64,000 nt of DNA from Candidatus Hydrogenedentota bacterium. Lineage in GTDB: Bacteria > Hydrogenedentota > Hydrogenedentia > Hydrogenedentales > SLHB01. Under the pieces are notes generated by a model that did not search any database, was not told the DNA's origin, and worked only from the letters and a program-made list of their open reading frames with translations. Made by a program: the position numbers and the translations under genes. The DNA is taken from NCBI GenBank assembly GCA_963668025.2, contig CAXXTH010000022.1, forward strand, positions 96,001-160,000, given 5' to 3'. Shown here in pieces: positions 1-64,000 of this stretch (within the stretch, counting starts at the first letter, position 1; each line of letters opens with the position of its first letter).

Positions 1-429
1 CGCGCGGAAAAGGAGATGGGGCTGGCGTTTACCGAGCTGCCGGATAACATCGAACTCCGGCAGTTAAACGAGTTGGCGAAGGCCACGCGCGCTTTGACCG
101 ACTGTTACAGCGATTACCACCTCGCGATGGTTTACGCCAATACCGCGCGTTGCACGTTGGACGGCGAAGCAAAGGCGAGAAACGCCTCGCTGGCGCATGC
201 GCATTTGGAGAAGGTAGGCGCGAACCTCAATAGCTACGTGGCCAACATGCTGCCAATCACGGCCGACATGACGCCCAATCCTGACCTTGGCCGCATGAAA
301 CGGGATGTGGAGATGTTCTATCTGACCGCCATCGCCTGCATGGTGCGCGAAGGCGTCTACCTGTTTGATCAGGAATTCAGTGGAAATCTGCTGCCCGCAT
401 TTGACCAGGCTATCGGCTTGGTAAAATAA
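1..429 (+). CDS. hypothetical protein, probably 5'-truncated by the window edge
   Basis: Frame is open from base 1 through ATG16 to TAA429; no recognisable motif. Confidence 0.5.
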   Translation, partial: RAEKEMGLAFTELPDNIELRQLNELAKATRALTDCYSDYHLAMVYANTARCTLDGEAKARNASLAHAHLEKVGANLNSYVANMLPITADMTPNPDLGRMKRDVEMFYLTAIACMVREGVYLFDQEFSGNLLPAFDQAIGLVK

Positions 430-460
430 CCATGGCCGGGAATGGGTTCGTTCATAAAGT

Positions 461-509
461 CTGTGCTCCTACTACACATTCTTCATAGAATGCATAAATA
501 GGAGCACAG
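461..509. terminator. inverted repeat between convergent genes, candidate bidirectional terminator
   Basis: CTGTGCTCCTA (461-471) and TAGGAGCACAG (499-509) form a perfect 11-bp inverted repeat with a 27-nt loop. Confidence 0.4.
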
Positions 510-533
510 GAAATAGAATGAATTATATAATCA

Positions 534-1412
534 CTACTTTATGGCTATCACACTTCCGCCTGCCTCTCTAGAACGGACAGCCGCATCCAGGAATCCAATC
601 ACTTCCACCGACTCTTCCAGTGGAACGGGGATAATAGCATCCAGGAAAAATCCGCCCAGTTTTCGGGCCATCGCTTGATAGAAGTCGCCTGTGGCCGCGA
701 AATGAATGCTGCTCTCTCCATGGATGACACCGCCAAAACTGTTCACCTGCTTGCGCCCGCCGCGCATGACAGCGATACGCCCGTCTTTCCAGCGGCCTGC
801 GACCACTTCGCCGCTTTCATGCCATAACGTCTGCACGGCTTCCACCCCGGGCCCCATGATAGCAAAGATCATCTCAGCGGTATGGATGCCATAATAAACA
901 ATGCCTCGCCCTTTTTCGTAATACGCCGCAGGCCCGAAGGCGTCTACGCCCTGTATGTCTTTGCTCTGCTGAAGGGCGGCTAATAGATTGGGTTCAAAAC
1001 GCAAGGAGGAAGCGCTCCATACCGGCGTTCCATATTCTTTTGCCAGAGCCGAAATGGCTTTCGCGTCTTCATAGGTGTTGGCCAGAGGCTTGTCGATGAA
1101 GAGGGGCTTTTTGGCAGGCAACAGCTTCCGGGCCACTTCGAGATGCGTGTCGCCATTGACGCACTCCAGCAAAAAACCGTCACAACACTCAACGAGTTCA
1201 TCTAAATCCTGTATGGCCTCAATGCCTTCCGCGGCAATGTCTTTCAAAAAAGACTCGAGCATTTCAGGATGTACGGCGGTGCTGGGATCACCCTGCCAGC
1301 CATAGGGAAACTCGAGCGCTTTAAAACGAGGCTCTTCCGAGGCCAAGGCGCGCAGTTTTTGGGGAAACACAAAACTATGGCTGGTATCAAATCCCACAAT
1401 ACCAATTTTCAT
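534..1412 (-). CDS. Gfo/Idh/MocA family oxidoreductase
   Basis: N-terminal KIGIVGFDTSH Rossmann strand, FIDKPLA motif, YYGIH; last gene of the ABC operon. Confidence 0.85.
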   Translation of the reverse strand: MKIGIVGFDTSHSFVFPQKLRALASEEPRFKALEFPYGWQGDPSTAVHPEMLESFLKDIAAEGIEAIQDLDELVECCDGFLLECVNGDTHLEVARKLLPAKKPLFIDKPLANTYEDAKAISALAKEYGTPVWSASSLRFEPNLLAALQQSKDIQGVDAFGPAAYYEKGRGIVYYGIHTAEMIFAIMGPGVEAVQTLWHESGEVVAGRWKDGRIAVMRGGRKQVNSFGGVIHGESSIHFAATGDFYQAMARKLGGFFLDAIIPVPLEESVEVIGFLDAAVRSREAGGSVIAIK

Positions 1413-1454
1413 ATATCCTCCTTTTCAGACCTAGCTGAATTTTTTAAGGTTTCT

Positions 1455-2306
1455 TTATCCCTTAAGTCCGCTTGTAACGATACCACGAATAAAGGCCTTT
1501 TGAGCCACAAAAAACAGCGCTACAATGGGCAGCATCATCATGGCGCTTGCGGCCATTAGCATCCCCCATTCCAGCGTATGTGAGCCTTGAAACTGTTGCA
1601 AACCAAGAGACAGCGTAAATTTCTCTGGACTTTGCAAATAAATGAGCGGCCCCATGAAATCCACCCACGAGCCAATGAACGTGAACAGCGCGACGGTCAC
1701 AAGGGCTGGCACGGACAAGGGAATGATCAGGCGGAAGAAGATACGGAATTCAGAACAGCCATCAATGCGGGCGGCCTCACTGAGCGATTCCGGAATGCCT
1801 CGAAAAAACTGGCGTAACAGGAATACGAAAAATGGCGCGCCGAAAAATGAAGGCAGAATCAGCGGGATGTAGGTGTCGATAGCGCGAATGGTTCTGAAAA
1901 TGATGAAGACCGGAATCATCGTCACCTGTGGCGGCAGAATCATGGTGCCCAGCATCAGATAAAAAAAGAACTCGCGGCCTTTCCAGCGAATGCGGGAAAA
2001 ACCATACGCCACCAAGCTGGCGCTCAAGACGTTTCCAATTACATTCCATACGCAAATAATCAGCGTATTTTTTGTATAACTCCAAAAAGGTATAAATATC
2101 ATGGCGTTAGTGTAGTTTTCCCAATGGAACACTTTTGGAATCCATTGCGGAGGATAGACAAACATCTCCTCGGTGCTCTTCACGGAGGAAGCAAGCAGCC
2201 AGAAGAAAGGCGCTATGAAAAAGAACGAGCCTGCCAGAAGGAAAAAATACGCAAGGCATTTATCCGTAGTAGTTACTCGCATACCTGATGTATCATTTTT
2301 TGGCAT
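1455..2306 (-). CDS. carbohydrate ABC transporter permease (MalG-like)
   Basis: About 6 TM segments and EAA loop (LSEAARIDGCS). Confidence 0.93.
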   Translation of the reverse strand: MPKNDTSGMRVTTTDKCLAYFFLLAGSFFFIAPFFWLLASSVKSTEEMFVYPPQWIPKVFHWENYTNAMIFIPFWSYTKNTLIICVWNVIGNVLSASLVAYGFSRIRWKGREFFFYLMLGTMILPPQVTMIPVFIIFRTIRAIDTYIPLILPSFFGAPFFVFLLRQFFRGIPESLSEAARIDGCSEFRIFFRLIIPLSVPALVTVALFTFIGSWVDFMGPLIYLQSPEKFTLSLGLQQFQGSHTLEWGMLMAASAMMMLPIVALFFVAQKAFIRGIVTSGLKG

Positions 2307-2309
2307 GAA

Positions 2310-3221
2310 TTAATCTTCTCCGTAATGCACCCAAACACTGCTTCGAATGGTGGCGGTGACGATGAGCGCGATAATTAGGAACAATACCCACGCCATGGCG
2401 CTCGCATACCCCATGGAGAAATTGTTGAAGGCCTGCTGGTACAGATATAGGGCATATACAAGCGTTGAACCTTCTGGGCCTCCCGCGATGACCTGTTTGT
2501 CGCCCGCTCCGCCGCCAGTCATGATGAATACCTGGGTGAAATATTGGAATGAACCAATAATGCCCATGATGACATTGAACAGGATCAGGGGGCTGATCGA
2601 AGGGATCGTGATATGCCATAATTGGTGGCGCCGTCCCGCTCCATCGACCAGCGCCGCTTCGTATAGCTCGATGGGCGTCTGTTGCAGTCCCGCCAGAAAA
2701 ATGATCATGGTGCCGCCGACGCCCCACAATCCTGTCAGAATCAGGGCCGGTTTCGACCAGAACGGATCGGTCAGCCATCCCGGGCCGTCCAGGCCGAACC
2801 ATCTCAGAACGGCGTTGATCAGGCCGTATTCGGGATTCAAGATCCACACCCACAAGATAGAGGTCGCCACAACAGGCACGATGCTGGGCAAATAAAATAT
2901 GGTGCGGAAAATAGACTGGCCTTTTACTTTTGCGTTCAACATCACCGCGAGGAAAAATGCGAAGGCCAATCCCAGCGGCAATCCGAAGGCGGTAATGAAA
3001 AAGGTGTTATACAGCGATTTATAAAAATAGGGATCCTGCGTAAACAATTCGATATAATTTTGCAACCCTATCCAGCGTGGCGGCCGGATAATGTTGTAGC
3101 GGCAAAACGAATAGTAAAAACCGATGATGACGGGATATACAGAAAAGCAGAGGAACCCCACGAGCCACGGCGATATAAACAGAAGCCCCGTCATTAGGTT
3201 GCGTTTTTCGCGTTTAGTCAT
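2310..3221 (-). CDS. carbohydrate ABC transporter permease (MalF-like)
   Basis: TM segments, WIGLQNY, EAA loop (LYEAALVDGAG), MGYASAMAW. Confidence 0.93.
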   Translation of the reverse strand: MTKREKRNLMTGLLFISPWLVGFLCFSVYPVIIGFYYSFCRYNIIRPPRWIGLQNYIELFTQDPYFYKSLYNTFFITAFGLPLGLAFAFFLAVMLNAKVKGQSIFRTIFYLPSIVPVVATSILWVWILNPEYGLINAVLRWFGLDGPGWLTDPFWSKPALILTGLWGVGGTMIIFLAGLQQTPIELYEAALVDGAGRRHQLWHITIPSISPLILFNVIMGIIGSFQYFTQVFIMTGGGAGDKQVIAGGPEGSTLVYALYLYQQAFNNFSMGYASAMAWVLFLIIALIVTATIRSSVWVHYGED

Positions 3222-4561
3222 GGTAAATCCTTATACAACTCGGCGTCCAGCAACGCTCTATCGAGTGATTTCTGCAATCGCTTTTGGAGCGTAGCCAGGC
3301 CTTCCTTCGGGGTAATCGCGCCTGAAAACACCAGCTCCAACACCTGATTGCATTCGGCCGTGAGTTGCTGTCCCAGTGGAAGCGCAGGCACATACCGCGT
3401 CCGGCCCGCACGCAGCAAATCAACAAAATCCTTCATCCTTGTTTTCATTAATTCCTGATATGCGGGATGATTTAGCGCTTCTTCCATGGGCGGTATATTG
3501 TACAGCGCCGCGGCGAACCGTGCGGATTGTTCTGGGCTGATCAGCCAATGCAAAAACGTCCAGGCTTCCTCGGGGTGTGGGCATCCCACTGGAATCGCCC
3601 AGAAACTGTTTCCCGAAATTGTAACGCTTTCCTGTCCAGGTATCACTGTGGGAATGGGTGCAATGCCATAATCCAGATCAATCGCGTATTCCTGGATAAA
3701 CCTCATTTGCCATTGGCCGTCCTCCCAAATCGCAATCTTCCCTTTGTAGAAAGGATTGTTGGGGCTCTGGCTTTCGCCAAATGTAGAGGTAAACCTTCTG
3801 TAGTTATCTATGCCGTATTTTCGATAGAAGGACTCCATCCATTCCAACGCGCGCAGGTTCGCAGGCGAATCAATACACAGCCGCTTCCCGACGGGATCAT
3901 AGATATCGCCGCCGAAATTCCAAAACCAAATGAAGGGACTGCTGGGCATGAATCCTATGCGGGAGATCCGTCCGTCTGCATCCGTTTTAGACAGTTTTTC
4001 ACCCCACTCCGTGAGTTCATCGAGCGTCTTTGGACCCTGGTTCGGAGGAAGACCCGCTTCTCGCAACAGATTGTTATTATAATATAACATGGTCACGTTA
4101 AGCGTGGTGGGAACTCCGTACTTTTTATCAGAGAACATCCCGCATTCCCAAATATGGGGCAAATAATCCTCTTTTGTTATGCCGCTTTCCGCCAGCCAAT
4201 TGTTGAGCGGCATGAAGCATCCGGCTTCCCCCATCGTAGGCAGCATCCAGTCCCATATAGTCGCGACATCCGGTGGAATGCCGCCAGCAATGGCCGCCAT
4301 GAGCTTGTCGCCGATGACGAAGCTGGAAGCTTTCACTTTGATATGCGGATGCGTCCGATTGAATTCATCTATAAGTTCTTTCATAAATTTGCCTTCGTGG
4401 CCATTCCAGGCATGCCAGAAAACAATCTCGACGGGATCTTCACTCTTCTCAGGGCTGCACCCCGCAGCCAGCAGCAGCATGGCGAGTGGAGCAAAAAAGG
4501 CCAGCAATAGGCATTTGCGGCAGCAAATCAGGTTATATGCAATACTATGGATAAAGGGCAT
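3218..4561 (-). CDS. sugar ABC transporter substrate-binding lipoprotein (family 1)
   Basis: Lipobox LAAGC, FWHAW, PPDV, LYYN motifs; 4-bp overlap with the permease gene. Confidence 0.9.
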   Translation of the reverse strand: MPFIHSIAYNLICCRKCLLLAFFAPLAMLLLAAGCSPEKSEDPVEIVFWHAWNGHEGKFMKELIDEFNRTHPHIKVKASSFVIGDKLMAAIAGGIPPDVATIWDWMLPTMGEAGCFMPLNNWLAESGITKEDYLPHIWECGMFSDKKYGVPTTLNVTMLYYNNNLLREAGLPPNQGPKTLDELTEWGEKLSKTDADGRISRIGFMPSSPFIWFWNFGGDIYDPVGKRLCIDSPANLRALEWMESFYRKYGIDNYRRFTSTFGESQSPNNPFYKGKIAIWEDGQWQMRFIQEYAIDLDYGIAPIPTVIPGQESVTISGNSFWAIPVGCPHPEEAWTFLHWLISPEQSARFAAALYNIPPMEEALNHPAYQELMKTRMKDFVDLLRAGRTRYVPALPLGQQLTAECNQVLELVFSGAITPKEGLATLQKRLQKSLDRALLDAELYKDLP

Positions 4562-4580
4562 GTGATATCCTCATCAGGCG

Positions 4581-4602
4581 GATCGGACTGATCGGGCCGA
4601 TC
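4581..4602. repeat. 9-nt periodic GATC micro-array
   Basis: GATCGGACT GATCGGGCC GATC; a similar array lies at 63232-63272. Confidence 0.55.
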
Positions 4603-4649
4603 TTTTTCTAGAAACATCTGGTGAGCTAGAACGTTTGGTCATTTCAGTA

Positions 4650-4684
4650 AAGGCCCGCCGACCGTAATCCAGACGGCGGGCCTT
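4650..4684 (-). terminator. intrinsic terminator or stabilising hairpin after the surface-protein gene
   Basis: AAGGCCCGCCG / CGGCGGGCCTT 11-bp stem just past the stop at 4709; short U tract. Confidence 0.65.
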
Positions 4685-4708
4685 CGCGCAACATACACTA
4701 CCGTAGTA

Positions 4709-6493
4709 TTATTTGGCGCATACGCCTTTCTTCAAGGCCACTACGCCGCCGCAAAGCGACAGCAACGCCAGCAGCATCACCGCGACCGAGTTCACCGGCA
4801 ACTCGCCCGCAGCCGGGAAATCGAGCGGATCGAGCGGATCGGTGTTCGCATCAACTTCCTGCTTATCGGAGTACGTATCTTCATCCGTATCCGCAAGATA
4901 CGGGTTGGTTCCGATGGTTTCTTCTTCGCCATTGGTCAGGCCATCGCCGTCTTCGTCGCCTTCGGGATCGAGAACGGATTCAACCGCTTCTTCATACGCG
5001 CCCATGGAGACGCCCGCCACCGTGCCAGGACGAGCCGCACCGAGCAAATCGTCAGCCGGAACCAGCGCATCGGAGGCATTGCCCGTATCAAGGGCCGGAG
5101 AACCAGAGGCCAGCCGGTAATCATCATTTGCGGCATCCGCGAATTCCGGAGCTACGAAGAGATTGCCTGTGCCATCAATGAAGGGATTCGGATTGAGTTC
5201 TTCGACCGGAGGATATTCCTGGAAGAGCGAGTAGTTCACGTACAACGTCGGAGTGCCAGCATCCGTGGCATAATCACGGCGGCCCGCACCTGGATTATTA
5301 TCCCATGCGACCGTATTCAGCACATTCGTGATCGCGCCGGCTTTGTCTACGATGGCTCCACCAACGCCAGGATTCCCCGCAAACGTGCAGTTAACAACAT
5401 CCACCGTACCGCCGCCCGCATCCGCCTCATAATTGAAAAGGCACGAGCCTGTCTCCGTATTGCCTGTAAACAGGCAATTAGTCACTGGCACATGAGAATC
5501 CACATCGGTTTCATGGATACAGAGCACATCATTTCCCGCGTTTCCAACGAACTTGGTGTTTGCCACTGAGCCGCCCGCCACCGACTTCATCAGAATCGCA
5601 CTGCCATTATAGCCTGCATTATTCTCGAAATAACTGTCACTTACATTCAGGGTATCCGTAGCATTGCCACCGCCCCATGCGCAGATGGCGCCGCCTGTAT
5701 CCCAAGAATGGTTCTTAAATGTGCAGCCTTCCACTTCCCATGGGCCGCCCGCACTCCAGAACGCAATGCCAGCGCCAAGCCAGGCGCAGGTGTTTGCATC
5801 GAACGTGCAGTTGCGAAATGTAGCGCCCTGCATGACAAATGCGCCGCCACCGCCAGCCGTCGAGGAGTTGCCGATGAACGAGCATCCGTCCATCACCACT
5901 GTGCTCGAGGTGATGAGCGCGCCGCCGCCGTTATCGCTTCCCTGGCACCCCGTAACAACACAATCGCTAATCGTCAATGAACTGCCAGCGACCCAGATGC
6001 CTGCGCCACCGCCAGCCACACAATTCTGGATGATCAGATTCGATACCGAGTTCGTGCTGTTCATAGCGTTTAAATAGAGGCCACGGCCAGCAGCGTTTTG
6101 CAGGGTGAAACCGTCGATGGACGCATTCGTCAGGCTAGCGCCATACACGCACATTTCTTTGGCATCTTCCGCTGAAGCGGAAATGATGGATACATTTGCC
6201 GCCGGATCACGCGTTTCGAGGGTGCCGCCATTGGTGAAACCGCCCAAAATCGCAACATCGGATTGCATGACGATGGTTGCGGAATAGGTGCCCGCCGCCA
6301 CCCAGATGTCTTCACCCGAACCCAGTGAGACTGCGGCAGCAAGTGCGCCAGCTCCTTGGTACGCATTTTCCCACGACGAGCCGTCATTCGCACCCGTCGT
6401 CAGATTTGCATCCGCATACACTATCGCGGATGCGCTCGGCGCTATCGCAAGCGCCATGACAAACAACGCCATTACCATCATTCGTGTTCGCAT
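4709..6493 (-). CDS. secreted parallel beta-helix repeat protein with acidic Ca-binding-like repeats and C-terminal membrane anchor
   Basis: Signal peptide (ASA|I); NDGSSWENAY; GGG/N-rich repeats; DYRLASGSPALDTG...MGAYE (choice-of-anchor-Q-like); DEDGDGL/DTDED repeats; tail ELPV + hydrophobic helix + KK. Confidence 0.8.
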   Translation of the reverse strand: MRTRMMVMALFVMALAIAPSASAIVYADANLTTGANDGSSWENAYQGAGALAAAVSLGSGEDIWVAAGTYSATIVMQSDVAILGGFTNGGTLETRDPAANVSIISASAEDAKEMCVYGASLTNASIDGFTLQNAAGRGLYLNAMNSTNSVSNLIIQNCVAGGGAGIWVAGSSLTISDCVVTGCQGSDNGGGALITSSTVVMDGCSFIGNSSTAGGGGAFVMQGATFRNCTFDANTCAWLGAGIAFWSAGGPWEVEGCTFKNHSWDTGGAICAWGGGNATDTLNVSDSYFENNAGYNGSAILMKSVAGGSVANTKFVGNAGNDVLCIHETDVDSHVPVTNCLFTGNTETGSCLFNYEADAGGGTVDVVNCTFAGNPGVGGAIVDKAGAITNVLNTVAWDNNPGAGRRDYATDAGTPTLYVNYSLFQEYPPVEELNPNPFIDGTGNLFVAPEFADAANDDYRLASGSPALDTGNASDALVPADDLLGAARPGTVAGVSMGAYEEAVESVLDPEGDEDGDGLTNGEEETIGTNPYLADTDEDTYSDKQEVDANTDPLDPLDFPAAGELPVNSVAVMLLALLSLCGGVVALKKGVCAK

Positions 6494-6559
6494 TATGTAA
6501 CTCCTCCAGTTGTCTCTTTCTTCGCCCTTAATCCGAAAAGGAATGCTCCTTTACGTGGA

Positions 6560-7693
6560 TCAACCATACCCGCCCACCAACGCACTATACTGATACAAGG
6601 TACAACTTAATTGCGGCTTGGACTCGACCCGGTCTGGGGAAATACATGGGAATTTCGAGCCATAGCGGAAAAACTCGACATGCCCATCCATAAAGAGCGC
6701 ATTGCTGCCGCCTGGGACGTGGTTGAAATACACCACTCCGCTATCCGTATGAAATCCGGTGTCATCCACACCGATATTGTAATCCGTGGCCCAAGCGTCC
6801 CACATAATAGGCAGCATGCTCTGCCCCATGGCGCCGCTGGCCGGATTATTGATATCGGTAATGAAGAATCGCTCGACGCCTTCCCGGGTCCGCTTATAGG
6901 CGGAAGGCAACGGGTTGCCATCATCATCGCCCCAGCCCCAGGCGCTTGCTTTCGCACGACGGTCTTTGCCGGGCAGATGATTCATCACCGCACTTGGCAC
7001 ATCAATTTGCCCCATGTCGTACCATTCGTAAATGCCGTTCCACTCATCCCGGCATCCTACGGCCGATAGATTCGACGTCACGATTGTTTTGATCTGGGTT
7101 GCCGCGCTATAGGAGCCATACGGTTCACGCCAATACTGTGAGCCAAAGCCACTCGCCATCACGGACTCGAGCCACTGCGACCCGGTGGCGGTCGCATAAG
7201 GATTGTATATGTACGAGAAGGGGTGGGATAGGATGGTTAACCGGCATATTTTCGCTGTCTCCGTCAGGCTCGAATTGCCATTGTCGGAAACTTTATCAAC
7301 AATATCCGCTATCGGTTCATCGCCGAGGCCTGGGAAATCGCCACCCCATCGAGCGATACCGCCCCAATCGCCACGAGAGTCCGAAGGACAAAGTGCGATA
7401 CTGGGATCATTCCAGTAGTCCGGATACAACTCACCTGCATTCACTCCCTGTGACCAATACATTCCTGCCGGCTTATAGGCGCTGGAGCCGGGTAGCAGCC
7501 CGCTTTTGTTTTCCGAGGAATACATCTTGCAGATGATGCCCCATTGCTTGAGATTGCTTGCGCAGCTCGCACGGCGTGCGGCCTCCCGCGCACGGGCCAG
7601 CGCGGGCAGCAAAATAGCCGCCAGAATGGCGATAATGGCTATCACCACCAGCAGCTCAATCAGTGTAAAGCCTCTTTTGGAATGACCAATCAT
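6560..7693 (-). CDS. DUF1559 pilin-like protein (prepilin N-terminal cleavage/methylation plus H-X9-DG-type C-terminus)
   Basis: KRG|[39 protein letters not shown]; [16 protein letters not shown]; start moved to ATG7693 behind AGAGGAGGA. Confidence 0.92.
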
Positions 7694-7752
7694 CAATAAT
7701 CCTCCTCTTCTGTTCCTGTTGCCTTTCAAGCAATTGTTCATGATGGCAATAT

Positions 7753-8958
7753 TTAGTGTGTGATATATTTAGGGATATATATTTTGTTTGATTCACCTCC
7801 TTCTGTACTGCTGGATTGCAGTTCAAAGTTTTCCCAAGCAGCCAACGGTTCAAAATCATCTCCGAGCGGGCAAGAACCTCGGACGCGAAGCCGTGGAGAA
7901 CAGATAATCTCCCGGCCTGGCTCCGCCATGCCCTCTATCTCCTCGAAAAGCAATTCCGCTGCTTTTGCACCCATCAAGGCCTGACGAATATTTAGCGCGG
8001 TGATGCTTGGCTCCGCCGTGTTGAAGCCTTGCTCATCGCCATACGAAACCAACTCGACGTCTTCCGGGCAGCGCAATTCCAAGCTTTGGATGTTTTGGAG
8101 AATTCTCATGACCATGTCCGCCCACGCAACGATAAAGGCGGTAGGACGGGGTGAAGTGAGGAGAAGCTCCCGGACCTCTTCGCTTATAATTTCATAACAG
8201 GACGCATTGTTAAACCTGGCTTCGTTTTGGGGCAAGATCAGTTTTGAATCGACAGGGACGCCGTATGCCTCATGCGCAAGACGATATCCCTTCTCCCGTA
8301 ATTGGCTTAACAGATTCGCCAAACCTCGGGGCAATACCAAGGCAATACGGCGGTGCCCCCGTTTCAGCAAGGCGGCGGTCAGCGCGTAAATGGCCCCCTG
8401 GTTGTCGCCAGAGACCGTACTAACGGAATGTGTGCTGGGATTGGGGCCTATCATCACCAGCGGAATGCCCTCTTCGAGGATTGGCGTATACAGATCATAA
8501 GCCGGATTAGGCGAGGTGTAGATCACCCCCTCCACGAAATCTAGCGGCGAATTCGCACAGATGGGTGCATCTTTGGCATCGGTCTCGCTACGGCCCAATA
8601 GCTGAAGATCATAGCTTCGCCTCACCGTTACGGATTGAATACCGCTGATAATCTTTCCCAAGGTCGCCGTATACAAATCGTGCCATTCGTCGATTTCGTC
8701 CGGCGGCGTGGCGAAGGCGGCCATGGACACCCCAATGATCCGCGTATTCTTGGTCATCAGGCTTTGAGCGATACGATTGGGCCGGTATCCCAGCTTCTCG
8801 ACAGCGTCCAACACCAATTGGCGCGTGGAGTCCGAGATGGTGATGGGAGCGCCTTGGCCGCTGAGCACGCGGGAAACGGTGGCTCGGCTCACCCCTGCGA
8901 ATCGGGCCACTTCCTGCATGGTGACGTTCCGTTTGACATCGGGGATTTTTTTCATCAT
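7753..8958 (-). CDS. LacI family transcriptional regulator
   Basis: [30 protein letters not shown] hinge, sugar-binding domain. Confidence 0.95.
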
Positions 8959-8982
8959 TATAGTTTTCCGAGTAATTCACAA

Positions 8983-9041
8983 ATCACGCGCGCTCAGTAT
9001 CGCGCGTTCATGATAATACTGCGGGCGATTCTTTTTGTCAA
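8983..9041 (-). promoter_or_regulatory. sigma70 promoter of the lacI-DUF1559 operon with tandem CG-centred operator-like sites
   Basis: Minus strand TTGACA(9041-9036)-17 nt-TATTAT(9018-9013), followed by TGAACGCGCGATAC and TGAGCGCGCGTGAT. Confidence 0.7.
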
Positions 9042-9173
9042 GCCCTGTTTTTCGCTCGCAGTGAAAAGATAAAAAAGGCGCATTGGTGAAGACAATTCAG
9101 GTTGTTTGGGAAAAAGAAGGCCGTAGGAAAATGTACTGTTTGGTGAATTCAACTAGCCATTGGAGAATGCGAG

Positions 9174-12100
9174 ATGCAAAAACCGACTCGGCGTGATTTC
9201 TTAAAGCAGTCTGCACTTATCACGGGCTCATTTGTTATAGGCGGCGCGGTATCCGCTCAGGGCTGCGCGACTGGGGTGACAGCAAGTGAAACAAAGGATG
9301 GAAATGTGTTTAACACGGATGAACCTGGCGCGGTAACTGGCGTACGGCCTTATGAAATGGACTGGGCGAATCGATTCATGCCCGAACAACCGGAATTGGT
9401 GAATTTTGAAGATCTATCCGGCTGGAAAGTGACGTGTTATGACGGTGCGGAAGTGTCCGTATACCGTTCGAAGCAAGAGGAATTGTTCGGTGAATATACG
9501 GCGAAATTGGCATACAAGGGCACATCATCCGCCAGCAGTTTTCTTCTCGAACCACCGCAGCCCATCATGATTCCTACTCCATATACCGCGGCCAATCTGT
9601 GGGTGCGTGGCAACAATTGCCGGCATATCAACCCGCCGACCGCTACCCGGGTCATCGTCAACCTGATCCTGGTGGGCGCACAAGGCCAGCGGTACCGGTT
9701 ATACATGGGCGTCAACGATTTTGATTATTGGTTTCTCTTCCATGCGCCCATGACCACGCCTGATGGCAAGACCAAGCTGTACGCAGCCATCGGTGATGTC
9801 ACGACCGAAGAAGAGGGCTTGCCGGTTGCGCTGGCGGGAATCGAGGTCACGGGATGCGCAAACACCGCATTTGAAAGCATTTACCTGGACGCCTTATCGT
9901 TCTACGAAATGCAATTCGGAGCGCTCACCTTCGATTTCGAGCCGCCCGCACCCACATGGCCTACGACGCCCGACACCCTGCTGCCTACGTTTAAAGAGAA
10001 CAACGGCCCCTCCCCCACGTTCGCCTATACGCCTTCGACCGGCATGTTGAGCGACCTTACGGTTTCGATTGACGGTAAAACTTTCCAGCCGTGCTATATG
10101 GGGGGTGTTCGGTTCGAGGTAAACGGCAGCATATACGCATTGAATGACAATCTGGCAAAAAAGCAGTTTCTGGGCCAAGAACAGGAAGGCAATGCGCAGC
10201 GGTATAACTGGCAGGTGGCTATAGGCGGAACGGTTATCCCATACAGTTATGTGTTGGAGGTGAAGGGCAAATCGTGCGTCATCGACATTTTCGCGGAGGG
10301 CGGCTTTGCGACACAGCTTGATATTGGACTTGAAAAAGGCATCGCGAATGCGAAGACCGTATTCATGCCATATCTCACCTACTCGTGGGAACGCTTCCCG
10401 CTGATCGTATACGGGCAAGGCGACACCAAGCCTTTCTTTCTGCTTTCGCTGCTCGATTACTACAACTCGGATGCTTCGGAACTGTTCGGCCCTCCCGACC
10501 TCACCGCAGCGGACACCATTGGATATATCGGCGGCGCGCGGTATAAACCAACCACTAACGGGCAGCGGAACAACTTGCGCGAGCGGCTGTTCATCAACGT
10601 CAGCACGGATGTCCAGGAAGTGCTTCCGAACATTCCAAATCCACCCTGCGATACCGCCGATATTGCACGGGAATGCCTAATCAACAATCTGGGCGATGAC
10701 AGCTATCCCTTCCCATATGCCACCATGCGCAAATACAAGGCGTATGGCATTGATAAATATATCGCCAATCATCATGAAAAGCTGTGGCGGGAAGACGAGG
10801 AAAGCTTCACGCTGCGGGATACTCCCGCACCTTCGATTGGCGTGGAACCGCTGCAGAAATACTGCGCGTTTGTGAAAAGCCTCGGATACCGCATCGGCCT
10901 TTACTCGAATTACTCCGACTTTGCGCCCGTGAATGCCTATTGGAGTGAAGACGCGGTCTGCTTGAATCCAGATAACACCTGGCGGCACGCTTGGGAGCGC
11001 AACTATTCCATGAAACCGTTGCGCTCCATGGAGTACGAGGCGCGAATCGCTAAAATCGTCCATGAACGTTATGGAACAAACGCATCGTGCATCGATGTGC
11101 ATACGGCATTGATGCCTTGGGAACGCGTGGATTACGACGCGCGCACGCCTGGCGCGGCGAAATTCCGCACCCAGTTCGACGCCTATTGCCACCTGCTTAT
11201 CAACGAAAGTATCGCGCATGGCGGCCCCGCTATCAGCGAAGGAAATTTCCACTGGTTCTACGCAGGCATTTGTGATGGCAGCTACGCTACGATTACGCCT
11301 TATTTCTCAGGGTACCAGACGCCGCCTCTGGTCGATTTCGATTTATTGAAAATGCACACGAAATCGACTGACCTTGGCGTAGGCTCGCCATACACCTTTT
11401 ATGGGGATACCCCCGCATGGCAGCGGGATGCGGGCCGAACGAGCCAGGGCTGCAATCGTTTCATCACAGCCACTATCGCTTATGGACATATCGGATTCCT
11501 CGATGGGTCGTGGGGATTCGATGGCATGCTCAAAATGTACTACATCATGCAAGCCTTACAGCAACGGTATGTCATGATTCCAGTGCAGTCGATTCAATAC
11601 TTCAATGGCTCCGCTCTCGTGGACACTTCGGCCGCCATTGCAACGGATGCGTATAAACGCAGGCAATTGCACATTGTCTATGAAAATGGGCTGATGCTCT
11701 GGTGCAACTTGAACAACACGCAGAGCTGGAATATAGAGGTGGATGGTAAATCCATCACGCTTCCGGGCAATTCCTTCGCGGCGTTCAAAAAGGATGATAT
11801 TCTCGCCTATTCGGCTATCGTGAATGGCCAGCATCATACCCTGGTATCGTGCCGCGACTACCTGTACCTGGATACGCAGGATCAAGCGGTATCGACCTCG
11901 GTCATCAGCGCGAAGGGCATGGTGGCGGTCAAGCCGGACGGCCCCAACGCCTGGCGCATCATACCGGCCACATATGCCGAAAATATCGTTATTTCGTGTG
12001 AATGGCTCGGCATGAAATACGATACATCGACCTTCACCGCGCGCATTTGCGATCTCCATGGCGAGCCACAACGGGATACAGTTGTTTCGGTTTCCGAAGG

Positions 12101-12206
12101 ATGTTTGCATATAGGCGAGCCGCTTTCCGAAGGGGAATTCCTGCATCTCGCCCTGCACACCGGTATGAGCGCATTAACAACACCCCTGTTTTCTACCGAA
12201 GCGTAA
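9174..12206 (+). CDS. large Tat-exported putative glycoside hydrolase, family unassigned
   Basis: TRRDFLK Tat signal; central barrel-like segment (GYRIGLYSNY, DVHTA..PW, ISEG); divergent from lacI and followed by a GH gene. Confidence 0.6.
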   Translation: MQKPTRRDFLKQSALITGSFVIGGAVSAQGCATGVTASETKDGNVFNTDEPGAVTGVRPYEMDWANRFMPEQPELVNFEDLSGWKVTCYDGAEVSVYRSKQEELFGEYTAKLAYKGTSSASSFLLEPPQPIMIPTPYTAANLWVRGNNCRHINPPTATRVIVNLILVGAQGQRYRLYMGVNDFDYWFLFHAPMTTPDGKTKLYAAIGDVTTEEEGLPVALAGIEVTGCANTAFESIYLDALSFYEMQFGALTFDFEPPAPTWPTTPDTLLPTFKENNGPSPTFAYTPSTGMLSDLTVSIDGKTFQPCYMGGVRFEVNGSIYALNDNLAKKQFLGQEQEGNAQRYNWQVAIGGTVIPYSYVLEVKGKSCVIDIFAEGGFATQLDIGLEKGIANAKTVFMPYLTYSWERFPLIVYGQGDTKPFFLLSLLDYYNSDASELFGPPDLTAADTIGYIGGARYKPTTNGQRNNLRERLFINVSTDVQEVLPNIPNPPCDTADIARECLINNLGDDSYPFPYATMRKYKAYGIDKYIANHHEKLWREDEESFTLRDTPAPSIGVEPLQKYCAFVKSLGYRIGLYSNYSDFAPVNAYWSEDAVCLNPDNTWRHAWERNYSMKPLRSMEYEARIAKIVHERYGTNASCIDVHTALMPWERVDYDARTPGAAKFRTQFDAYCHLLINESIAHGGPAISEGNFHWFYAGICDGSYATITPYFSGYQTPPLVDFDLLKMHTKSTDLGVGSPYTFYGDTPAWQRDAGRTSQGCNRFITATIAYGHIGFLDGSWGFDGMLKMYYIMQALQQRYVMIPVQSIQYFNGSALVDTSAAIATDAYKRRQLHIVYENGLMLWCNLNNTQSWNIEVDGKSITLPGNSFAAFKKDDILAYSAIVNGQHHTLVSCRDYLYLDTQDQAVSTSVISAKGMVAVKPDGPNAWRIIPATYAENIVISCEWLGMKYDTSTFTARICDLHGEPQRDTVVSVSEGCLHIGEPLSEGEFLHLALHTGMSALTTPLFSTEA

Positions 12207-12239
12207 TTGAGTGAAACATCGTTTAACATGAGGTGGCGA

Positions 12240-13496
12240 ATGAAGGCAAAACCAATGGAAACGGCAAAAATTCATGAACGGTACCTGAGTGCGCTCGAGC
12301 ACATACGCACCCATCACCTGCGTATCTTCCCGGGATGTGAAAAACCTGTGTTTTTGATCGGTGAAACATATGCGGGTGTATGGCTCGAACATGTATGGGA
12401 CGCCGTTTTTTGGGCGCTCCACGACAGAGCAGGCGCGGATGTGGCGGTCGCCCAAGTGGACCTTTTTTTACGATATCAGAAACCGGACGGCCAGTTGCCG
12501 TGTTATGTGCTTGATGGATACAGCGCCTATGAATCCGCCTGGCACATGATTAGGCACACAGGAGGCGTGTGTTATGGCCAGCTCCAGGAAGTAGCCTCAT
12601 TTGCACGGGCGGCCCTCGAGGCTGCCCGCCTCTCCCAAAATGAAGCCTTTCTTGCGCGCGCCTACGAGGGATGCGCGCGCTGGGACATGTGGCTGATGCA
12701 GCACCGCAACACCCGTGGAACCGGCCTCGTGGAGCTGTTTTGTGAATTCGACACTGGCCTGGATAACTGCCCGCGCGTGATGGATGGCGGCATACCACGG
12801 CAGTGCGCCCACGCGGATGCGCGCATATGCCCCGATCTGGACTTCATGCCGCTCCTCGCACCCGACCTCTCCGCGCATGTGTATGGTTCGCGCATGGCGC
12901 TGGCGGAGATGGCCGAACTCCTCGGGCGGCGGGAATGGGCCGGGCAATGGCGTGAACGGGCTAACGAAATCAAGCAACTCATCCATGCATATTGTTTTGA
13001 TCCCGAAGACGAGTTTTTTTACGACGTGGACCGGCAAGGAAATTTCCGTAAATACCGAACCATCCATATCACGCGCCTTTTTCAGGAGCATGTGCTGGAC
13101 CAGGATTTGGCGGACCGCATCTACGAGCGGTATTTGCGCAATCCAGCGGAATTCTGGACGCCATATCCATTCCCATCGGTCTCGCTGGCCGATCCGAGTT
13201 TCGACAGCTCGTTCAGCCAGCCCAACTCGTGGGGCTGCTGGTCGAATGCATTGACCGCGCTACGTTCGATGATGTGGATGGACCATTACGGTAAAGGCAA
13301 GGATCTCTACCTGCTCCTTGGTTCATGGCTGCAAGCATATGCTTCCGCTGAAGAATGCTTCTCGCAAGGATTGCACCCGATCTCCGGCGCGACTACCCCG
13401 GGCATCAACTGGTATTCCTCCGGCATGTTGCTCTACCTACACGCTGCTGAACGGCTGGGACTGGCTCCCGCGCGGGAAGAGTTATTCGGAACCTGA
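12240..13496 (+). CDS. (alpha/alpha)6 glycoside hydrolase, GH63/MGH1-like
   Basis: Q.PDGQLP, DTGLDN.PR, FFYD.D, EFWTPYPFPSVS motifs; no signal peptide; start chosen behind GAGGTG. Confidence 0.72.
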   Translation: MKAKPMETAKIHERYLSALEHIRTHHLRIFPGCEKPVFLIGETYAGVWLEHVWDAVFWALHDRAGADVAVAQVDLFLRYQKPDGQLPCYVLDGYSAYESAWHMIRHTGGVCYGQLQEVASFARAALEAARLSQNEAFLARAYEGCARWDMWLMQHRNTRGTGLVELFCEFDTGLDNCPRVMDGGIPRQCAHADARICPDLDFMPLLAPDLSAHVYGSRMALAEMAELLGRREWAGQWRERANEIKQLIHAYCFDPEDEFFYDVDRQGNFRKYRTIHITRLFQEHVLDQDLADRIYERYLRNPAEFWTPYPFPSVSLADPSFDSSFSQPNSWGCWSNALTALRSMMWMDHYGKGKDLYLLLGSWLQAYASAEECFSQGLHPISGATTPGINWYSSGMLLYLHAAERLGLAPAREELFGT

Positions 13497-13508
13497 ATCC
13501 ATACTGAA

Positions 13509-13541
13509 TCCGTGGCATGGAGGTGGCGTCCATGCCACGGA
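13509..13541. repeat. perfect palindrome related to REP-like family A, between convergent genes
   Basis: TCCGTGGCATGGA-7 nt-TCCATGCCACGGA; arms match the ends of the elements at 29938 and 52024. Confidence 0.7.
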
Positions 13542-13565
13542 AAGGTTCAGTTATCCGAAACCGCC

Positions 13566-15875
13566 TTAAGGCTTCATCGTCGCGCAACCAAAGATCCTGC
13601 CAGAGATTGCACCGTGGATGGCCTCGATCTTAACGGTTGCTTTCTCTTTTCCTTGAGTCCATTCCTGAGGAATCGGGTATTCTTTGCTGAAGAACTGCGA
13701 GGGAAACTCCGCAATGAATCGTTCTTCGGTGATTTTATGTCCATCCACTGACACTGCGAAATCGCAGCCTGAGTCACTTCCCCAATAGGTGATGAGCAGC
13801 GTCATCGGCTGATCAGGCAGGACTTTAAAATCCCAACTGAACCACCCCTCTGGTTCACTTTGACGGTACGATTTACCCTTCACCGGCCCGCCCGTTGCGG
13901 TCTTTTCACCCTGCAAATGGTGCGCCGCTTCAGATGCTTCGTCTTGTATAGCGACGCGGTCAATGACTCTCGCCTCTTGCTGTTTCAACTTTTCCGCTTT
14001 GGCCCGCTGCTCATCGAGATACTTTTGGTATTCCGCACTCTCCGGTTTATAAACCCGCACGTACACGCCATAGGCGATATCGTCCATGACCCGGTTAAGC
14101 GGGCTGAAGACCAATTCGGGCTGCACGCCAACGGTACGGAACATTAACGCCTTTCCATCCACCGGCTTGAGCCATGTATCCACCTGTTCGGGATCCGCCA
14201 TCAATAATACATCCTGCTCGGTGGGTGTGGCCAGCACCAACGGCCCATACATCAACGCCATCAGGTTCGCATCATCGGGCATCGGATGGGCATGCAAGCT
14301 CATGGGAAGTGCAATCTGAACCTTGTCTCCCTCTTTCCAGCGCCGCTCGATGCGGAACCAAGCACCTGGCTGTGCCGGTTCGTCAATCTTTTTACCATTG
14401 ACACGCACCTCGACACCCCCTGCCGCCCAATAAGGCGCATGCAGATTCAATCCAAAACGCACAGATTGCTTGGCATGAATGATGAACGTGCTGCCCTGCT
14501 CTTCTGGGAATTGGGTGCGCTGCTCAACACGCACGCCTTTCCCAGGCCACTCAACCTGGGAAGCAATGTACAGGCTAACGAAGAGGTTCTTCTTGTCATG
14601 GTAATAAATACTGTCGCCGATTTTGGCGAAGGATTCGCATCCCGTACCACAACAACACCACATCGAATCATAGGGAGTACTGAAGACTTTCTTAAATCCG
14701 CTGGCCAGGGGCATGTAGTATATCAACATGCTGGTTTGGGGATTTTGCGTCCCGAGGATGCCATTGAAGAACAGCCGTTCTTGGTAATCGGCATATCGCA
14801 CCTCGCCGGTCCAGCAGAGCTGTTTGTGCGTCAGCTTGAGCATGTTATAGGAAGTACAGCTCTCCTGGTTGTTGTCACTCAAGGTGTAAGCCAGGCGATT
14901 GGCTTCCCGCCATGCTTCCCCCGTACTGGTTCCTCCCGTGGCGTATGCGCGCGTATTCATAACCAGGCCTGCGAAATAATCAACCATCGCCCGGGATTGT
15001 TCATTGCCAGTCAGTTCATAATTCCGGGCCGCCCCAATTACCACCGGGATATTTGAATTCGCATGGCACTTGTCCAGCTTATCCTGGTGCTCAGCCAATG
15101 GAGCCAGAAACGGTTCGATGGCCAGCAGACGCTCTCCCATTTCGAGATATTGCTTATTTCCCGTTTCCGCGTAAAGGTTGTGCCAAAATTCGACGAATCC
15201 GCCATGCTCCTGGCCAAACATCGCCTTGCACTCTTCCATGTTAAACTTGAGGAAGAATCCAGCGAGCTTTTCCACCACTTCAAGCGCCTGTTGGTTTCCG
15301 CAGAGCTGATATTGCTCCAGCAGGCCCGCCATCGTTTTATGGAACATGTACAAGGGACAATGCCAGCCACCCCACGTGCCATAATTTCCCTTGACTCGTT
15401 CAGATAAGAAAAGATCAAACTCCGCCCGGGGATGTGCTGAAAGATAACCGTCATCACCAAAAGCTTGCTGGCAGCGGGCCAATTCCGCCACGAGCGCATC
15501 CGCCTTAGCCTTGAGTGTTTCGTCCCCGGTGCTGGCATACATTTGCGCACACGCGGAAAGGTAATGGCCTAGAAATGACCCGCGAATAGGGAAATCCGGC
15601 GCCTCCCAGCCCCCTGAAGGTTTTCCGGGCGTGGGCAATCCCGCCGATTGGCGATAGGCGTAGAGCAGGCGATCCGGCTCCAGCTCAAGCAGGTACCGCA
15701 TATCCGCCTGCTGCGCCGTTAGGCATGGCCCATCCAGTAATCGAACTTGCGACAACGCAAATGGCTCTAGTTTCATTTGGGGAGATTCCTCGCCGGCACA
15801 GACGTTATCCGCATAAACTCGTCCCGTAAATCCTATGAGCAAAGCTAGCACGAGGGTAATCGAATGAATAGTCAT
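13566..15875 (-). CDS. secreted beta-L-arabinofuranosidase-like protein (GH127/GH146)
   Basis: GGWE, GHYLSA, HAN..IP, ESC.SYNMLKL, WCCCGTG.ES motifs; signal peptide; start ATG15875 behind AAAGGAGA. Confidence 0.88.
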   Translation of the reverse strand: MTIHSITLVLALLIGFTGRVYADNVCAGEESPQMKLEPFALSQVRLLDGPCLTAQQADMRYLLELEPDRLLYAYRQSAGLPTPGKPSGGWEAPDFPIRGSFLGHYLSACAQMYASTGDETLKAKADALVAELARCQQAFGDDGYLSAHPRAEFDLFLSERVKGNYGTWGGWHCPLYMFHKTMAGLLEQYQLCGNQQALEVVEKLAGFFLKFNMEECKAMFGQEHGGFVEFWHNLYAETGNKQYLEMGERLLAIEPFLAPLAEHQDKLDKCHANSNIPVVIGAARNYELTGNEQSRAMVDYFAGLVMNTRAYATGGTSTGEAWREANRLAYTLSDNNQESCTSYNMLKLTHKQLCWTGEVRYADYQERLFFNGILGTQNPQTSMLIYYMPLASGFKKVFSTPYDSMWCCCGTGCESFAKIGDSIYYHDKKNLFVSLYIASQVEWPGKGVRVEQRTQFPEEQGSTFIIHAKQSVRFGLNLHAPYWAAGGVEVRVNGKKIDEPAQPGAWFRIERRWKEGDKVQIALPMSLHAHPMPDDANLMALMYGPLVLATPTEQDVLLMADPEQVDTWLKPVDGKALMFRTVGVQPELVFSPLNRVMDDIAYGVYVRVYKPESAEYQKYLDEQRAKAEKLKQQEARVIDRVAIQDEASEAAHHLQGEKTATGGPVKGKSYRQSEPEGWFSWDFKVLPDQPMTLLITYWGSDSGCDFAVSVDGHKITEERFIAEFPSQFFSKEYPIPQEWTQGKEKATVKIEAIHGAISGRIFGCATMKP

Positions 15876-15915
15876 GCATCGATCTCCTTTCTTAGTTCCA
15901 CGTAATGCGAATTGG

Positions 15916-15967
15916 ATAAAGCGCTCAATGCGACCATATATATAAAATATATATACGCATATGTCAA
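15916..15967 (-). promoter_or_regulatory. sigma70 promoter with LacI-type operator candidate upstream of the GH127/146 gene
   Basis: Minus strand TTGACA-17 nt-TATATA, then ATTGAGCGCTTTAT (AGCGCT-centred quasi-palindrome, 15916-15929). Confidence 0.5.
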
Positions 15968-16216
15968 CACTTACGGCCACACATTTTTTACAAATCGGAA
16001 CAAAACTGCCAAAATCCTCCCCCTAACCTTACGAATTCATATGTGAAGCGTATGAATTTTGTATGCTTTATCAAAGCCCAGATCTACTCAGACAGAACAA
16101 TATTTATACTTGAAAGCGCCAGACTCTTGCATAATCTCTTTTGCCCAACAAAAAATCTGACGTGGGCGTTGCCCACAACCCAATGGAACGTCATCACACG
16201 GTTTATTATTATTCAC

Positions 16217-16327
16217 CTTTGCGTTCTTGGCGGCTTTGCGTGCGTATAAATTGGCTGGGCGAACTGGCGCTCGTAGCGCGTAGAATATTTACTTTTATAT
16301 TTCACGCAAAGCCGCGAAGGCGCAAAG
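16217..16327. repeat. inverted pair of CGCAAAG periodic repeats
   Basis: CTTTGCGTTCTTGGCGGCTTTGCGTG (16217-16242) versus CACGCAAAGCCGCGAAGGCGCAAAG (16303-16327). Confidence 0.7.
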
Positions 16328-16536
16328 AATGCAAGGTCCAACGCGCGGCAAACCGCTTAAACGAGCGGATTTTAAGGCCACGTCTATCTTTACTTTGGGT
16401 GGTGGACAACATCCACGTCCGTGTAGTATAGAGCATTACAAACACTGAAAGCCGACGCCCAAAAAAACGGCGGATCTCAACGCGGTTTTATATATATTAG
16501 TTGTATCCTAATGTATTTGTATAGTTTATATACAAT

Positions 16537-18864
16537 TTATTCGTATACGTTTTTCAGGATCCCGTTTGGATTGTCGAAACGGGCGAATGCATCCCATTCA
16601 CGATGAGTTTTACGCATCCACAATTTCAATTCGTTCCGGCCTTTTTTCAACTCGACAGGTACGGCATTCATATCGGTCTCTAGAAATGGCCATGATGTTT
16701 CAGCTCCATCTTCATACACTTGCACGCCGTTCAGCCATGCTTGGAAGCCACGGGTTACATATGAAAGCGTTAGCGTGCTTTTCATGTCTTCTGGCGCGTC
16801 GACAAACCCCACGACACACATGTAATCCTTGTCTAGCCGCCCGGTTTTATTCGGAAAATCGAGCTTTGGACCTGATTCGGCCCGGCGCTCCCAGCGAAGC
16901 GGCTGGCCATCGGCGTTATTAAAGGTCTTCTCCGTATCAAAGGCAGGCGGCTCCGCAGCCATGGCGGCCGCAAGTTCATCAGGCGTGAGCGGCAGCGGAC
17001 CCAACTGCCACCAGCGTGTGATAAACGGCCCTTCCACCTTCAAACTCGTCAGGAATCCCTCGACTAATCCGGTAAATTCCCGGTGTTTAGTGATCCCATG
17101 TTCCGCGATCTGTCGGCACATTTCCTCTTTAACCTCGGGCGTAACCTCCGCCATGATGCCGCGCACCACGCCCTGGCTGGCCTTGAACTTGATGTAATTC
17201 ATCCCTAGCCGCATATACTTCACGCGGCCGAGAATCGCCGCGTCGCCCGCCGCCAGCCGTTCCGCCTCGTTCAATAGCGCATCCGCTTCGTCAACCATCT
17301 CTTGGGTTAAGAAATCGCCGCATTCCACCCCCGCATAACCGTTGATGCTTGCATAATTGGTCATATGCACCTGGGGGTCATCCGCACGGGCTTGAAGAAG
17401 TTGAAGATATTTCAAGAGGGGCGGCGCGGCAGGCCCATATACGCCGTCCAGGTAGTCTCGAATGAGGACATCCACGTCGCGGTTGGGATCCCACAACAAT
17501 TGGGCGCACAGCCATCCGCGCAGTTCGGCCAATTCGCCGCCAGGGCTTTCATAACTGCTTTGCATCATGAGGCCCGTCACATGATGATCGCGGTAAAAGC
17601 GGTAATTGACGGGTATCGACCAAAGATTAGGCATCGGGGCGAAGTAATGCACAAATCTAGTCGCATAATACCAGATCCACAGACGGTCCGCCTTCTCACC
17701 CCAAACCTTCACCTGCTGGACGTATTTTGGCAAAAGTTCGCATTTTTCGACTGCGTGTGAGCCGCATCCATACCATAGACTAGGCACACAAAGCATGATG
17801 ATGACATTGGGCTGCATCTTGCTTGTCTTTGGGGGATCAATATAGTAGGAATACGCGGCATTATGAATTAGCAGTTTTGGATTCTTTTCCGCTACGCGGC
17901 GCGCCACCTCGTTGGTGAACCACATGACGGTGCCGCCAGTACCGCCTTCCCGCGCATCGATAGCCTTGCAGGTGTCGCATTCGCAGATCAGATGATGATC
18001 CATCGGGCACACCGTGAAAATACGCGCCTCCGGGTGTTCCTCGGAGGCCTTGAGGATTTTACTGGCGAATAATTCCGCTACATCGGGATTCGCATGGCAA
18101 AGCTGGGCGCTGCGGTTTCGCTGCCCGCCAATCAATCCCCAGTATTCCGGGTGCGCTTCGAAATAATCGTTGGGGTTTATCCAATAATCATACGTGTGGT
18201 AGTGTGGACCATACCAGACAGAAGGGCCGCCGTGGACATCATCCAGCTTAGCCCAGTCGAGGTTGCAGCGATTTCGGGCGGCCCAATCCTGATCGGCCAT
18301 GGCCTCGAAGGCGTAGAACGCACGCTGATCCTGAAAAGCCGGCCGCTCCACCTGAAATTCCGGCGCTGTAAACTGTTTTGCTTTTGGAATACGCGATACG
18401 GTTGCGGTGTACCAGCGGCATCCAAGCCGGTCACCCAGCAACCCATACACCCCGTTCAAAGTGCCCCGTGGCGAACCTCCAACAATCGCCAGCGCATTCG
18501 GACGCGCACAGAAGGCGTAATCATCATCGCCCAGCTTTTGCGCCGCGATTTTATCCGCCAGTTCAGGCATGGCGGCGTCTAGCGCGGGACTCCCCCCTAC
18601 GTACAATCGAAGCGCTGCATCGGCGGCGGCAGGCGCATCAGAAGCAATCCCGCCCGACTGCCGTAAAAACTGGTCGAGTTCCACCGCGGCCTGGCGCGTG
18701 GTGATAACGGCGTCTTCAGCCACGACTATGTTATACGATACCTGGCTGTCATCAGCAAACGTAAGAGTAACCTCTTCCCCCATCGCTGGAAACGCCAAGA
18801 CATATAACGTTACCGCCCACCATAAAACCATGCTGTCAGGCCATTTTTTCCAATTTTGCGTCAT
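16537..18864 (-). CDS. DUF4838-type secreted protein with GH67/GH20-like N-terminal domain
   Basis: Signal peptide; GGSPRGTLNGVY..L...LGCRWY; YFEAHPEYW; QLC.ANPDV; CEC..C; LLWDP..D motifs. Confidence 0.78.
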   Translation of the reverse strand: MTQNWKKWPDSMVLWWAVTLYVLAFPAMGEEVTLTFADDSQVSYNIVVAEDAVITTRQAAVELDQFLRQSGGIASDAPAAADAALRLYVGGSPALDAAMPELADKIAAQKLGDDDYAFCARPNALAIVGGSPRGTLNGVYGLLGDRLGCRWYTATVSRIPKAKQFTAPEFQVERPAFQDQRAFYAFEAMADQDWAARNRCNLDWAKLDDVHGGPSVWYGPHYHTYDYWINPNDYFEAHPEYWGLIGGQRNRSAQLCHANPDVAELFASKILKASEEHPEARIFTVCPMDHHLICECDTCKAIDAREGGTGGTVMWFTNEVARRVAEKNPKLLIHNAAYSYYIDPPKTSKMQPNVIIMLCVPSLWYGCGSHAVEKCELLPKYVQQVKVWGEKADRLWIWYYATRFVHYFAPMPNLWSIPVNYRFYRDHHVTGLMMQSSYESPGGELAELRGWLCAQLLWDPNRDVDVLIRDYLDGVYGPAAPPLLKYLQLLQARADDPQVHMTNYASINGYAGVECGDFLTQEMVDEADALLNEAERLAAGDAAILGRVKYMRLGMNYIKFKASQGVVRGIMAEVTPEVKEEMCRQIAEHGITKHREFTGLVEGFLTSLKVEGPFITRWWQLGPLPLTPDELAAAMAAEPPAFDTEKTFNNADGQPLRWERRAESGPKLDFPNKTGRLDKDYMCVVGFVDAPEDMKSTLTLSYVTRGFQAWLNGVQVYEDGAETSWPFLETDMNAVPVELKKGRNELKLWMRKTHREWDAFARFDNPNGILKNVYE

Positions 18865-18965
18865 GGTAATTAGCCCCCAACCGCAATAGAGTAGAAATAT
18901 CCCACACTAAACATATACACTTTTGTATGTCTGTTCCTACAGATCCCCGCCACAGGCGCGCTTGC

Positions 18966-20054
18966 TCACCCCACCCCGCCATACAAATGCCCGATGGCGC
19001 TTGGAACAGCGGCTAGATCTACACCCAGCGTGCCACCTCTGCCACAAGGGAACTCATTGTCACTGAACCGCATGTAAGAGACATGCCCGTCCATGTACAA
19101 CACATTCGAGCCGCCGGGGACATGATTGAAGTTCTGAATCGCCTTCGTATGGACGAAAGCATTCCAGTCGGAATTGGCGATGCCACCCCACGCATCGAAC
19201 ATGACGACAATCGTGCTTTGGCCTTTCGCGCCCGCGGCGGGATTGTTGATGTCGGTGATCGAGAAGCGTTCTATCCCTTGGCGGAGGCGGTTAAAACTTG
19301 GTTTTGAAGAGACACTGATGTTTTTACCATTCTCGTCGGTTAATCCGGCGTAATCCCAGCCGGTGGAGCCCGGATATTTCGTACCGCGTGTGAGGTCTTT
19401 TAAATTGAAGTCCGACGAGGTTTCCGCCCATATTGTGTCACAAAGCGATGCGCCGGGCCAGAACCACCCCAGAAGCTCCGGGGTGATGTTGATGTACTGG
19501 TCCAGATAATTCCGGCGCACGGTGCCGAATACGGCCCATTCTCCAAAACTCGTCACCAGGTAGCCTAGATATAAATACGACACGGGCATCGATAGCAGCA
19601 GATCCCGGCACGCTTTATTGGCGACGGATCTGTCTGCGGAATACTCCTTGGCAGCTTTCGTAATCTGCGCCGGGAAATCCTCTTCCACGCCAACATAATC
19701 CATCCCGGCGCGGGAATCGGATGGACACAGCGTGATGCTTACGTCGTTCCAGTAGTCGGGAAATAATTGTGCGCCATCAAGAGACATAGAGAAGTAAGTA
19801 ACCGAATTGTTGGATTCGTCGCATTTGTAGACATTGTTCGCCATGGGGGGGAAATAGGCGCCTTTGGATTCATTGGCGTACATGGTGTGAATAAGGCCCC
19901 ATTGCTTAAGGTTGCTTGCGCAGGAAGCCCTTCGGGCGGCTTCGCGGGCGCGGGCCAGTGCGGGGAGCAGGATGGCGGCCAGAATCGCAATGATAGCGAT
20001 CACTACTAACAATTCAATCAAGGTAAAACCGTAATAATGACTCCTTTTCATCAC
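18966..20054 (-). CDS. DUF1559 pilin-like protein (prepilin N-terminal cleavage/methylation plus H-X9-DG-type C-terminus)
   Basis: G|[35 protein letters not shown]; [16 protein letters not shown]. Confidence 0.92.
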
Positions 20055-20190
20055 ACAAAACCTCCATATTTATAAATGTATACTGATATCTATTCCGCCA
20101 AGTTATAACCTTTCATTTTGAATAACTGTTTTTCCCTTTAATATGTCATTCAGTGTAACGCTATTTGCATGTGCTTTTTGTTGGTTGCTA

Positions 20191-20234
20191 GAGGCAGGCT
20201 CGAAATCATGCGCCATTTCTTTCGAGCCTGCCTC
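20191..20234 (-). terminator. hairpin downstream of the clan-A GH gene
   Basis: GAGGCAGGCTCGAAA / TTTCGAGCCTGCCTC 15-bp stem just past the stop at 20249; no clear U tract. Confidence 0.6.
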
Positions 20235-20248
20235 AAACCACCTCATAC

Positions 20249-22066
20249 CTAGTCTCTCGGGAACTGGTCCCTGTCCCGGTCGGCAGGCTCCATTCGATAT
20301 AGATGCTTGCCAACCGGAGTTAGTCGTAATCCTTCCGCCAACTCGGGAGGATATCCTTTTCCTGGCTCGACGACGTAGGCGTAGGTCACCGCGCCAATCA
20401 TGTGCCGGAGCATGTTATTCTCGGGAAGCGGCACTTCATTCTTGTACGCCGGATCAAAGGTGATGACCCAGAAATCGGGTCGCTGCGGCTTTATCATGCG
20501 ATTTAGCTGGGCGGCTGTATCGGCGTCCGGCGCGATGATCATCGCGCGCTCCGGGTGGTAGAACGGAACCCAAGGCCGTTCCACCTTGAGTATATCTTGG
20601 GCGGCCTCACGGATTTGCTGGTCCACGTTCGTCAAAACCACCAGGCTCTCTGGTGGCAATTGTAATTGGAATGCACCGCCCGCTTTGACCGATATTTCAG
20701 CGGCAGGCAACAACATGCCGCGATCCACCGTGGGCACGGATTTCCGGGTGTATTCAAACTGGGCCAACGCCAGGTCGGCAGGAGCGTTCAGGTTAATGGT
20801 CACGGGAGTCGGATTGACTTGACTGTTGACGATAAGAAGCGTCCATTCGCCAGAGGGCGATAACAACGCCACGGCTGGTGTTTGATTGCCTATATCGTCC
20901 GGCTCACCCGTTACAGCAAATACCTTACTGCCTGGCCGTGTATACCGGGTCAGCAGGGACCAAGAGTAAAAGCCAGGGCGCGGCTCCCAGTCTTCATCCA
21001 TATTGCGCCATAACCCGGCTTCCTGTTTGTTGAGGCTGTCGTAGTAGGTATCGAACAGGCACCACATCATTACGTTGGAAACGCCGCGCCGCAACGACTC
21101 GACGGCGAAGCGGGCCAAGAACAGCCCATAATCGAATTTGTCGTTATCGGTCATGGTGAAAATGCCGCCCCGGCTGGGGCCGAAACAGCCAAACTCGGTG
21201 ATCATGAGCGGCTTGTCCGCGCCTCCAAATGTATCGAGGGCTTGCCTGCGCGACAAAATAAAATCGTTAATCGTGGGACAGGTGAACGATTGGCCATAGG
21301 TGTGGAAGGAAGCGCCATCAAAGTAATCGCATCCACCCTCGGCGGCTACGTCATAAAACCATTCACCTTGCTCCGTGTTCGCCCAGTTGCTGCCATCCAT
21401 GCCGAGCAACATGATGCCATCGCGCAAATGGCGTTTTTTCAGTTCCTCGTCCAGCAGGCGGTTCATCCGGATAAAGTCTTTAGGCGCGGGTATGCGCCAG
21501 GAATTATCCGGCTCGTTCATTAACGTAACTTGCGTGATATTGTCCAGTCCCTGATCCCGTTTCAGGTATTCGACTAGATCGACCAAACTGCGAACGACTT
21601 CTTTTTCCATGTCAGGCGACGGCAATCGCCAGTCCGAATCGACCTTCATCCATGCGCTATACGCAAACCAATCACCCCACGGGCAAAGGTTGATCTTGCA
21701 ATTGATGGACTTCAGAAAGCTCGCCCATTCCACATAGTCTTTCATGAACTCGCCATCAGGAGTTTGCTTGCCTTTTTCAGGCTCCCACCATGGGTAGGAA
21801 AAGAAGGTGCGCATGACATGAGGCCGCATCGCACGCACACGCTCGTGAACCAGCTCGATATCCTCTGCATCAAGACCACGCTCCTTGTTGACATACGTGG
21901 TCATCATACTGTCGCCTTGGCAGCCTAAACCAATGAAATCTTTACATAACACTTGATCTGGCTTGACCGTAAGATTCAACTCTCCGGCAGCCATCGCGGC
22001 CTGCGTCCATACCAGTGTCCCGAATAGTAAAAACAGCGGAAAGAGTCTCTTCATCTTCATGTTCAT
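20249..22066 (-). CDS. secreted clan GH-A glycoside hydrolase (GH5/GH30/GH39-like)
   Basis: Signal peptide; MNEPD acid/base, SFHTY, ITEFG nucleophile; GH30-like beta-sandwich after the barrel; start at 22066 or 22060 behind GAGGA. Confidence 0.8.
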   Translation of the reverse strand: MNMKMKRLFPLFLLFGTLVWTQAAMAAGELNLTVKPDQVLCKDFIGLGCQGDSMMTTYVNKERGLDAEDIELVHERVRAMRPHVMRTFFSYPWWEPEKGKQTPDGEFMKDYVEWASFLKSINCKINLCPWGDWFAYSAWMKVDSDWRLPSPDMEKEVVRSLVDLVEYLKRDQGLDNITQVTLMNEPDNSWRIPAPKDFIRMNRLLDEELKKRHLRDGIMLLGMDGSNWANTEQGEWFYDVAAEGGCDYFDGASFHTYGQSFTCPTINDFILSRRQALDTFGGADKPLMITEFGCFGPSRGGIFTMTDNDKFDYGLFLARFAVESLRRGVSNVMMWCLFDTYYDSLNKQEAGLWRNMDEDWEPRPGFYSWSLLTRYTRPGSKVFAVTGEPDDIGNQTPAVALLSPSGEWTLLIVNSQVNPTPVTINLNAPADLALAQFEYTRKSVPTVDRGMLLPAAEISVKAGGAFQLQLPPESLVVLTNVDQQIREAAQDILKVERPWVPFYHPERAMIIAPDADTAAQLNRMIKPQRPDFWVITFDPAYKNEVPLPENNMLRHMIGAVTYAYVVEPGKGYPPELAEGLRLTPVGKHLYRMEPADRDRDQFPRD

Positions 22067-22150
22067 CCCATCCTCGGTTTTCGAGAGATACCGGCGCAAA
22101 ATGCGCACCATCCCCATTCTTTCTTGTATAGGGAACACTATATTGCCGGG

Positions 22151-22315
22151 ATAGAAAACGTTTGCTATACCCTGCATGCATCATCCCCTGCCTCATGTAT
22201 CAGATGAAATTAACTATAAACCCATCAGCCACGCAGTCGATGAACGAAAATCACCCGCCCCAAATAGTAACCGTTTTCTATACATAATCTACACGCTTTT
22301 CCATTATGCTGTCAA
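22151..22315 (-). promoter_or_regulatory. promoter with two matching LacI-type palindromic operators
   Basis: ATAGAAAACGTTTGCTAT (22151-22168) and ATAGTAACCGTTTTCTAT (22264-22281); minus strand TTGACA(22315)-18 nt-TAGATT. Confidence 0.7.
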
Positions 22316-22445
22316 GAAAAAAATGAAACTCCGATTTTTTCATGCAAGATCTCTTGCCTCGAGCAGGACGATTATAGGCGCAAATGGCTGCACCATCGGT
22401 AAATCATACCCCAAAAACTCGAAAAAACAGAGCGAGTGATAACGC

Positions 22446-23675
22446 TTATATTTTGTGCAGAGTGACAAGCCCCACTTCTGGATGCACGCCCAATCGGACA
22501 GGCATAAAGGCCATTCCGACTCCCCGCGACACAATAACCGGGAAATGAGGCCCCTGGCAAAGCCCGCCCATGTATTTGAGTCCATATTGAGATACATGGC
22601 CTACAGGGCCATAACCTGGCAATAGCACCTGGCCTCCATGGGTGTGGCCGCTGAGCATGAATGCAATCCGATACCGCCAGAGATCTTGTTCCGCTGTATC
22701 TGGATTGTGGGAAAGCATAATCCGAGGCATATCTGCCGGCACGCCTTCTAAAGCACTTTCAAAAGAGATGTGGTCGGTCCAATAGTCACCTACCCCTCCA
22801 ATGCATATTGCAGGCTCGAAAGGAATATCCGTGCTCAACCCCACCGCGCTCAAAAACAAACGTGTATTGTCCAACAGAGGCACTCCAATACGCGCAAACT
22901 GGGTGCGGCAGGCTTGAGCACCCTCCCAATGATCATGATTGCCCAGCACGGCCGCTACCCCCAAGCGGCCATGGAATTGGCCTAGAGCCTCCACACCGGT
23001 CCGGATAGCCCGTGGAGTCATATGCACATAATCTCCCGTCAACGCCACCAAATCAGGAGACAAGGCGTTTACATACTCCGCGACATGTAAAAGGAAAGCG
23101 GCGCTTATAAATGGGCCATAATGGGTATCGGAAACATGTGCAATGCGCAGGCCGTCCAGTTGCGGCGGAAGGCCTTTTACTTGCATGTCATAATAACGAG
23201 TGTAAAGTGCGGACGGCTCCCAGTAAGAAGCATAGCCGCCAACGCCTGCAACCGCCACCCCGGCGGCTATGGTGGATGTCCGAGTCAAAAATTCACGCCT
23301 GGCAACTTGAGGCGCGTCGTGTTTCGCTCCAATGGCGCGGGGACGATTCCGAAACAAGCACGCCAGAACCCATTTACCTAAATAATAAACACCTGCATAT
23401 ATATAAGGTGTGATGAGGCATGACAATATGAAATTACCGCGCGGCCAGTGATGATAAACTACAGGGAAAGGAATCGCCGCGATGAAGCGCGCAGGAACAA
23501 TCAAGAGATAAGTGGCTCGATACGCCGCACGGCTTATAGGCTCTAGAAACAAAGGCAAGCTCATGGTTTGCGACGGCAAAATGCAACAGAGAAGCACTAT
23601 GCCCAACAGGAGCAATCCCAGTACTCGGCGTAAATTCCACCGCATCGGTTCAGACGCTGATTGGAAAAGCATCAC
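22446..23675 (-). CDS. membrane-bound metallophosphoesterase (YkuE/YaeI-like)
   Basis: SDTH, TGDY, GNHD, SHNPD, SGHTHGGQ motifs; N-terminal TM helices. Confidence 0.9.
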   Translation of the reverse strand: MMLFQSASEPMRWNLRRVLGLLLLGIVLLCCILPSQTMSLPLFLEPISRAAYRATYLLIVPARFIAAIPFPVVYHHWPRGNFILSCLITPYIYAGVYYLGKWVLACLFRNRPRAIGAKHDAPQVARREFLTRTSTIAAGVAVAGVGGYASYWEPSALYTRYYDMQVKGLPPQLDGLRIAHVSDTHYGPFISAAFLLHVAEYVNALSPDLVALTGDYVHMTPRAIRTGVEALGQFHGRLGVAAVLGNHDHWEGAQACRTQFARIGVPLLDNTRLFLSAVGLSTDIPFEPAICIGGVGDYWTDHISFESALEGVPADMPRIMLSHNPDTAEQDLWRYRIAFMLSGHTHGGQVLLPGYGPVGHVSQYGLKYMGGLCQGPHFPVIVSRGVGMAFMPVRLGVHPEVGLVTLHKI

Positions 23676-23923
23676 TCGTTATCCATACCCCAGCTTTTTT
23701 TAGGAAGCACTTTATACAGCTTCATTCTGCACCAGAAAGCATGCCCTCAACAAAAAAGTGCAGAAATCCATTATCCGTTTTTACGCTTCTTGTAACCAGT
23801 AAAGAAATCATATAACAGAAACTTACCGCATGCTTGACACACAACCAGGAAAACGGCAAAATCGAGCAAGTAAGCGCTTTCTCTTGGCGCATCGAGCTAG
23901 AACCTACCGGGGAGGACAGCACC

Positions 23924-25375
23924 ATGGAGCGGCGGGCATTTCTCAAAACAGCCGCGGCAGCAGGTACGGCCGGCGTGTGGGCCGCTTCCTGTGCGACAGA
24001 TCCCACCAGAACCCAGGCCAGCATCGATAAACCCAATTTTCTGTTCATCCTCACGGATGATCAGGGATGGGGCGACTTAGGGTGTTATGGGCATCCCGTC
24101 CTAAAAACGCCCCATCTGGACCGGCTGGCGGAAAAGGGTTGCCGGTTCACTGACTTCTATGTGTCGATGCCGATCTGTTCCCCTACGCGTTCCTCATGTC
24201 TTACCGGGCGCGATCCTAACCGCTACGGATTCAAACATGTCATCAACACCGGCATGGTGAATCCCCAGGTTCGCGTGCCCGAGGTGCATCACCTGCCGGT
24301 GAATGAACCCAGCCTTCCCCGGCAATTGAAGCAAGCCGGATACCGGACCGGCACCGTCGGCAAATGGCACTTAAGCCATAATGGACCTGCTTCCGAGCCC
24401 ACTCCGGGAGATTATGGATTTGATTATTGGTATCGCTTGTGGAAAGGAGACAGTCTATATCGCGGGCCTTCGCAATGGCAGCGCAATGCGGAAATCATCG
24501 ATATACCAGCAGACAAATGGTACCCGGAAATGTATGTCGATGAGGCCATCCGGTTCATTGAATCTGGAAGAGAACCTTTTTATCTAAACTTTTGGACCTT
24601 TACGCCGCATGTTCGCGAAGAGGCCGCCGAGTCCATGCGCGCCTTATATGAAGGCCGGACGGAGTATGAAAAGACTTACTTCGGCAGTATTACGCAGATG
24701 GACGAACAGATCGGCCGGTTGTTGGATTACCTTGAATCCAAAGGCCTCACGCAAAACACCGTGATCATCTTTTGCAGTGACAACGGGCCGGAGCCTCCGG
24801 TGAACGAACACGGCCATGAAGAAGCCCGCCGAGGCTCGACCGGACGGTTCCGGGGCGCTAAACACGTGATTTATGAAGGAGGCATTCGAGTGCCCGGTAT
24901 TATCTACTGGCCAGGATTAACCAAACCGGGAAGCATATCGCAAACGCCTGTTTCCGTATTGGACTTCTTCCCCACACTATGCGCCGCCACTGGCGCGTCC
25001 GTTCCCGAAGGGTGGGCATTTGACGGGGCGGATTTCCGTCCAGCTTTAAGTGGCGGCGAAGTGCAGCGCCCCCACCCGCTCTACTGGCAGTGCGAATATT
25101 CCATGAAGACATTTGTCCCAGGCTTCACAAGCCCGCCTTTGGCCATTCGGGAAGGCCACTGGAAACTCATGTGTGATATGCAATTCGGAAATACGTGCTT
25201 ATATAATCTCGATGTCGATCCTACAGAGCAATGGAACGTGGATAAATGCGAACCGGAGATCGCTTCATCCATGCTCGACAAGCTTAAGGCCATTTATGCA
25301 GACATCAATGGCTCCTATCAACGCGAAGCAGCGTATTTGAATCCCGATATTTTGAAAGGCAGAAAACCTCAATAA
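23924..25375 (+). CDS. Tat-exported formylglycine-dependent (S1) sulfatase
   Basis: ERRAFLK Tat signal; DDQG, CSPTR...LTGR, GKWHL, SDNG; start behind GGAGG. Confidence 0.93.
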   Translation: MERRAFLKTAAAAGTAGVWAASCATDPTRTQASIDKPNFLFILTDDQGWGDLGCYGHPVLKTPHLDRLAEKGCRFTDFYVSMPICSPTRSSCLTGRDPNRYGFKHVINTGMVNPQVRVPEVHHLPVNEPSLPRQLKQAGYRTGTVGKWHLSHNGPASEPTPGDYGFDYWYRLWKGDSLYRGPSQWQRNAEIIDIPADKWYPEMYVDEAIRFIESGREPFYLNFWTFTPHVREEAAESMRALYEGRTEYEKTYFGSITQMDEQIGRLLDYLESKGLTQNTVIIFCSDNGPEPPVNEHGHEEARRGSTGRFRGAKHVIYEGGIRVPGIIYWPGLTKPGSISQTPVSVLDFFPTLCAATGASVPEGWAFDGADFRPALSGGEVQRPHPLYWQCEYSMKTFVPGFTSPPLAIREGHWKLMCDMQFGNTCLYNLDVDPTEQWNVDKCEPEIASSMLDKLKAIYADINGSYQREAAYLNPDILKGRKPQ

Positions 25376-25403
25376 AAAGCCCCCATAAACCATACACATG
25401 CGC

Positions 25404-26213
25404 TTATCGCCCATGTGTATGGTTTATGGGCTTTCCGCAATGCGGGCAAACCATGCTTGCCCGGCTTTTGCGCGTTTGGATTTCTTCGATGAAACCAGAA
25501 CCCAGTATGCCCGTGGGCAGCGCGAACATGCCGATTCCTAAAATCGCGATAAGTGCACCGCATATTTTACCGATAGGCGTAATGGGATAGGCGTCGCCAT
25601 ATCCGACCGTAGTCAGTGTGGAAACCGCCCACCACATCGTTGCGGGGATGTTGGAAAAAACATCCGGCTGCGCAGCGTTTTCGCAGAAAAACATGACGCA
25701 AGAGGAAATGACCAGTAAGGTGAACATAAGCACCGTGGTTAGAACGAGTTCTTCTTTTCTGCTCAGCAACACGTTTTTGATCAAAGTCAGTGAGGCATAA
25801 TACCGCCCGATCTTGAATATTCGGATGATACGAAACATGCGCAGAATCCGAATGAACCGCAGATCCAGCCCGAGCAAGGGGAGATAAGACGGTAGAAAAG
25901 ACATCAGGTCGATCAGCGTCATGAACCGCAAGGCATACTGAATGCGGCCCCATATGGGGCGGGCATATCGCTTGTTCTCCACGCACGACCATAAGCGCCC
26001 GATGTATTCCACCGTAAAAACCAAAATCGAAAATACCTCGAATGCCCTGAATAAAGGAGCATAGGCATTACGTAAAAACTCGACAGATTCCAAAATCACG
26101 GCGAATACATTCAGTGCAATTAACAATAATATAAATGTATCGATAGCCAAACTCGAACGGTCGCCTGGTTTGGCCACATCGAGGATTTCCCAGAGCCGCC
26201 GCCGGGTTTTCAT
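25404..26213 (-). CDS. voltage-gated potassium channel-like ion transporter
   Basis: TTVGYGD filter, S4-like LRFIRILRMFRIIRIFK, C-terminal CPHC. Confidence 0.92.
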   Translation of the reverse strand: MKTRRRLWEILDVAKPGDRSSLAIDTFILLLIALNVFAVILESVEFLRNAYAPLFRAFEVFSILVFTVEYIGRLWSCVENKRYARPIWGRIQYALRFMTLIDLMSFLPSYLPLLGLDLRFIRILRMFRIIRIFKIGRYYASLTLIKNVLLSRKEELVLTTVLMFTLLVISSCVMFFCENAAQPDVFSNIPATMWWAVSTLTTVGYGDAYPITPIGKICGALIAILGIGMFALPTGILGSGFIEEIQTRKSRASMVCPHCGKPINHTHGR

Positions 26214-27274
26214 ATCGTTGCGCCCAGCCGCGCAATCGCCTCGGCGGAATGCCCCGCAGCTTGAAGAGGTGCGATAATATCGGCTTCCACGTCAGGAACG
26301 TAATAATCCAATATCGCACCCTTGCCTTCCAGCGTGAACTGGAGAGCGCATCCTGGCACAAGCACAGCCTGTCCAGGAGCCATTGCCACGTTCTCCCCAC
26401 CCACATTCAGATACATGACGCCCCTCTTGCCCAACAAGATATGGAACGTGCGCCCATCCACCTGCCTCGTAAAAGAACCACCGGGCATTTCCAGGAGTTC
26501 GGCGGCGAAATAGCGGCAAACCGCCAGTATGCAGCGTTCAGCGTTCTGTTCGCGGCAGGACAATGGTTCAGCGCGGCCCGCGTGTTTGGCTCCGAAATGG
26601 ATGGCTTTGAGGCTCTTATCAATGTGCAGTTCACGCGGCGCGCCATCCGCCTGCACACGGCCCCAATCATACAATCGGTAGGTTAAATCGCTATTCTGTT
26701 GGATCTCGGCAAGGACAATGCCGCCTCCAATGGCATGGACGATCCCTGCGGGCACAAACGCGGATGCGCCTTCCTCGACGGGAAAAGAGAGCATCCATTG
26801 ATGCAGCGTGTTATCCGCAATGGCGCGTTCAATGTCTTCTGGCGTAGCGGAAGGATTCAATCCGCAAATCAACTGGCTGCCCGGCGCCGCATCCAGGACA
26901 TGCCACATCTCCGTTTTGCCGACATCAGGCTCGCCGAGTTGGCGGGCGGTCTCATCGTCCGGATGCACCTGCACGGATAATGTGTCGCTAGCGTCCAGCA
27001 TTTTTAGTAGAAGCGGGAAACGGCCATGCGGCGTAAGCGCAGGACGGCTCCCCAGAATGGATTTCACGTCACGCGCGATAAGCTGGCGGAGCGTTTGCCC
27101 TTCATAAACGCCCGCGCGCACCACGCTTTCAGCGGAAGGATGGTCTGAAACCGCCCACACTTCACCTATGCGCTTGCCTTCGGGCAATGGCAGTCCAAAT
27201 AATTCCTCGAATCTCCTACCACCCCATATGCGTTCCACATACTGTTCTTCAAAAAACAAAGGCTCGATATGCAT
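26210..27274 (-). CDS. manA: mannose-6-phosphate isomerase, class I
   Basis: RIWGG, FPLLLK.LDA, LSVQVHP, KTEMW, EIQQNSD.TYR.YDW. Confidence 0.88.
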   Translation of the reverse strand: MHIEPLFFEEQYVERIWGGRRFEELFGLPLPEGKRIGEVWAVSDHPSAESVVRAGVYEGQTLRQLIARDVKSILGSRPALTPHGRFPLLLKMLDASDTLSVQVHPDDETARQLGEPDVGKTEMWHVLDAAPGSQLICGLNPSATPEDIERAIADNTLHQWMLSFPVEEGASAFVPAGIVHAIGGGIVLAEIQQNSDLTYRLYDWGRVQADGAPRELHIDKSLKAIHFGAKHAGRAEPLSCREQNAERCILAVCRYFAAELLEMPGGSFTRQVDGRTFHILLGKRGVMYLNVGGENVAMAPGQAVLVPGCALQFTLEGKGAILDYYVPDVEADIIAPLQAAGHSAEAIARLGATI

Positions 27275-27275
27275 G

Positions 27276-28502
27276 CTACTCCTTCGATGCCGCTGCAAAA
27301 CGCTCGAATAGCAGGGCCAGCCTCATCATGCTCCGCCCATTGTGAAAAGCAGAACGTATCCAGTTTCCTTTCGCCGTGACACGCGGCGTGTTATTTCGGT
27401 TCAGATAGGAATACCACTCCCCATATTCCGGATCGGCGAAGTAGGTAAAACAGTATTCATGCAGATCATGAAAACGCTCGAAAAGCTCCGCATCATCTAA
27501 TTCGAGAGCGGAAAGTGCAAGCGTATAAAGCGATTCGGAGTGGACCCACCAAATCTTGTCATCCCAGCGTTCATCCCATGGATTCATGGAATCCGTGTTT
27601 TCGGCGTTTCGCGGACGATGGCCTTTGGGATCTACAAACGCTAAAATACCTCCATACTGGCTGTCATGGCCGAGGTGATACGCCCAATCGGCCATCCGTG
27701 CGGCGCGCTCGAACAGGGCGCGGTCCTTCCGGTAGAGGGCCTCCTCCATGCAGAACCAAGAAGACTCGAATACATGGCCCGGATTGAGCGTTTGTCCAGC
27801 AGGCGTGCTCATCACCCGTTCGTTCCGATCCAGCATCTCAAAGAGGGCTTCATATTCATCCTTGGCGAAAACATGAAGCACTTTGTGCATGCAATAATCA
27901 GACAACGCGCGGATACGCGCATCGCCCAGCACGGAACGCACGATAGAGGCCACGTAGACGCCCATCATATGCGGGCCGTGATATAGAATCCCCGGCTGCA
28001 TGACGAAGTGGTGGTATTCCGAAAAATCGGGGTCCATGACATGCTGTTCAAACTGCTCGTAGGTTTTCTGGATAATGAGCCGGTCTTCATCGCTCCCCGC
28101 CGCCACGGCATGCTCGCACAACCCAATCAAGACGAAGGCATCGGTATACACCGAACTGGATGCATTCAGCACATGTCCGCTTCTGTCGAGCAGATAATGC
28201 CAGCGTCCGTTGCCCGTGTACGCATGTTTCACGAGGAAATCCCGGCCTGTTTTTGCTAATGCCAGCCAGCGCTCCCGCTGCTCGATATGGGTATAGAGTG
28301 AAGCAAACACATACAACTGGCGTCCCTGGCACCAGATATTCTTCTCTTCCCCTGTCCGATTGCCTGCGCGATCAAAAGAAACGAAATAGCCTCCATACTC
28401 CGTATCTTCCGTGCGCGGCTCCCAGAATGCCGCGATTCCTTGAATAAGATAATCGCGGTAAAAGGCAGCCAGCCCGCTCAGTCCCTCCTGCGAAATAGGC
28501 AT
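27276..28502 (-). CDS. AGE family epimerase (N-acylglucosamine 2-epimerase-like)
   Basis: D.EYGGY, W.QGR, NPGH..E..W, K.WWVHSE, GEWY.YL, FH..R. Confidence 0.9.
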   Translation of the reverse strand: MPISQEGLSGLAAFYRDYLIQGIAAFWEPRTEDTEYGGYFVSFDRAGNRTGEEKNIWCQGRQLYVFASLYTHIEQRERWLALAKTGRDFLVKHAYTGNGRWHYLLDRSGHVLNASSSVYTDAFVLIGLCEHAVAAGSDEDRLIIQKTYEQFEQHVMDPDFSEYHHFVMQPGILYHGPHMMGVYVASIVRSVLGDARIRALSDYCMHKVLHVFAKDEYEALFEMLDRNERVMSTPAGQTLNPGHVFESSWFCMEEALYRKDRALFERAARMADWAYHLGHDSQYGGILAFVDPKGHRPRNAENTDSMNPWDERWDDKIWWVHSESLYTLALSALELDDAELFERFHDLHEYCFTYFADPEYGEWYSYLNRNNTPRVTAKGNWIRSAFHNGRSMMRLALLFERFAAASKE

Positions 28503-28745
28503 ATTTGATTACTCCCCATAAATAGCGGTGATACACTACGGTACGGCATAACCCTATGCAGGATCAACGAGGCTTTCTATCGGACGGCCTCCCTCAAAAA
28601 TGCAAATATTTGAATACTTATTGCCAAAACATCAATCAAAGATTATAATACTCGCGTCATGAACCGGCATTATCGGGCTTGGGGACACAGCCGGTGTGAT
28701 GCATGCTACATTTCCAAAAACACAACGATACGGAAAGGGGCCGAC

Positions 28746-29894
28746 ATGACCGACGTCGAACGCAAAAAACAGCGCGTACTGGCCGCCATCGAAAACCGTG
28801 AGGCGGACCAGGTTCCTATTACGGACTTTTTTTGGACGAATTTCATTCGCCGCGCCAAGGCCGAATATGGAGACGATTTCAATCCCTATATCCATTGGGA
28901 TCTGGATTTCGCCGTGGCGCTGCCCAACATGGACCCCAAGATCTCAGGCATCGAGATCATCGAAAATACACCCGAGCGCACGCTGGTCAAAACTGGTTTC
29001 GGCGCTATCATCGAACGCCATCAAAACCATCCCATGCCTCACTTCAATGACTTCGAGATTAAGACATTCGAACAATTCGAGGCCCTCGAATTCGACGGCC
29101 CGAAAGACAAGCGGCGTTTCTACGACGCCATTGACGACCAGCTCAATTCCGTGGGCGACGCCCTTAACTTTGGCCTGCCGCCATTCGTGGATCGCGTGAA
29201 CGAATTGGCGAAGCATCTATGCGTTTTCGGTAGCGTATGCGAGCCGCACGAAATGGTGTGGCGCATCATGGGCACCGAAAACATCCTCTACAAGATGGGC
29301 GAAGATCCTGATAGGTTCGCCACATGCATCGAACGCCTGGGCGATTTCCTCGTCGGCATTGTGGAAGGACAGCTCGCCGCGGTAGGCGGCAAACTTTCAG
29401 GGATGATCATCTACGGCGACATCGCCTACGATCATGGCATGTTCTTCTCTCCGGATTATTGGCGCAGCGTATACATGCCCCAACTCAAACGCATCTGCGA
29501 CACCATCCACGCCGCTGGACTCAAAACACTCTATCATGGCTGCGGCAACGCCAGCATGGTCTACGAAGACATGATCAAGGCCGGGGTGGACGCCTACAAT
29601 CCCCTCGAGGCCAAAGCGGGATTAAATGTGGTGGAGCTCAAACGGCAATTCAACGGACGCTGGGCCTTCGTGGGCAACCTTGACGTGCAAGTGCTCTCCA
29701 CCAACAACAAAGATATCGTTCGGAAGGAAGTCTTGACCAAGCTCAACGCCGCCAAAGGCGGAGGGTACATTCCATGCTCGGATCACTCCGTTCCCGATAG
29801 CATTGATCCGGCTACCTATGGATACATAGTCGAGCTGGTGCGCGAATATGGGAAATATCCGCTCAACCTGGGTGAGTTTGATATCGACATATAG
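28746..29894 (+). CDS. uroporphyrinogen decarboxylase/MtaA superfamily protein, probably not true HemE
   Basis: GDIAY..G.FFSP, YHGCG, NPLE.KAG, GNLD, GGGYI..SDHSVP; HemE N-terminal RQAGR motif absent. Confidence 0.8.
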   Translation: MTDVERKKQRVLAAIENREADQVPITDFFWTNFIRRAKAEYGDDFNPYIHWDLDFAVALPNMDPKISGIEIIENTPERTLVKTGFGAIIERHQNHPMPHFNDFEIKTFEQFEALEFDGPKDKRRFYDAIDDQLNSVGDALNFGLPPFVDRVNELAKHLCVFGSVCEPHEMVWRIMGTENILYKMGEDPDRFATCIERLGDFLVGIVEGQLAAVGGKLSGMIIYGDIAYDHGMFFSPDYWRSVYMPQLKRICDTIHAAGLKTLYHGCGNASMVYEDMIKAGVDAYNPLEAKAGLNVVELKRQFNGRWAFVGNLDVQVLSTNNKDIVRKEVLTKLNAAKGGGYIPCSDHSVPDSIDPATYGYIVELVREYGKYPLNLGEFDIDI

Positions 29895-29937
29895 AGTGGT
29901 TCAGGGCGCGCCATACGAGCTGAAAACATTTCACATT

Positions 29938-29990
29938 CCGTAGCATGGGCGTCCCCGCCCATGCGCATGGCCGGGACGGCCATGCCACGG
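29938..29990. repeat. REP-like doublet (family A)
   Basis: CCGTAGCATGGGCGTCCCCGCCCATGC plus inverted GCATGGCCGGGACGGCCATGCCACGG, between convergent genes. Confidence 0.8.
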
Positions 29991-30151
29991 GAGTCGGCAA
30001 GCGATCGTAGAGCTACCTCCAATCTGGAGTCACTCGCATCTCCATCTACTGAGATATCCCTGCACGAGAAAAAATGGAATTGATGGAACAGCCGCATGGA
30101 GTTTTGTTACGCTTCATGCAATATACAAGCTCCATGCGGCCGTTTTTACAC

Positions 30152-31705
30152 TCATTCTGCTTCCGTGAATTGAAAGGCGTACAACTTGGCGGAGGTGAGT
30201 TTGAAATACAGCCGGATAGGCTTGCCTGCCAGTGAAGACACATCGGCATTTCCCTTCCAATACACCTGCTGGTTGATGTAATTGCCTCCAGTTTCTTCGG
30301 CCTCGGCTAGGGTAAAGCCTGGGATGGGCGCACCGTCGGCGTTGCGGATTTCGACGAAAGCCGTCCCCATCGCGCCGGTGTCGATATTGAGGCGCAACCG
30401 GCTGCCGCTGAAGACAAGTGGCGGGGTGAGCAGCCAGCCGCCGTTCTCATTAACATCGGCCGACATGAAGCCATCTAGCCGCTGGCGGACCACGCCGAAG
30501 CCGCTCTTCGGTTCTACCAGCGCATCATGCTCAGGACGCAAGACGCCGCCGTCATGCGTATGCCCGCCGGACATGTAATACTGGTAAAGATAATTGCCCT
30601 TGCGGACCATCCCCCTCCCCATATCCACTAGCCAGCGATCCCATTCATCGGCCATGCCCATAGGGAAATATGGAGCGCGGCTGGGCCGAGTCCAGGTGAT
30701 CCCATCACGGCTGACGGCAAGCTGGGTATCGAGCAGCCCGTAATCGTTGCCCGGCTGAAAGCGGAACCAGGGCTGTTGGCTGGTCGTGAAATGGCGGAAT
30801 GGCGTGATGAACATCAGATAGACGTCCTGCGCCCAGGGATAGAGGATCGCATTGTTATAATAGATATCCGAAAAGGGATCGATGGCGTCATCCGCCTTGA
30901 GTACGACGTTGAGGTGCTCCGTCGTGGCAAAACCGTGGTAGTCGGGAGCGGAGGTGTTATACGGCCACGGCTGCATCGGGTCATCGGTCACGATACGGGC
31001 GATCTGGCGCTGATTGCCGCCACTGGTGGCTAAGGCCCGGGTAAAGATGACATACTTGCCCAGGCGCCCGTCCCAGAGCACGTTCGCGGGATTATCCAAT
31101 AACAGTGGAAGCACCCGGCGGACCTGCGTGAAATGGAATCCGTCGTCTGAGTCATAGGCATACACGCCATCGGTTGAGGTATCAAATGGATTGTGGAGAA
31201 TGCTCATAAACAATCTGTACGGCCTGCCCGTTTGATCGCGCTCGTCGCGAAAAACCATGGCGTGATCCGGAGAGACATTATTCTGATCGCCCATGATGAT
31301 GTTGTTATTGGTGTCGCCGTTTATACTGGCCAGCCCCAGCGGGGGGCGCGTCCAGGTGATGGCGTCGGTGCTTTCGGCGTAAGCAAGCGAATGGCCTGCG
31401 GGGGTAATCGCGCTGTAATACATTTTGAATTTGTCCCCGTCCTCGAAAACATTACCCAAAAACAACGGGTGTTGCTCGAATGGAGCCGTCTCTGACATAA
31501 AAACGACGCCTAACTTATCCGCGCGGTTGGCCGTCAGCGTTACGTTCTGGCTCGATTCGATGAAACGCGAATCGATGAAAAGCTGTTTGCTGCCGCCAAC
31601 GTCAATCGGATCAGCCGCAGAGGCCCCCGGGGAGGTTATTTGAATAAACAACATAAAACCGAGGATAGCGCCCCCCAAAAGACCTAAATGACGAAACCGC
31701 GGCAT
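30152..31705 (-). CDS. secreted beta-propeller glycoside-hydrolase-like protein
   Basis: Signal peptide; IDVG..KQLFID; Asp-box-like S.D..TW repeats (ESTDAITW, SDDGFHF, SRDGITW); C-terminal sandwich ending KLYAFQF. Confidence 0.65.
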   Translation of the reverse strand: MPRFRHLGLLGGAILGFMLFIQITSPGASAADPIDVGGSKQLFIDSRFIESSQNVTLTANRADKLGVVFMSETAPFEQHPLFLGNVFEDGDKFKMYYSAITPAGHSLAYAESTDAITWTRPPLGLASINGDTNNNIIMGDQNNVSPDHAMVFRDERDQTGRPYRLFMSILHNPFDTSTDGVYAYDSDDGFHFTQVRRVLPLLLDNPANVLWDGRLGKYVIFTRALATSGGNQRQIARIVTDDPMQPWPYNTSAPDYHGFATTEHLNVVLKADDAIDPFSDIYYNNAILYPWAQDVYLMFITPFRHFTTSQQPWFRFQPGNDYGLLDTQLAVSRDGITWTRPSRAPYFPMGMADEWDRWLVDMGRGMVRKGNYLYQYYMSGGHTHDGGVLRPEHDALVEPKSGFGVVRQRLDGFMSADVNENGGWLLTPPLVFSGSRLRLNIDTGAMGTAFVEIRNADGAPIPGFTLAEAEETGGNYINQQVYWKGNADVSSLAGKPIRLYFKLTSAKLYAFQFTEAE

Positions 31706-32122
31706 TCTCCATCCCTCCAGATTGTTTCTTATAAACCAGCTCTTCTATATCGCCCACCAGCTCCTTCAATCCCCTTGATACTTGAATGGTTCCCGCTGAT
31801 GGTTACAATTTCGACAAACTCAGGAGTGCGTTCTTCGGCTGAAGGAATGAATAGACAGCCCATCTCTCATGGATACAAGGCAACAGTATCGATAGAGCAA
31901 TCTGGAAATGTTTTCCGCTTATAGAATAGTTTTACCGCTCCAACGGGTCTAAATCGGTGAAACATACAAACGATTCCAAATTTAAATCAAGCGCATAGTT
32001 CCCTTACATTGTATGCTAATACCAGATTCTGCTGTCCATGCATCTTGGTTAAGCGTGCAAACAACCGCCAGTGGGAAGTATTTTCATGCATGGAAACATG
32101 CATCGATAGGAGCGAAATTGAC

Positions 32123-33283
32123 ATGGGAATCAAAAAAATAGGCGTGGGAATCATTGGAACAGGCTTCATTGGAGCCGTGCATGTGGACGCGCTGCGCCGT
32201 CTGGGCTACGTCGATATAGTCGCGTTAGCCGAGGCGAATCCTGAACTTGCTCAGGCCAAAGCGGATGCATTCTGCATCCCCAAAGCTTATGGCGACTACC
32301 ATGATCTCATCAATGATCCTGATGTGCATGCGGTGCATAACTGCACGCCCAATAACATGCATCTTGAGATCAACACCGCCATCCTTCAGGCTGGGAAGCA
32401 TGTGTTTTCCGAAAAGCCTCTAGCCATGAACGCCACGGAGTCCGCCCAGTTGCTCCAATTGGCGCAAAAATCCGGCGTGGTGCATGGAGTCAACTTTAAT
32501 TACCGCATGTACCCGCTCGCCCAAGAGATGAAATACCGTATCGCACGCGGCGACATCGGCGACGTACGCTTGATTCATGGCAGCTATCTTCAAGACTGGC
32601 TTCTCTATCCTACCGATTACAACTGGCGCATTGAGCCGGAAATCAGCGGCGCGACGCGCGCTATTGGCGACATCGGCTCCCATTGGTGCGATATGGCGCA
32701 AACGGTCACGGGCCTGCAAATCACAGAAGTGTTCGCTGATTTCGCCACGGTGATTCCCGTTCGCAAGAAAGCCCGCAATGTAGAGACATTCGCAAAGGCG
32801 GATGCGGCTACAGAATGGGAAGATAAGCCGGTTCAAACAGAGGATTGGGCGGCTGTACTTGTACACTTCAGCAATGGGGCCCGGGGTGTTTTCAAGGTTT
32901 CGGAAGTTTCCGCTGGGCGGAAGTGCCGTTTTGACATCGAAGTCAACGGCTCAGAAAAAACGTTCTACTGGAATCAAGAGCAGGGCGACCGGCTTTGGGT
33001 GGGCAGCCGGGAAGAATCGAACCAGGAGCTCATACGCGATCCGAACTGGCTTACGCCTGCGATAAAGCCGTATACGGCGGCCCCCTGTGGACACCCTGAA
33101 GGCTGGCTAGATGACAACGCCTCCAACGTCAAGGCGTTCTACGAGTTTATTCGCCAAGGCAAAGATCCTCGGTGCGATCACGCCGATTTCGCCACATTCC
33201 AGGAAGGCCATGACATCATGCTCATCCTCGCCGCGATCGCCGAGAGCGCCAAATCGAGGAAATGGGTTGCGGTGGAACGTTGA
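32123..33283 (+). CDS. Gfo/Idh/MocA family oxidoreductase
   Basis: GIIGTGFIG, SEKPLA, DIGSHW; start behind AGGAG. Confidence 0.92.
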   Translation: MGIKKIGVGIIGTGFIGAVHVDALRRLGYVDIVALAEANPELAQAKADAFCIPKAYGDYHDLINDPDVHAVHNCTPNNMHLEINTAILQAGKHVFSEKPLAMNATESAQLLQLAQKSGVVHGVNFNYRMYPLAQEMKYRIARGDIGDVRLIHGSYLQDWLLYPTDYNWRIEPEISGATRAIGDIGSHWCDMAQTVTGLQITEVFADFATVIPVRKKARNVETFAKADAATEWEDKPVQTEDWAAVLVHFSNGARGVFKVSEVSAGRKCRFDIEVNGSEKTFYWNQEQGDRLWVGSREESNQELIRDPNWLTPAIKPYTAAPCGHPEGWLDDNASNVKAFYEFIRQGKDPRCDHADFATFQEGHDIMLILAAIAESAKSRKWVAVER

Positions 33284-33328
33284 TGACTATAACCAAAATA
33301 AAAAATGGCCGCCTAATAGAAGGAGCCT

Positions 33329-34588
33329 ATGAACATGCCCAATAGCCAAATTCTTGCCACGGCAGTAAAGAATTTTGAACATGCGGCTGCCCAGCTCAAC
33401 CTCCCAGACTATTTGTTCTGGCGGCTGGTCAATCCCTCGGAGAAAATGGAGATCTGCATTACTCCGGTCGTACCAGGCGGACGCGTGCTCAAAATACAAA
33501 CCTTTATAACCTACCATAACAATATTTTGGGGCCCGCCAAGGGCGGTATCCGCATGGCGGCGGAAGTGACCCAAGATGATGTCACCGGGCTCGCTATGGA
33601 AATGACCTGGAAAACTTCCCTCATGGGCATTCCTTTTGGGGGAGGAAAAGCGGGAATTCGGTACGATTCGGAATCGCTTACCCCAGATGAAAAAGAGATT
33701 GTGATTCGCTCGTTCGTGCGCGGCGCACGCCGCCATATCGGGCCTGAGATTTATGTTCCAGCGCCCGATCTAGGCACGAATGAAAATGATATGGGCCATA
33801 TCTGGGACTGTATCTCATACTCATCCGGCACCGCTATTACCAACGGCTGTTTTGTAACTGGCAAACCGCCCATTTTGGGAGGAATCTTGGGCCGACGCGA
33901 AGCCACGGGAAAAGGCGTGGCCTACACGGTGCAAGCGGCATGCGAGCACTTGAAGCACGATCCCAAAACCCTTCGCTGCGCCATACAAGGCTTTGGCAAT
34001 GTCGGGTCCATTGCAGCGGCCGAACTGGCCAAAATCGGCGCGAAGATTGTAGCGATCACCGATCTGCACGGAGGGGTATTCAAGGAAGATGGAATCGATA
34101 TTCCAGCATTGGCGAACTACGTGGCCGGCAACGGCTCCATCAAAGGATTTGCCGGTGGAGACGCCTTAGGGGCGGATGAGCTTTTCGATGTGAAGTGCGA
34201 TTGCTTCATTCCCGCCGCGACTGGCTCACAAATCCACGCCGCCAATGCGGACCGAATCCGTGCGAAGATCGTAGCCGAAGGCGCAAATGCGCCCACCACC
34301 CCAGAAGGTGATGAGATACTCAATAGCCGGGGCGTATTTGTCATCCCGGATATTTTATGCAACGCGGGCGGCGTATTTGTCTCGTATCTCGAATATACCA
34401 ACGAAACGCAACGCGAACAGATCACCCAGGCGGATGTCGAGTTACGCCTGCGGGAACGCATCCAATCCCAATTCTGGGCTGTTCATGCGCTCGCCCAAGA
34501 GCATCACCTGACCATGCGCCAGGCGGCGATGCGCATCGCCGTGGCGCGTGTAGCGAGCGGCTTCAAATCCCGCGGGCTGTGGCCATGA
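33329..34588 (+). CDS. gdhA: Glu/Leu/Phe/Val dehydrogenase (glutamate dehydrogenase-like)
   Basis: AKGGIR, GGGKAG, VPAPD, GRREATG.GV, QGFGNVG, EGAN, NAGGV.VSY.E. Confidence 0.85.
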   Translation: MNMPNSQILATAVKNFEHAAAQLNLPDYLFWRLVNPSEKMEICITPVVPGGRVLKIQTFITYHNNILGPAKGGIRMAAEVTQDDVTGLAMEMTWKTSLMGIPFGGGKAGIRYDSESLTPDEKEIVIRSFVRGARRHIGPEIYVPAPDLGTNENDMGHIWDCISYSSGTAITNGCFVTGKPPILGGILGRREATGKGVAYTVQAACEHLKHDPKTLRCAIQGFGNVGSIAAAELAKIGAKIVAITDLHGGVFKEDGIDIPALANYVAGNGSIKGFAGGDALGADELFDVKCDCFIPAATGSQIHAANADRIRAKIVAEGANAPTTPEGDEILNSRGVFVIPDILCNAGGVFVSYLEYTNETQREQITQADVELRLRERIQSQFWAVHALAQEHHLTMRQAAMRIAVARVASGFKSRGLWP

Positions 34589-34701
34589 TGCTGCGCGCTG
34601 CATCTGTTATATATTTCGTTGAAAAAAAACAAGTCCAATCTTGGTGTTGATCATATAAGCTAGACAAGAAAAAAAATCACTTAGAAAAAAGGAGCGAACA
34701 C

Positions 34702-35751
34702 ATGAACAAAAGCAAGGGAACATACCGGTTTTCGTTTGGACCCTGGAATGTAGACGAAGGCGCTGATCCGTTCGGCCCAACCGTACGCAATCCTATTCCT
34801 TTCGCGGAAAAATTGACGCAATACAAGAAACTGGGATTCGACGGTGTCCAGTTTCATGATGACGACGCCGTACCCGATATTGACAGCAAATCCCACGCTG
34901 AGATTGAAAAAGAGGCGAAGCAAGTCCGGCAGATGCTTGATAACGAAGGCTTGGTAGCGGAATTTGTTGCGCCCCGCATGTGGTTTGCCAAAGAGACTAT
35001 TGATGGCGGTTATTCCAATAATGACCCCGCATGCCGCAAATACGCCATTGAGCGCTCCAAAACCTGCATCGATATCGCTAATATTTTGGGCACGAACCGC
35101 ATTGTGCTCTGGCTGGCGCGCGAAGGCACCTATATCCGGGAAAGCAAAAACGCCCGGGCGGCCATATTGCAGATTCTCGATGCCATCAACGCCATGCTGT
35201 CACATGACTCCAATGCCCGGATTCTAATCGAACCTAAGCCTAATGAACCCGTAGACAGTGGCCTCATTCCGACCATCGGCCATGCGATCGGCCTTGCCTA
35301 CGCCAGCATCGATCCTTCCCGGGTCGGCGGCCTCATCGAGAGCGCCCACTCGATTCTGGCGGGGCTGGATCCATCCGACGATATGGCCTATGCCTTGACC
35401 CACGATAAACTGTGGAGCGTCCACCTCAATGATCAAGGCGGCCTCAAGTTTGATCAAGACAAGTCATTCGGCTCGTTCAATCTGCGCCGCGCCTTCAACC
35501 AAGTGCGCGTGTTGGAAGAATATGGTTATGGCAATAAGGGCGAGTTTGTCGGCCTGGATGTTAAAGCCATGCGGACTCAGAAGCTGGAAGTCTCCTATAA
35601 GCACCTTGCCAATAGCAGGCAAACTTTCCTTTACCTGCTCGAAAAAGTGGTCACGCTTGACCATGCACTGGAACAAAAGCTTATCCAAGAGCGTGATTAC
35701 GAGGAACTTGACCGCTATATACTCTGCCACTTGATGGGAACCAAGTATTAG
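34702..35751 (+). CDS. xylA: xylose isomerase-like TIM-barrel sugar isomerase (short, class I-like)
   Basis: W...G.DPFG, FHDDD, W.AREG, IEPKPNEP, E.AH, HLNDQ, KFDQD metal-ligand motifs. Confidence 0.75.
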   Translation: MNKSKGTYRFSFGPWNVDEGADPFGPTVRNPIPFAEKLTQYKKLGFDGVQFHDDDAVPDIDSKSHAEIEKEAKQVRQMLDNEGLVAEFVAPRMWFAKETIDGGYSNNDPACRKYAIERSKTCIDIANILGTNRIVLWLAREGTYIRESKNARAAILQILDAINAMLSHDSNARILIEPKPNEPVDSGLIPTIGHAIGLAYASIDPSRVGGLIESAHSILAGLDPSDDMAYALTHDKLWSVHLNDQGGLKFDQDKSFGSFNLRRAFNQVRVLEEYGYGNKGEFVGLDVKAMRTQKLEVSYKHLANSRQTFLYLLEKVVTLDHALEQKLIQERDYEELDRYILCHLMGTKY

Positions 35752-35832
35752 AAATAACATGTTTCTATGGTATGGAGCGGGCTGGCGGCAAGCCAGCCCC
35801 TCACATTGCCTTGATCAAAGAAAGGGGATGCA

Positions 35833-37026
35833 GTGCGTACAGGCCAGGCTAATGTCGTGGTCGCCGGACATATCTGTCTGGATATCATTCCAGAATTTCC
35901 TGAAACAAGAGAAGGAGCCGCTGCGGCTCCTCCCCCTGGAAAACTGGCTATCGTGGGTCCTGCGGAAGCCTCGACGGGAGGCTGCGTATCAAATACCGGA
36001 CTTGCCTTGCATAAGCTGGGCATATCCACCGCCCTTTTGGGCAAAGTAGGCGATGATCTGCTCGGGCGCGCCACTATCGATTTCATTCGCCAAAACGATG
36101 AGCTTTTGGCTGAAAGCATGATCGTCTCCAAAGGGGAAAAGAGTTCATACACCATAGTCGTGAATCCATCTGGCGTAGATCGAAGTTTTATGCATTTTCC
36201 TGGCCCCAATGACACGTTCGTAGCAGACGATTTGGATTATAACGTGATATCCGGCGCACGATTGTTTCATTTTGGATACCCGCCCCTCATGCGGGCGATG
36301 TTTGAAGATAATGGGAAAGAGCTCATCAAGCTTTTTAAACAAGTCAAAGACACAAAAGCCACCACAAGCCTCGATATGGCGCAGCCTGATCCTCAATCTC
36401 CGGCAGGCCAAGCGGATTGGCTCACCATTCTAAAATCAGTCCTGCCCTATGTGGATATTTTTCTCCCCAGTCTAGATGAAATTCTCTATATGCTCGGTAG
36501 CCCATACCGCGAACGGTTCGAGGCCGCACAAGCCGCAGGCGAAGGATTGGATTATGCGCTCTGCGCAGAGTTGTCAGAGGCGCTTATCGAAATGGGCGTC
36601 GCAATCGTCTGTTTGAAAATGGGCGATCATGGGCTTTATTTGCGCAGCACCGCCGATCTCAGCCGCCTCGAAAAAATGGGAAAAGGGGCTCCCATCAAGC
36701 CGGGCGAATGGCGCAACCGGGAGCTCATGGCGCCTTGTTACCAAGTTAAGGTTGCAGGCGCCACTGGCTCGGGCGATTGCACCATCGCTGGTTTCTTGGC
36801 GGCTTGGACTCACGAGCTCACTCCTGCTCAAATCATGAATATGGCCGCTGCCGTAGGCGCATCCAGCGTGGAACAAAAAGACGCCACCTCCGGCGTCCGC
36901 ACCTGGGAGGAAACCATACAACGCATGCAACACGGCTGGCCCAGGCGAAATCACATTGCACCCAAGGCCGGCTGGCGTTGGGATGCGGAAATGGGGGTCT
37001 GGATTGGCCCTTGTGATTGTTTGTAG
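35833..37026 (+). CDS. PfkB family carbohydrate kinase
   Basis: GG...NTGLAL.KLG, GKVGDD..G, ATGSGD...AGF. Confidence 0.9.
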   Translation: MRTGQANVVVAGHICLDIIPEFPETREGAAAAPPPGKLAIVGPAEASTGGCVSNTGLALHKLGISTALLGKVGDDLLGRATIDFIRQNDELLAESMIVSKGEKSSYTIVVNPSGVDRSFMHFPGPNDTFVADDLDYNVISGARLFHFGYPPLMRAMFEDNGKELIKLFKQVKDTKATTSLDMAQPDPQSPAGQADWLTILKSVLPYVDIFLPSLDEILYMLGSPYRERFEAAQAAGEGLDYALCAELSEALIEMGVAIVCLKMGDHGLYLRSTADLSRLEKMGKGAPIKPGEWRNRELMAPCYQVKVAGATGSGDCTIAGFLAAWTHELTPAQIMNMAAAVGASSVEQKDATSGVRTWEETIQRMQHGWPRRNHIAPKAGWRWDAEMGVWIGPCDCL

Positions 37027-37164
37027 CATGAACACCATCTGTGTTCATATGAACTGAGCAGAGAGCTTGTTTTTCGTTTAATACTTTTGTATGCTATGTA
37101 AATAATGAAAAATATGTACGCAAAAATCGTAACGCCTTGTGAAAAAGTGAAAAAGGAGGTTGAA

Positions 37165-37914
37165 ATGGTAGGTATAAATCTCAGCGGAAAAACAGCTCTT
37201 ATTACGGGATCTGGCCAAGGGCTCGGGGAAGCAACCGCCCGCTTATTTCACCAAGCGGGGGCCAATGTGGTCATCAATTATTTCTCGGACCCGGAAGGGG
37301 TGAACCGCGAACGCGCCGAGAAAGTGGTGGAATCTCTCGGTGAGCGCGCCATAGCGCTTGAAGCCGATGTCCGCGACGAAGCCTCGGTGCAGAGCATGTT
37401 CAAAGCAGCCTTGGCTAAGTTCGGCGCCATCGACTTCGTGGTCAACAACGCGGGTGTCATTCGAGACAAGAGCATCAAGAAAATGGAACGCAGTGATTGG
37501 GACATGGTGCTGTCCGTCAATCTGACCGGTGTTTTTACCGTATGTAAAGCAGCCGCCGAATGCTTGGCTGATAATGGGCGCATCGTGAATCTCTCTTCGA
37601 TCTCGGGACTGCTTGGCTTTTTCGGGCAGGCGAATTATAGCGCCTCCAAGGCGGGCGTCATCGGGCTTACTAAAGTGCTCAGCAAAGAGCTTGCACGGCG
37701 CTCCATCACGGTGAATGCGGTGGCGCCTGGCGTGGTGTTGACGGAGATGGGGTTGTCCATCCCCGAGAACTACCGGGAAGAAATGCTCAAGCAGATTCCA
37801 TTAAACCGCTTTGGCACGCCGGATGATATCGCGAACGCCATCCTCTTCTTGTGCAGCGATTTGGGCGCTTATATTTCTGGACAAGTAATTCATGTAAATG
37901 GCGGGTGGGCCTGA
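37165..37914 (+). CDS. SDR 3-oxoacyl reductase (FabG/PhaB-like)
   Basis: TGSGQGLG, NNAG, GQANYSASK, GQVIHVNGG; start behind AAGGAGGT. Confidence 0.88.
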   Translation: MVGINLSGKTALITGSGQGLGEATARLFHQAGANVVINYFSDPEGVNRERAEKVVESLGERAIALEADVRDEASVQSMFKAALAKFGAIDFVVNNAGVIRDKSIKKMERSDWDMVLSVNLTGVFTVCKAAAECLADNGRIVNLSSISGLLGFFGQANYSASKAGVIGLTKVLSKELARRSITVNAVAPGVVLTEMGLSIPENYREEMLKQIPLNRFGTPDDIANAILFLCSDLGAYISGQVIHVNGGWA

Positions 37915-39455
37915 TGCGAAATAACCGCGATTCGAAAATATGCAGCGCGCAAGAAGCTGTAGCTCTTATCAAAAACGGTGATGCCGTGGCCTGTTCAGGC
38001 TTCATAGGAGCAGTGCATCCTGAAGCCCTGAGTTCAGCCATTGAGGCGCGTTTCATGAGCGAGCAACAGCCTCGAGATCTGACTCTTGTGTATGCTGCTG
38101 GCCAGGGAGACGCCAAAACACGCGGTTTAAATCATCTCGCCCATGAGGGGCTTTTACGCCGCGTGGTGGGCGGCCACTGGGGCCTTGCCCCGGGATTGGG
38201 ACGCCTCGCCACCGAAGGCAAAATCGAAGCCTACAATTTCCCGCAAGGGGTCATCGCCGTTCTCTTTCGGGATATCGCCGCCGGACGCCCCGGCTGCATC
38301 ACCCATATTGGGCTTGGCACCTTCATCGATCCCGAATTCGGCGGCGGGCGCATGAATGACATTACGCCAAATGAGCTGGTGGAGCGGGTGGTTCTAAATG
38401 GCAAAACATGGCTCTTCTATAAGGCTTTCCCCATAAACATAGCCCTAATCCGGGCCACGTCGGCGGATCCCTTTGGGAACCTAAGCATGAGCCGGGAGGC
38501 CCTGTTTGGGGAAGCCCTGCCCATCGCTCAAGCCGCACGCAATTCCGGCGGCATTGTCCTCGCGCAAGTAGCCGAATTACTCGATAAACCCATTCCTCCC
38601 CAATCTGTTGATGTTCCAGGTATCTTCGTCGATAAAATTGTGGTCGCGGACCCCCATGACCATGCGCAGACTTTTGGCGAAGAATACAATTCCAAGTATT
38701 GCGAACCAATGCCGGCCGAGTTTGAAATGGAGAGCCTGTTGCCGCCCTTGGCTCCAGGCCCCCGCCGAATCGTGGTTTCGCGCGCATTTGAAGAGATTCA
38801 TGAAGGCAACATCGTCAATTTGGGAATTGGCATGCCGGAAGGCATAGCCTGCATAGCCGCCGAGCGCGGCTTTATCGAGCACTTCACGCTCACGGTCGAA
38901 AGCGGGCCCATTGGCGGCGCGCCTGCCGGCGGGCTTAATTTCGGCGCATCGGTATATCCGCAAGCCATAATAGGCCAGCCAGCCCAGTTTGACTTCTATG
39001 ATGGAGGCGGCCTCGATTTCGCCGCATTAGGCGCAGCGGAAATCGATGAACAAGGCAACGTGAATGTCTCAAAGTTTGGCCCCCGCCTTCCTGGCGTGGG
39101 CGGCTTTGTCAACATCACCCAAACCGCCAAATCACTGGCGTACTGTGGCACTTTCACGGTGAGCGGCCTGGAAGTCGCGATGGAAAACGGCAAGCTCCGC
39201 ATAGTCACCGAAGGAAAAGGCATCAAGTTTGTCAAAGCGGTGGAACAGGTGTCTTATTCGGCCAAACACGCCATCCAAACAGGCCAGCGCGTGTTATACA
39301 TTACCGAACGCGCGGTGTTTAAGCTCACCCCAGAAGGTTTGGAGCTAATCGAAGTCGCTCCAGGGATCAGCATAGAAGAGCATATTCTGCCTTATATGCA
39401 ATTCCGCCCCATTATACGGAATGTGCGCGAAATGTCGGCACAGGCGTTTATCTAA
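37914..39455 (+). CDS. fused family I acyl-CoA:acetate/short-chain CoA transferase (YdiF/Pct-like)
   Basis: AAGQGD, GGHW, NLGIGMPE, TVESG catalytic Glu, GGFVNITQ, YITERAVF; TGATG overlap with the reductase gene. Confidence 0.9.
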   Translation: MRNNRDSKICSAQEAVALIKNGDAVACSGFIGAVHPEALSSAIEARFMSEQQPRDLTLVYAAGQGDAKTRGLNHLAHEGLLRRVVGGHWGLAPGLGRLATEGKIEAYNFPQGVIAVLFRDIAAGRPGCITHIGLGTFIDPEFGGGRMNDITPNELVERVVLNGKTWLFYKAFPINIALIRATSADPFGNLSMSREALFGEALPIAQAARNSGGIVLAQVAELLDKPIPPQSVDVPGIFVDKIVVADPHDHAQTFGEEYNSKYCEPMPAEFEMESLLPPLAPGPRRIVVSRAFEEIHEGNIVNLGIGMPEGIACIAAERGFIEHFTLTVESGPIGGAPAGGLNFGASVYPQAIIGQPAQFDFYDGGGLDFAALGAAEIDEQGNVNVSKFGPRLPGVGGFVNITQTAKSLAYCGTFTVSGLEVAMENGKLRIVTEGKGIKFVKAVEQVSYSAKHAIQTGQRVLYITERAVFKLTPEGLELIEVAPGISIEEHILPYMQFRPIIRNVREMSAQAFI

Positions 39456-39471
39456 CCGAGGAGTAAACGAC

Positions 39472-40620
39472 ATGAAACCGATTTGCATTGTGGCTGCTAA
39501 ACGGACCCCTCAAGGCAAGCTGTTAGGCGCGCTCACATCTAAAAGTGCGGTGGATCTGGCGCTTGTGGCGGGTAAAGCCGCGCTCGAGGGCATCGCCCCC
39601 GAGGAGGTGGATGAGGTTATTCTGGGGAATGTGCTTGCCGCTGGGCAGGGCATGAATATCGCCAGGCAAGTGTCCATAGGCGTAGGCATCCCCGACTCTA
39701 AGACCGCCTTCACGGTAAACATGATGTGCGCAAGCGGCATGCAGGCCGTTATACTGGCGGCCGAATCGATCCAGCTCGGAAAATCACACGTCGTATTATG
39801 CGGTGGAACCGAGTCCATGACCAACGCTCCCCATTTGCTGACCCGTGCACGGACAGGCTATAAGCTTGGCGATGGCGTCCTCGTGGATTCGGTGTTGCGC
39901 GATGGCCTGGTGGACACGTTTTCGAATGACCATATGGGGTTGACCGCTGAAAAACTGGCCGAAGAATACTCCCTCACCCGCACCGAACAAGACGCCTTTG
40001 CGCAATGCAGCCAGCAGCGCTGGGGGGATGCGCAGAAATCCGGCGTTTACGAGCAGGAATTGGTACCCATGAAGGAATTGGCCCAGGATGAACACCCACG
40101 GCCCGAGGTGACGCTGGAACAGCTCGCCAAACTGAGGCCCGCCTTCAAGCCAGACGGTACCGTGACGGCAGGAAACTCCTCTGGCATCAACGATGGAGCC
40201 GCCATACTGCTGCTCTGTGATTTAGAGACTGCGCAAAAACACGGCTGGACGCCCTTAGCGCTCATGACAGGATGGACGAGCGTTGGCTGCGATCCCTACC
40301 GCATGGGATTAGGCCCCGTCCACGCCACACGGAAACTACTCGATATGACGGGCTGGACGCTGGCGCAGTTTGACCAGATCGAGCTCAATGAAGCATTCGC
40401 TTCGCAATCGCTGGCCTGCATCAAAGAGCTTGGACTCGATCCGGAACGTGTCAATGTGCATGGCGGAGCCATTGCCATCGGCCATCCCATTGGCGCATCC
40501 GGAGCGCGTATCATCACCCATTTGGCGCATTGCCACCATCGCGGCGAGACCAAACAGTCCTTCGCATCGTTATGTATTGGTGGAGGCATGGGCGCGACGG
40601 TTGCACTTCAGTCTGTATAA
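39472..40620 (+). CDS. atoB: acetyl-CoA C-acetyltransferase (thiolase)
   Basis: VN..CASG, TAGNSSGINDGA, ELNEAFA, GHPIGASG, CIGGGMG. Confidence 0.88.
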   Translation: MKPICIVAAKRTPQGKLLGALTSKSAVDLALVAGKAALEGIAPEEVDEVILGNVLAAGQGMNIARQVSIGVGIPDSKTAFTVNMMCASGMQAVILAAESIQLGKSHVVLCGGTESMTNAPHLLTRARTGYKLGDGVLVDSVLRDGLVDTFSNDHMGLTAEKLAEEYSLTRTEQDAFAQCSQQRWGDAQKSGVYEQELVPMKELAQDEHPRPEVTLEQLAKLRPAFKPDGTVTAGNSSGINDGAAILLLCDLETAQKHGWTPLALMTGWTSVGCDPYRMGLGPVHATRKLLDMTGWTLAQFDQIELNEAFASQSLACIKELGLDPERVNVHGGAIAIGHPIGASGARIITHLAHCHHRGETKQSFASLCIGGGMGATVALQSV

Positions 40621-40679
40621 CCATTCGATGTATAAACAGGCCCTAATCGATTGGGAATCCAGCGGTTAGGCAGAGCAAG

Positions 40680-40766
40680 GCGCAGGCCGCCACAAGGAAC
40701 GCCAACACGGCTTATACCGCCGCCGAGGTTCGGCTTTAGCGATGGCCTGCGCTTTTTCCTTTTTTT
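40680..40766 (+). terminator. large-loop stem followed by U tract after the thiolase
   Basis: GCGCAGGCC (40680-40688) / GGCCTGCGC (40744-40752), then TTTTTCCTTTTTTT. Confidence 0.5.
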
Positions 40767-40813
40767 CTCAGAGCCTGTTGACTCCAGAAAATAAACCAAA
40801 AGGCAGCACACGT

Positions 40814-40842
40814 TTGACGCTTGGAGAAGCGGATGATAGAGT
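40814..40842 (+). promoter_or_regulatory. sigma70 promoter candidate for the response regulator
   Basis: TTGACG-17 nt-TAGAGT with extended -10 TG. Confidence 0.5.
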
Positions 40843-40881
40843 GTTGTTGTTAGAACACGTTCCAAACGCATAAGGCGGGCC

Positions 40882-42276
40882 ATGTCAAACGCAGTTAATG
40901 CAGAAACAGGATTAGCTGTCCCTACTGGGCGCATGCTCGTAGTGGATGACGAACCTGGCATGCGCCAGCTCCTTGAAGCGACTTTTAAAGAACGTGGCTT
41001 TCTCGTCACCACGGCATCCAACGGCGATAAAGCAATCGAGCATATTAATACACAGGCGTTCGACGTTGTCATCACGGATTTGAAAATGCCGGGGCGGGAT
41101 GGCCTTGCCGTCTTGAAGGCGGCTAAGGCCGCATCCGTGGACACCCATGTCATCGTGATTACCGCCTACGGTTCCGTTGAAACCGCGGTTGAAGCCATGC
41201 GGTTGGGTGCCCACGATTTTATTTCTAAACCTTTCAAACTAGCCGAGATAGAACTCAAGGTCGACAAAATACTGCGCGAGTGCGGCCGGGCGGAAGCGCT
41301 ACCCGCTGGGCATGATGAGCTATTCACGCGCCGCATGGTGGGCGAAAGCCAGCAAACGCGGCAGCTTCTTCAAATGATTCGTAAAATCGCCACGAGCCGC
41401 AGTTCCGTGTTAATCACTGGCCCCAGCGGCACCGGCAAAGAACTGGTGGCCCGTGCGATCCATGACGCCAGCCCCCGGAGGGAGCGCCCTTATGTGGCCC
41501 TCAATTGCGCCGCCTTGGCCCCTGGCGTCCTCGAAAGTGAATTATTTGGCCACGAACGGGGCGCATTCACCGGTGCGACAGGACGGCGTGTAGGCCGTTT
41601 CGAGCGCGCCCATACCGGCACGTTATTTTTGGATGAAGTAGGAGAAATCGATCCGAATATCCAAACCAAGCTGCTTCGCGTGCTGCAAGAGAATGAATTC
41701 GAGCGCGTCGGTGGCGCGGAAACCATCAAGGTGGACGTACGCATTGTAGCCGCCACCAACAGCGACTTGCGCGAGGCCATCCGCGCGAGCCGGTTTCGGG
41801 AAGATTTCTTTTACCGCCTCAATGTGTTTTCCTTGAGCATCGAGCCGCTTCGCCGCCGTCCAGACGACATTCCCGCGCTGGTGGACCATTTTCTGCGCAA
41901 ATTCAGTGAGGAAACCGGAAAAATCGTTACGGAGATTTCCGATGAAGTGATGCATCTCTTCATGCGGTATCCATGGCCGGGCAATGTACGGGAACTCGAG
42001 AATGTCATCGAACGGGCCGTCGTACTTACGGACGGCAATGCGGTCACCCGTATCGAGATCCCCCAAGAAATGTTCTTCGCACCGGAAACTCCCGGGCCGG
42101 AGCCAGCGTCCATGCCTGAACAGTCGTCTCTTATCGAGCAAACCGACCAGTTGGAACTCGAGCTGATCCGCGCCGCTCTGGAACGATTCCGATGGAATAA
42201 GACCCGAGCCGCGGAGCATTTGGGGCTCAAACGCACTACGCTTCAATACAAGATCCGGAAATATGGGCTGGAATAG
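40882..42276 (+). CDS. sigma54-dependent response regulator (NtrC/AtoC family)
   Basis: Receiver (VVDDE, TDLKMP, KPF), Walker A GPSGTGKE, GAFTGA, FLDEV, Fis-type HTH. Confidence 0.95.
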   Translation: MSNAVNAETGLAVPTGRMLVVDDEPGMRQLLEATFKERGFLVTTASNGDKAIEHINTQAFDVVITDLKMPGRDGLAVLKAAKAASVDTHVIVITAYGSVETAVEAMRLGAHDFISKPFKLAEIELKVDKILRECGRAEALPAGHDELFTRRMVGESQQTRQLLQMIRKIATSRSSVLITGPSGTGKELVARAIHDASPRRERPYVALNCAALAPGVLESELFGHERGAFTGATGRRVGRFERAHTGTLFLDEVGEIDPNIQTKLLRVLQENEFERVGGAETIKVDVRIVAATNSDLREAIRASRFREDFFYRLNVFSLSIEPLRRRPDDIPALVDHFLRKFSEETGKIVTEISDEVMHLFMRYPWPGNVRELENVIERAVVLTDGNAVTRIEIPQEMFFAPETPGPEPASMPEQSSLIEQTDQLELELIRAALERFRWNKTRAAEHLGLKRTTLQYKIRKYGLE

Positions 42277-42506
42277 GAAATCACGGTGTGATCTTGCGAT
42301 ATGCAGGCATGTTTATATGCATAAGCGTTTTATTTATATTGGCTTTTCTTGCATGGTTCATTTTGTAAAATATGGCATTAATTGCAGTATGAATATTTCT
42401 AGCCTGCCGTTATATATGTGATTTCCTCATGGCTAATGGCTGCAACTGCTCATAAATGGCGCAAATGCATGGCCATCTTCGCCTAGAATCTGCCCCGGAG
42501 TACGGT

Positions 42507-44348
42507 ATGAATATAAAAAGAGAACTGCGTTTCATTGATGTGTACTGCATCGCCACGGGCGCGATGATCAGTTCCGGGATTTTTGTCCTTCCAGGCATAG
42601 CCCATGCCAAGGCAGGGCCAAGTGTAATACTGTCGTATTTTTTTGCGGGCCTGCTCGCCACAAGCGGCATGTTCAGCGCCGCGGAAATGGCGACCGCCAT
42701 GCCCAAAGCGGGAGGCGATTACTTTTTTATTACAAGAGCACTTGGCCCGCTAGCTGGCACGATCGCCGGCTTGCTGAATTGGTCCGCTTTATCATTAAAG
42801 AGCTCATTTGCATTGATCGGGATGGCCGCGTTTGTGCAGTTATATATAAATATAGATTTGTATATACCAGGGCTTATTTTTTGTGCTTTCTTTGTCATTC
42901 TCAATTTGGCGGGCGCAAAGCATGTAGGACGACTTCAGATTGTGATTGTCGCCTGCCTGCTCGTGCTGATGCTGGCATATATTTGCCTGGGCTTGCGGCA
43001 TATTTCTTTGGAGAATTTCGCTCCTTTCGCGTCACACGGATTCAAAAAAACCATAGCTACAGCAGGTTTCGTGTTTGTGTCATATGGCGGGCTGATTAAA
43101 GTGACTAGCATCGCGGGGGATATTAAAAATCCCAAGCAGGTGATTCCGCAAGCCATGATCGCTTCCGTTCTGAGTGTAATCATCCTTTATACATCCATGG
43201 TTATGGTCACAACAGGTGTTTTACCAACAGAAAAATTTGATAACTCATTGACGCCAATTACGGAAGGAGCCCGCGCTTTTTTAGGGCCTTGGGGCGTATT
43301 TGCGATGAGCTTGGCCGCCGTGTTCGCCTTTGTCACATCAGCTAACGCGGGTGTCATGGCGGCGTCACGGTATTTGTATGCGTTGAGCCGGGACTCATTG
43401 ATTCCCAAACCCCTGAGCCATCTGAGCAAGCAAGCCCGGATGCCGGTATTCGCCATATTAGCCACCGGTGTATTTATGGGCGCTTCTTTATTTTTAAACC
43501 TTGAACTCTTGGTCGAGGCCGCATCTTTAGTCCTGATATTGGGATATATTTTGGCAAGCGTTTGCGTCATTATATTAAGAGAAAGCGGGCTTCAAAACTA
43601 TCGCCCTAGTTTCCGCGCGCCTCTGTATCCCTTCACTCAGCTTGTTTGCATATGTGGTTTCGGCTTGCTGGTTATCGAGCTTGGAATAAACGCATTTATT
43701 ATTTGCGCATGCATTGTCACGATTGGCATTGCTTGCTATTGGTTTTATGGGAAACGCCAGAAACAACGGGAATACGCCTTGATGCATCTCATCGAACGCC
43801 TGACCGCGCGAGAATTGGTTTCGGGCATGCTTGAACGTGAACTCAAAGAAATCATTCATGAACGGGATGATGTCGTTTTAGACCGTTTCGACAACCTCAT
43901 CATGCGCTGTCCTGTACTTGATATCGAAGAAGAAATTACTGCGCAGGAGTGTTTCATCCGGCTTGGCGCCGTAATTGAAGAGCGGGTTCAAATCAACGCC
44001 AACGTGCTTGCGGAAATGATCATAAAACGTGAAATCGAGTCGTCAACCATGCTGACGACTTTTCTTGCAATACCTCACATTGTGATTCCCGGAGAAGGCA
44101 AATTTGAGATCGCTATTGTACGAGCCAGGAATGGCATCACATTCAACGATCCGGCAAGCAAGGCGCACGCCGTCTTTTTACTACTAGGCACTCGTGATGA
44201 ACGGAATTTCCATCTGCGCGCCCTTGCCAGTATTGCACAAATCTCCCAAGAGCCCGATTTCGAACAGCGCTGGATGGAGGCCCGGACCATTGCAGCCATA
44301 CGGGATGTGGTTCTGCTTGGGAAACGCATCCGTGATTCCAGGCTCTAG
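42507..44348 (+). CDS. APC amino acid permease fused to a C-terminal PTS EIIA domain
   Basis: GAMISSGIF.LPG, MPKAGG.Y, about 12 TMs; C-terminal RE...ST....AIPH and HLRALA.IA. Confidence 0.88.
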   Translation: MNIKRELRFIDVYCIATGAMISSGIFVLPGIAHAKAGPSVILSYFFAGLLATSGMFSAAEMATAMPKAGGDYFFITRALGPLAGTIAGLLNWSALSLKSSFALIGMAAFVQLYINIDLYIPGLIFCAFFVILNLAGAKHVGRLQIVIVACLLVLMLAYICLGLRHISLENFAPFASHGFKKTIATAGFVFVSYGGLIKVTSIAGDIKNPKQVIPQAMIASVLSVIILYTSMVMVTTGVLPTEKFDNSLTPITEGARAFLGPWGVFAMSLAAVFAFVTSANAGVMAASRYLYALSRDSLIPKPLSHLSKQARMPVFAILATGVFMGASLFLNLELLVEAASLVLILGYILASVCVIILRESGLQNYRPSFRAPLYPFTQLVCICGFGLLVIELGINAFIICACIVTIGIACYWFYGKRQKQREYALMHLIERLTARELVSGMLERELKEIIHERDDVVLDRFDNLIMRCPVLDIEEEITAQECFIRLGAVIEERVQINANVLAEMIIKREIESSTMLTTFLAIPHIVIPGEGKFEIAIVRARNGITFNDPASKAHAVFLLLGTRDERNFHLRALASIAQISQEPDFEQRWMEARTIAAIRDVVLLGKRIRDSRL

Positions 44349-44377
44349 ATTCTTCCTGACCGGCATTTGGGCCGTAT

Positions 44378-44400
44378 TCAAGATTAAATCTTAATCTTGA
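44378..44400. promoter_or_regulatory. perfect AT-rich palindrome (operator or terminator)
   Basis: TCAAGATTAA-ATC-TTAATCTTGA. Confidence 0.4.
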
Positions 44401-44771
44401 TCAAATAAAGCAGTTCAAAAACAGTTCAAGATCATGTCTTCGCATGATGCAAAGCAAGCTGTATCACATGGCATTCCCAACATAGCTCGCAATACACTAT
44501 CCAACGCCAACAAAGAGCGCGATTGGCGCATCCATGCCAATTTCGCCCAAGTCCTATAGCCCAAGCAAAGACGTTGCATCGAGTGGAAGACATGGGCGTC
44601 GAACTCGAACAAACGGCGTACGGCCTTGTTCCTTAACTATAGGTCCGTCTGTAAATGCCATCCCGGGGTAGAGCAAGGCATTGAAACATGCTATGATGCC
44701 AGCGCAATGGGTATTTGCCGACAAGGCGGGCCAGGCCTGAGGGACCGCCACAACCGAAAAGGAGGCTTTTC

Positions 44772-45266
44772 ATGGGCAGCAAGGGCCGTGAAATTGTGGG
44801 AATGGATGTAAACCGGGTGCTTGAACTCTTAAACAAGTCGTTCGCGGATGAATGGCTGGCGTATTACCAGTATTGGCTCGGCGCAAAGATAGTGGCGGGG
44901 CCAATGAAGGATGCGGTCATCGCGGAATTGTTGCAGCATTCGGCGGATGAATTACGCCATGCGGACATGGTGGCGAACCGCATCATCCAACTCGGCGGCA
45001 CGCCGTTGACGACGCCTGCACAGTGGATGGAATGGACGAATTGCGGCTACGACGCGCCGGATGATCCGTTTGTGCGCGAGATCCTGGCGCAAAACATCAA
45101 GGGCGAACAGTGCGCCATTTCGGTGTATAACAGCATTATACAAGAAGTGGGGCTGAAAGACGTAGTAACGTACAACATGGCGCTGCAAATTCTTCAAGAT
45201 GAGGTGACCCACGAGGAGGATCTTCAGGCGCTGCTCGAGGATCTGGGCGTGTTATTGAACAAGTAG
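44772..45266 (+). CDS. ferritin-like protein, DPSL/bacterioferritin-related
   Basis: ADEWLAYYQYW, DELRHA, RIIQLGG.P, GEQCAI..Y, DEVTHE; two Cys typical of DPSL; AAGGAGG RBS. Confidence 0.88.
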   Translation: MGSKGREIVGMDVNRVLELLNKSFADEWLAYYQYWLGAKIVAGPMKDAVIAELLQHSADELRHADMVANRIIQLGGTPLTTPAQWMEWTNCGYDAPDDPFVREILAQNIKGEQCAISVYNSIIQEVGLKDVVTYNMALQILQDEVTHEEDLQALLEDLGVLLNK

Positions 45267-45276
45267 GCAGAGGAGC

Positions 45277-45762
45277 ATGCCGCGAATGCTGCGTGGAGTA
45301 TTGTCAACCCTTTCATTGCTGGTGGTCATAGTGGCGGTGGGATGTCCCATCACGCTGCCTGGCCCCACCTATTTTTTAGTGGCCGATCCGTCGAACCCGG
45401 ATCTGGGCTCGTATGTCTTGCCGCTTACCGATGAGTCGGACATTGCGCATGCGAGAGAAGTTATCGCTGATCCGGACAACACGGACGGACATATCATAGT
45501 GGCGAAGATCGCAAAAGGCGGTACGAGCCACGCTTATGTAAATGGCGTTTACGCCAACCGCGATCTGCTTAATGAGGGCGCTCTATGGTCCTGGCATGTG
45601 AGTGAGTTTCTAGAGTTCGCGGACGTTGTAATTGAGATTTATGACGGCTGGCCGCAATATGTCGAAGACAATCTGGATGAGTGGCTCACGACTACCGGCA
45701 ACACCATCGGATTCTGGAGTTTCCGTGTGACACGTGAAGTCGGCCTGGACGAGATGTCTTAG
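45277..45762 (+). CDS. lipoprotein with BP74-like domain
   Basis: Lipobox VAVGC; I.HAR.V, WSWH, F.D..IE..DG.P.YVE.NL pattern, recalled as BP74-related. Confidence 0.6.
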   Translation: MPRMLRGVLSTLSLLVVIVAVGCPITLPGPTYFLVADPSNPDLGSYVLPLTDESDIAHAREVIADPDNTDGHIIVAKIAKGGTSHAYVNGVYANRDLLNEGALWSWHVSEFLEFADVVIEIYDGWPQYVEDNLDEWLTTTGNTIGFWSFRVTREVGLDEMS

Positions 45763-47375
45763 TCAGATGGAATGCGAGGGCCCATGGCAGGCAAGGTGCG
45801 GCGGTTTTCCGCACTGGGGCCGGCAAGCGTTTTGGTGGGAAGGAAAACCGTAAATTTAGCGCCTTTTCCTTCAGCGCTTTCGAGCCATATCTCGCCGCCG
45901 TGGGCCCGAACAATACGGTCGCTGCATGCGAGCCCCAGGCCCGTGCCTTTCGAGCCTTTGGTGGTCATAAACGCGTGGAATAGTTTTGCTTGGATTTCTG
46001 GCGGAATGCCGGGGCCGTTATCGGCGACATCGATATAGGCTCCATGGGCGTCTTTGCGGGTAGTGACAATCACCACGCCTCCATTGTCCTCGCACGCATC
46101 AATGGCGTTGCCGACCAGATTGAGGATGACGCGGAAGATATCCCGGCTATCTAGATAGACAATCCCCACCTCTCCCCGTTCGAGTTTTAATTCCACACCG
46201 TGTTGCTCGGCTCTCGCCATGGACATGTCGAATACTTCCGCCACTAAGTGTTCGATCTGGGAAGCCTCAAGGCGCAGTTCGTGCTGTCCTGAAAAAGAGA
46301 GCAGATTCATAACTAGATTTTCGATGCGCAGAGCAGAACGCCGTACAAGAGGCCACCCTTTTTGCACCCATTTCCAGTCTTGCTGTTCAAGGCCCATGTC
46401 GATTAATTCGCCACCGCCTTTGATGCCCACCATGATGTTTTTCACGCAATGGCCTATGCCGGCCGTGGCCTCGCCAATGGCGGAGAGGCGTTCGCGCAAC
46501 AGCATTTCCTGGTGGAGGCGGGCGTTATCCACCGCCACGCCCACGACACGGCCTATGGCCGTCAACAATTGGAGATCCTCACCACTAAATATGCAGGATT
46601 CCGAGCCGCTGTCCACATAGATCGCCCCGATGAGCAACTCGCGGGCGCATAAGGGCGCGCACATAGCAGCTTGTATAGCGAATCCGAGCACGCTTTCCGA
46701 ACCAGTGAACCGTTGATCTTCTTGGGCGTTGGTGGTGAGTATGGCGTTTTTCTCGCGCAGAGTGTGGCGGATAAGGGTTTGGCTGATCGGCGGCCCTTCA
46801 TCAGAACCGCTGCGGTGGAGGCTGGCGCGCACATCGGGCTGCGCATGGGGCTGCGGCGGCACAATCACCACATACCCGCGCTGGGCGGGTACGGCCTCGA
46901 AGATGAGTTCCAGGATTTGCTTGAGCAGATCATCCAGATCGAACACACTCCCCATGAGCTGCGCGGCTTTATACAAAATGGGCAGGCGTCCGCTCCCTTC
47001 TTCTTGGATGATACGGCTATAGAGAGCGCCCGCCTTCTCGAATGAGATCATGGTGCTGGTGTCGGACAGTATTCCAGCCGACGAACGCCGCTGGACCGCG
47101 AATTCATGCGAACCGATGACAATGCGGTCGTTTTCTTCAAGCGCGCTATTTCTTGTGGGACGCCCGTTGACCAGAATGCCGTTGCGCGAGCCTAAATCCG
47201 CGACATAGAGGACGCCCCGTTCGACCCAGAATCGGGCATGGCGGCGGGACACCAGGGAATCGGGCAGGGCTACATCGCATTCGCTCGAACGGCCCACAAT
47301 GAGTTCGGGGGCGTTGATATCGTATGTAGCCAAATCGGCGCCATCCTGGCGCATAACCAACACATATTCCGCCAT
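45759..47375 (-). CDS. cytoplasmic FHA-GAF histidine kinase
   Basis: FHA (VGR, VSRRHA, DLGSRNG), GAF (CAPL, GAIYVDS), H-box GHCVKN, N box, D.GPG, GTGLGL. Confidence 0.92.
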   Translation of the reverse strand: MAEYVLVMRQDGADLATYDINAPELIVGRSSECDVALPDSLVSRRHARFWVERGVLYVADLGSRNGILVNGRPTRNSALEENDRIVIGSHEFAVQRRSSAGILSDTSTMISFEKAGALYSRIIQEEGSGRLPILYKAAQLMGSVFDLDDLLKQILELIFEAVPAQRGYVVIVPPQPHAQPDVRASLHRSGSDEGPPISQTLIRHTLREKNAILTTNAQEDQRFTGSESVLGFAIQAAMCAPLCARELLIGAIYVDSGSESCIFSGEDLQLLTAIGRVVGVAVDNARLHQEMLLRERLSAIGEATAGIGHCVKNIMVGIKGGGELIDMGLEQQDWKWVQKGWPLVRRSALRIENLVMNLLSFSGQHELRLEASQIEHLVAEVFDMSMARAEQHGVELKLERGEVGIVYLDSRDIFRVILNLVGNAIDACEDNGGVVIVTTRKDAHGAYIDVADNGPGIPPEIQAKLFHAFMTTKGSKGTGLGLACSDRIVRAHGGEIWLESAEGKGAKFTVFLPTKTLAGPSAENRRTLPAMGPRIPSD

Positions 47376-47671
47376 CGCGCGCATCTCTCCCCATGTTGCC
47401 GCCATTGTATAAGATGCGTGTTTCAGCGGCAACCTAGCGAATAACCGAAATCGAAGATACTGCTGATAGGATTGTGAAAGACTCAGCGCGGCATAACCGC
47501 AACCAAACGGCTCTCATCCGTGAAGCAAAATCATCTAGCACTTCGTTATAATATGCATATAGTAGTACATAAAATAAATAATGTGGCTTTTATCCACTGC
47601 CATAAAGAAGAATAGCAAGCCCGGGATGTGGCACAATACGGTTTTCCGGCTTTGGATAGGATCTATGGAAA

Positions 47672-49813
47672 ATGCATGAATCATTTGGCGATGTATGCCT
47701 CGCCATGAAGCAATATTGGGGATATGAGTCGTTTCGCCCGCTCCAGCGTGAAGCCATGGAATGCGTGCTGGCGGGGCGCGATTCAATGGTGGTATTGCCC
47801 ACGGGCGGCGGGAAGTCGTTATGCTTCCAAGCGCCTGCGGTGGCGATGCCCGGCATGGCGGTGGTGGTATCGCCGCTTATCTCGCTTATGAAAGACCAGG
47901 TGGACCAGCTCCAGGCCAGCGGCGTGCCCGCGGCATGCATCCATAGCGGCATGACCGCCGCAGAGCGGATGGCCACCCATCGCGGCGTGCGCGAGGGCAG
48001 CCTTCATCTGCTCTATGTAGCGCCTGAGCGGATTGTAAAGACGGAATTCATCGAGTATCTGCATAATGCAAATGTCTCGTTCTTCGTGGTGGACGAAGCC
48101 CATTGCATCAGCCAGTGGGGGCATGATTTCCGGCCCGAATACCGGGCGCTGCGCGTGCTCCGTGAAGCGTTCCCAGAAGCGGCGTTTCACGCATACACCG
48201 CGACGGCAACGCCGCCCGTACGGGAAGATGTGGCGCGCGAATTGGGCTTGCGCACGCCCGAAGTGCTCGTCGGTTCGTTCGATAGGCCCAATTTGCTGTA
48301 TCGCGCCGAACGGCGCACCGACGGCATGGCCCAAGTGCTTCAAATTCTCACCACCCATCAGAATGATTCCTGCATTGTTTACTGCATATCGAGGAGACGG
48401 GTCGAGGAAGTGTGCGCGCGTTTGCGTGAGGCGGGTTACGCGGCGCTGCCTTACCATGCGGGGCTGGATGATTCCACGCGCAAGAATAACCAAGAGGCCT
48501 TTATTCGCGATGAAGCCCGCATCATCGTGGCGACGGTAGCCTTTGGCATGGGGATCGACAAGCCGGATGTACGCTGCGTCATTCATGCCGAAATGCCAAA
48601 ATCCATCGAGCATTACCAGCAAGAAAGCGGGCGCGCGGGCCGCGACGGGCTTGATGCGGAATGCTGGATCTTATATTCGGGAAGTGATTTTCGCTTGTGG
48701 CAGAGCATTTTAGAGAAATCGGACAATGCAGCGGCCGTGGAAACCGCACGGAAAAAACTCGATAATATATTCAATTTTTGCACGCGCGGGGCATGCCGCC
48801 ATCGTACATTGTTGGCGTACTTTGGCGAAGGCTATCTGAAAGATTCCTGCGGCGCATGCGATTTCTGCCTGGATGAGAAGGCTTTCCGCGAAGACTCTTC
48901 TGCTATAACGGACACCATCTTGCGCTGTGTGGCGTCCATCGGCTCTTTCGCGGGGCCTTCGTACACCACCAGCGTGCTGGTGGGCGACATGGGCGAGCGC
49001 GTAACGAACAAAGGCCATCACCACCTGGATACCCATGGCACATTGAAACAGCATGGCGCGCAGGTGGTGAGGGACTGGATCGAACAGCTCGTGGCGCAAG
49101 GCGTGCTGCGTAAGGAAGGCCAATACAACATTCTATCCGTGGCGCACCGGTTAGAAAATGCTTCAGCCCGCTTGGCGGAAGTGGAGCGACCACATGCCAG
49201 CAAGCGAAAAGGGCCCATCAAATCCCAAGCGGAAGCTGGATACGATATCGGTTTATTCGATGCGCTCAGGGCATTGCGGCGCGAACTGGCGGAATCGAAG
49301 AGCGTGCCACCCTATGTCATTTTCGGCGACGCCACCCTGCGCGACATGGCGCGCCGGAAGCCCGTGACTCCGGAACAATTCATCCAGACGCCAGGAGTGG
49401 GCGAGCATAAGCAGCGTGTCTTCGGCAAGCCATTTCTCGCCGCCATCCGTGAGTATTGTGGATTGCCTCCTGGAGATAAAGCGCCAAGCAATTCCAAGAA
49501 GAAAAGGGCATTCACCGCGGAACAGGCGCGTCTGTTTTCACAAGGCGGCGGCATTGACGAATATTCGGAGATGATGCATGAGCCTCCTTCGCGGGTGTTG
49601 GGAATGCTGCTCGAATACATCGAAACCACCGGAGCCACGGAGCCAGCCATATGGGTGAACTCCGCCGTGGCGGAACGTATTCTAGACGCCGCACAAGAAG
49701 CAGGACCGAATGCGCGCACGCTCCGCATACTGCTCGCTGGAGAAGCCAGCGAGGCGGACATCCGCATTTGCGTGGCGTGCTTGAAAAACCGGGCAACTGT
49801 TTTAGACCACTAA
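47672..49813 (+). CDS. recQ: ATP-dependent DNA helicase RecQ
   Basis: PTGGGKS, DEAHC.SQWGHDFRP.Y, AFGMGIDK, QESGRAGRDG, Zn-binding CR...C..CD.C, HRDC (PPYVIF.D). Confidence 0.96.
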   Translation: MHESFGDVCLAMKQYWGYESFRPLQREAMECVLAGRDSMVVLPTGGGKSLCFQAPAVAMPGMAVVVSPLISLMKDQVDQLQASGVPAACIHSGMTAAERMATHRGVREGSLHLLYVAPERIVKTEFIEYLHNANVSFFVVDEAHCISQWGHDFRPEYRALRVLREAFPEAAFHAYTATATPPVREDVARELGLRTPEVLVGSFDRPNLLYRAERRTDGMAQVLQILTTHQNDSCIVYCISRRRVEEVCARLREAGYAALPYHAGLDDSTRKNNQEAFIRDEARIIVATVAFGMGIDKPDVRCVIHAEMPKSIEHYQQESGRAGRDGLDAECWILYSGSDFRLWQSILEKSDNAAAVETARKKLDNIFNFCTRGACRHRTLLAYFGEGYLKDSCGACDFCLDEKAFREDSSAITDTILRCVASIGSFAGPSYTTSVLVGDMGERVTNKGHHHLDTHGTLKQHGAQVVRDWIEQLVAQGVLRKEGQYNILSVAHRLENASARLAEVERPHASKRKGPIKSQAEAGYDIGLFDALRALRRELAESKSVPPYVIFGDATLRDMARRKPVTPEQFIQTPGVGEHKQRVFGKPFLAAIREYCGLPPGDKAPSNSKKKRAFTAEQARLFSQGGGIDEYSEMMHEPPSRVLGMLLEYIETTGATEPAIWVNSAVAERILDAAQEAGPNARTLRILLAGEASEADIRICVACLKNRATVLDH

Positions 49814-49836
49814 ATACATGGGATACACGAAAATTT

Positions 49837-49999
49837 GTAGGGTGGGGCTTGCCTCACAGATCAGGGCGGTGCGCCCTGCAACGGCACCCGAAAGAACGAA
49901 TACCATAACCATTTGATATGATTTTATTTGAGTGCTGTGCGTGTCATTAATGTTCTGTTCTTTATAGATGCCTGAGCGGTGGGGCAAGCCCCACCCTAC
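49837..49999. repeat. GTAG-type REP inverted pair (REPIN-like)
   Basis: GTAGGGTGGGGCTTGCCTCAC (49837-49857) and GTGGGGCAAGCCCCACCCTAC (49979-49999); 20 of 21 bases complementary. Confidence 0.82.
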
Positions 50000-50227
50000 T
50001 TCCTAATCACGTTATCGAACACATTAATATATAAATAAATGCATTAATATTTTTATAGATATACGCAATAAATATATAATTTATTAAATATGTGATACAT
50101 ATGGAAAGATTTTGGGACGGGCTGCAATAGGACGAGGTTTGGATATTGTCGTTATTGCAGCTTATTTTCCCGCATAATCAGTGGGCTTCATCATGCAATT
50201 ACCGAATTGAACATCAAAATCAGCATA

Positions 50228-50322
50228 CATCTGCGTCATCTGCGGATCAAAATCATTACACACTCAATTTCAGATAGCTTCCCATCTCTGTTGGATTTGC
50301 GTTCATTCGCGTCCATTTACGG
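50228..50322. repeat. 9-10 nt periodic micro-arrays
   Basis: CATCTGCGT CATCTGCGG and ATTTGCGTTC ATTCGCGTCC ATTTACGG. Confidence 0.55.
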
Positions 50323-50348
50323 TCAAGACTTTCAATTGATGCCGCTTT

Positions 50349-52004
50349 CTATTTCCTATCCTTCCACCCATAATCCCCGAATCGCTTATCCGGCTCCTGG
50401 TCGCCAAAATGCCAGGCCCTTCCGATCAGGATGTCGTAGTCCTCTTGCTGGGCTACGGGGTCCGCGATGCGGACAACCGTGCGGCCGGTAAGGAATTCGA
50501 TGCTGCGTTCGAAGGGCCAGAAGAGCGTTCCGATGCGCGTGTCCTCCGGCAGCGTCTCGATAGCCTGGGCGAGGTCACGCAAATCACGCGTATCGTCGTG
50601 GGTGTAGATCCAGCGGGCTTGCAGCGCCAGTTCCCATGCGGCGGGTGCGCATGCAAGGCAGGCCAGGATGGCGCAGGCCCAGCGGACCGCCGTGCGCCGA
50701 TCTCGCTGGAAAACTATCCACACCCAATCCCATACCGCACTGCCCACGAATAGACCGCCGAGAGCCAGGCTGTACCACAGGTAGCGGGGAATATTGCCTG
50801 GCGTGAAGAATATCCACCAGAACGCAAGGAAGGGCGAAATAAGGAAGACCGCCGCCGTGGCGGGGTCGTAGCGGAAGGCGAACACGCGCGGCAACTGCCA
50901 GAGCAGGCCTGCGGCCAGCACGGGCAGCAGGAAGGGGTGGTTATGGGCAAGCCACGAAATTGGCTCAAAAGCCGAGCGGAATCCGAAGAGGAGGTATTGC
51001 TGGTATAAGCTGAACAGTCCCGCCGCTTGGCCCGTGGCGGATGTCCCGCTCAGGGCTTGCACGAGCCACCATAGTCCCAACGGAAGGCACGCGCCCGCTA
51101 TCGGGACAAGGACATGCGCGGCGCGGATGCGGCGGAAGGTGAACCGATCATATAGCAGCACGCCAAGCAACGGCCACACGGTGATAATCAAGAACAGTTT
51201 GCAGAGCAGGGCCAGGCTGAACAGAACGCCTGTCCAAAAACCCGCCCAAGATACGTGTGGTTGCGTTAAGGCGCGCCTCCACAGCCGCAGGCTGAGTACG
51301 AGGCACAACAGCGCGGGGATTTCGCCATACACAGCGCGGGCTAGGTAGAGGCTGCCCATCGCGCCGCCCAGAAAGAGCGCCCCTAAAGCGGCTTCTTTGC
51401 GGCCCAGAACAGGCGATAGGAAGCGCCATGCTTGCCAGCATAATACCAAGAACGCGAGCGCTATAAGGACACGCGCGGCCCATAGTCCCGTTCCCGCCAC
51501 CCGAAAGACACCCGCGATGGGCAGCAGCACCGCCGGGCCGACAGAATCATATTCATCAAACAGGCGGAAACCCGATTCCGGGTTTCCTGACGCGTAGACG
51601 CCGTATTCCGCTAGATTGCGCGCCACAAGGAGGTGGTGCATCTCGTCCGGCTCGGGATACGGGTAGTGGGTCAGATGGGGAAACGCCAGCGCCGCCAGAA
51701 AAAGCAACACGACCCACGTGAGCAAGCCAGGCTTGCCCACCCGCGCCAGGGGGTCCTCCCCCACTGCACTGGCCCGTATGCGCAACCCCCAGAGCCCCGC
51801 GCACGCGGCGGCGGCCAGTCCTAAAAAGCATGCGGCTTTCAGCAGCAACACCGTGGACGACGGGGCATCAGCGGTGGATTGTCCTAAAAGCATCAGCCAT
51901 ACGACGAAGGAGCCCACGCCCGAGAATCCCATGCATGCAAACACCAGCGCGCAAAAGGCCCCCGCGAAGAGGCGCATGTACGGCGGCTCGACCTGGCTAT
52001 TCAC
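50349..52004 (-). CDS. GT-C fold membrane glycosyltransferase (ArnT/PMT-like)
   Basis: Many TMs; PDEMHH acidic motif in the first loop, W.AR, YGE.P, LA.L.K. Confidence 0.72.
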   Translation of the reverse strand: MNSQVEPPYMRLFAGAFCALVFACMGFSGVGSFVVWLMLLGQSTADAPSSTVLLLKAACFLGLAAAACAGLWGLRIRASAVGEDPLARVGKPGLLTWVVLLFLAALAFPHLTHYPYPEPDEMHHLLVARNLAEYGVYASGNPESGFRLFDEYDSVGPAVLLPIAGVFRVAGTGLWAARVLIALAFLVLCWQAWRFLSPVLGRKEAALGALFLGGAMGSLYLARAVYGEIPALLCLVLSLRLWRRALTQPHVSWAGFWTGVLFSLALLCKLFLIITVWPLLGVLLYDRFTFRRIRAAHVLVPIAGACLPLGLWWLVQALSGTSATGQAAGLFSLYQQYLLFGFRSAFEPISWLAHNHPFLLPVLAAGLLWQLPRVFAFRYDPATAAVFLISPFLAFWWIFFTPGNIPRYLWYSLALGGLFVGSAVWDWVWIVFQRDRRTAVRWACAILACLACAPAAWELALQARWIYTHDDTRDLRDLAQAIETLPEDTRIGTLFWPFERSIEFLTGRTVVRIADPVAQQEDYDILIGRAWHFGDQEPDKRFGDYGWKDRK

Positions 52005-52023
52005 CTCCTAATGCCTCCAGAGA

Positions 52024-52340
52024 CCGTAGCATGGGCGTCCCGCCCATGTAAGTTTAGGCTATATTCCATCCATCTGGGATTTCCAAAAATGGAGTAGGCA
52101 AGCCAAAGAAAGAGAAAAACTCCAAAATACACAAAAAAGAACACGAAAGCGGTAGCAAGCTACCGCACTTCACACACGCTCTAAGTCTTTTCTTATCAAA
52201 TAGCCTGGAGTGCGGCAGCTTGCCGGCGCTTTGGATATGCGGATAACGCCCGAAAGCTTTTCTCTGATTTGTGGGGATGTGAACTCGCACATGCAACATT
52301 TTTGAAGAGCCCTTTTCACGGGCGAGACGCCCGTGCCACA
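52024..52340. repeat. nested REP-like elements (family A pair enclosing a second family pair)
   Basis: Outer CCGTAGCATGGGCGTCCCGCCCATG (52024) / CACGGGCGAGACGCCCGTGCCACA (52317); inner GAAAGCGGTAGCAAGCTACCGCACTTCA (52145) / TGGAGTGCGGCAGCTTGCCGGCGCTTT (52206). Confidence 0.75.
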
Positions 52341-52368
52341 GTCAGAACGTAGAATCATACGCCAATCA

Positions 52369-53130
52369 TTACACTTCGATATCGGCCACGGAATCCAATA
52401 TTTGTGTAGGCTGGTACGGGTATTTTGTCACATCCTCCCGCCGCGTGACGCCCGTTAGCACGAGAATCGTTTCCATGCCGGTTTGCACGCCCGCGATGAC
52501 ATCCGTATCCATGCGGTCGCCGACCATCACCGTGTGTTCCGAATGGACGCCGAGGTAATTGAGCCCCGTCCGCATCATCAAGGGATTCGGTTTGCCGATA
52601 AAGAAGGGCATGCGCCCCGTGGCGCTCTCGATTAATGCGGCCAATGCGCCGCAAGCGGGCACAATGCCGCCATCGCCGGGTCCATTGGAATCGGGATTCG
52701 TGGCAATGAACCGTGCGCCGCTGGCCACCAACCGGCATGCCTTGGTCAGCGTTTCGATGTTATATGCCAGCGGCTCGCCGAGTACGACATAATCGGGTTC
52801 ATGGTCTGTAATGATATATCCTGCTTCATGGATGGCCGAGGTCAGCCCGCTTTCACCGATGACAAACGCAGTGCCCCGGTTTTTCTGAGCTCCTAAAAAA
52901 CGGGCTGTCGCCATTGCTGATGTAAAGATATGCTCGGCGGGAATATCGAGTCCGATGATATGCAGCCGATGGGAAAGGTCGCCGGGCGTATAGATGGGGT
53001 TATTGGTCAACACGAGGAACTTCGCCTCATGCTCGCGTAAGCGTGCGATGAACTCGGCCGCACCGGGGATAGCTTCTTGCCCACGGATCAGAACTCCGTC
53101 CATGTCGATCATGTAATTCTTTTGTGCCAT
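52369..53130 (-). CDS. nagD: HAD-IIA family hydrolase (NagD-like)
   Basis: [27 protein letters not shown]. Confidence 0.85.
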
Positions 53131-53213
53131 ATATCTCCCGCCATGTGGTTTCATTTGCCTGTTTGCGCTGGTTCGCCGGGGCAGGGTACCACACCGGCCC
53201 TGGCGGAGACACC

Positions 53214-54704
53214 TTACGGACGTTCAGGAGCCGGGAAAAACTCCGCCCCCGCCAGCGTCGCGGGGAACCGGTCATCCTTGCGCACCAATTCCATGTGCCC
53301 ATCCAGATATAGAACCAGCCGCGTCTGAGCCTGCGGGCCTTCGGGCCCGGTCTTGGTTGAATCGAACAGCAATGGGATTTCGGAAATATACCTGGGGTTT
53401 GCGACGGGATCATTGATATCCGTGATTAAAAAGCGCGCCACGCCTTCGGCCAGCGGAAGTGGGGACGCCCCTCCCGGCAAAGCCGCGCCAGAAGGCTGTT
53501 GTCCTTCATCGATAGCGCGCTGGCGCGCCGCCATGGCAGCCTCCGTGGCGTCACGGACCACCCAGCGTGGGTAGGTGTAGCTGGCGGCGGCGGCGCGGGC
53601 GGCGGTCTCGTAGTCCGGCTCGGGTTTGTCCAGGGCGTCGCGCAAGGTATCCAGCAACGCGTCCGCATCGGGCAACCGGGGATCCACCAATAGCGACAAA
53701 TCCTCTATATAATCCGGATACAGCCCGCGCAGATCGAACATCCAAACGCCGCCAGGCGCGAGGGGTGGATAGTCGCCGCCGTGGTTCTTCGCATACATCT
53801 GCAACGCGATGCCCAACCGCTCCAGATTGTCTAAGGCATCGCCGCGCCGGGCCGCCTCGCGGGAGCGGGCCAGGATGGGCAGCAACACGGCGGCAAGGGC
53901 GAAAATGACGACAATGGCCACCGCCACTTGATAGAAAGGCGCGTGAAGCCAAGGCTGGGCATATTGGCGGTTTTGCTCCTCGGCTGCGACGCGCTGCATG
54001 GCTTGGCCTGTAAGGCCCTCGGGCATGGGCGCGGCAAAAGATGCATCCAAAGCGTGGAGCGCGTTCCGTTCTTCTTCGACGATACGCCGCAAAGCTTCTG
54101 ATTCCGCTAACCGAGTTTCGTATTGCATGCGCGCGCTAGGTTCAAGCATGCCAAGCACATAACGGCGGGCCAATAAGCAGTTGTTCTTCTGGGCTGGCTT
54201 CACATCGGACTCACGCGTCAAAGACTCATAAGCCTTGAGCATTCGACGCTTTACAGCAGTTACAGAAGCGCCGGTGAGCCATGCCGCTTCACCATATTCA
54301 AGGCCCGCGCAACGGATAAGGGCGAAGGCAGCCCGGTATTTGGTTGGGAGCGCCTGCAAAAGGCCTGCGTCATCTGAAGCGGGCTTCATATCTTGCCTTG
54401 TCCACGCATGGCGCGTGGCGCATTGCGCCAATGCCGTGCGGTAGAGCCATGGACGCGCCCGCATGCCTTGCTTGAAGCGCCCCAAGCTTTGGTGGGCCGC
54501 GATGGCGGTTTGCGTGAATACCTGTTCCGCCTCCGCAGGGCTTTCCGATAAGGCGTACAAAAAGGCATATAAGGAAGGCGCGTGCCGCTGCAGGAATGTC
54601 TCAAAAGCGCTTAATTGTCCTTGATGCGCCGCGCCGATAAGGGCTTCATCCGAAAGGCGTGACAAAATGAGCTCATCGCCTTTTTCCGCGTGTATATCAG
54701 TCAT
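53214..54704 (-). CDS. ECF-sigma-like / anti-sigma-like / TM / DUF1559 fusion protein
   Basis: Sigma2-like (SDEALI..AFE..RH...LY, PWLYR.A), sigma4-like (LP.KYR.AF.L...GL.Y.E.A...G.S...VK.R), YVLG.L...R..YE segment, then [39 protein letters not shown] in one frame. Confidence 0.8.
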
Positions 54705-54879
54705 GCCATATACGCTCCAGGAAGGCGCTTCAATGGAAGGCCGGATTATCAATACTATTCAACCTGGCGCCATTATACCGCCGGAAGCGATAGAGATAAA
54801 CTTAATCGCCGCTTTAATGTCCTGCCTATCATGTGGTATGACTTCCCCCAGGTTTCAGCGGTAGAACGGAGGTAACAAT

Positions 54880-56259
54880 ATGCGTATCACATCTTATGGC
54901 GCGGCGGAAAACGTCACAGGAAGCAAACATCTGCTTGAAGTCAATGGGTACCGCATCTTATTCGATTGCGGCATGTTCCAAGGCAAGCGCGAAGAATCCT
55001 CCATGCGGAACAAGGCTTTGCCATTTCCCGTGGACAGCCTCCACGCCGTGGTGTTAAGCCATGCCCACATCGATCATAGCGGCATTCTGCCCGTTCTGGC
55101 GCGTTATGGCTACAAGGGCCGTGTGTTCACCACCCCGGCCACGCGCGATTTGTGCGCCATCATGCTCCTCGATAGTTCGCACATTCAGGAACGTGATGCG
55201 CGCTGGCTCTCGAAAAAGCACCAGACTTTCGTGCCGCCCATCTATACGGATGAAGATGTCCGCGAGATCATGCGCCATTTCATCAGCATACCCTACGACA
55301 TCGTCATGGAGGTTGCGCCTGGCGTCTGCATCACCTTCAAAGACGCTGGCCACGTCCTCGGTTCGGCCATGGTCCTGGTCGAATTTACGGAAAACGGCAA
55401 GCGCCGCACACTGATTTATAGTGGCGACATTGGCCGGAAAAACATGCCTATCTTGAAAGACCCCTGGGAGCCAGATCATGCCGATGTCGTGATAATGGAG
55501 AGCACCTACGGCAACCGGGATCATGATCCCATCGAGACGCTAGACAACGAACTGGCCGATGTCGTGAACCGAACCTATAACCGGGGCGGGAAAATCGTGG
55601 TGCCCACGTTCGCCCTCGAACGCGCCCAAGAGTTCATATTCGCCCTTAAACGGCTCGAAATGCAGAAGCGCATTCCCCTCATGCCGGTCTATGTGGATAG
55701 CCCGCTGACCGTGAACATCACGGAAGTGTTCCGCCTGCACGCGGACCTTTTCGATGAGGAAATTCGCAAAGTTATGGAGGAATCGGGCGATCCCTTCGAG
55801 TTGCACAACATTGACTACATTCGCAACCTAGAACAGTCCATGGAGTTGAATTCACTTACCAAGCCCGCCATCATCCTCTCGGCGTCGGGCATGTGCGAAT
55901 ATGGCCGTATCTTGCACCATCTGCGCCATAACATCGAAGATGAGCGCAACACCATCCTTATCATCGGATTCCAGGCCAGGAACACCCTCGGACGGCGCAT
56001 CGTCGAGCGCGAACGCGAAGTCCGCATTTTCGGCATCAAACACCGGTTGGATGCCGAAGTGAAAGTGCTCAACTCCTTGAGCGCCCATGCGGGCCGTTCC
56101 GAGCTTCTTGACTTCGGCTCCCGATTCAAGAACAGCGCCGAGCGCATCCTGTTGGTGCATGGTGAGCAGGAGGCCCTGGACGCCTTATCTTCCGGACTCG
56201 CCGAAAGAGGCTGCAACAACGTGGCTATCCAAGAAGAAGCCGTAACCGTCGAGTTATAA
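54880..56259 (+). CDS. metallo-beta-lactamase fold beta-CASP ribonuclease
   Basis: VTGS.H, DCG.FQG, HAHIDHSG, AGH.LGS, MESTYG, SASGMC..GR..HH, SAHA. Confidence 0.92.
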   Translation: MRITSYGAAENVTGSKHLLEVNGYRILFDCGMFQGKREESSMRNKALPFPVDSLHAVVLSHAHIDHSGILPVLARYGYKGRVFTTPATRDLCAIMLLDSSHIQERDARWLSKKHQTFVPPIYTDEDVREIMRHFISIPYDIVMEVAPGVCITFKDAGHVLGSAMVLVEFTENGKRRTLIYSGDIGRKNMPILKDPWEPDHADVVIMESTYGNRDHDPIETLDNELADVVNRTYNRGGKIVVPTFALERAQEFIFALKRLEMQKRIPLMPVYVDSPLTVNITEVFRLHADLFDEEIRKVMEESGDPFELHNIDYIRNLEQSMELNSLTKPAIILSASGMCEYGRILHHLRHNIEDERNTILIIGFQARNTLGRRIVEREREVRIFGIKHRLDAEVKVLNSLSAHAGRSELLDFGSRFKNSAERILLVHGEQEALDALSSGLAERGCNNVAIQEEAVTVEL

Positions 56260-56266
56260 ACGTAAA

Positions 56267-56299
56267 CCGGAGAGGACTCGTGCTGCGGGCCCTCTCCGG
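56267..56299 (+). terminator. hairpin after the ribonuclease gene
   Basis: CCGGAGAGG...CCTCTCCGG stem directly after the stop codon. Confidence 0.6.
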
Positions 56300-56364
56300 C
56301 TTCACTCATTCATCATGCGCTGGTTCTATTAGGAGCATGGATGCCTGCTCATAATTCGTTCTAT

Positions 56365-56798
56365 ACATGAGGGTGACTTCAATCTACCCATGACCTTCTC
56401 TCCTTCACGGGTGCGCTCAATGCTTTCTTTGAAGGAAGCCCACCTCCATTTTAAGCCGCCCTATTTCCTGATAGAGTGGAGCCGTAAGCCCATCCGCATC
56501 CGGCACCGCTCCTGAATGCCCCCCGTTCGAAGAGCTGGGCGGCATTCTCCAGCAGCAGTTTCTTCCACTACGTGATTTGGGTGGGATGCACCTTGTCACG
56601 CGCCGACAGTTCGCTCAGCGAATGGACGCCTTTCACTGCATCGAGCGCCACCTTGGCCTTGAACTTATTGGAATCATTCTTTCTCGTCTGACCCATCTCT
56701 TGGACTCCTTTTCCGGACATTGTCCGGAGTGGCGGCCAGCCATGCAAACAGGCCTTCCTCCTTCTTAACCACCTGTCCGAAAATTGGGGATAATTTCA
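56365..56798 (-). mobile_element. truncated IS3-family remnant (one end, disrupted orfA, start of orfB)
   Basis: End reads TGAAATTATCCCCAATTTTCGGACA on the minus strand; orfA from ATG56696 (RK..S.KFKAKVAL.A..G..S..EL....VHP.QI*WKK...LYQEIGRLK.E..FL) has a TAG at 56568-56570 and a frameshift in the run at 56519-56524. Confidence 0.82.
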
Positions 56799-56815
56799 GA
56801 CCTGCGTCGGTGAGC

Positions 56816-57499
56816 TTAACCCATAGCATGCCGCAGGACAAAGATAATCAAGAATTTAGAGATGACTTCCGCTACCAGGAGCCCCACGATGAATCCCACG
56901 GCCGAGCGCCAGCCGCGCACGTTACACGACACCGCGAATGCGCGATACATAAGCGCCACCATCCACACGAGCATGATGATCATAAAACAGATGACGATGA
57001 GAAACTGTGCAAAATCCACAATATTTGCGCCAGAGGGCAGCAAATCCATAGGTGTGGCGGCTGGGGTTGCGATTTGCTGCATAAAGTGCTTGTTTATTGC
57101 TTCGGTGAAGCGGCCATAGCCAGGCAGCAGGGCAAATAATACAGAAAACAAGGAAGGTGTTCGGGCAATAGCTTGGGTGCCGAATACATCGACCATGCGC
57201 ACGTTGCTGGTCGAGATAATTTTTCCAATAATGAACAACACGGCGCTCAAGGCCAGCCAATCGATAAGAACCTCCGTGGGAAATGCCCACCACGAAGCTG
57301 ATGCGCCGGTGTGAAAATCGAGTACGCCGTCGAAATGGCTGTTGGAGAGTGCTCCGACGAGACCGGTGGTGATGAGCATAACCACCCCCCATGCGAGGGC
57401 CGCGCCGCCTGCAACGTAATAAAAGGGATTGAAAAGCCAAGTCACTAACCGGCGTCGCTGCAACAGATTGGCTTCATTGCTCATGGTTCGATACTCCAT
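56816..57499 (-). CDS. multi-pass membrane protein (YIP1-like, tentative)
   Basis: About 5 hydrophobic helices; LFNPF.Y.AG and HFDGVLD motifs; follows the DUF2089 gene by 11 nt. Confidence 0.65.
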   Translation of the reverse strand: MEYRTMSNEANLLQRRRLVTWLFNPFYYVAGGAALAWGVVMLITTGLVGALSNSHFDGVLDFHTGASASWWAFPTEVLIDWLALSAVLFIIGKIISTSNVRMVDVFGTQAIARTPSLFSVLFALLPGYGRFTEAINKHFMQQIATPAATPMDLLPSGANIVDFAQFLIVICFMIIMLVWMVALMYRAFAVSCNVRGWRSAVGFIVGLLVAEVISKFLIIFVLRHAMG

Positions 57500-57510
57500 T
57501 TCGTTTTCAG

Positions 57511-57783
57511 TTACTCCAGTTCCTTGATGCGTGCGATAACCGCATCCAGGCGATTGCGCACGGTCGGATACGACAGGCCATACGCCTTGGCCACATCTTT
57601 TAGGCTGCCACCACAAAGGACAAGCGTCCGAACGAACGCTTGTTCCTCTTCCGTAAGGCGGGCCAGGAGTGGCAGTCCGAATCGGCCTTCCACCACGGTT
57701 TCACATCCTGGACAGGTGAGCCGCGTGACGTCCAAGGGCTGGCTGCAACTAGGGCACATTATGGGTAGCCGTTTGTTTTCCAT
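57511..57783 (-). CDS. DUF2089 family protein (zinc ribbon plus HTH)
   Basis: CP.C...L.V..L.C..C.T.VEG.F, F....V.CGGSLK.VA...G.SYPTVRNRLD. Confidence 0.85.
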   Translation of the reverse strand: MENKRLPIMCPSCSQPLDVTRLTCPGCETVVEGRFGLPLLARLTEEEQAFVRTLVLCGGSLKDVAKAYGLSYPTVRNRLDAVIARIKELE

Positions 57784-57988
57784 GTGGATATTATGACATA
57801 CTTGTTTAATAAAATTCAATACTGTTTTTAAATATTTGATTATAAGATGCTTTTTATTTATTTCGTACGTCGCATGTCGCATTTAGGGGACATGGAGGCT
57901 CTTTCATACAGAGTCTATTCGGAGGATACGGCAAAATAACGACGTGTCGAGGTACCGTTTGGGGGCTTCTTCGGCTGTATGAGGTGAA

Positions 57989-58522
57989 ATGGACCCGGTG
58001 TTGACAGATGCGGAACTGGTGAAGGCTGTCCTTGCGGGAAAAGGAGCGGCGTACGGAGACCTTATCAGGCGGTACGAACGATCAGTCCGTGCTGCGACTC
58101 TTGCGGTATTGGGCGACTTCCACGCCGCGGAGGACGCCACTCAAGAAACGTTTGTCGTTGCGTACCGGAAGCTCGATGCCCTGCTGCGGCCTTCCGCCTT
58201 CGGCGCTTGGGTATTGCGAATCGCACACCGCCAAGCGTTGCGGGCTGTCCGGAAACACCGGGCAGCCGAAACGCTCGATCCGAATGTGGCTGTTCAGGCG
58301 CCTCATAACGGACGGCTGGATGAGGATTCGGAAGGCCTTCTCACCGCCGTGGCCGCGCTGCCAGAGCACGAACGGCGTGTTGTCATGTTGCATTACTTCG
58401 ATGGGCACAGTGTGGCCGTCATCTCGGCGATGTGTGGCCGGCCTCTTGGTACGGTGACGAAACAACTCGCGCGCGCCCGCGAACGATTGCGGGGCAGGCT
58501 CTGTAAGGAGGCGAAACCATGA
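57989..58522 (+). CDS. ECF RNA polymerase sigma factor
   Basis: AAEDATQETF, FGAWV.RIA, LP.HER.V..L.YF.G.S...IS...G...GTV...L.RAR..L. Confidence 0.92.
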   Translation: MDPVLTDAELVKAVLAGKGAAYGDLIRRYERSVRAATLAVLGDFHAAEDATQETFVVAYRKLDALLRPSAFGAWVLRIAHRQALRAVRKHRAAETLDPNVAVQAPHNGRLDEDSEGLLTAVAALPEHERRVVMLHYFDGHSVAVISAMCGRPLGTVTKQLARARERLRGRLCKEAKP

Positions 58523-59410
58523 CAACCAAAGACACGCTTGAGCAGCGGCTTGCACGCCTTGGACGCACCCTTGCAGACGAGGTTTCCGTCGCCGATACGG
58601 TCATGAAGCGTATAACGGAATGCACCCCCCCTGGCGCGAGGCGTTCGAACCGGCGTCCCATGTGGCTGTTCAAGCCTGCGCTGATCCTGGGTTCGCTTGT
58701 GGCGGCGGCGCTAGTCTACGAGTTCGCGAAGTTTGCCGGTCTCGTGAGTATTACCGGCCGCGCATGGGCTGCGGCGGAGGCCACACCCGACCCACATAAA
58801 ATGATAATTTCGATCGCCGCAGTTTTAGTGCTGGCCGTGTTTTTTTTGGTGATGTTTGTCAACATTCCCACCGCGCTGTGGCGGCGCACGCACACAAGAC
58901 GATACCCATTACTCTGGATTGCTGGTGTCGGCGGCGCTATCGCCTTCCTGATGGGTTCTGTGGCGTGGCAGTGGAACACCGCGCCCTGTCCCGTGGGAAT
59001 CGATGAGACCCTCGAAGTGAGAGGCGGCAACAGCCCGTTGGTTATTCTTGGGATACGGATGGAGCCACCCGCGGGGGATAGCGGCACTATCGAATTGGAT
59101 GTCCGTAACGACGGTCCTACACAGCAATTTTTGGCGTTTGCATACTATGCGAAATGGCGGCACATTCTTGGGAGGGTTCTTCCACCCTGGTGCCAGCGGC
59201 GGCGGAAAGGTCAAGCGCGTGCCTCCCCATTGGTCAGGCACTATCGAGTTTGACCTTCGCTTTCCCCCACGGTTTGGATACAGCGGCAGGATAGAGATCC
59301 AGATAGGCGGCGCTGTGGTGTCACAAGAACAGGATTTTATAGTGGGGTTGCCGCCTGAGTTTGAAATCTTGTACAAGAAGCGGTTTGTTCTAGTTCCAGA
59401 AGGCGGATGA
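58519..59410 (+). pseudogene. putative anti-sigma membrane protein with an apparent +1 frameshift near 59152
   Basis: ATGA overlap with the sigma gene; 3 TMs; removing one A from GCGAAAT joins the 58519 frame to the frame ending at TAA59410. Confidence 0.55.
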
Positions 59411-59468
59411 TAATTATCCACGGCCTGAAAATTTGATTTCCCCATCCACTTGCCCCATAGTGGTTTAT

Positions 59469-59853
59469 ATGGCTCGATTCGAAGTACATAGCAGCACGGG
59501 CGGACGTCCGGGACAATATCGCGCTTTCGAGCGGGGGGCCGTTGGTGGACATCGTCGGATGGGGCATTGCCCTGTTTGCGTTTTTGTTGGTATCCGGCGC
59601 GGTGCTGATAGGGCTCGTGATAGCGACGGTATTACGTTTGGCGGGCTGGCTATTTCTGTTCTTTATAAGACCGCCCCGCCATGCCAGCGTGGACCCATCG
59701 CATGCTTCTCCCCAGCCGTCCTTTCACCAGGAAGAGATCATCGAGGGCGAGTTCCGCGTCATCTCAGACAACTCCAACACCGAAGCTCCCAGTTCTCAAG
59801 ACCCTAAACCCCAAACCCTAACTTGCATTGCACGCTTGTCTTATCTAGGATAG
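59469..59853 (+). CDS. small membrane protein, possible +1 frameshift in the G6 run at 59533-59538
   Basis: Long hydrophobic segment then IIEGEFRVI; ATG59469 becomes in frame if one G is removed. Confidence 0.5.
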
Positions 59854-59859
59854 GGGGGC

Positions 59860-61048
59860 ATGGTCCTAACGCAAGAACAGCGGGAATGGCTTTCCCTCAC
59901 GCTCGTACCAGGCGTGGGGTCGGCGGCGTTTATCCGGCTGCTGGCCCGGTTTCACACGCCGGGGCAGGTGCTGCAAGCGCCATATGAGCAGCTTCGCGAG
60001 ATGGTGGGCAAGGAATTAGCCCAGCGCATCGCGCAATACACGGACGTGGTGGATATCGAGGGACAGGAACGCGCCATGGCCCGTTGCGGGCGCGAAGCTT
60101 ATCACGCTTGAAGACCCTGCCTATCCCTTGCGCCTTGCGGAGATCTATGATCCGCCGTTGGCGTTGTTCATGCGGGGCGATTTGCGGGACGAGGATGCGT
60201 GGTGCGTGTGCATCGTCGGCACGCGGCAAGCCACGCCGTATGGCCTGCACGCGGCGGAGAAATTTGGCCGCGAACTGGCGGCTCGGGGCATCACCGTGGT
60301 GAGTGGCATGGCGATGGGCATCGACACGGCGGCCCATCGCGGGGCCATCAGCGCGGGCGGGCGCACCATCGCAATCCTGGGCTGCGGCGTGGACGTGGTG
60401 TATCCCTCTCGCAACCGCGAATTGATGGAAGACATCATCCGGCACGGATGCGTGCTGTCGCAGTTCGCCATGGGCATGCAACCATCGAAAGGGCATTTTC
60501 CGTACCGGAACCGCATCATCAGCGGGATGAGCATGGGCACGCTCGTGGTCGAAGCGCCCGAGCGAAGCGGGGCGTTGATCACGGCCAAGCAGGCGGCGGA
60601 ACAGGGCCGCGAGGTATTCGCCGTGCCTGGCTCGATAGGCTCGGAATGCAGCGCTGGGCCGCACCGGCTCATCCAGGAAGGTGCAAAACTGGTCCAGTGC
60701 GTGGATGATATCTTGATGGATCTGGAACTTCCCGGCGTACACGTGGCGGCAGTGCGCCTCCCCGAACCAACAACATCCGCAGAACCGGCGGTGCGTCCAG
60801 CGCTGCGTATAACAGAACCTCAACCGCTCACCCCGCCTGTGATGGCTCCGGCTGCCCCTCCCAATCCTCCGGCGTTATCACCCGAGGAAAAGGGCGTGCT
60901 GTCCGTATTGGCATCGGAAGGGTCTTACGTGGACGAGATCGCCATGGCGTGCCGGGTGTCCATATCTGAAGCCTTGAGCGCTCTTACGATGCTCGAGATG
61001 AAGGGCCTTGTGCGTCAATACAGCGGCAAACGCTTCGCGCCGAAATGA
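59860..61048 (+). pseudogene. dprA: DNA processing protein DprA split by a +1 frameshift at about 60088-60090 (real or sequencing error)
   Basis: N-terminal L.LVPGVG...F.RLL..F; after the shift CGAKLITLEDPAYP.RL.EIYDPP, IVGTR, VSGMAMGID..AH, FP.RNRIISG, SGALITA..A.EQGREVFAVPG, C-terminal winged helix. Confidence 0.88.
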
Positions 61049-62062
61049 ATGCACGGCATGCGAGCTAAATTCCACGAGATCGCTGAAAAGGTCCGCCGGG
61101 GCGAACCGCTCCCTTGGGCATGGGCGGCGGTATTGTCGGCGGCGGTTCCGGTGGTGCGCTTGGGCATGTGGCGGCGGCTGCGCCAGCCACGAGAGCGCGT
61201 CGAAGCGCGGGTCATCAGTTTTGGCAACATCACGGCGGGCGGCACGGGCAAAACACCCGCCGTCATCGAGCGGGCGCGGGCGGAACTCAATGCCGGGCAT
61301 CACGTGGCCGTATTGACGCGTGGTTATGGCAGCCGAGGAGGCGGCCAGCCGGAACTGCTCATGCCGGGTAAACAACCCAATGGCGCGCATCCCTGGCTAG
61401 GCGACGAACCGGCATTGATAGCCCGGCGCGCGCCGGGGGTGGTGGTCGTGCGGTGCCGCGACCGCGTGGCGGGCGCATGGGCGGCCATCGAGCAGACGGG
61501 ATGCGATACGCTCATTTTAGACGATGGCTTCCAGTATGTGCGGCTCGAACGGGATGAAAACATTGTATTGATCGACGCTACGAATCCTTTCGGCAATGGT
61601 TGCCTGCTGCCACGTGGCATTATGCGAGAACCGCTTGAAGCCTTGGCGCGCGCCACTCAATTTATCCTGACGCGGTGCGACCAAGCGCGGGATCTGGCCG
61701 AGTTAAAGGCGCAACTCGCTGTATGGTGTCCGTATGCCCCCATACGCTGTACGCGGCATGCGCCCACGGAATTGTGGAGAGTATCCGATGGCGCGCACAT
61801 GCCTGCGGCGGAATTGAGGGAGCGGCAAGTATCCGCGTGTTGCGCTATCGGCAATCCGGATGCTTTTTTCCACACGTTGGAGGATTTGGGTGCGCGATTG
61901 GAAACCAAGCTGGCGTTCCCCGATCATGGCGTAATCCCTATCGAAGGCATCCCCACAAAAACCTTGGTTATCACCACGGAAAAGGACGCCATGCGCATGA
62001 GCAACCCGCCAGATAATGTATGGGCGCTGGGGATTGAATTGCAGGACTTGGAGGAAGAATAG
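61049..62062 (+). CDS. lpxK: tetraacyldisaccharide 4'-kinase
   Basis: GNITAGGTGKTP, TRGYG, GDEP, LDDGFQ, LLPRG.MREP, FPDH, TTEKDA. Confidence 0.93.
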   Translation: MHGMRAKFHEIAEKVRRGEPLPWAWAAVLSAAVPVVRLGMWRRLRQPRERVEARVISFGNITAGGTGKTPAVIERARAELNAGHHVAVLTRGYGSRGGGQPELLMPGKQPNGAHPWLGDEPALIARRAPGVVVVRCRDRVAGAWAAIEQTGCDTLILDDGFQYVRLERDENIVLIDATNPFGNGCLLPRGIMREPLEALARATQFILTRCDQARDLAELKAQLAVWCPYAPIRCTRHAPTELWRVSDGAHMPAAELRERQVSACCAIGNPDAFFHTLEDLGARLETKLAFPDHGVIPIEGIPTKTLVITTEKDAMRMSNPPDNVWALGIELQDLEEE

Positions 62063-62166
62063 CTTGGCCACAAGAAGCGCAAAAGACACAAGATAGCTTT
62101 TGCGTTACTTTTGCTTTTTAAGGCTATTCCTGTTTGATGACTCCCCATCTCTGATATACTTCCCGC

Positions 62167-62886
62167 ATGGAACAGCCTACATTTTCTATCGTGATTCCCG
62201 CGTATGACGAGGAGCAATTTTTGCCCGCGTGCCTGGACGCCATCGAACGGGCGCAACAGCAACTGGGCGAAGCGGTCGAGGTCATCGTCGTCGATAATGC
62301 CAGCCGCGACCGGACCGCCGCCGTCGCTATCGAGCGCGGGGCCAAGGTGGTGTTGGACGAACGAAAATGCTTATCAGCCATCCGAAATGCCGGAGCGGCC
62401 CAGGCCACGGGAAAATATCTTGCGTTCATCGACGCGGACAGCATCATGTCGGACAACATGCTGGCCGAGATCAAACGCATAATGGATTCCGGGCGGTACG
62501 TGGGCGGCGGCGTATCGCGGGTGTGGAGCGACCGTGTTTCGCTGGGCATCCTGTGCAGCGTGATTGTTTTTTCGCCGGTGCTCTTGTGGTATGGCGTCGC
62601 GGCCGTCATGTTTTATACGACCCCAGAAGCCTTTCGAGCCATTGGCGGATTTAATGAAAATTTGTATGCAGCGGAAGACCTCGATTTCGGCGTACGCTTG
62701 AAGCTGCTGGGCAAAACGCGGGGCCAGCGGTATAAAGGCATATGGCGCGCCTGGGTGACGACTTCGGCGCGCAAGTTTGATGAATTCGGCGATTGGTTCT
62801 TGTTCCGCCGCATACGGATGGTGCTGCGCATCATACGGAATGACCGGGAAAGCGCGAACGAGTATTGGTACCGTCCAAGGCGGTAG
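62167..62886 (+). CDS. glycosyltransferase family 2
   Basis: SIVIPAYDEE, VVDNAS.D.T, FIDADS, IGGF.E...AAED, TSARK. Confidence 0.9.
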   Translation: MEQPTFSIVIPAYDEEQFLPACLDAIERAQQQLGEAVEVIVVDNASRDRTAAVAIERGAKVVLDERKCLSAIRNAGAAQATGKYLAFIDADSIMSDNMLAEIKRIMDSGRYVGGGVSRVWSDRVSLGILCSVIVFSPVLLWYGVAAVMFYTTPEAFRAIGGFNENLYAAEDLDFGVRLKLLGKTRGQRYKGIWRAWVTTSARKFDEFGDWFLFRRIRMVLRIIRNDRESANEYWYRPRR

Positions 62887-62906
62887 AGCTTTTGAAAGGA
62901 ATGCAC

Positions 62907-63218
62907 ATGATCTACGTTATCGCTACGATTCAAGTGAAACCTGGGCAGCGGGACGATTTCCTCGCCATATTCAACCGCAACGTGCCGAATGTGCTGGCGG
63001 AGGACGGTTGTATTGCCTATGGCCCGGCGGTGGATGTGGCATCGGGCTTGGCCGTCCAACCGCCGCTTCGAGAAAACACAGCAGTAATCATGGAGCAGTG
63101 GGAAAGCACCGCGCATCTGCGCGCCCATTTGAAGACGCCGCACATGGCGGCGTACCGGGAAGAAGTGAAGGATATGGTCGAGAGCACGATGGTGCAGGTG
63201 CTCGAGCCTAAGGCTTAG
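62907..63218 (+). CDS. antibiotic biosynthesis monooxygenase (ABM) family, putative quinol monooxygenase
   Basis: MIYVIATI.VKPG.R..F, E.GC..Y, E.WES..HL.AH..TPHM; start could also be 62901. Confidence 0.85.
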   Translation: MIYVIATIQVKPGQRDDFLAIFNRNVPNVLAEDGCIAYGPAVDVASGLAVQPPLRENTAVIMEQWESTAHLRAHLKTPHMAAYREEVKDMVESTMVQVLEPKA

Positions 63219-63231
63219 GGGGGAGCGGCCG

Positions 63232-63272
63232 GATCAGCCGGATCAGTCAGATCTGCCGGATCGTCCTAGATC
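63232..63272. repeat. 9-nt periodic GATC micro-array
   Basis: GATCAGCCG GATCAGTCA GATCTGCCG GATCGTCCTA GATC. Confidence 0.65.
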
Positions 63273-63335
63273 ATTTTTGCATAATCTGTTATACTAAAGC
63301 AGGTTCAAGGAGAAAACCATGGGGAGCATGCAGCC

Positions 63336-64000
63336 ATGGGTGAAGAAAAAAAGAAGCGTGGATTGCGATGGCTGGAATTCGGAGCGGTAATTGTATTCAT
63401 AATAGTACTTTTCATAGTTGGGCTGCCTGCCTTTAGTAAGTTCAGTGAATATAGCAGCCGTTCGTCGTGCCAGAACAATCTCAAGCAATGGGGCGCGATT
63501 TTCGACATATACGCCAATGAAAACCAAGGACTGTTTCCTCCCCCTATCCGTCATCAAATACTAGGCCAGCGCATGCTGCGCGGATTCGCGGCGGAAACGC
63601 TCTATCCCAATTATTGGACTCGGCTGGATTACGCCATTTGCCCTTCTTCTTCCCGTGGAAAAAGCTACCTAGAACCTCCGATTGATGCGCTTGCGACCGA
63701 TGGTGCGGGCGAAGTATGCCGTTCGGCGCTATTATCGCGGCCCATTTCCTATGTGTATTCGGCATACGCCGCCACTACCACGCCAGATTTCGCAGAATGT
63801 ACACTATTACACGCGGAACAACAGAAACAGCTTTGGGACGCGGAGCCGCAGTCTTACAGGATCTGGCGCGCGGGCGAATTGGCGGCGGCAGGATGTCTTG
63901 CCTGGAAACGCAAGGAAACTGCATCTCCGCCCTATGAAAGCGAGGGGGTGACATATGGCCCCTACGAGCCAGAAACGCTGGAAGGCCAGAGTTCGAAGTA
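63336..64000 (+). CDS. divergent DUF1559 pilin-like protein, 3'-truncated (absent from the ORF track)
   Basis: Manual translation: MGEEKKKRG|LRWLEFGAVIVFIIVLFIVGLP...SSCQNNLKQWG.IF..YANEN.G.FP...LYPNYW...AICPS...CR..LLSRPISYVY; open to the window end. Confidence 0.85.
   Translation, partial: MGEEKKKRGLRWLEFGAVIVFIIVLFIVGLPAFSKFSEYSSRSSCQNNLKQWGAIFDIYANENQGLFPPPIRHQILGQRMLRGFAAETLYPNYWTRLDYAICPSSSRGKSYLEPPIDALATDGAGEVCRSALLSRPISYVYSAYAATTTPDFAECTLLHAEQQKQLWDAEPQSYRIWRAGELAAAGCLAWKRKETASPPYESEGVTYGPYEPETLEGQSSK

Follow-up and report, generated by a model that had tools for sequence, protein, structure and literature searches.

The window, a stretch of 64,000 nucleotides from a Candidatus Hydrogenedentota bacterium (its genome is referred to here as G000), carries on its minus strand one uninterrupted frame, P0001, which begins with ATG and encodes a protein of 496 aa (Table 1). 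GGAG is located 11-14 nt ahead of the ATG, and an alternative TTG start would extend the same frame to 53214..54752 (512 aa). The first-pass annotation had described the frame as a degenerate sigma factor, an anti-sigma segment, a membrane helix and a DUF1559 domain in a single polypeptide, and this composition was recovered from the frame, from the Pfam and NCBIfam scans and from the structural models. P0001 is a genuine gene; its product would be a protein that crosses the inner membrane once.

Table 1. Positions of the features of the P0001 locus in the window
Feature	Position	Strand	Residues	Basis or remark
P0001, whole coding sequence	53214..54704	(-)		sigma-like/anti-sigma/TM/DUF1559-like; 496 codons plus stop
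TGAAGC-N12-CGTAT	54710..54732	(-)		just upstream of the ATG
Sigma region 2-like domain	54399..54650	(-)	19-102	Pfam, AF2 helices, Foldseek
Sigma2-sigma4 linker	54366..54398	(-)	103-113	about 37 alignment columns shorter than in free sigmas (A5)
Sigma region 4-like domain	54207..54365	(-)	114-166	Pfam, AF2 helices
GTGA at Val168	54200..54203	(-)	168	where stand-alone anti-sigma genes begin and overlap the sigma stop; a weak point alone
Class-I anti-sigma domain, zinc-less	53955..54197	(-)	170-250	NF052375, AF2, VIA-align, predicted docking
Transmembrane helix	53868..53936	(-)	257-279	homologue of the helix at the N-terminus of prepilin-type DUF1559 proteins (A6)
DUF1559-type pilin-like domain, putatively periplasmic	53217..53867	(-)	280-496	short form; large insert of the canonical copies missing

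An assembly or sequencing artefact, in which neighbouring genes were joined through a wrong base count at the junction, is very improbable. Such an error could be suspected from the gene call P0002, which begins at the internal GTG of the GTGA at Val168, and from run X3, in which a 2677-nt contig parts from the window at 54211 and 54212-54224 is not covered by any contig listed, a gap of no weight by itself. However, this contig runs on into the middle of an unrelated gene of another G000 contig, with no repeat in common, and not into a separate sigma gene; its joint suggests a chimeric contig or a strain with a rearrangement. Contigs of X1 (2043 nt, spanning 53395-54900) and X2 (2956 nt, 53650-54900), two runs of one sample that is possibly the source of the window assembly, cross the sigma/anti-sigma junction with 0 differences. 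Moreover, homologous one-ORF proteins align without a break across the junction, and an indel error would not account for a sigma part with just 31% identity to free sigmas.

Domain composition and predicted folds

The Pfam models Sigma70_r2 and Sigma70_r4_2 were matched above their cut-offs at residues 38-96 (29.4 bits, cut-off 24) and 115-161 (34.9 bits, cut-off 25.7), respectively; the free sigmas of the two-gene module discussed below score 68.6 and 48 on these models. TIGR02937 (sigma70-ECF, NCBIfam) reached 33.5 bits, under its cut-off of 42.9, and the family scores of P0001 that fall below the Pfam and NCBIfam cut-offs make 'degenerate' a fair word. Structure prediction with AF2 was performed on the two halves separately, residues 1-167 (A5) and 168-496 (A6). 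The model of the N-terminal half (pLDDT 87.2, pTM 0.77) consists of sigma2-like helices (19-27, 31-53, 56-72, 83-102) and sigma4-like helices (114-117, 121-132, 137-144, 148-166), with linker pLDDT below 50 at residues 110-112. Foldseek returned 26 PDB matches at E <= 0.001 for this model, those listed being ECF sigma chains, and the top matches are ECF sigmas in the anti-sigma-bound form (CnrH, 4cxf_A, E 1.8e-06, TMq 0.75; SigW, 5wuq, TMq 0.74-0.76). Sigma-like domains of PhyR (4qic_A, 2lfw, 9by5_C, 4g97, 3n0r) are found further down the list. A sigma fold in the N-terminal third, the absence of which would have refuted the first-pass annotation, is predicted.

The segment that follows matches the NCBIfam model NF052375 ('antisigma') at residues 178-276 with 39.4 bits, under the cut-off of 100. 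Pfam zf-HC2 (PF13490) was not found in P0001, and the HxxxCxxC zinc ligands, present in 14 of the 34 anti-sigma-type rows, are absent from the window, which has [10 protein letters not shown] at the site of HLxxCxxCR in its relatives; the earlier view of an anti-sigma-like segment devoid of zinc ligands is thus upheld. Helices were predicted by AF2 at 3-17, 22-34, 36-55 and 64-82 (numbering of the residues 168-496 model), N-terminal to the single membrane helix. VIA-align superposed the anti-sigma domain (ASD) model on RslA (Z 6.6, rmsd 3.6, 61 residues aligned), and on MucA (Z 5.8), RsiW (Z 5.7) and RskA (Z 5.6), all with middling Z.

Complex prediction for residues 1-167 with residues 168-255 gave a score of 0.78, as against 0.01 for the best of three controls; the runs agree on at least 91% of the contacts and the partner pLDDT is at least 83. 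Of 80 solved complexes, 58 attain this mark, as do 2 of 110 mismatched pairs; these counts are only roughly valid here because own alignments were supplied, and the pass may mirror likeness to solved complexes because a textbook sigma/anti-sigma pair is involved. By these structure predictions, the sigma-like part would be docked in cis on its own anti-sigma domain.

The membrane helix is a section of one 53-residue helix in the AF2 model, which is followed by an alpha/beta domain (pLDDT of the C-terminal half 89.6). Pfam SBP_bac_10/DUF1559 (PF07596), another of the models named in the first-pass annotation for an HMM scan, along with the two sigma models that pass and the zf-HC2 model that does not match, covers residues 282-314 only and stays under its cut-off (18.7 bits, cut-off 23.3). 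The homology to DUF1559 is nonetheless clear from a profile search and from BLASTP of the canonical copies of the window (6560..7741 and 18966..20054) against the C-terminal part of P0001 (E 5e-10 and 2e-08, respectively); the motifs that P0001 had been said to share with these copies ([39 protein letters not shown]) are present. Fold matches to EpsG (Z 4.7, rmsd 2.9, 95 aligned, 22% identity) and to the pilins or pseudopilins ComP (Z 4.8), PilA4 (Z 4.8) and a type IVb pilin (Z 4.3) are weak. Foldseek found no match to the C-terminal model at E <= 0.001, and the protein atlas gave unnamed or DUF1559 clusters only (score 0.93). The DUF1559 family is greatly expanded in G000, with 100 matches reported, and is also expanded in Planctomycetes according to the available text of PMC8567305.

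Counted back from the conserved, helix-breaking Pro of the pilin helix, which is retained in P0001, H|APFYQ stands in alignment A6 for the prepilin motif G|FTLIE, in agreement with the reported loss of Gly-1 and Glu5. The motif occurs in 4/4 canonical rows and in 0/34 anti-sigma-type rows, and its loss, although real in the window, is a trait of the whole stand-alone anti-sigma-DUF1559 family rather than a special sign of P0001. The DG of the H-X9-DG motif is kept (LYLDGH) and Pro occupies the His column, as the earlier observation of a missing His had it; His is found at this column in 6 of the 34 anti-sigma-type rows. Loss of the zinc ligands and of this His is seen in many members of the stand-alone family, not in the window alone. 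From the homology to prepilins, the DUF1559 domain would be periplasmic.

The two-gene module of relatives and the origin of the fusion

Relatives within Candidatus Hydrogenedentota usually encode the sigma and the anti-sigma-DUF1559 protein as two genes, and a comparison of residues 1-262 with 133 genomes of the order gave as best matches the stand-alone sigmas directly upstream of anti-sigma-DUF1559 genes. In 24 of the 29 distinct split loci, the end of the sigma gene runs 4 nt into the anti-sigma gene (ATGA/GTGA), and in 25 TGAACC-N15/16-CGTA is present at the 5' end of the sigma gene. The split module, the ASD of which is either of the zf-HC2 type or zinc-less, has the same ASD, pilin-derived helix and short DUF1559 domain as P0001 (33-38% identity); it differs in consisting of two genes, in its highly conserved sigma and in this family promoter. 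Judged from these gene arrangements, the P0001 gene descends from a two-gene 'ECF sigma + anti-sigma-DUF1559' module, and the GTGA at Val168 may be a relic of the former gene boundary. Both the same fusion and the split pairs for which the first-pass annotation proposed to search related genomes were thus found. A description of the split module was not found in the literature searched; the main text of PMC7826278 contains none of the words 'prepilin', 'SBP_bac' and 'pilin', and its supplement may list an ECF group with a DUF1559 anti-sigma factor.

Intact TGAACC-N15/16-CGTA was found neither upstream of the window gene nor upstream of the fused gene of G039, and it is not enriched across G000 (10 matches, as against 5-27 in scrambled controls). 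The TGAAGC-N12-CGTAT ahead of the ATG is at best a decayed remnant of the family promoter and could be due to chance; as a promoter relic it was dropped as too weak. A split sigma/anti-sigma-DUF1559 module was not found in G000 (93.75% complete), where the window gene is the sole match and the free sigma closest to a module sigma reaches 43% identity.

Single-ORF versions in which the sigma is degenerate are present in the genome of the window, in 9/9 genomes of genus g39, which contains the split form as well, and in a small number of other MAGs. In some one-ORF forms the sigma is still canonical (P0047, P0053); sigma/anti-sigma joins therefore arise repeatedly. A homologue search with residues 1-175 among proteins of 272-868 aa gave none at E <= 0.001, the fused relatives having come otherwise. 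Frames of 509-530 aa in G023 and G003 were discarded as out-of-frame read-through in GC-rich DNA, with the sigma in another frame, and four further candidates (L077, L081, L083, L085) turned out to be split pairs. A 2-nt deletion at the old stop was dropped as the origin of the junction, the sigma tails not being alignable in register.

The phylogenetic position of P0001 depends on the part considered. Two anti-sigma trees place the window inside its own taxonomic family, f1, apart from the seven other fused proteins, which form a clade with 100% support; in the sigma tree it joins the other fused proteins (SH-aLRT 90) on two very long branches. A single clade of all the fused forms was not rejected by AU tests (p 0.06 and 0.096). 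Two motifs are common to the window and other fused proteins and occur in 0/29 split forms: F[YM]QV[AT]V in the membrane helix, shared across 7/8 fused proteins, and [DE]NL..[LVI]G.A[LF]; both were picked after the alignment had been inspected.

These data bear on the view that P0001 is a lineage-specific fusion heading for loss, formed by a small indel at the overlap, in an event of the G000 lineage separate from that of the other fused clade, with a drifting sigma part and with only the anti-sigma-DUF1559 part, or nothing, of use. The exact coincidence of GTGA with the split-gene overlap, the placement in both anti-sigma trees, the canonical-sigma forms P0047 and P0053 and the lack of a split module in G000 speak for it; the two common motifs, the AU tests and the 496 open codons with high-confidence folds for both halves speak against it. 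The end branch of the P0001 sigma part, 3.91 in the sigma tree (median 0.27), should carry stops or indels were the sigma domain unconstrained, and in a metagenome variant of the ectodomain with about 93% identity, 19 of the 29 listed differences fall on third codon positions and the one 3-nt gap is in frame. This view is regarded as unlikely. The first-pass annotation had named as its refutation a sigma that is normally a separate gene, joined here by an assembly error or a recent stop loss. The separate gene holds, as seen in the 29 loci, and the assembly error and the stop loss do not; the join is not a fresh stop loss because the sigma part is far diverged, a family of fusions exists and purifying selection is found where it is measurable.

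Divergence and selection in the sigma-like part

Reference positions were defined as those with at least 90% conservation among 31 free sigmas (51 positions). The window keeps 25 of these and the seven other fused proteins 13-21, as compared with at least 46 in every free sigma. Three signature motifs, picked after inspection of the alignment, are absent from all eight fused proteins: Q[ED][TAS][FLM] of region 2.2 (30/31 free sigmas), A[TAS]N..[RKCHN]D of region 2.3/2.4 (31/31) and GTVKSR of region 4.2 (30/31), for which the window reads TAVKRR. Identity among the free sigmas has a median of 51.6% (minimum 38.4), whereas the sigma part of the window is 31.1% identical to them (maximum 34.2). 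Its anti-sigma part is unremarkable, at 33.4% identity as against 38.3% among the split forms (range 26.8-85.7).

Selection was measured in genus g39 (four species), the lineage of the window having no close relative in the collections. Identities in g39 are 64% for sigma2, 59% for sigma4, 69% for the ASD, 80% for DUF1559 and 86% for the TM helix, with dN/dS of 0.21, 0.24, 0.20, 0.13 and 0.06, respectively. The sigma-like part of the g39 fused proteins is thus under purifying selection (dN/dS about 0.2). Constraint is reversed in comparison with the split module, since the sigma-like part of the fused forms is less conserved than the ectodomain, and the most constrained, working parts are presumably the pilin-type membrane helix and the ectodomain.

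The sigma-like moiety may well no longer act as the autoregulated sigma of the module: core-binding, -10 and -35 residues that free sigmas keep, linker length and the family promoter are lost. Linkers of ECF sigmas generally have to thread through the polymerase.

Possible roles of the hybrid and comparison with known systems

Both alternatives raised in the first-pass annotation, a tethered sigma that is held or released and a pseudo-sigma, remain the leading readings. The one preferred here, tentatively and at somewhat less than even probability, is that P0001 is a membrane-tethered, self-clamped hybrid of a sigma-like and an anti-sigma domain, the sigma moiety of which is a pseudo-sigma or a sigma mimic. 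On the cytoplasmic side, the class-I anti-sigma domain would clamp the ECF-sigma-like domain to which it is covalently linked; a helix that corresponds to the N-terminus of a pilin-like DUF1559 protein, beyond the reach of prepilin peptidase cleavage, would serve as the anchor, with the globular DUF1559 domain on the periplasmic side, and selection would maintain a folded domain of sigma shape that plugs the anti-sigma domain.

A working one-component transmembrane sigma resembling IutY and ECF48/52/53, with changed promoter specificity, is possible and less likely than a pseudo-sigma. A signal at the ectodomain or the helix would then lead to site-1 and site-2 proteolysis and to release of a sigma-ASD fragment, after which the ASD would be degraded and the sigma would bind RNA polymerase. 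The domain order is identical to that of the known hybrids, the two Pfam sigma models remain above their cut-offs with a predicted sigma fold, region 4.2 retains a basic helix (VKRRMLKAY), and the ASD is predicted to lie over the surfaces of sigma2 and sigma4, in the manner of inhibitory complexes that have been solved. G000 has an RseP-type Peptidase_M50 (125 + 90 bits in one 593-aa frame), the Pro kept in the membrane helix is helix-breaking, and the purifying selection on the sigma-like part in g39 would equally fit a working sigma of new specificity. A pseudo-sigma would, moreover, be without a split module in G000 as a decoy target, and IutY, the one experimentally studied hybrid, is a functional sigma in the available text of PMC8999054. 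Against a releasable sigma stand the loss of the region 2.2, 2.3/2.4 and 4.2 signatures in 8/8 fused proteins and the variation of these regions among the fused proteins themselves, which is unexpected under a common promoter, as well as the linker of just 11 residues, the family promoter that is absent from the gene and unenriched in G000, and a sigma-like part less conserved than the ectodomain, the opposite of the split module.

The available portions of PMC8999054 present IutY of P. putida as a one-polypeptide sigma/anti-sigma hybrid (ECF243) freed through the action of Prc and RseP, and list ECF36 and ECF48/52/53 as predicted hybrids; the earlier statement that no description of such an architecture was known thus holds only for the pilin-like DUF1559 sensor and the degenerate sigma, which are new to the searchable literature, sigma/anti-sigma fusions such as IutY and ECF52 being already known. 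Like P0001, IutY combines in one chain an ECF sigma at the N-terminus with an anti-sigma part, a single membrane span and a sensor in the periplasm, and it is self-inhibited until processed, where P0001 has a predicted clamp; it differs in its FecR-type anti-sigma part, its TonB-dependent receptor partner and a sigma that is active after release, as far as the portions of PMC8999054 go. P0001, for its part, has a pilin-like DUF1559 sensor and a sigma without the conserved functional motifs of the family. ECF48, ECF52 (SCO4117) and ECF53 of Actinobacteria similarly join an ECF sigma to a C-terminal extension that consists of an anti-sigma-like domain of the zinc-finger type, one or two membrane helices and an extracytoplasmic domain, and proteolytic release is predicted for them; they are placed in ECF groups of their own and combine normal sigma cores with proline-rich or carbohydrate-binding ectodomains (PMC8999054, available text). 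P0001, from a different phylum, is without the zinc ligands, and its sigma core is degenerate.

The sigma-like domain of PhyR in Alphaproteobacteria is, like that of P0001, a degenerate ECF-sigma fold; in PhyR it is retained solely for binding an anti-sigma factor, and in P0001 such binding is a prediction. PhyR, of the general stress response, is soluble and receiver-fused and binds NepR in trans upon phosphorylation, a case of sigma mimicry. In P0001, in which Pfam and NCBIfam scans found no receiver domain, the mimic would instead share a membrane-tethered chain with the very anti-sigma domain that it binds. With the prepilin-type DUF1559/SBP_bac_10 'H-X9-DG' proteins of Planctomycetota and relatives, P0001 shares the N-terminal helix, LLPxLxRxREAARR and the RFxITDINxP...LxxDGH core; unlike them, it is without the G|FTLIE cleavage/methylation site, the His and the large central insert, and has about 256 cytoplasmic residues before the helix.

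Regulators that read inner-membrane pilins are described, in the text available, for P. aeruginosa (PilS-PilA) and Caulobacter (PilA-PleC) (PMC6058289, PMC7196804). PilS and PleC are pilin-binding histidine kinases, whereas the sensor of P0001 would itself be pilin-like, and the comparison is an analogy only. By this analogy, sensing of a pilin pool is a possible model for the pilin helix being the most conserved part. A bolder proposal, considered unlikely, is that the fused proteins are membrane-bound partner-switching devices that act by sigma mimicry and sense the DUF1559 pool or assembly state without proteolysis. A signal from the pilin-type helix and the ectodomain would open or close the in-cis clamp of mimic and anti-sigma domain; a freed ASD would capture a free ECF sigma, or a freed mimic would strip sigma off a stand-alone anti-sigma-DUF1559 protein.

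Pairs of ECF sigma and anti-sigma factors form the third large class of bacterial transmembrane signalling, and their sensor domains set what cells perceive. In an uncultivated phylum, an anti-sigma factor is found here with a pilin-like DUF1559 sensor that retains the pilin's own membrane helix, a first functional handle on the enormous and unexplained DUF1559 family. The clean predicted promoter of the split module, TGAACC-N15/16-CGTA, makes its regulon directly searchable. The fused forms represent a natural experiment in which a sigma part, once fused, sheds its polymerase and promoter signatures and yet stays selected. Should that part still work as a sigma, it shows the limits to which an ECF core can diverge; should it be a mimic, sigma mimicry would have originated independently a second time, PhyR being the first case; and if partner switching were true, PhyR-like logic would have arisen independently, here with the mimic and the anti-sigma factor in one protein and a pilin-like domain as the sensor.

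Domain organisation of the fused gene

The architecture proposed in the first-pass annotation, in which a sigma-like part, an anti-sigma domain, a membrane helix and a DUF1559-like domain lie in one frame, was confirmed in every detail, along with its motif losses, by the open reading frame, the Pfam and NCBIfam matches and the alignments. Among the Pfam models, Sigma70_r2 (residues 38-96 of the product P0001, 29.4 bits, cut-off 24) and Sigma70_r4_2 (residues 115-161, 34.9 bits, cut-off 25.7) score above their thresholds, while SBP_bac_10/DUF1559 is confined to residues 282-314 and, with 18.7 bits, misses its cut-off of 23.3. The NCBIfam 'antisigma' model matches residues 178-276 with 39.4 bits (cut-off 100) and the general ECF model TIGR02937 scores 33.5 (cut-off 42.9). 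Both canonical DUF1559 copies named earlier exist in the window and match the C-terminal part of P0001. Counted from the conserved Pro, the pilin helix of P0001 reads H/APFYQ where the canonical prepilin site is G/FTLIE, the His of H-X9-DG has given way to Pro, and other residues stand where the anti-sigma domain would carry its zinc ligands, all as seen in the alignment.

Features of the window, with strand and remarks
Feature	Position	Strand	Remark
Fused gene, open frame from TTG	53214..54752	-	Open frame in the window
P0001, 496 residues, likely start ATG 54704	53214..54704	-	GGAG 11-14 nt before the ATG
Canonical DUF1559 gene	6560-7741		E 5e-10 to P0001 C-terminal part
Canonical DUF1559 gene	18966-20054		E 2e-08 to P0001 C-terminal part
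Beta-CASP/MBL RNA-metabolising hydrolase	54880-56259	+	Next to fused gene, divergent
HAD-type hydrolase	52369-53154	-	Next to fused gene
PMT_2-type glycosyltransferase-like membrane protein	50349-52004	-	Near fused gene
Ordinary ECF sigma, 177 aa	57989-58522	+	3.3 kb from fused gene
Membrane protein, 244 aa	58519-59253	+	Overlaps the 177-aa ECF sigma gene by 4 nt; presumably its anti-sigma factor

No synteny was found between the surroundings of the fused gene in the window and those of the fused gene in the genome G039.

Derivation from a two-gene module

Residues 168-496 are most closely related to free-standing proteins, 318-351 aa long, that combine zf-HC2 with DUF1559 (35-39% identity), and a gene of this type occurs at E <= 1e-20 in 20 of 41 related genomes, the genome of the window (G000) counted among the 20. 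In 29 distinct loci read, the gene immediately upstream encodes a canonical ECF sigma, roughly 200 aa long; the sigma stop and the anti-sigma start overlap by 4 nt (ATGA or GTGA) in 24 of these, the others having a 1-nt overlap (2/29), a 2-nt gap (2/29) or a 166-nt gap (1/29). Across the 133 genomes of the order, the sequences that best match residues 1-262 are those upstream sigmas (identity of 33-37%, E from 1e-12 to 4e-14), and the sigma tree, rooted on four other ECF sigmas of G000, places the window sigma part inside the module-sigma clade with support of 84. The window gene derives from this sigma/anti-sigma-DUF1559 module. It carries GTGA at Val168, the position where stand-alone anti-sigma genes start, which would on its own be a weak pointer to a former gene boundary. 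No split copy of the module was found in G000, in which the sole match is the fused gene itself and no free sigma comes closer to a module sigma than 43% identity.

Motifs of the TGAACC-N15/16-CGTA kind are typical of autoregulatory ECF promoters. This motif is found in 25 of the 29 distinct split loci (L012-L054), at the 5' end of the sigma gene, and is probably the autoregulatory promoter of the split module; it is absent, even when relaxed, upstream of the window gene and of the G039 fused gene. Genome-wide, G000 holds 10 matches as against 5-27 for eight scrambled controls. Naive translations of the sigma ORFs seem to have a conserved Thr/Ala-Tyr near the N-terminus, which is in fact the translated -10 element CGTAT; many sigma starts of the split module have therefore probably been called too far upstream.

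The split loci also show additional genes. A second DUF1559-type gene follows the first anti-sigma-DUF1559 gene in tandem at L023 (G039:C1:2696500-2703500), L077 and L081, and the L023 copy has its own zinc-finger anti-sigma domain. A large secreted or membrane protein with no Pfam domain follows the pair in at least two relatives (L013:2509-3942, L015:2458-3900); this gene is conserved, with an 801-aa homologue in G000 (G000:C10:1136885-1138216; L057:1965-4370, minus; 37% identity). No sigma/anti-sigma pair was found beside that homologue, about 940 nt upstream of it being devoid of a long ORF.

The first-pass annotation had named as refuting a sigma part that is normally a separate gene, joined here by an assembly error or a recent stop loss; the 29 split loci bear out the separate gene, and the one-ORF relatives and the far-diverged sigma part speak against both an assembly error and a recent stop loss. 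The junction is crossed with 0 differences by Logan contigs of run X1 (2043 nt, 53395-54900) and run X2 (2956 nt, 53650-54900), which come from one sample, possibly the source of the window assembly. One-ORF homologues of other genomes align straight across it, and the sigma part is too diverged (31.1% identity to free sigmas) for a base-count error to explain the join. An assembly or sequencing artefact joining two adjacent genes is thus very unlikely, even though it would agree with a gene call, P0002, that begins at the internal GTG. The contig carrying P0002 (run X3, 2677 nt) matches window 53360-54211, departs at 54211 and there enters the middle of a 571-aa membrane-protein ORF on a different contig of G000 (G000:C23:384535-384564, L055); no repeat common to both sides of this joint was found. 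We read the X3 contig as chimeric or as a rearranged strain, rather than as a separate sigma gene.

The fused family and the state of its sigma-like part

A profile of two fused proteins was searched against 1.84 billion representatives. Among the best 150 matches, four are full-length one-ORF forms (P0015, P0017, P0047, P0053), accompanied by fragments, and roughly 70, counted from the table, are stand-alone anti-sigma-DUF1559 proteins. P0047 (527 aa; Sigma70_r2 69 bits, r4_2 40 bits) and P0053 (474 aa; 52 and 58 bits) have canonical sigmas, the sigma tail of P0053 looking frame-shifted into the anti-sigma start; these two may be recent independent fusions or frameshift/sequencing errors. All other fused forms have a degenerate sigma. 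Within the order, a four-row fused profile finds full-length matches solely in G000 and in genus g39, of another family, where the fused form occurs in 9/9 genomes (7 full-length, 2 cut by contig ends); in the 53 other genomes of the family of G000 no match starts before profile position 181, which places every one of them in the anti-sigma part alone. Further single ORFs of the fused kind occur in L080, L084, L087 and L089. The fused gene of G093 (C297:451-2031, L063) contains one in-frame TGA, which could reflect pseudogenisation, an error or recoding.

Anti-sigma/DUF1559 trees, built from matches of at least 100 bits with each place represented once, put the window protein within its own family, apart from a 100%-supported clade of seven other fused proteins; AU tests did not reject a single clade of all fused forms (p 0.06 and 0.096). 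The sigma tree joins its two fused sigma parts (window and G039), both on very long branches. The window protein has two motifs in common with other fused proteins, both picked after viewing the alignment. F[YM]QV[AT]V, where the membrane helix begins, occurs in 7/8 fused and 0/29 split proteins, and [DE]NL..[LVI]G.A[LF] in 8/8 fused and 0/29 split. We lean towards one old origin of the fusion.

Of 51 positions at least 90% conserved among 31 free sigmas, 46 or more are kept by each free sigma, 25 by the window protein and 13-21 by the other fused proteins. The signatures of region 2.2 (Q[ED][TAS][FLM]; free sigmas 30/31), region 2.3/2.4 (A[TAS]N..[RKCHN]D; 31/31) and region 4.2 (GTVKSR; 30/31) are each found in 0/8 fused proteins, and the sigma2-sigma4 linker of the window is about 37 alignment columns shorter than that of free sigmas. 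Median sigma-part identity is 51.6% among free sigmas (minimum 38.4) and 31.1% between window and free sigmas (maximum 34.2); anti-sigma-part identity is 38.3% among split forms and 33.4% for the window, within the split range.

A lineage-specific fusion in decay is improbable. A sigma fold was predicted for the N-terminal third by AlphaFold2 (27 rows, pLDDT 87.2, pTM 0.77), with sigma2 and sigma4 helices present, and its best PDB matches are anti-sigma-bound ECF sigmas (CnrH, E 1.8e-06, TMq 0.75; SigW, TMq 0.74-0.76); the model thus suggests a domain that is degenerate yet folded, and not rotting. The sigma-like domain is under selection in the sister clade, genus g39: dN/dS in four species is 0.21 for sigma2, 0.32 for the linker, 0.24 for sigma4, 0.20 for the anti-sigma domain, 0.06 for the membrane helix and 0.13 for DUF1559, rough ratios with pS near 0.5, from the 4 of 7 full-length genes retained by the filter. 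A metagenome variant of about 93% identity spanning 53350-54004 has 29 listed differences, 19 at third codon positions (17 synonymous), and one in-frame 3-nt gap. Conservation in the fused family is lowest for the sigma-like part and highest for the pilin helix and ectodomain, the reverse of the split module; the helix of the g39 genes (L058-L065) has a median identity of 86% in the four species, which hints at specific contacts within the membrane.

Predicted clamp and proposed working

The fused gene encodes a single-pass membrane protein. A model of residues 168-496 (38 rows, pLDDT 89.6) begins with a domain of four helices, continues in one 53-residue helix and ends in an alpha/beta domain. 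The four-helix part matches anti-sigma domains (RslA, Z 6.6, with 61 residues aligned at rmsd 3.6; also MucA, RsiW, RskA and RseA), and the rest has weak pilin or pseudopilin matches (ComP and PilA4, Z 4.8; EpsG, Z 4.7, rmsd 2.9, 95 residues, 22% identity); Foldseek found nothing for this model at E <= 0.001. When residues 1-167 were modelled in complex with residues 168-255, the score was 0.78, as compared with 0.01 for the best of 3 controls, with at least 91% of contacts common to the runs and partner pLDDT of at least 83; since sigma/anti-sigma is a textbook pair, this pass may reflect likeness to solved structures. The score mark is reached by 58/80 solved complexes and 2/110 mismatched pairs, counts that hold roughly, own alignments having been used. 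On the sigma side, the model places the contacts on the helices of sigma2 (residues 31-72) and on sigma4 (116-163), the arrangement seen in inhibitory complexes.

The sigma-like domain would be pictured as clamped onto its own anti-sigma domain at the membrane, a built-in sigma-shaped ligand. Our leading, still tentative, reading is that it serves as such a ligand and is no longer the sigma of the module, having lost its long linker, its promoter and the signatures for core binding and for -10 and -35 recognition. Sigma mimicry is known from PhyR, structures of which are among the fold matches of the sigma-part model. The main rival, possible though more doubtful, is a device like IutY, also a one-polypeptide sigma/anti-sigma hybrid, in which regulated proteolysis frees a sigma with new specificity. 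Such hybrids are already described, with IutY processed by Prc and RseP, in PMC8999054, and ECF48/52/53 and some ECF36 are predicted there and in PMC7826278 to act likewise. Genes for an RseP-type Peptidase_M50 and for a prepilin peptidase are both present in G000. The earlier interpretation, of a pilin-like domain repurposed as a sensor holding or releasing a sigma factor or of a dominant-negative pseudo-sigma, is partly supported overall.

P0001 returned 100 matches in G000, nearly all to its DUF1559-like C-terminal part; the DUF1559 family is strongly expanded there, as in Planctomycetes. The whole ectodomain is matched by four short forms, with open frames 249-310 aa long (C3:125535, C12:107492, C12:110117, C12:111151). 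Very long proteins, P0030 (1239 aa), P0034 (1462 aa), P0077 and P0070, carry 5-7 separate DUF1559-like stretches as tandem arrays in one chain. PMC8567305 describes the DUF1559/SBP_bac_10 proteins of Planctomycetes as a vastly expanded prepilin-type family whose function is unknown. No description of a DUF1559/prepilin-type domain linked to an anti-sigma factor was found in the literature searched; a group of this kind may yet be listed in the supplements to the ECF classification. The architecture is of relevance to specialists in ECF signalling and to anyone seeking the function of the DUF1559 family.
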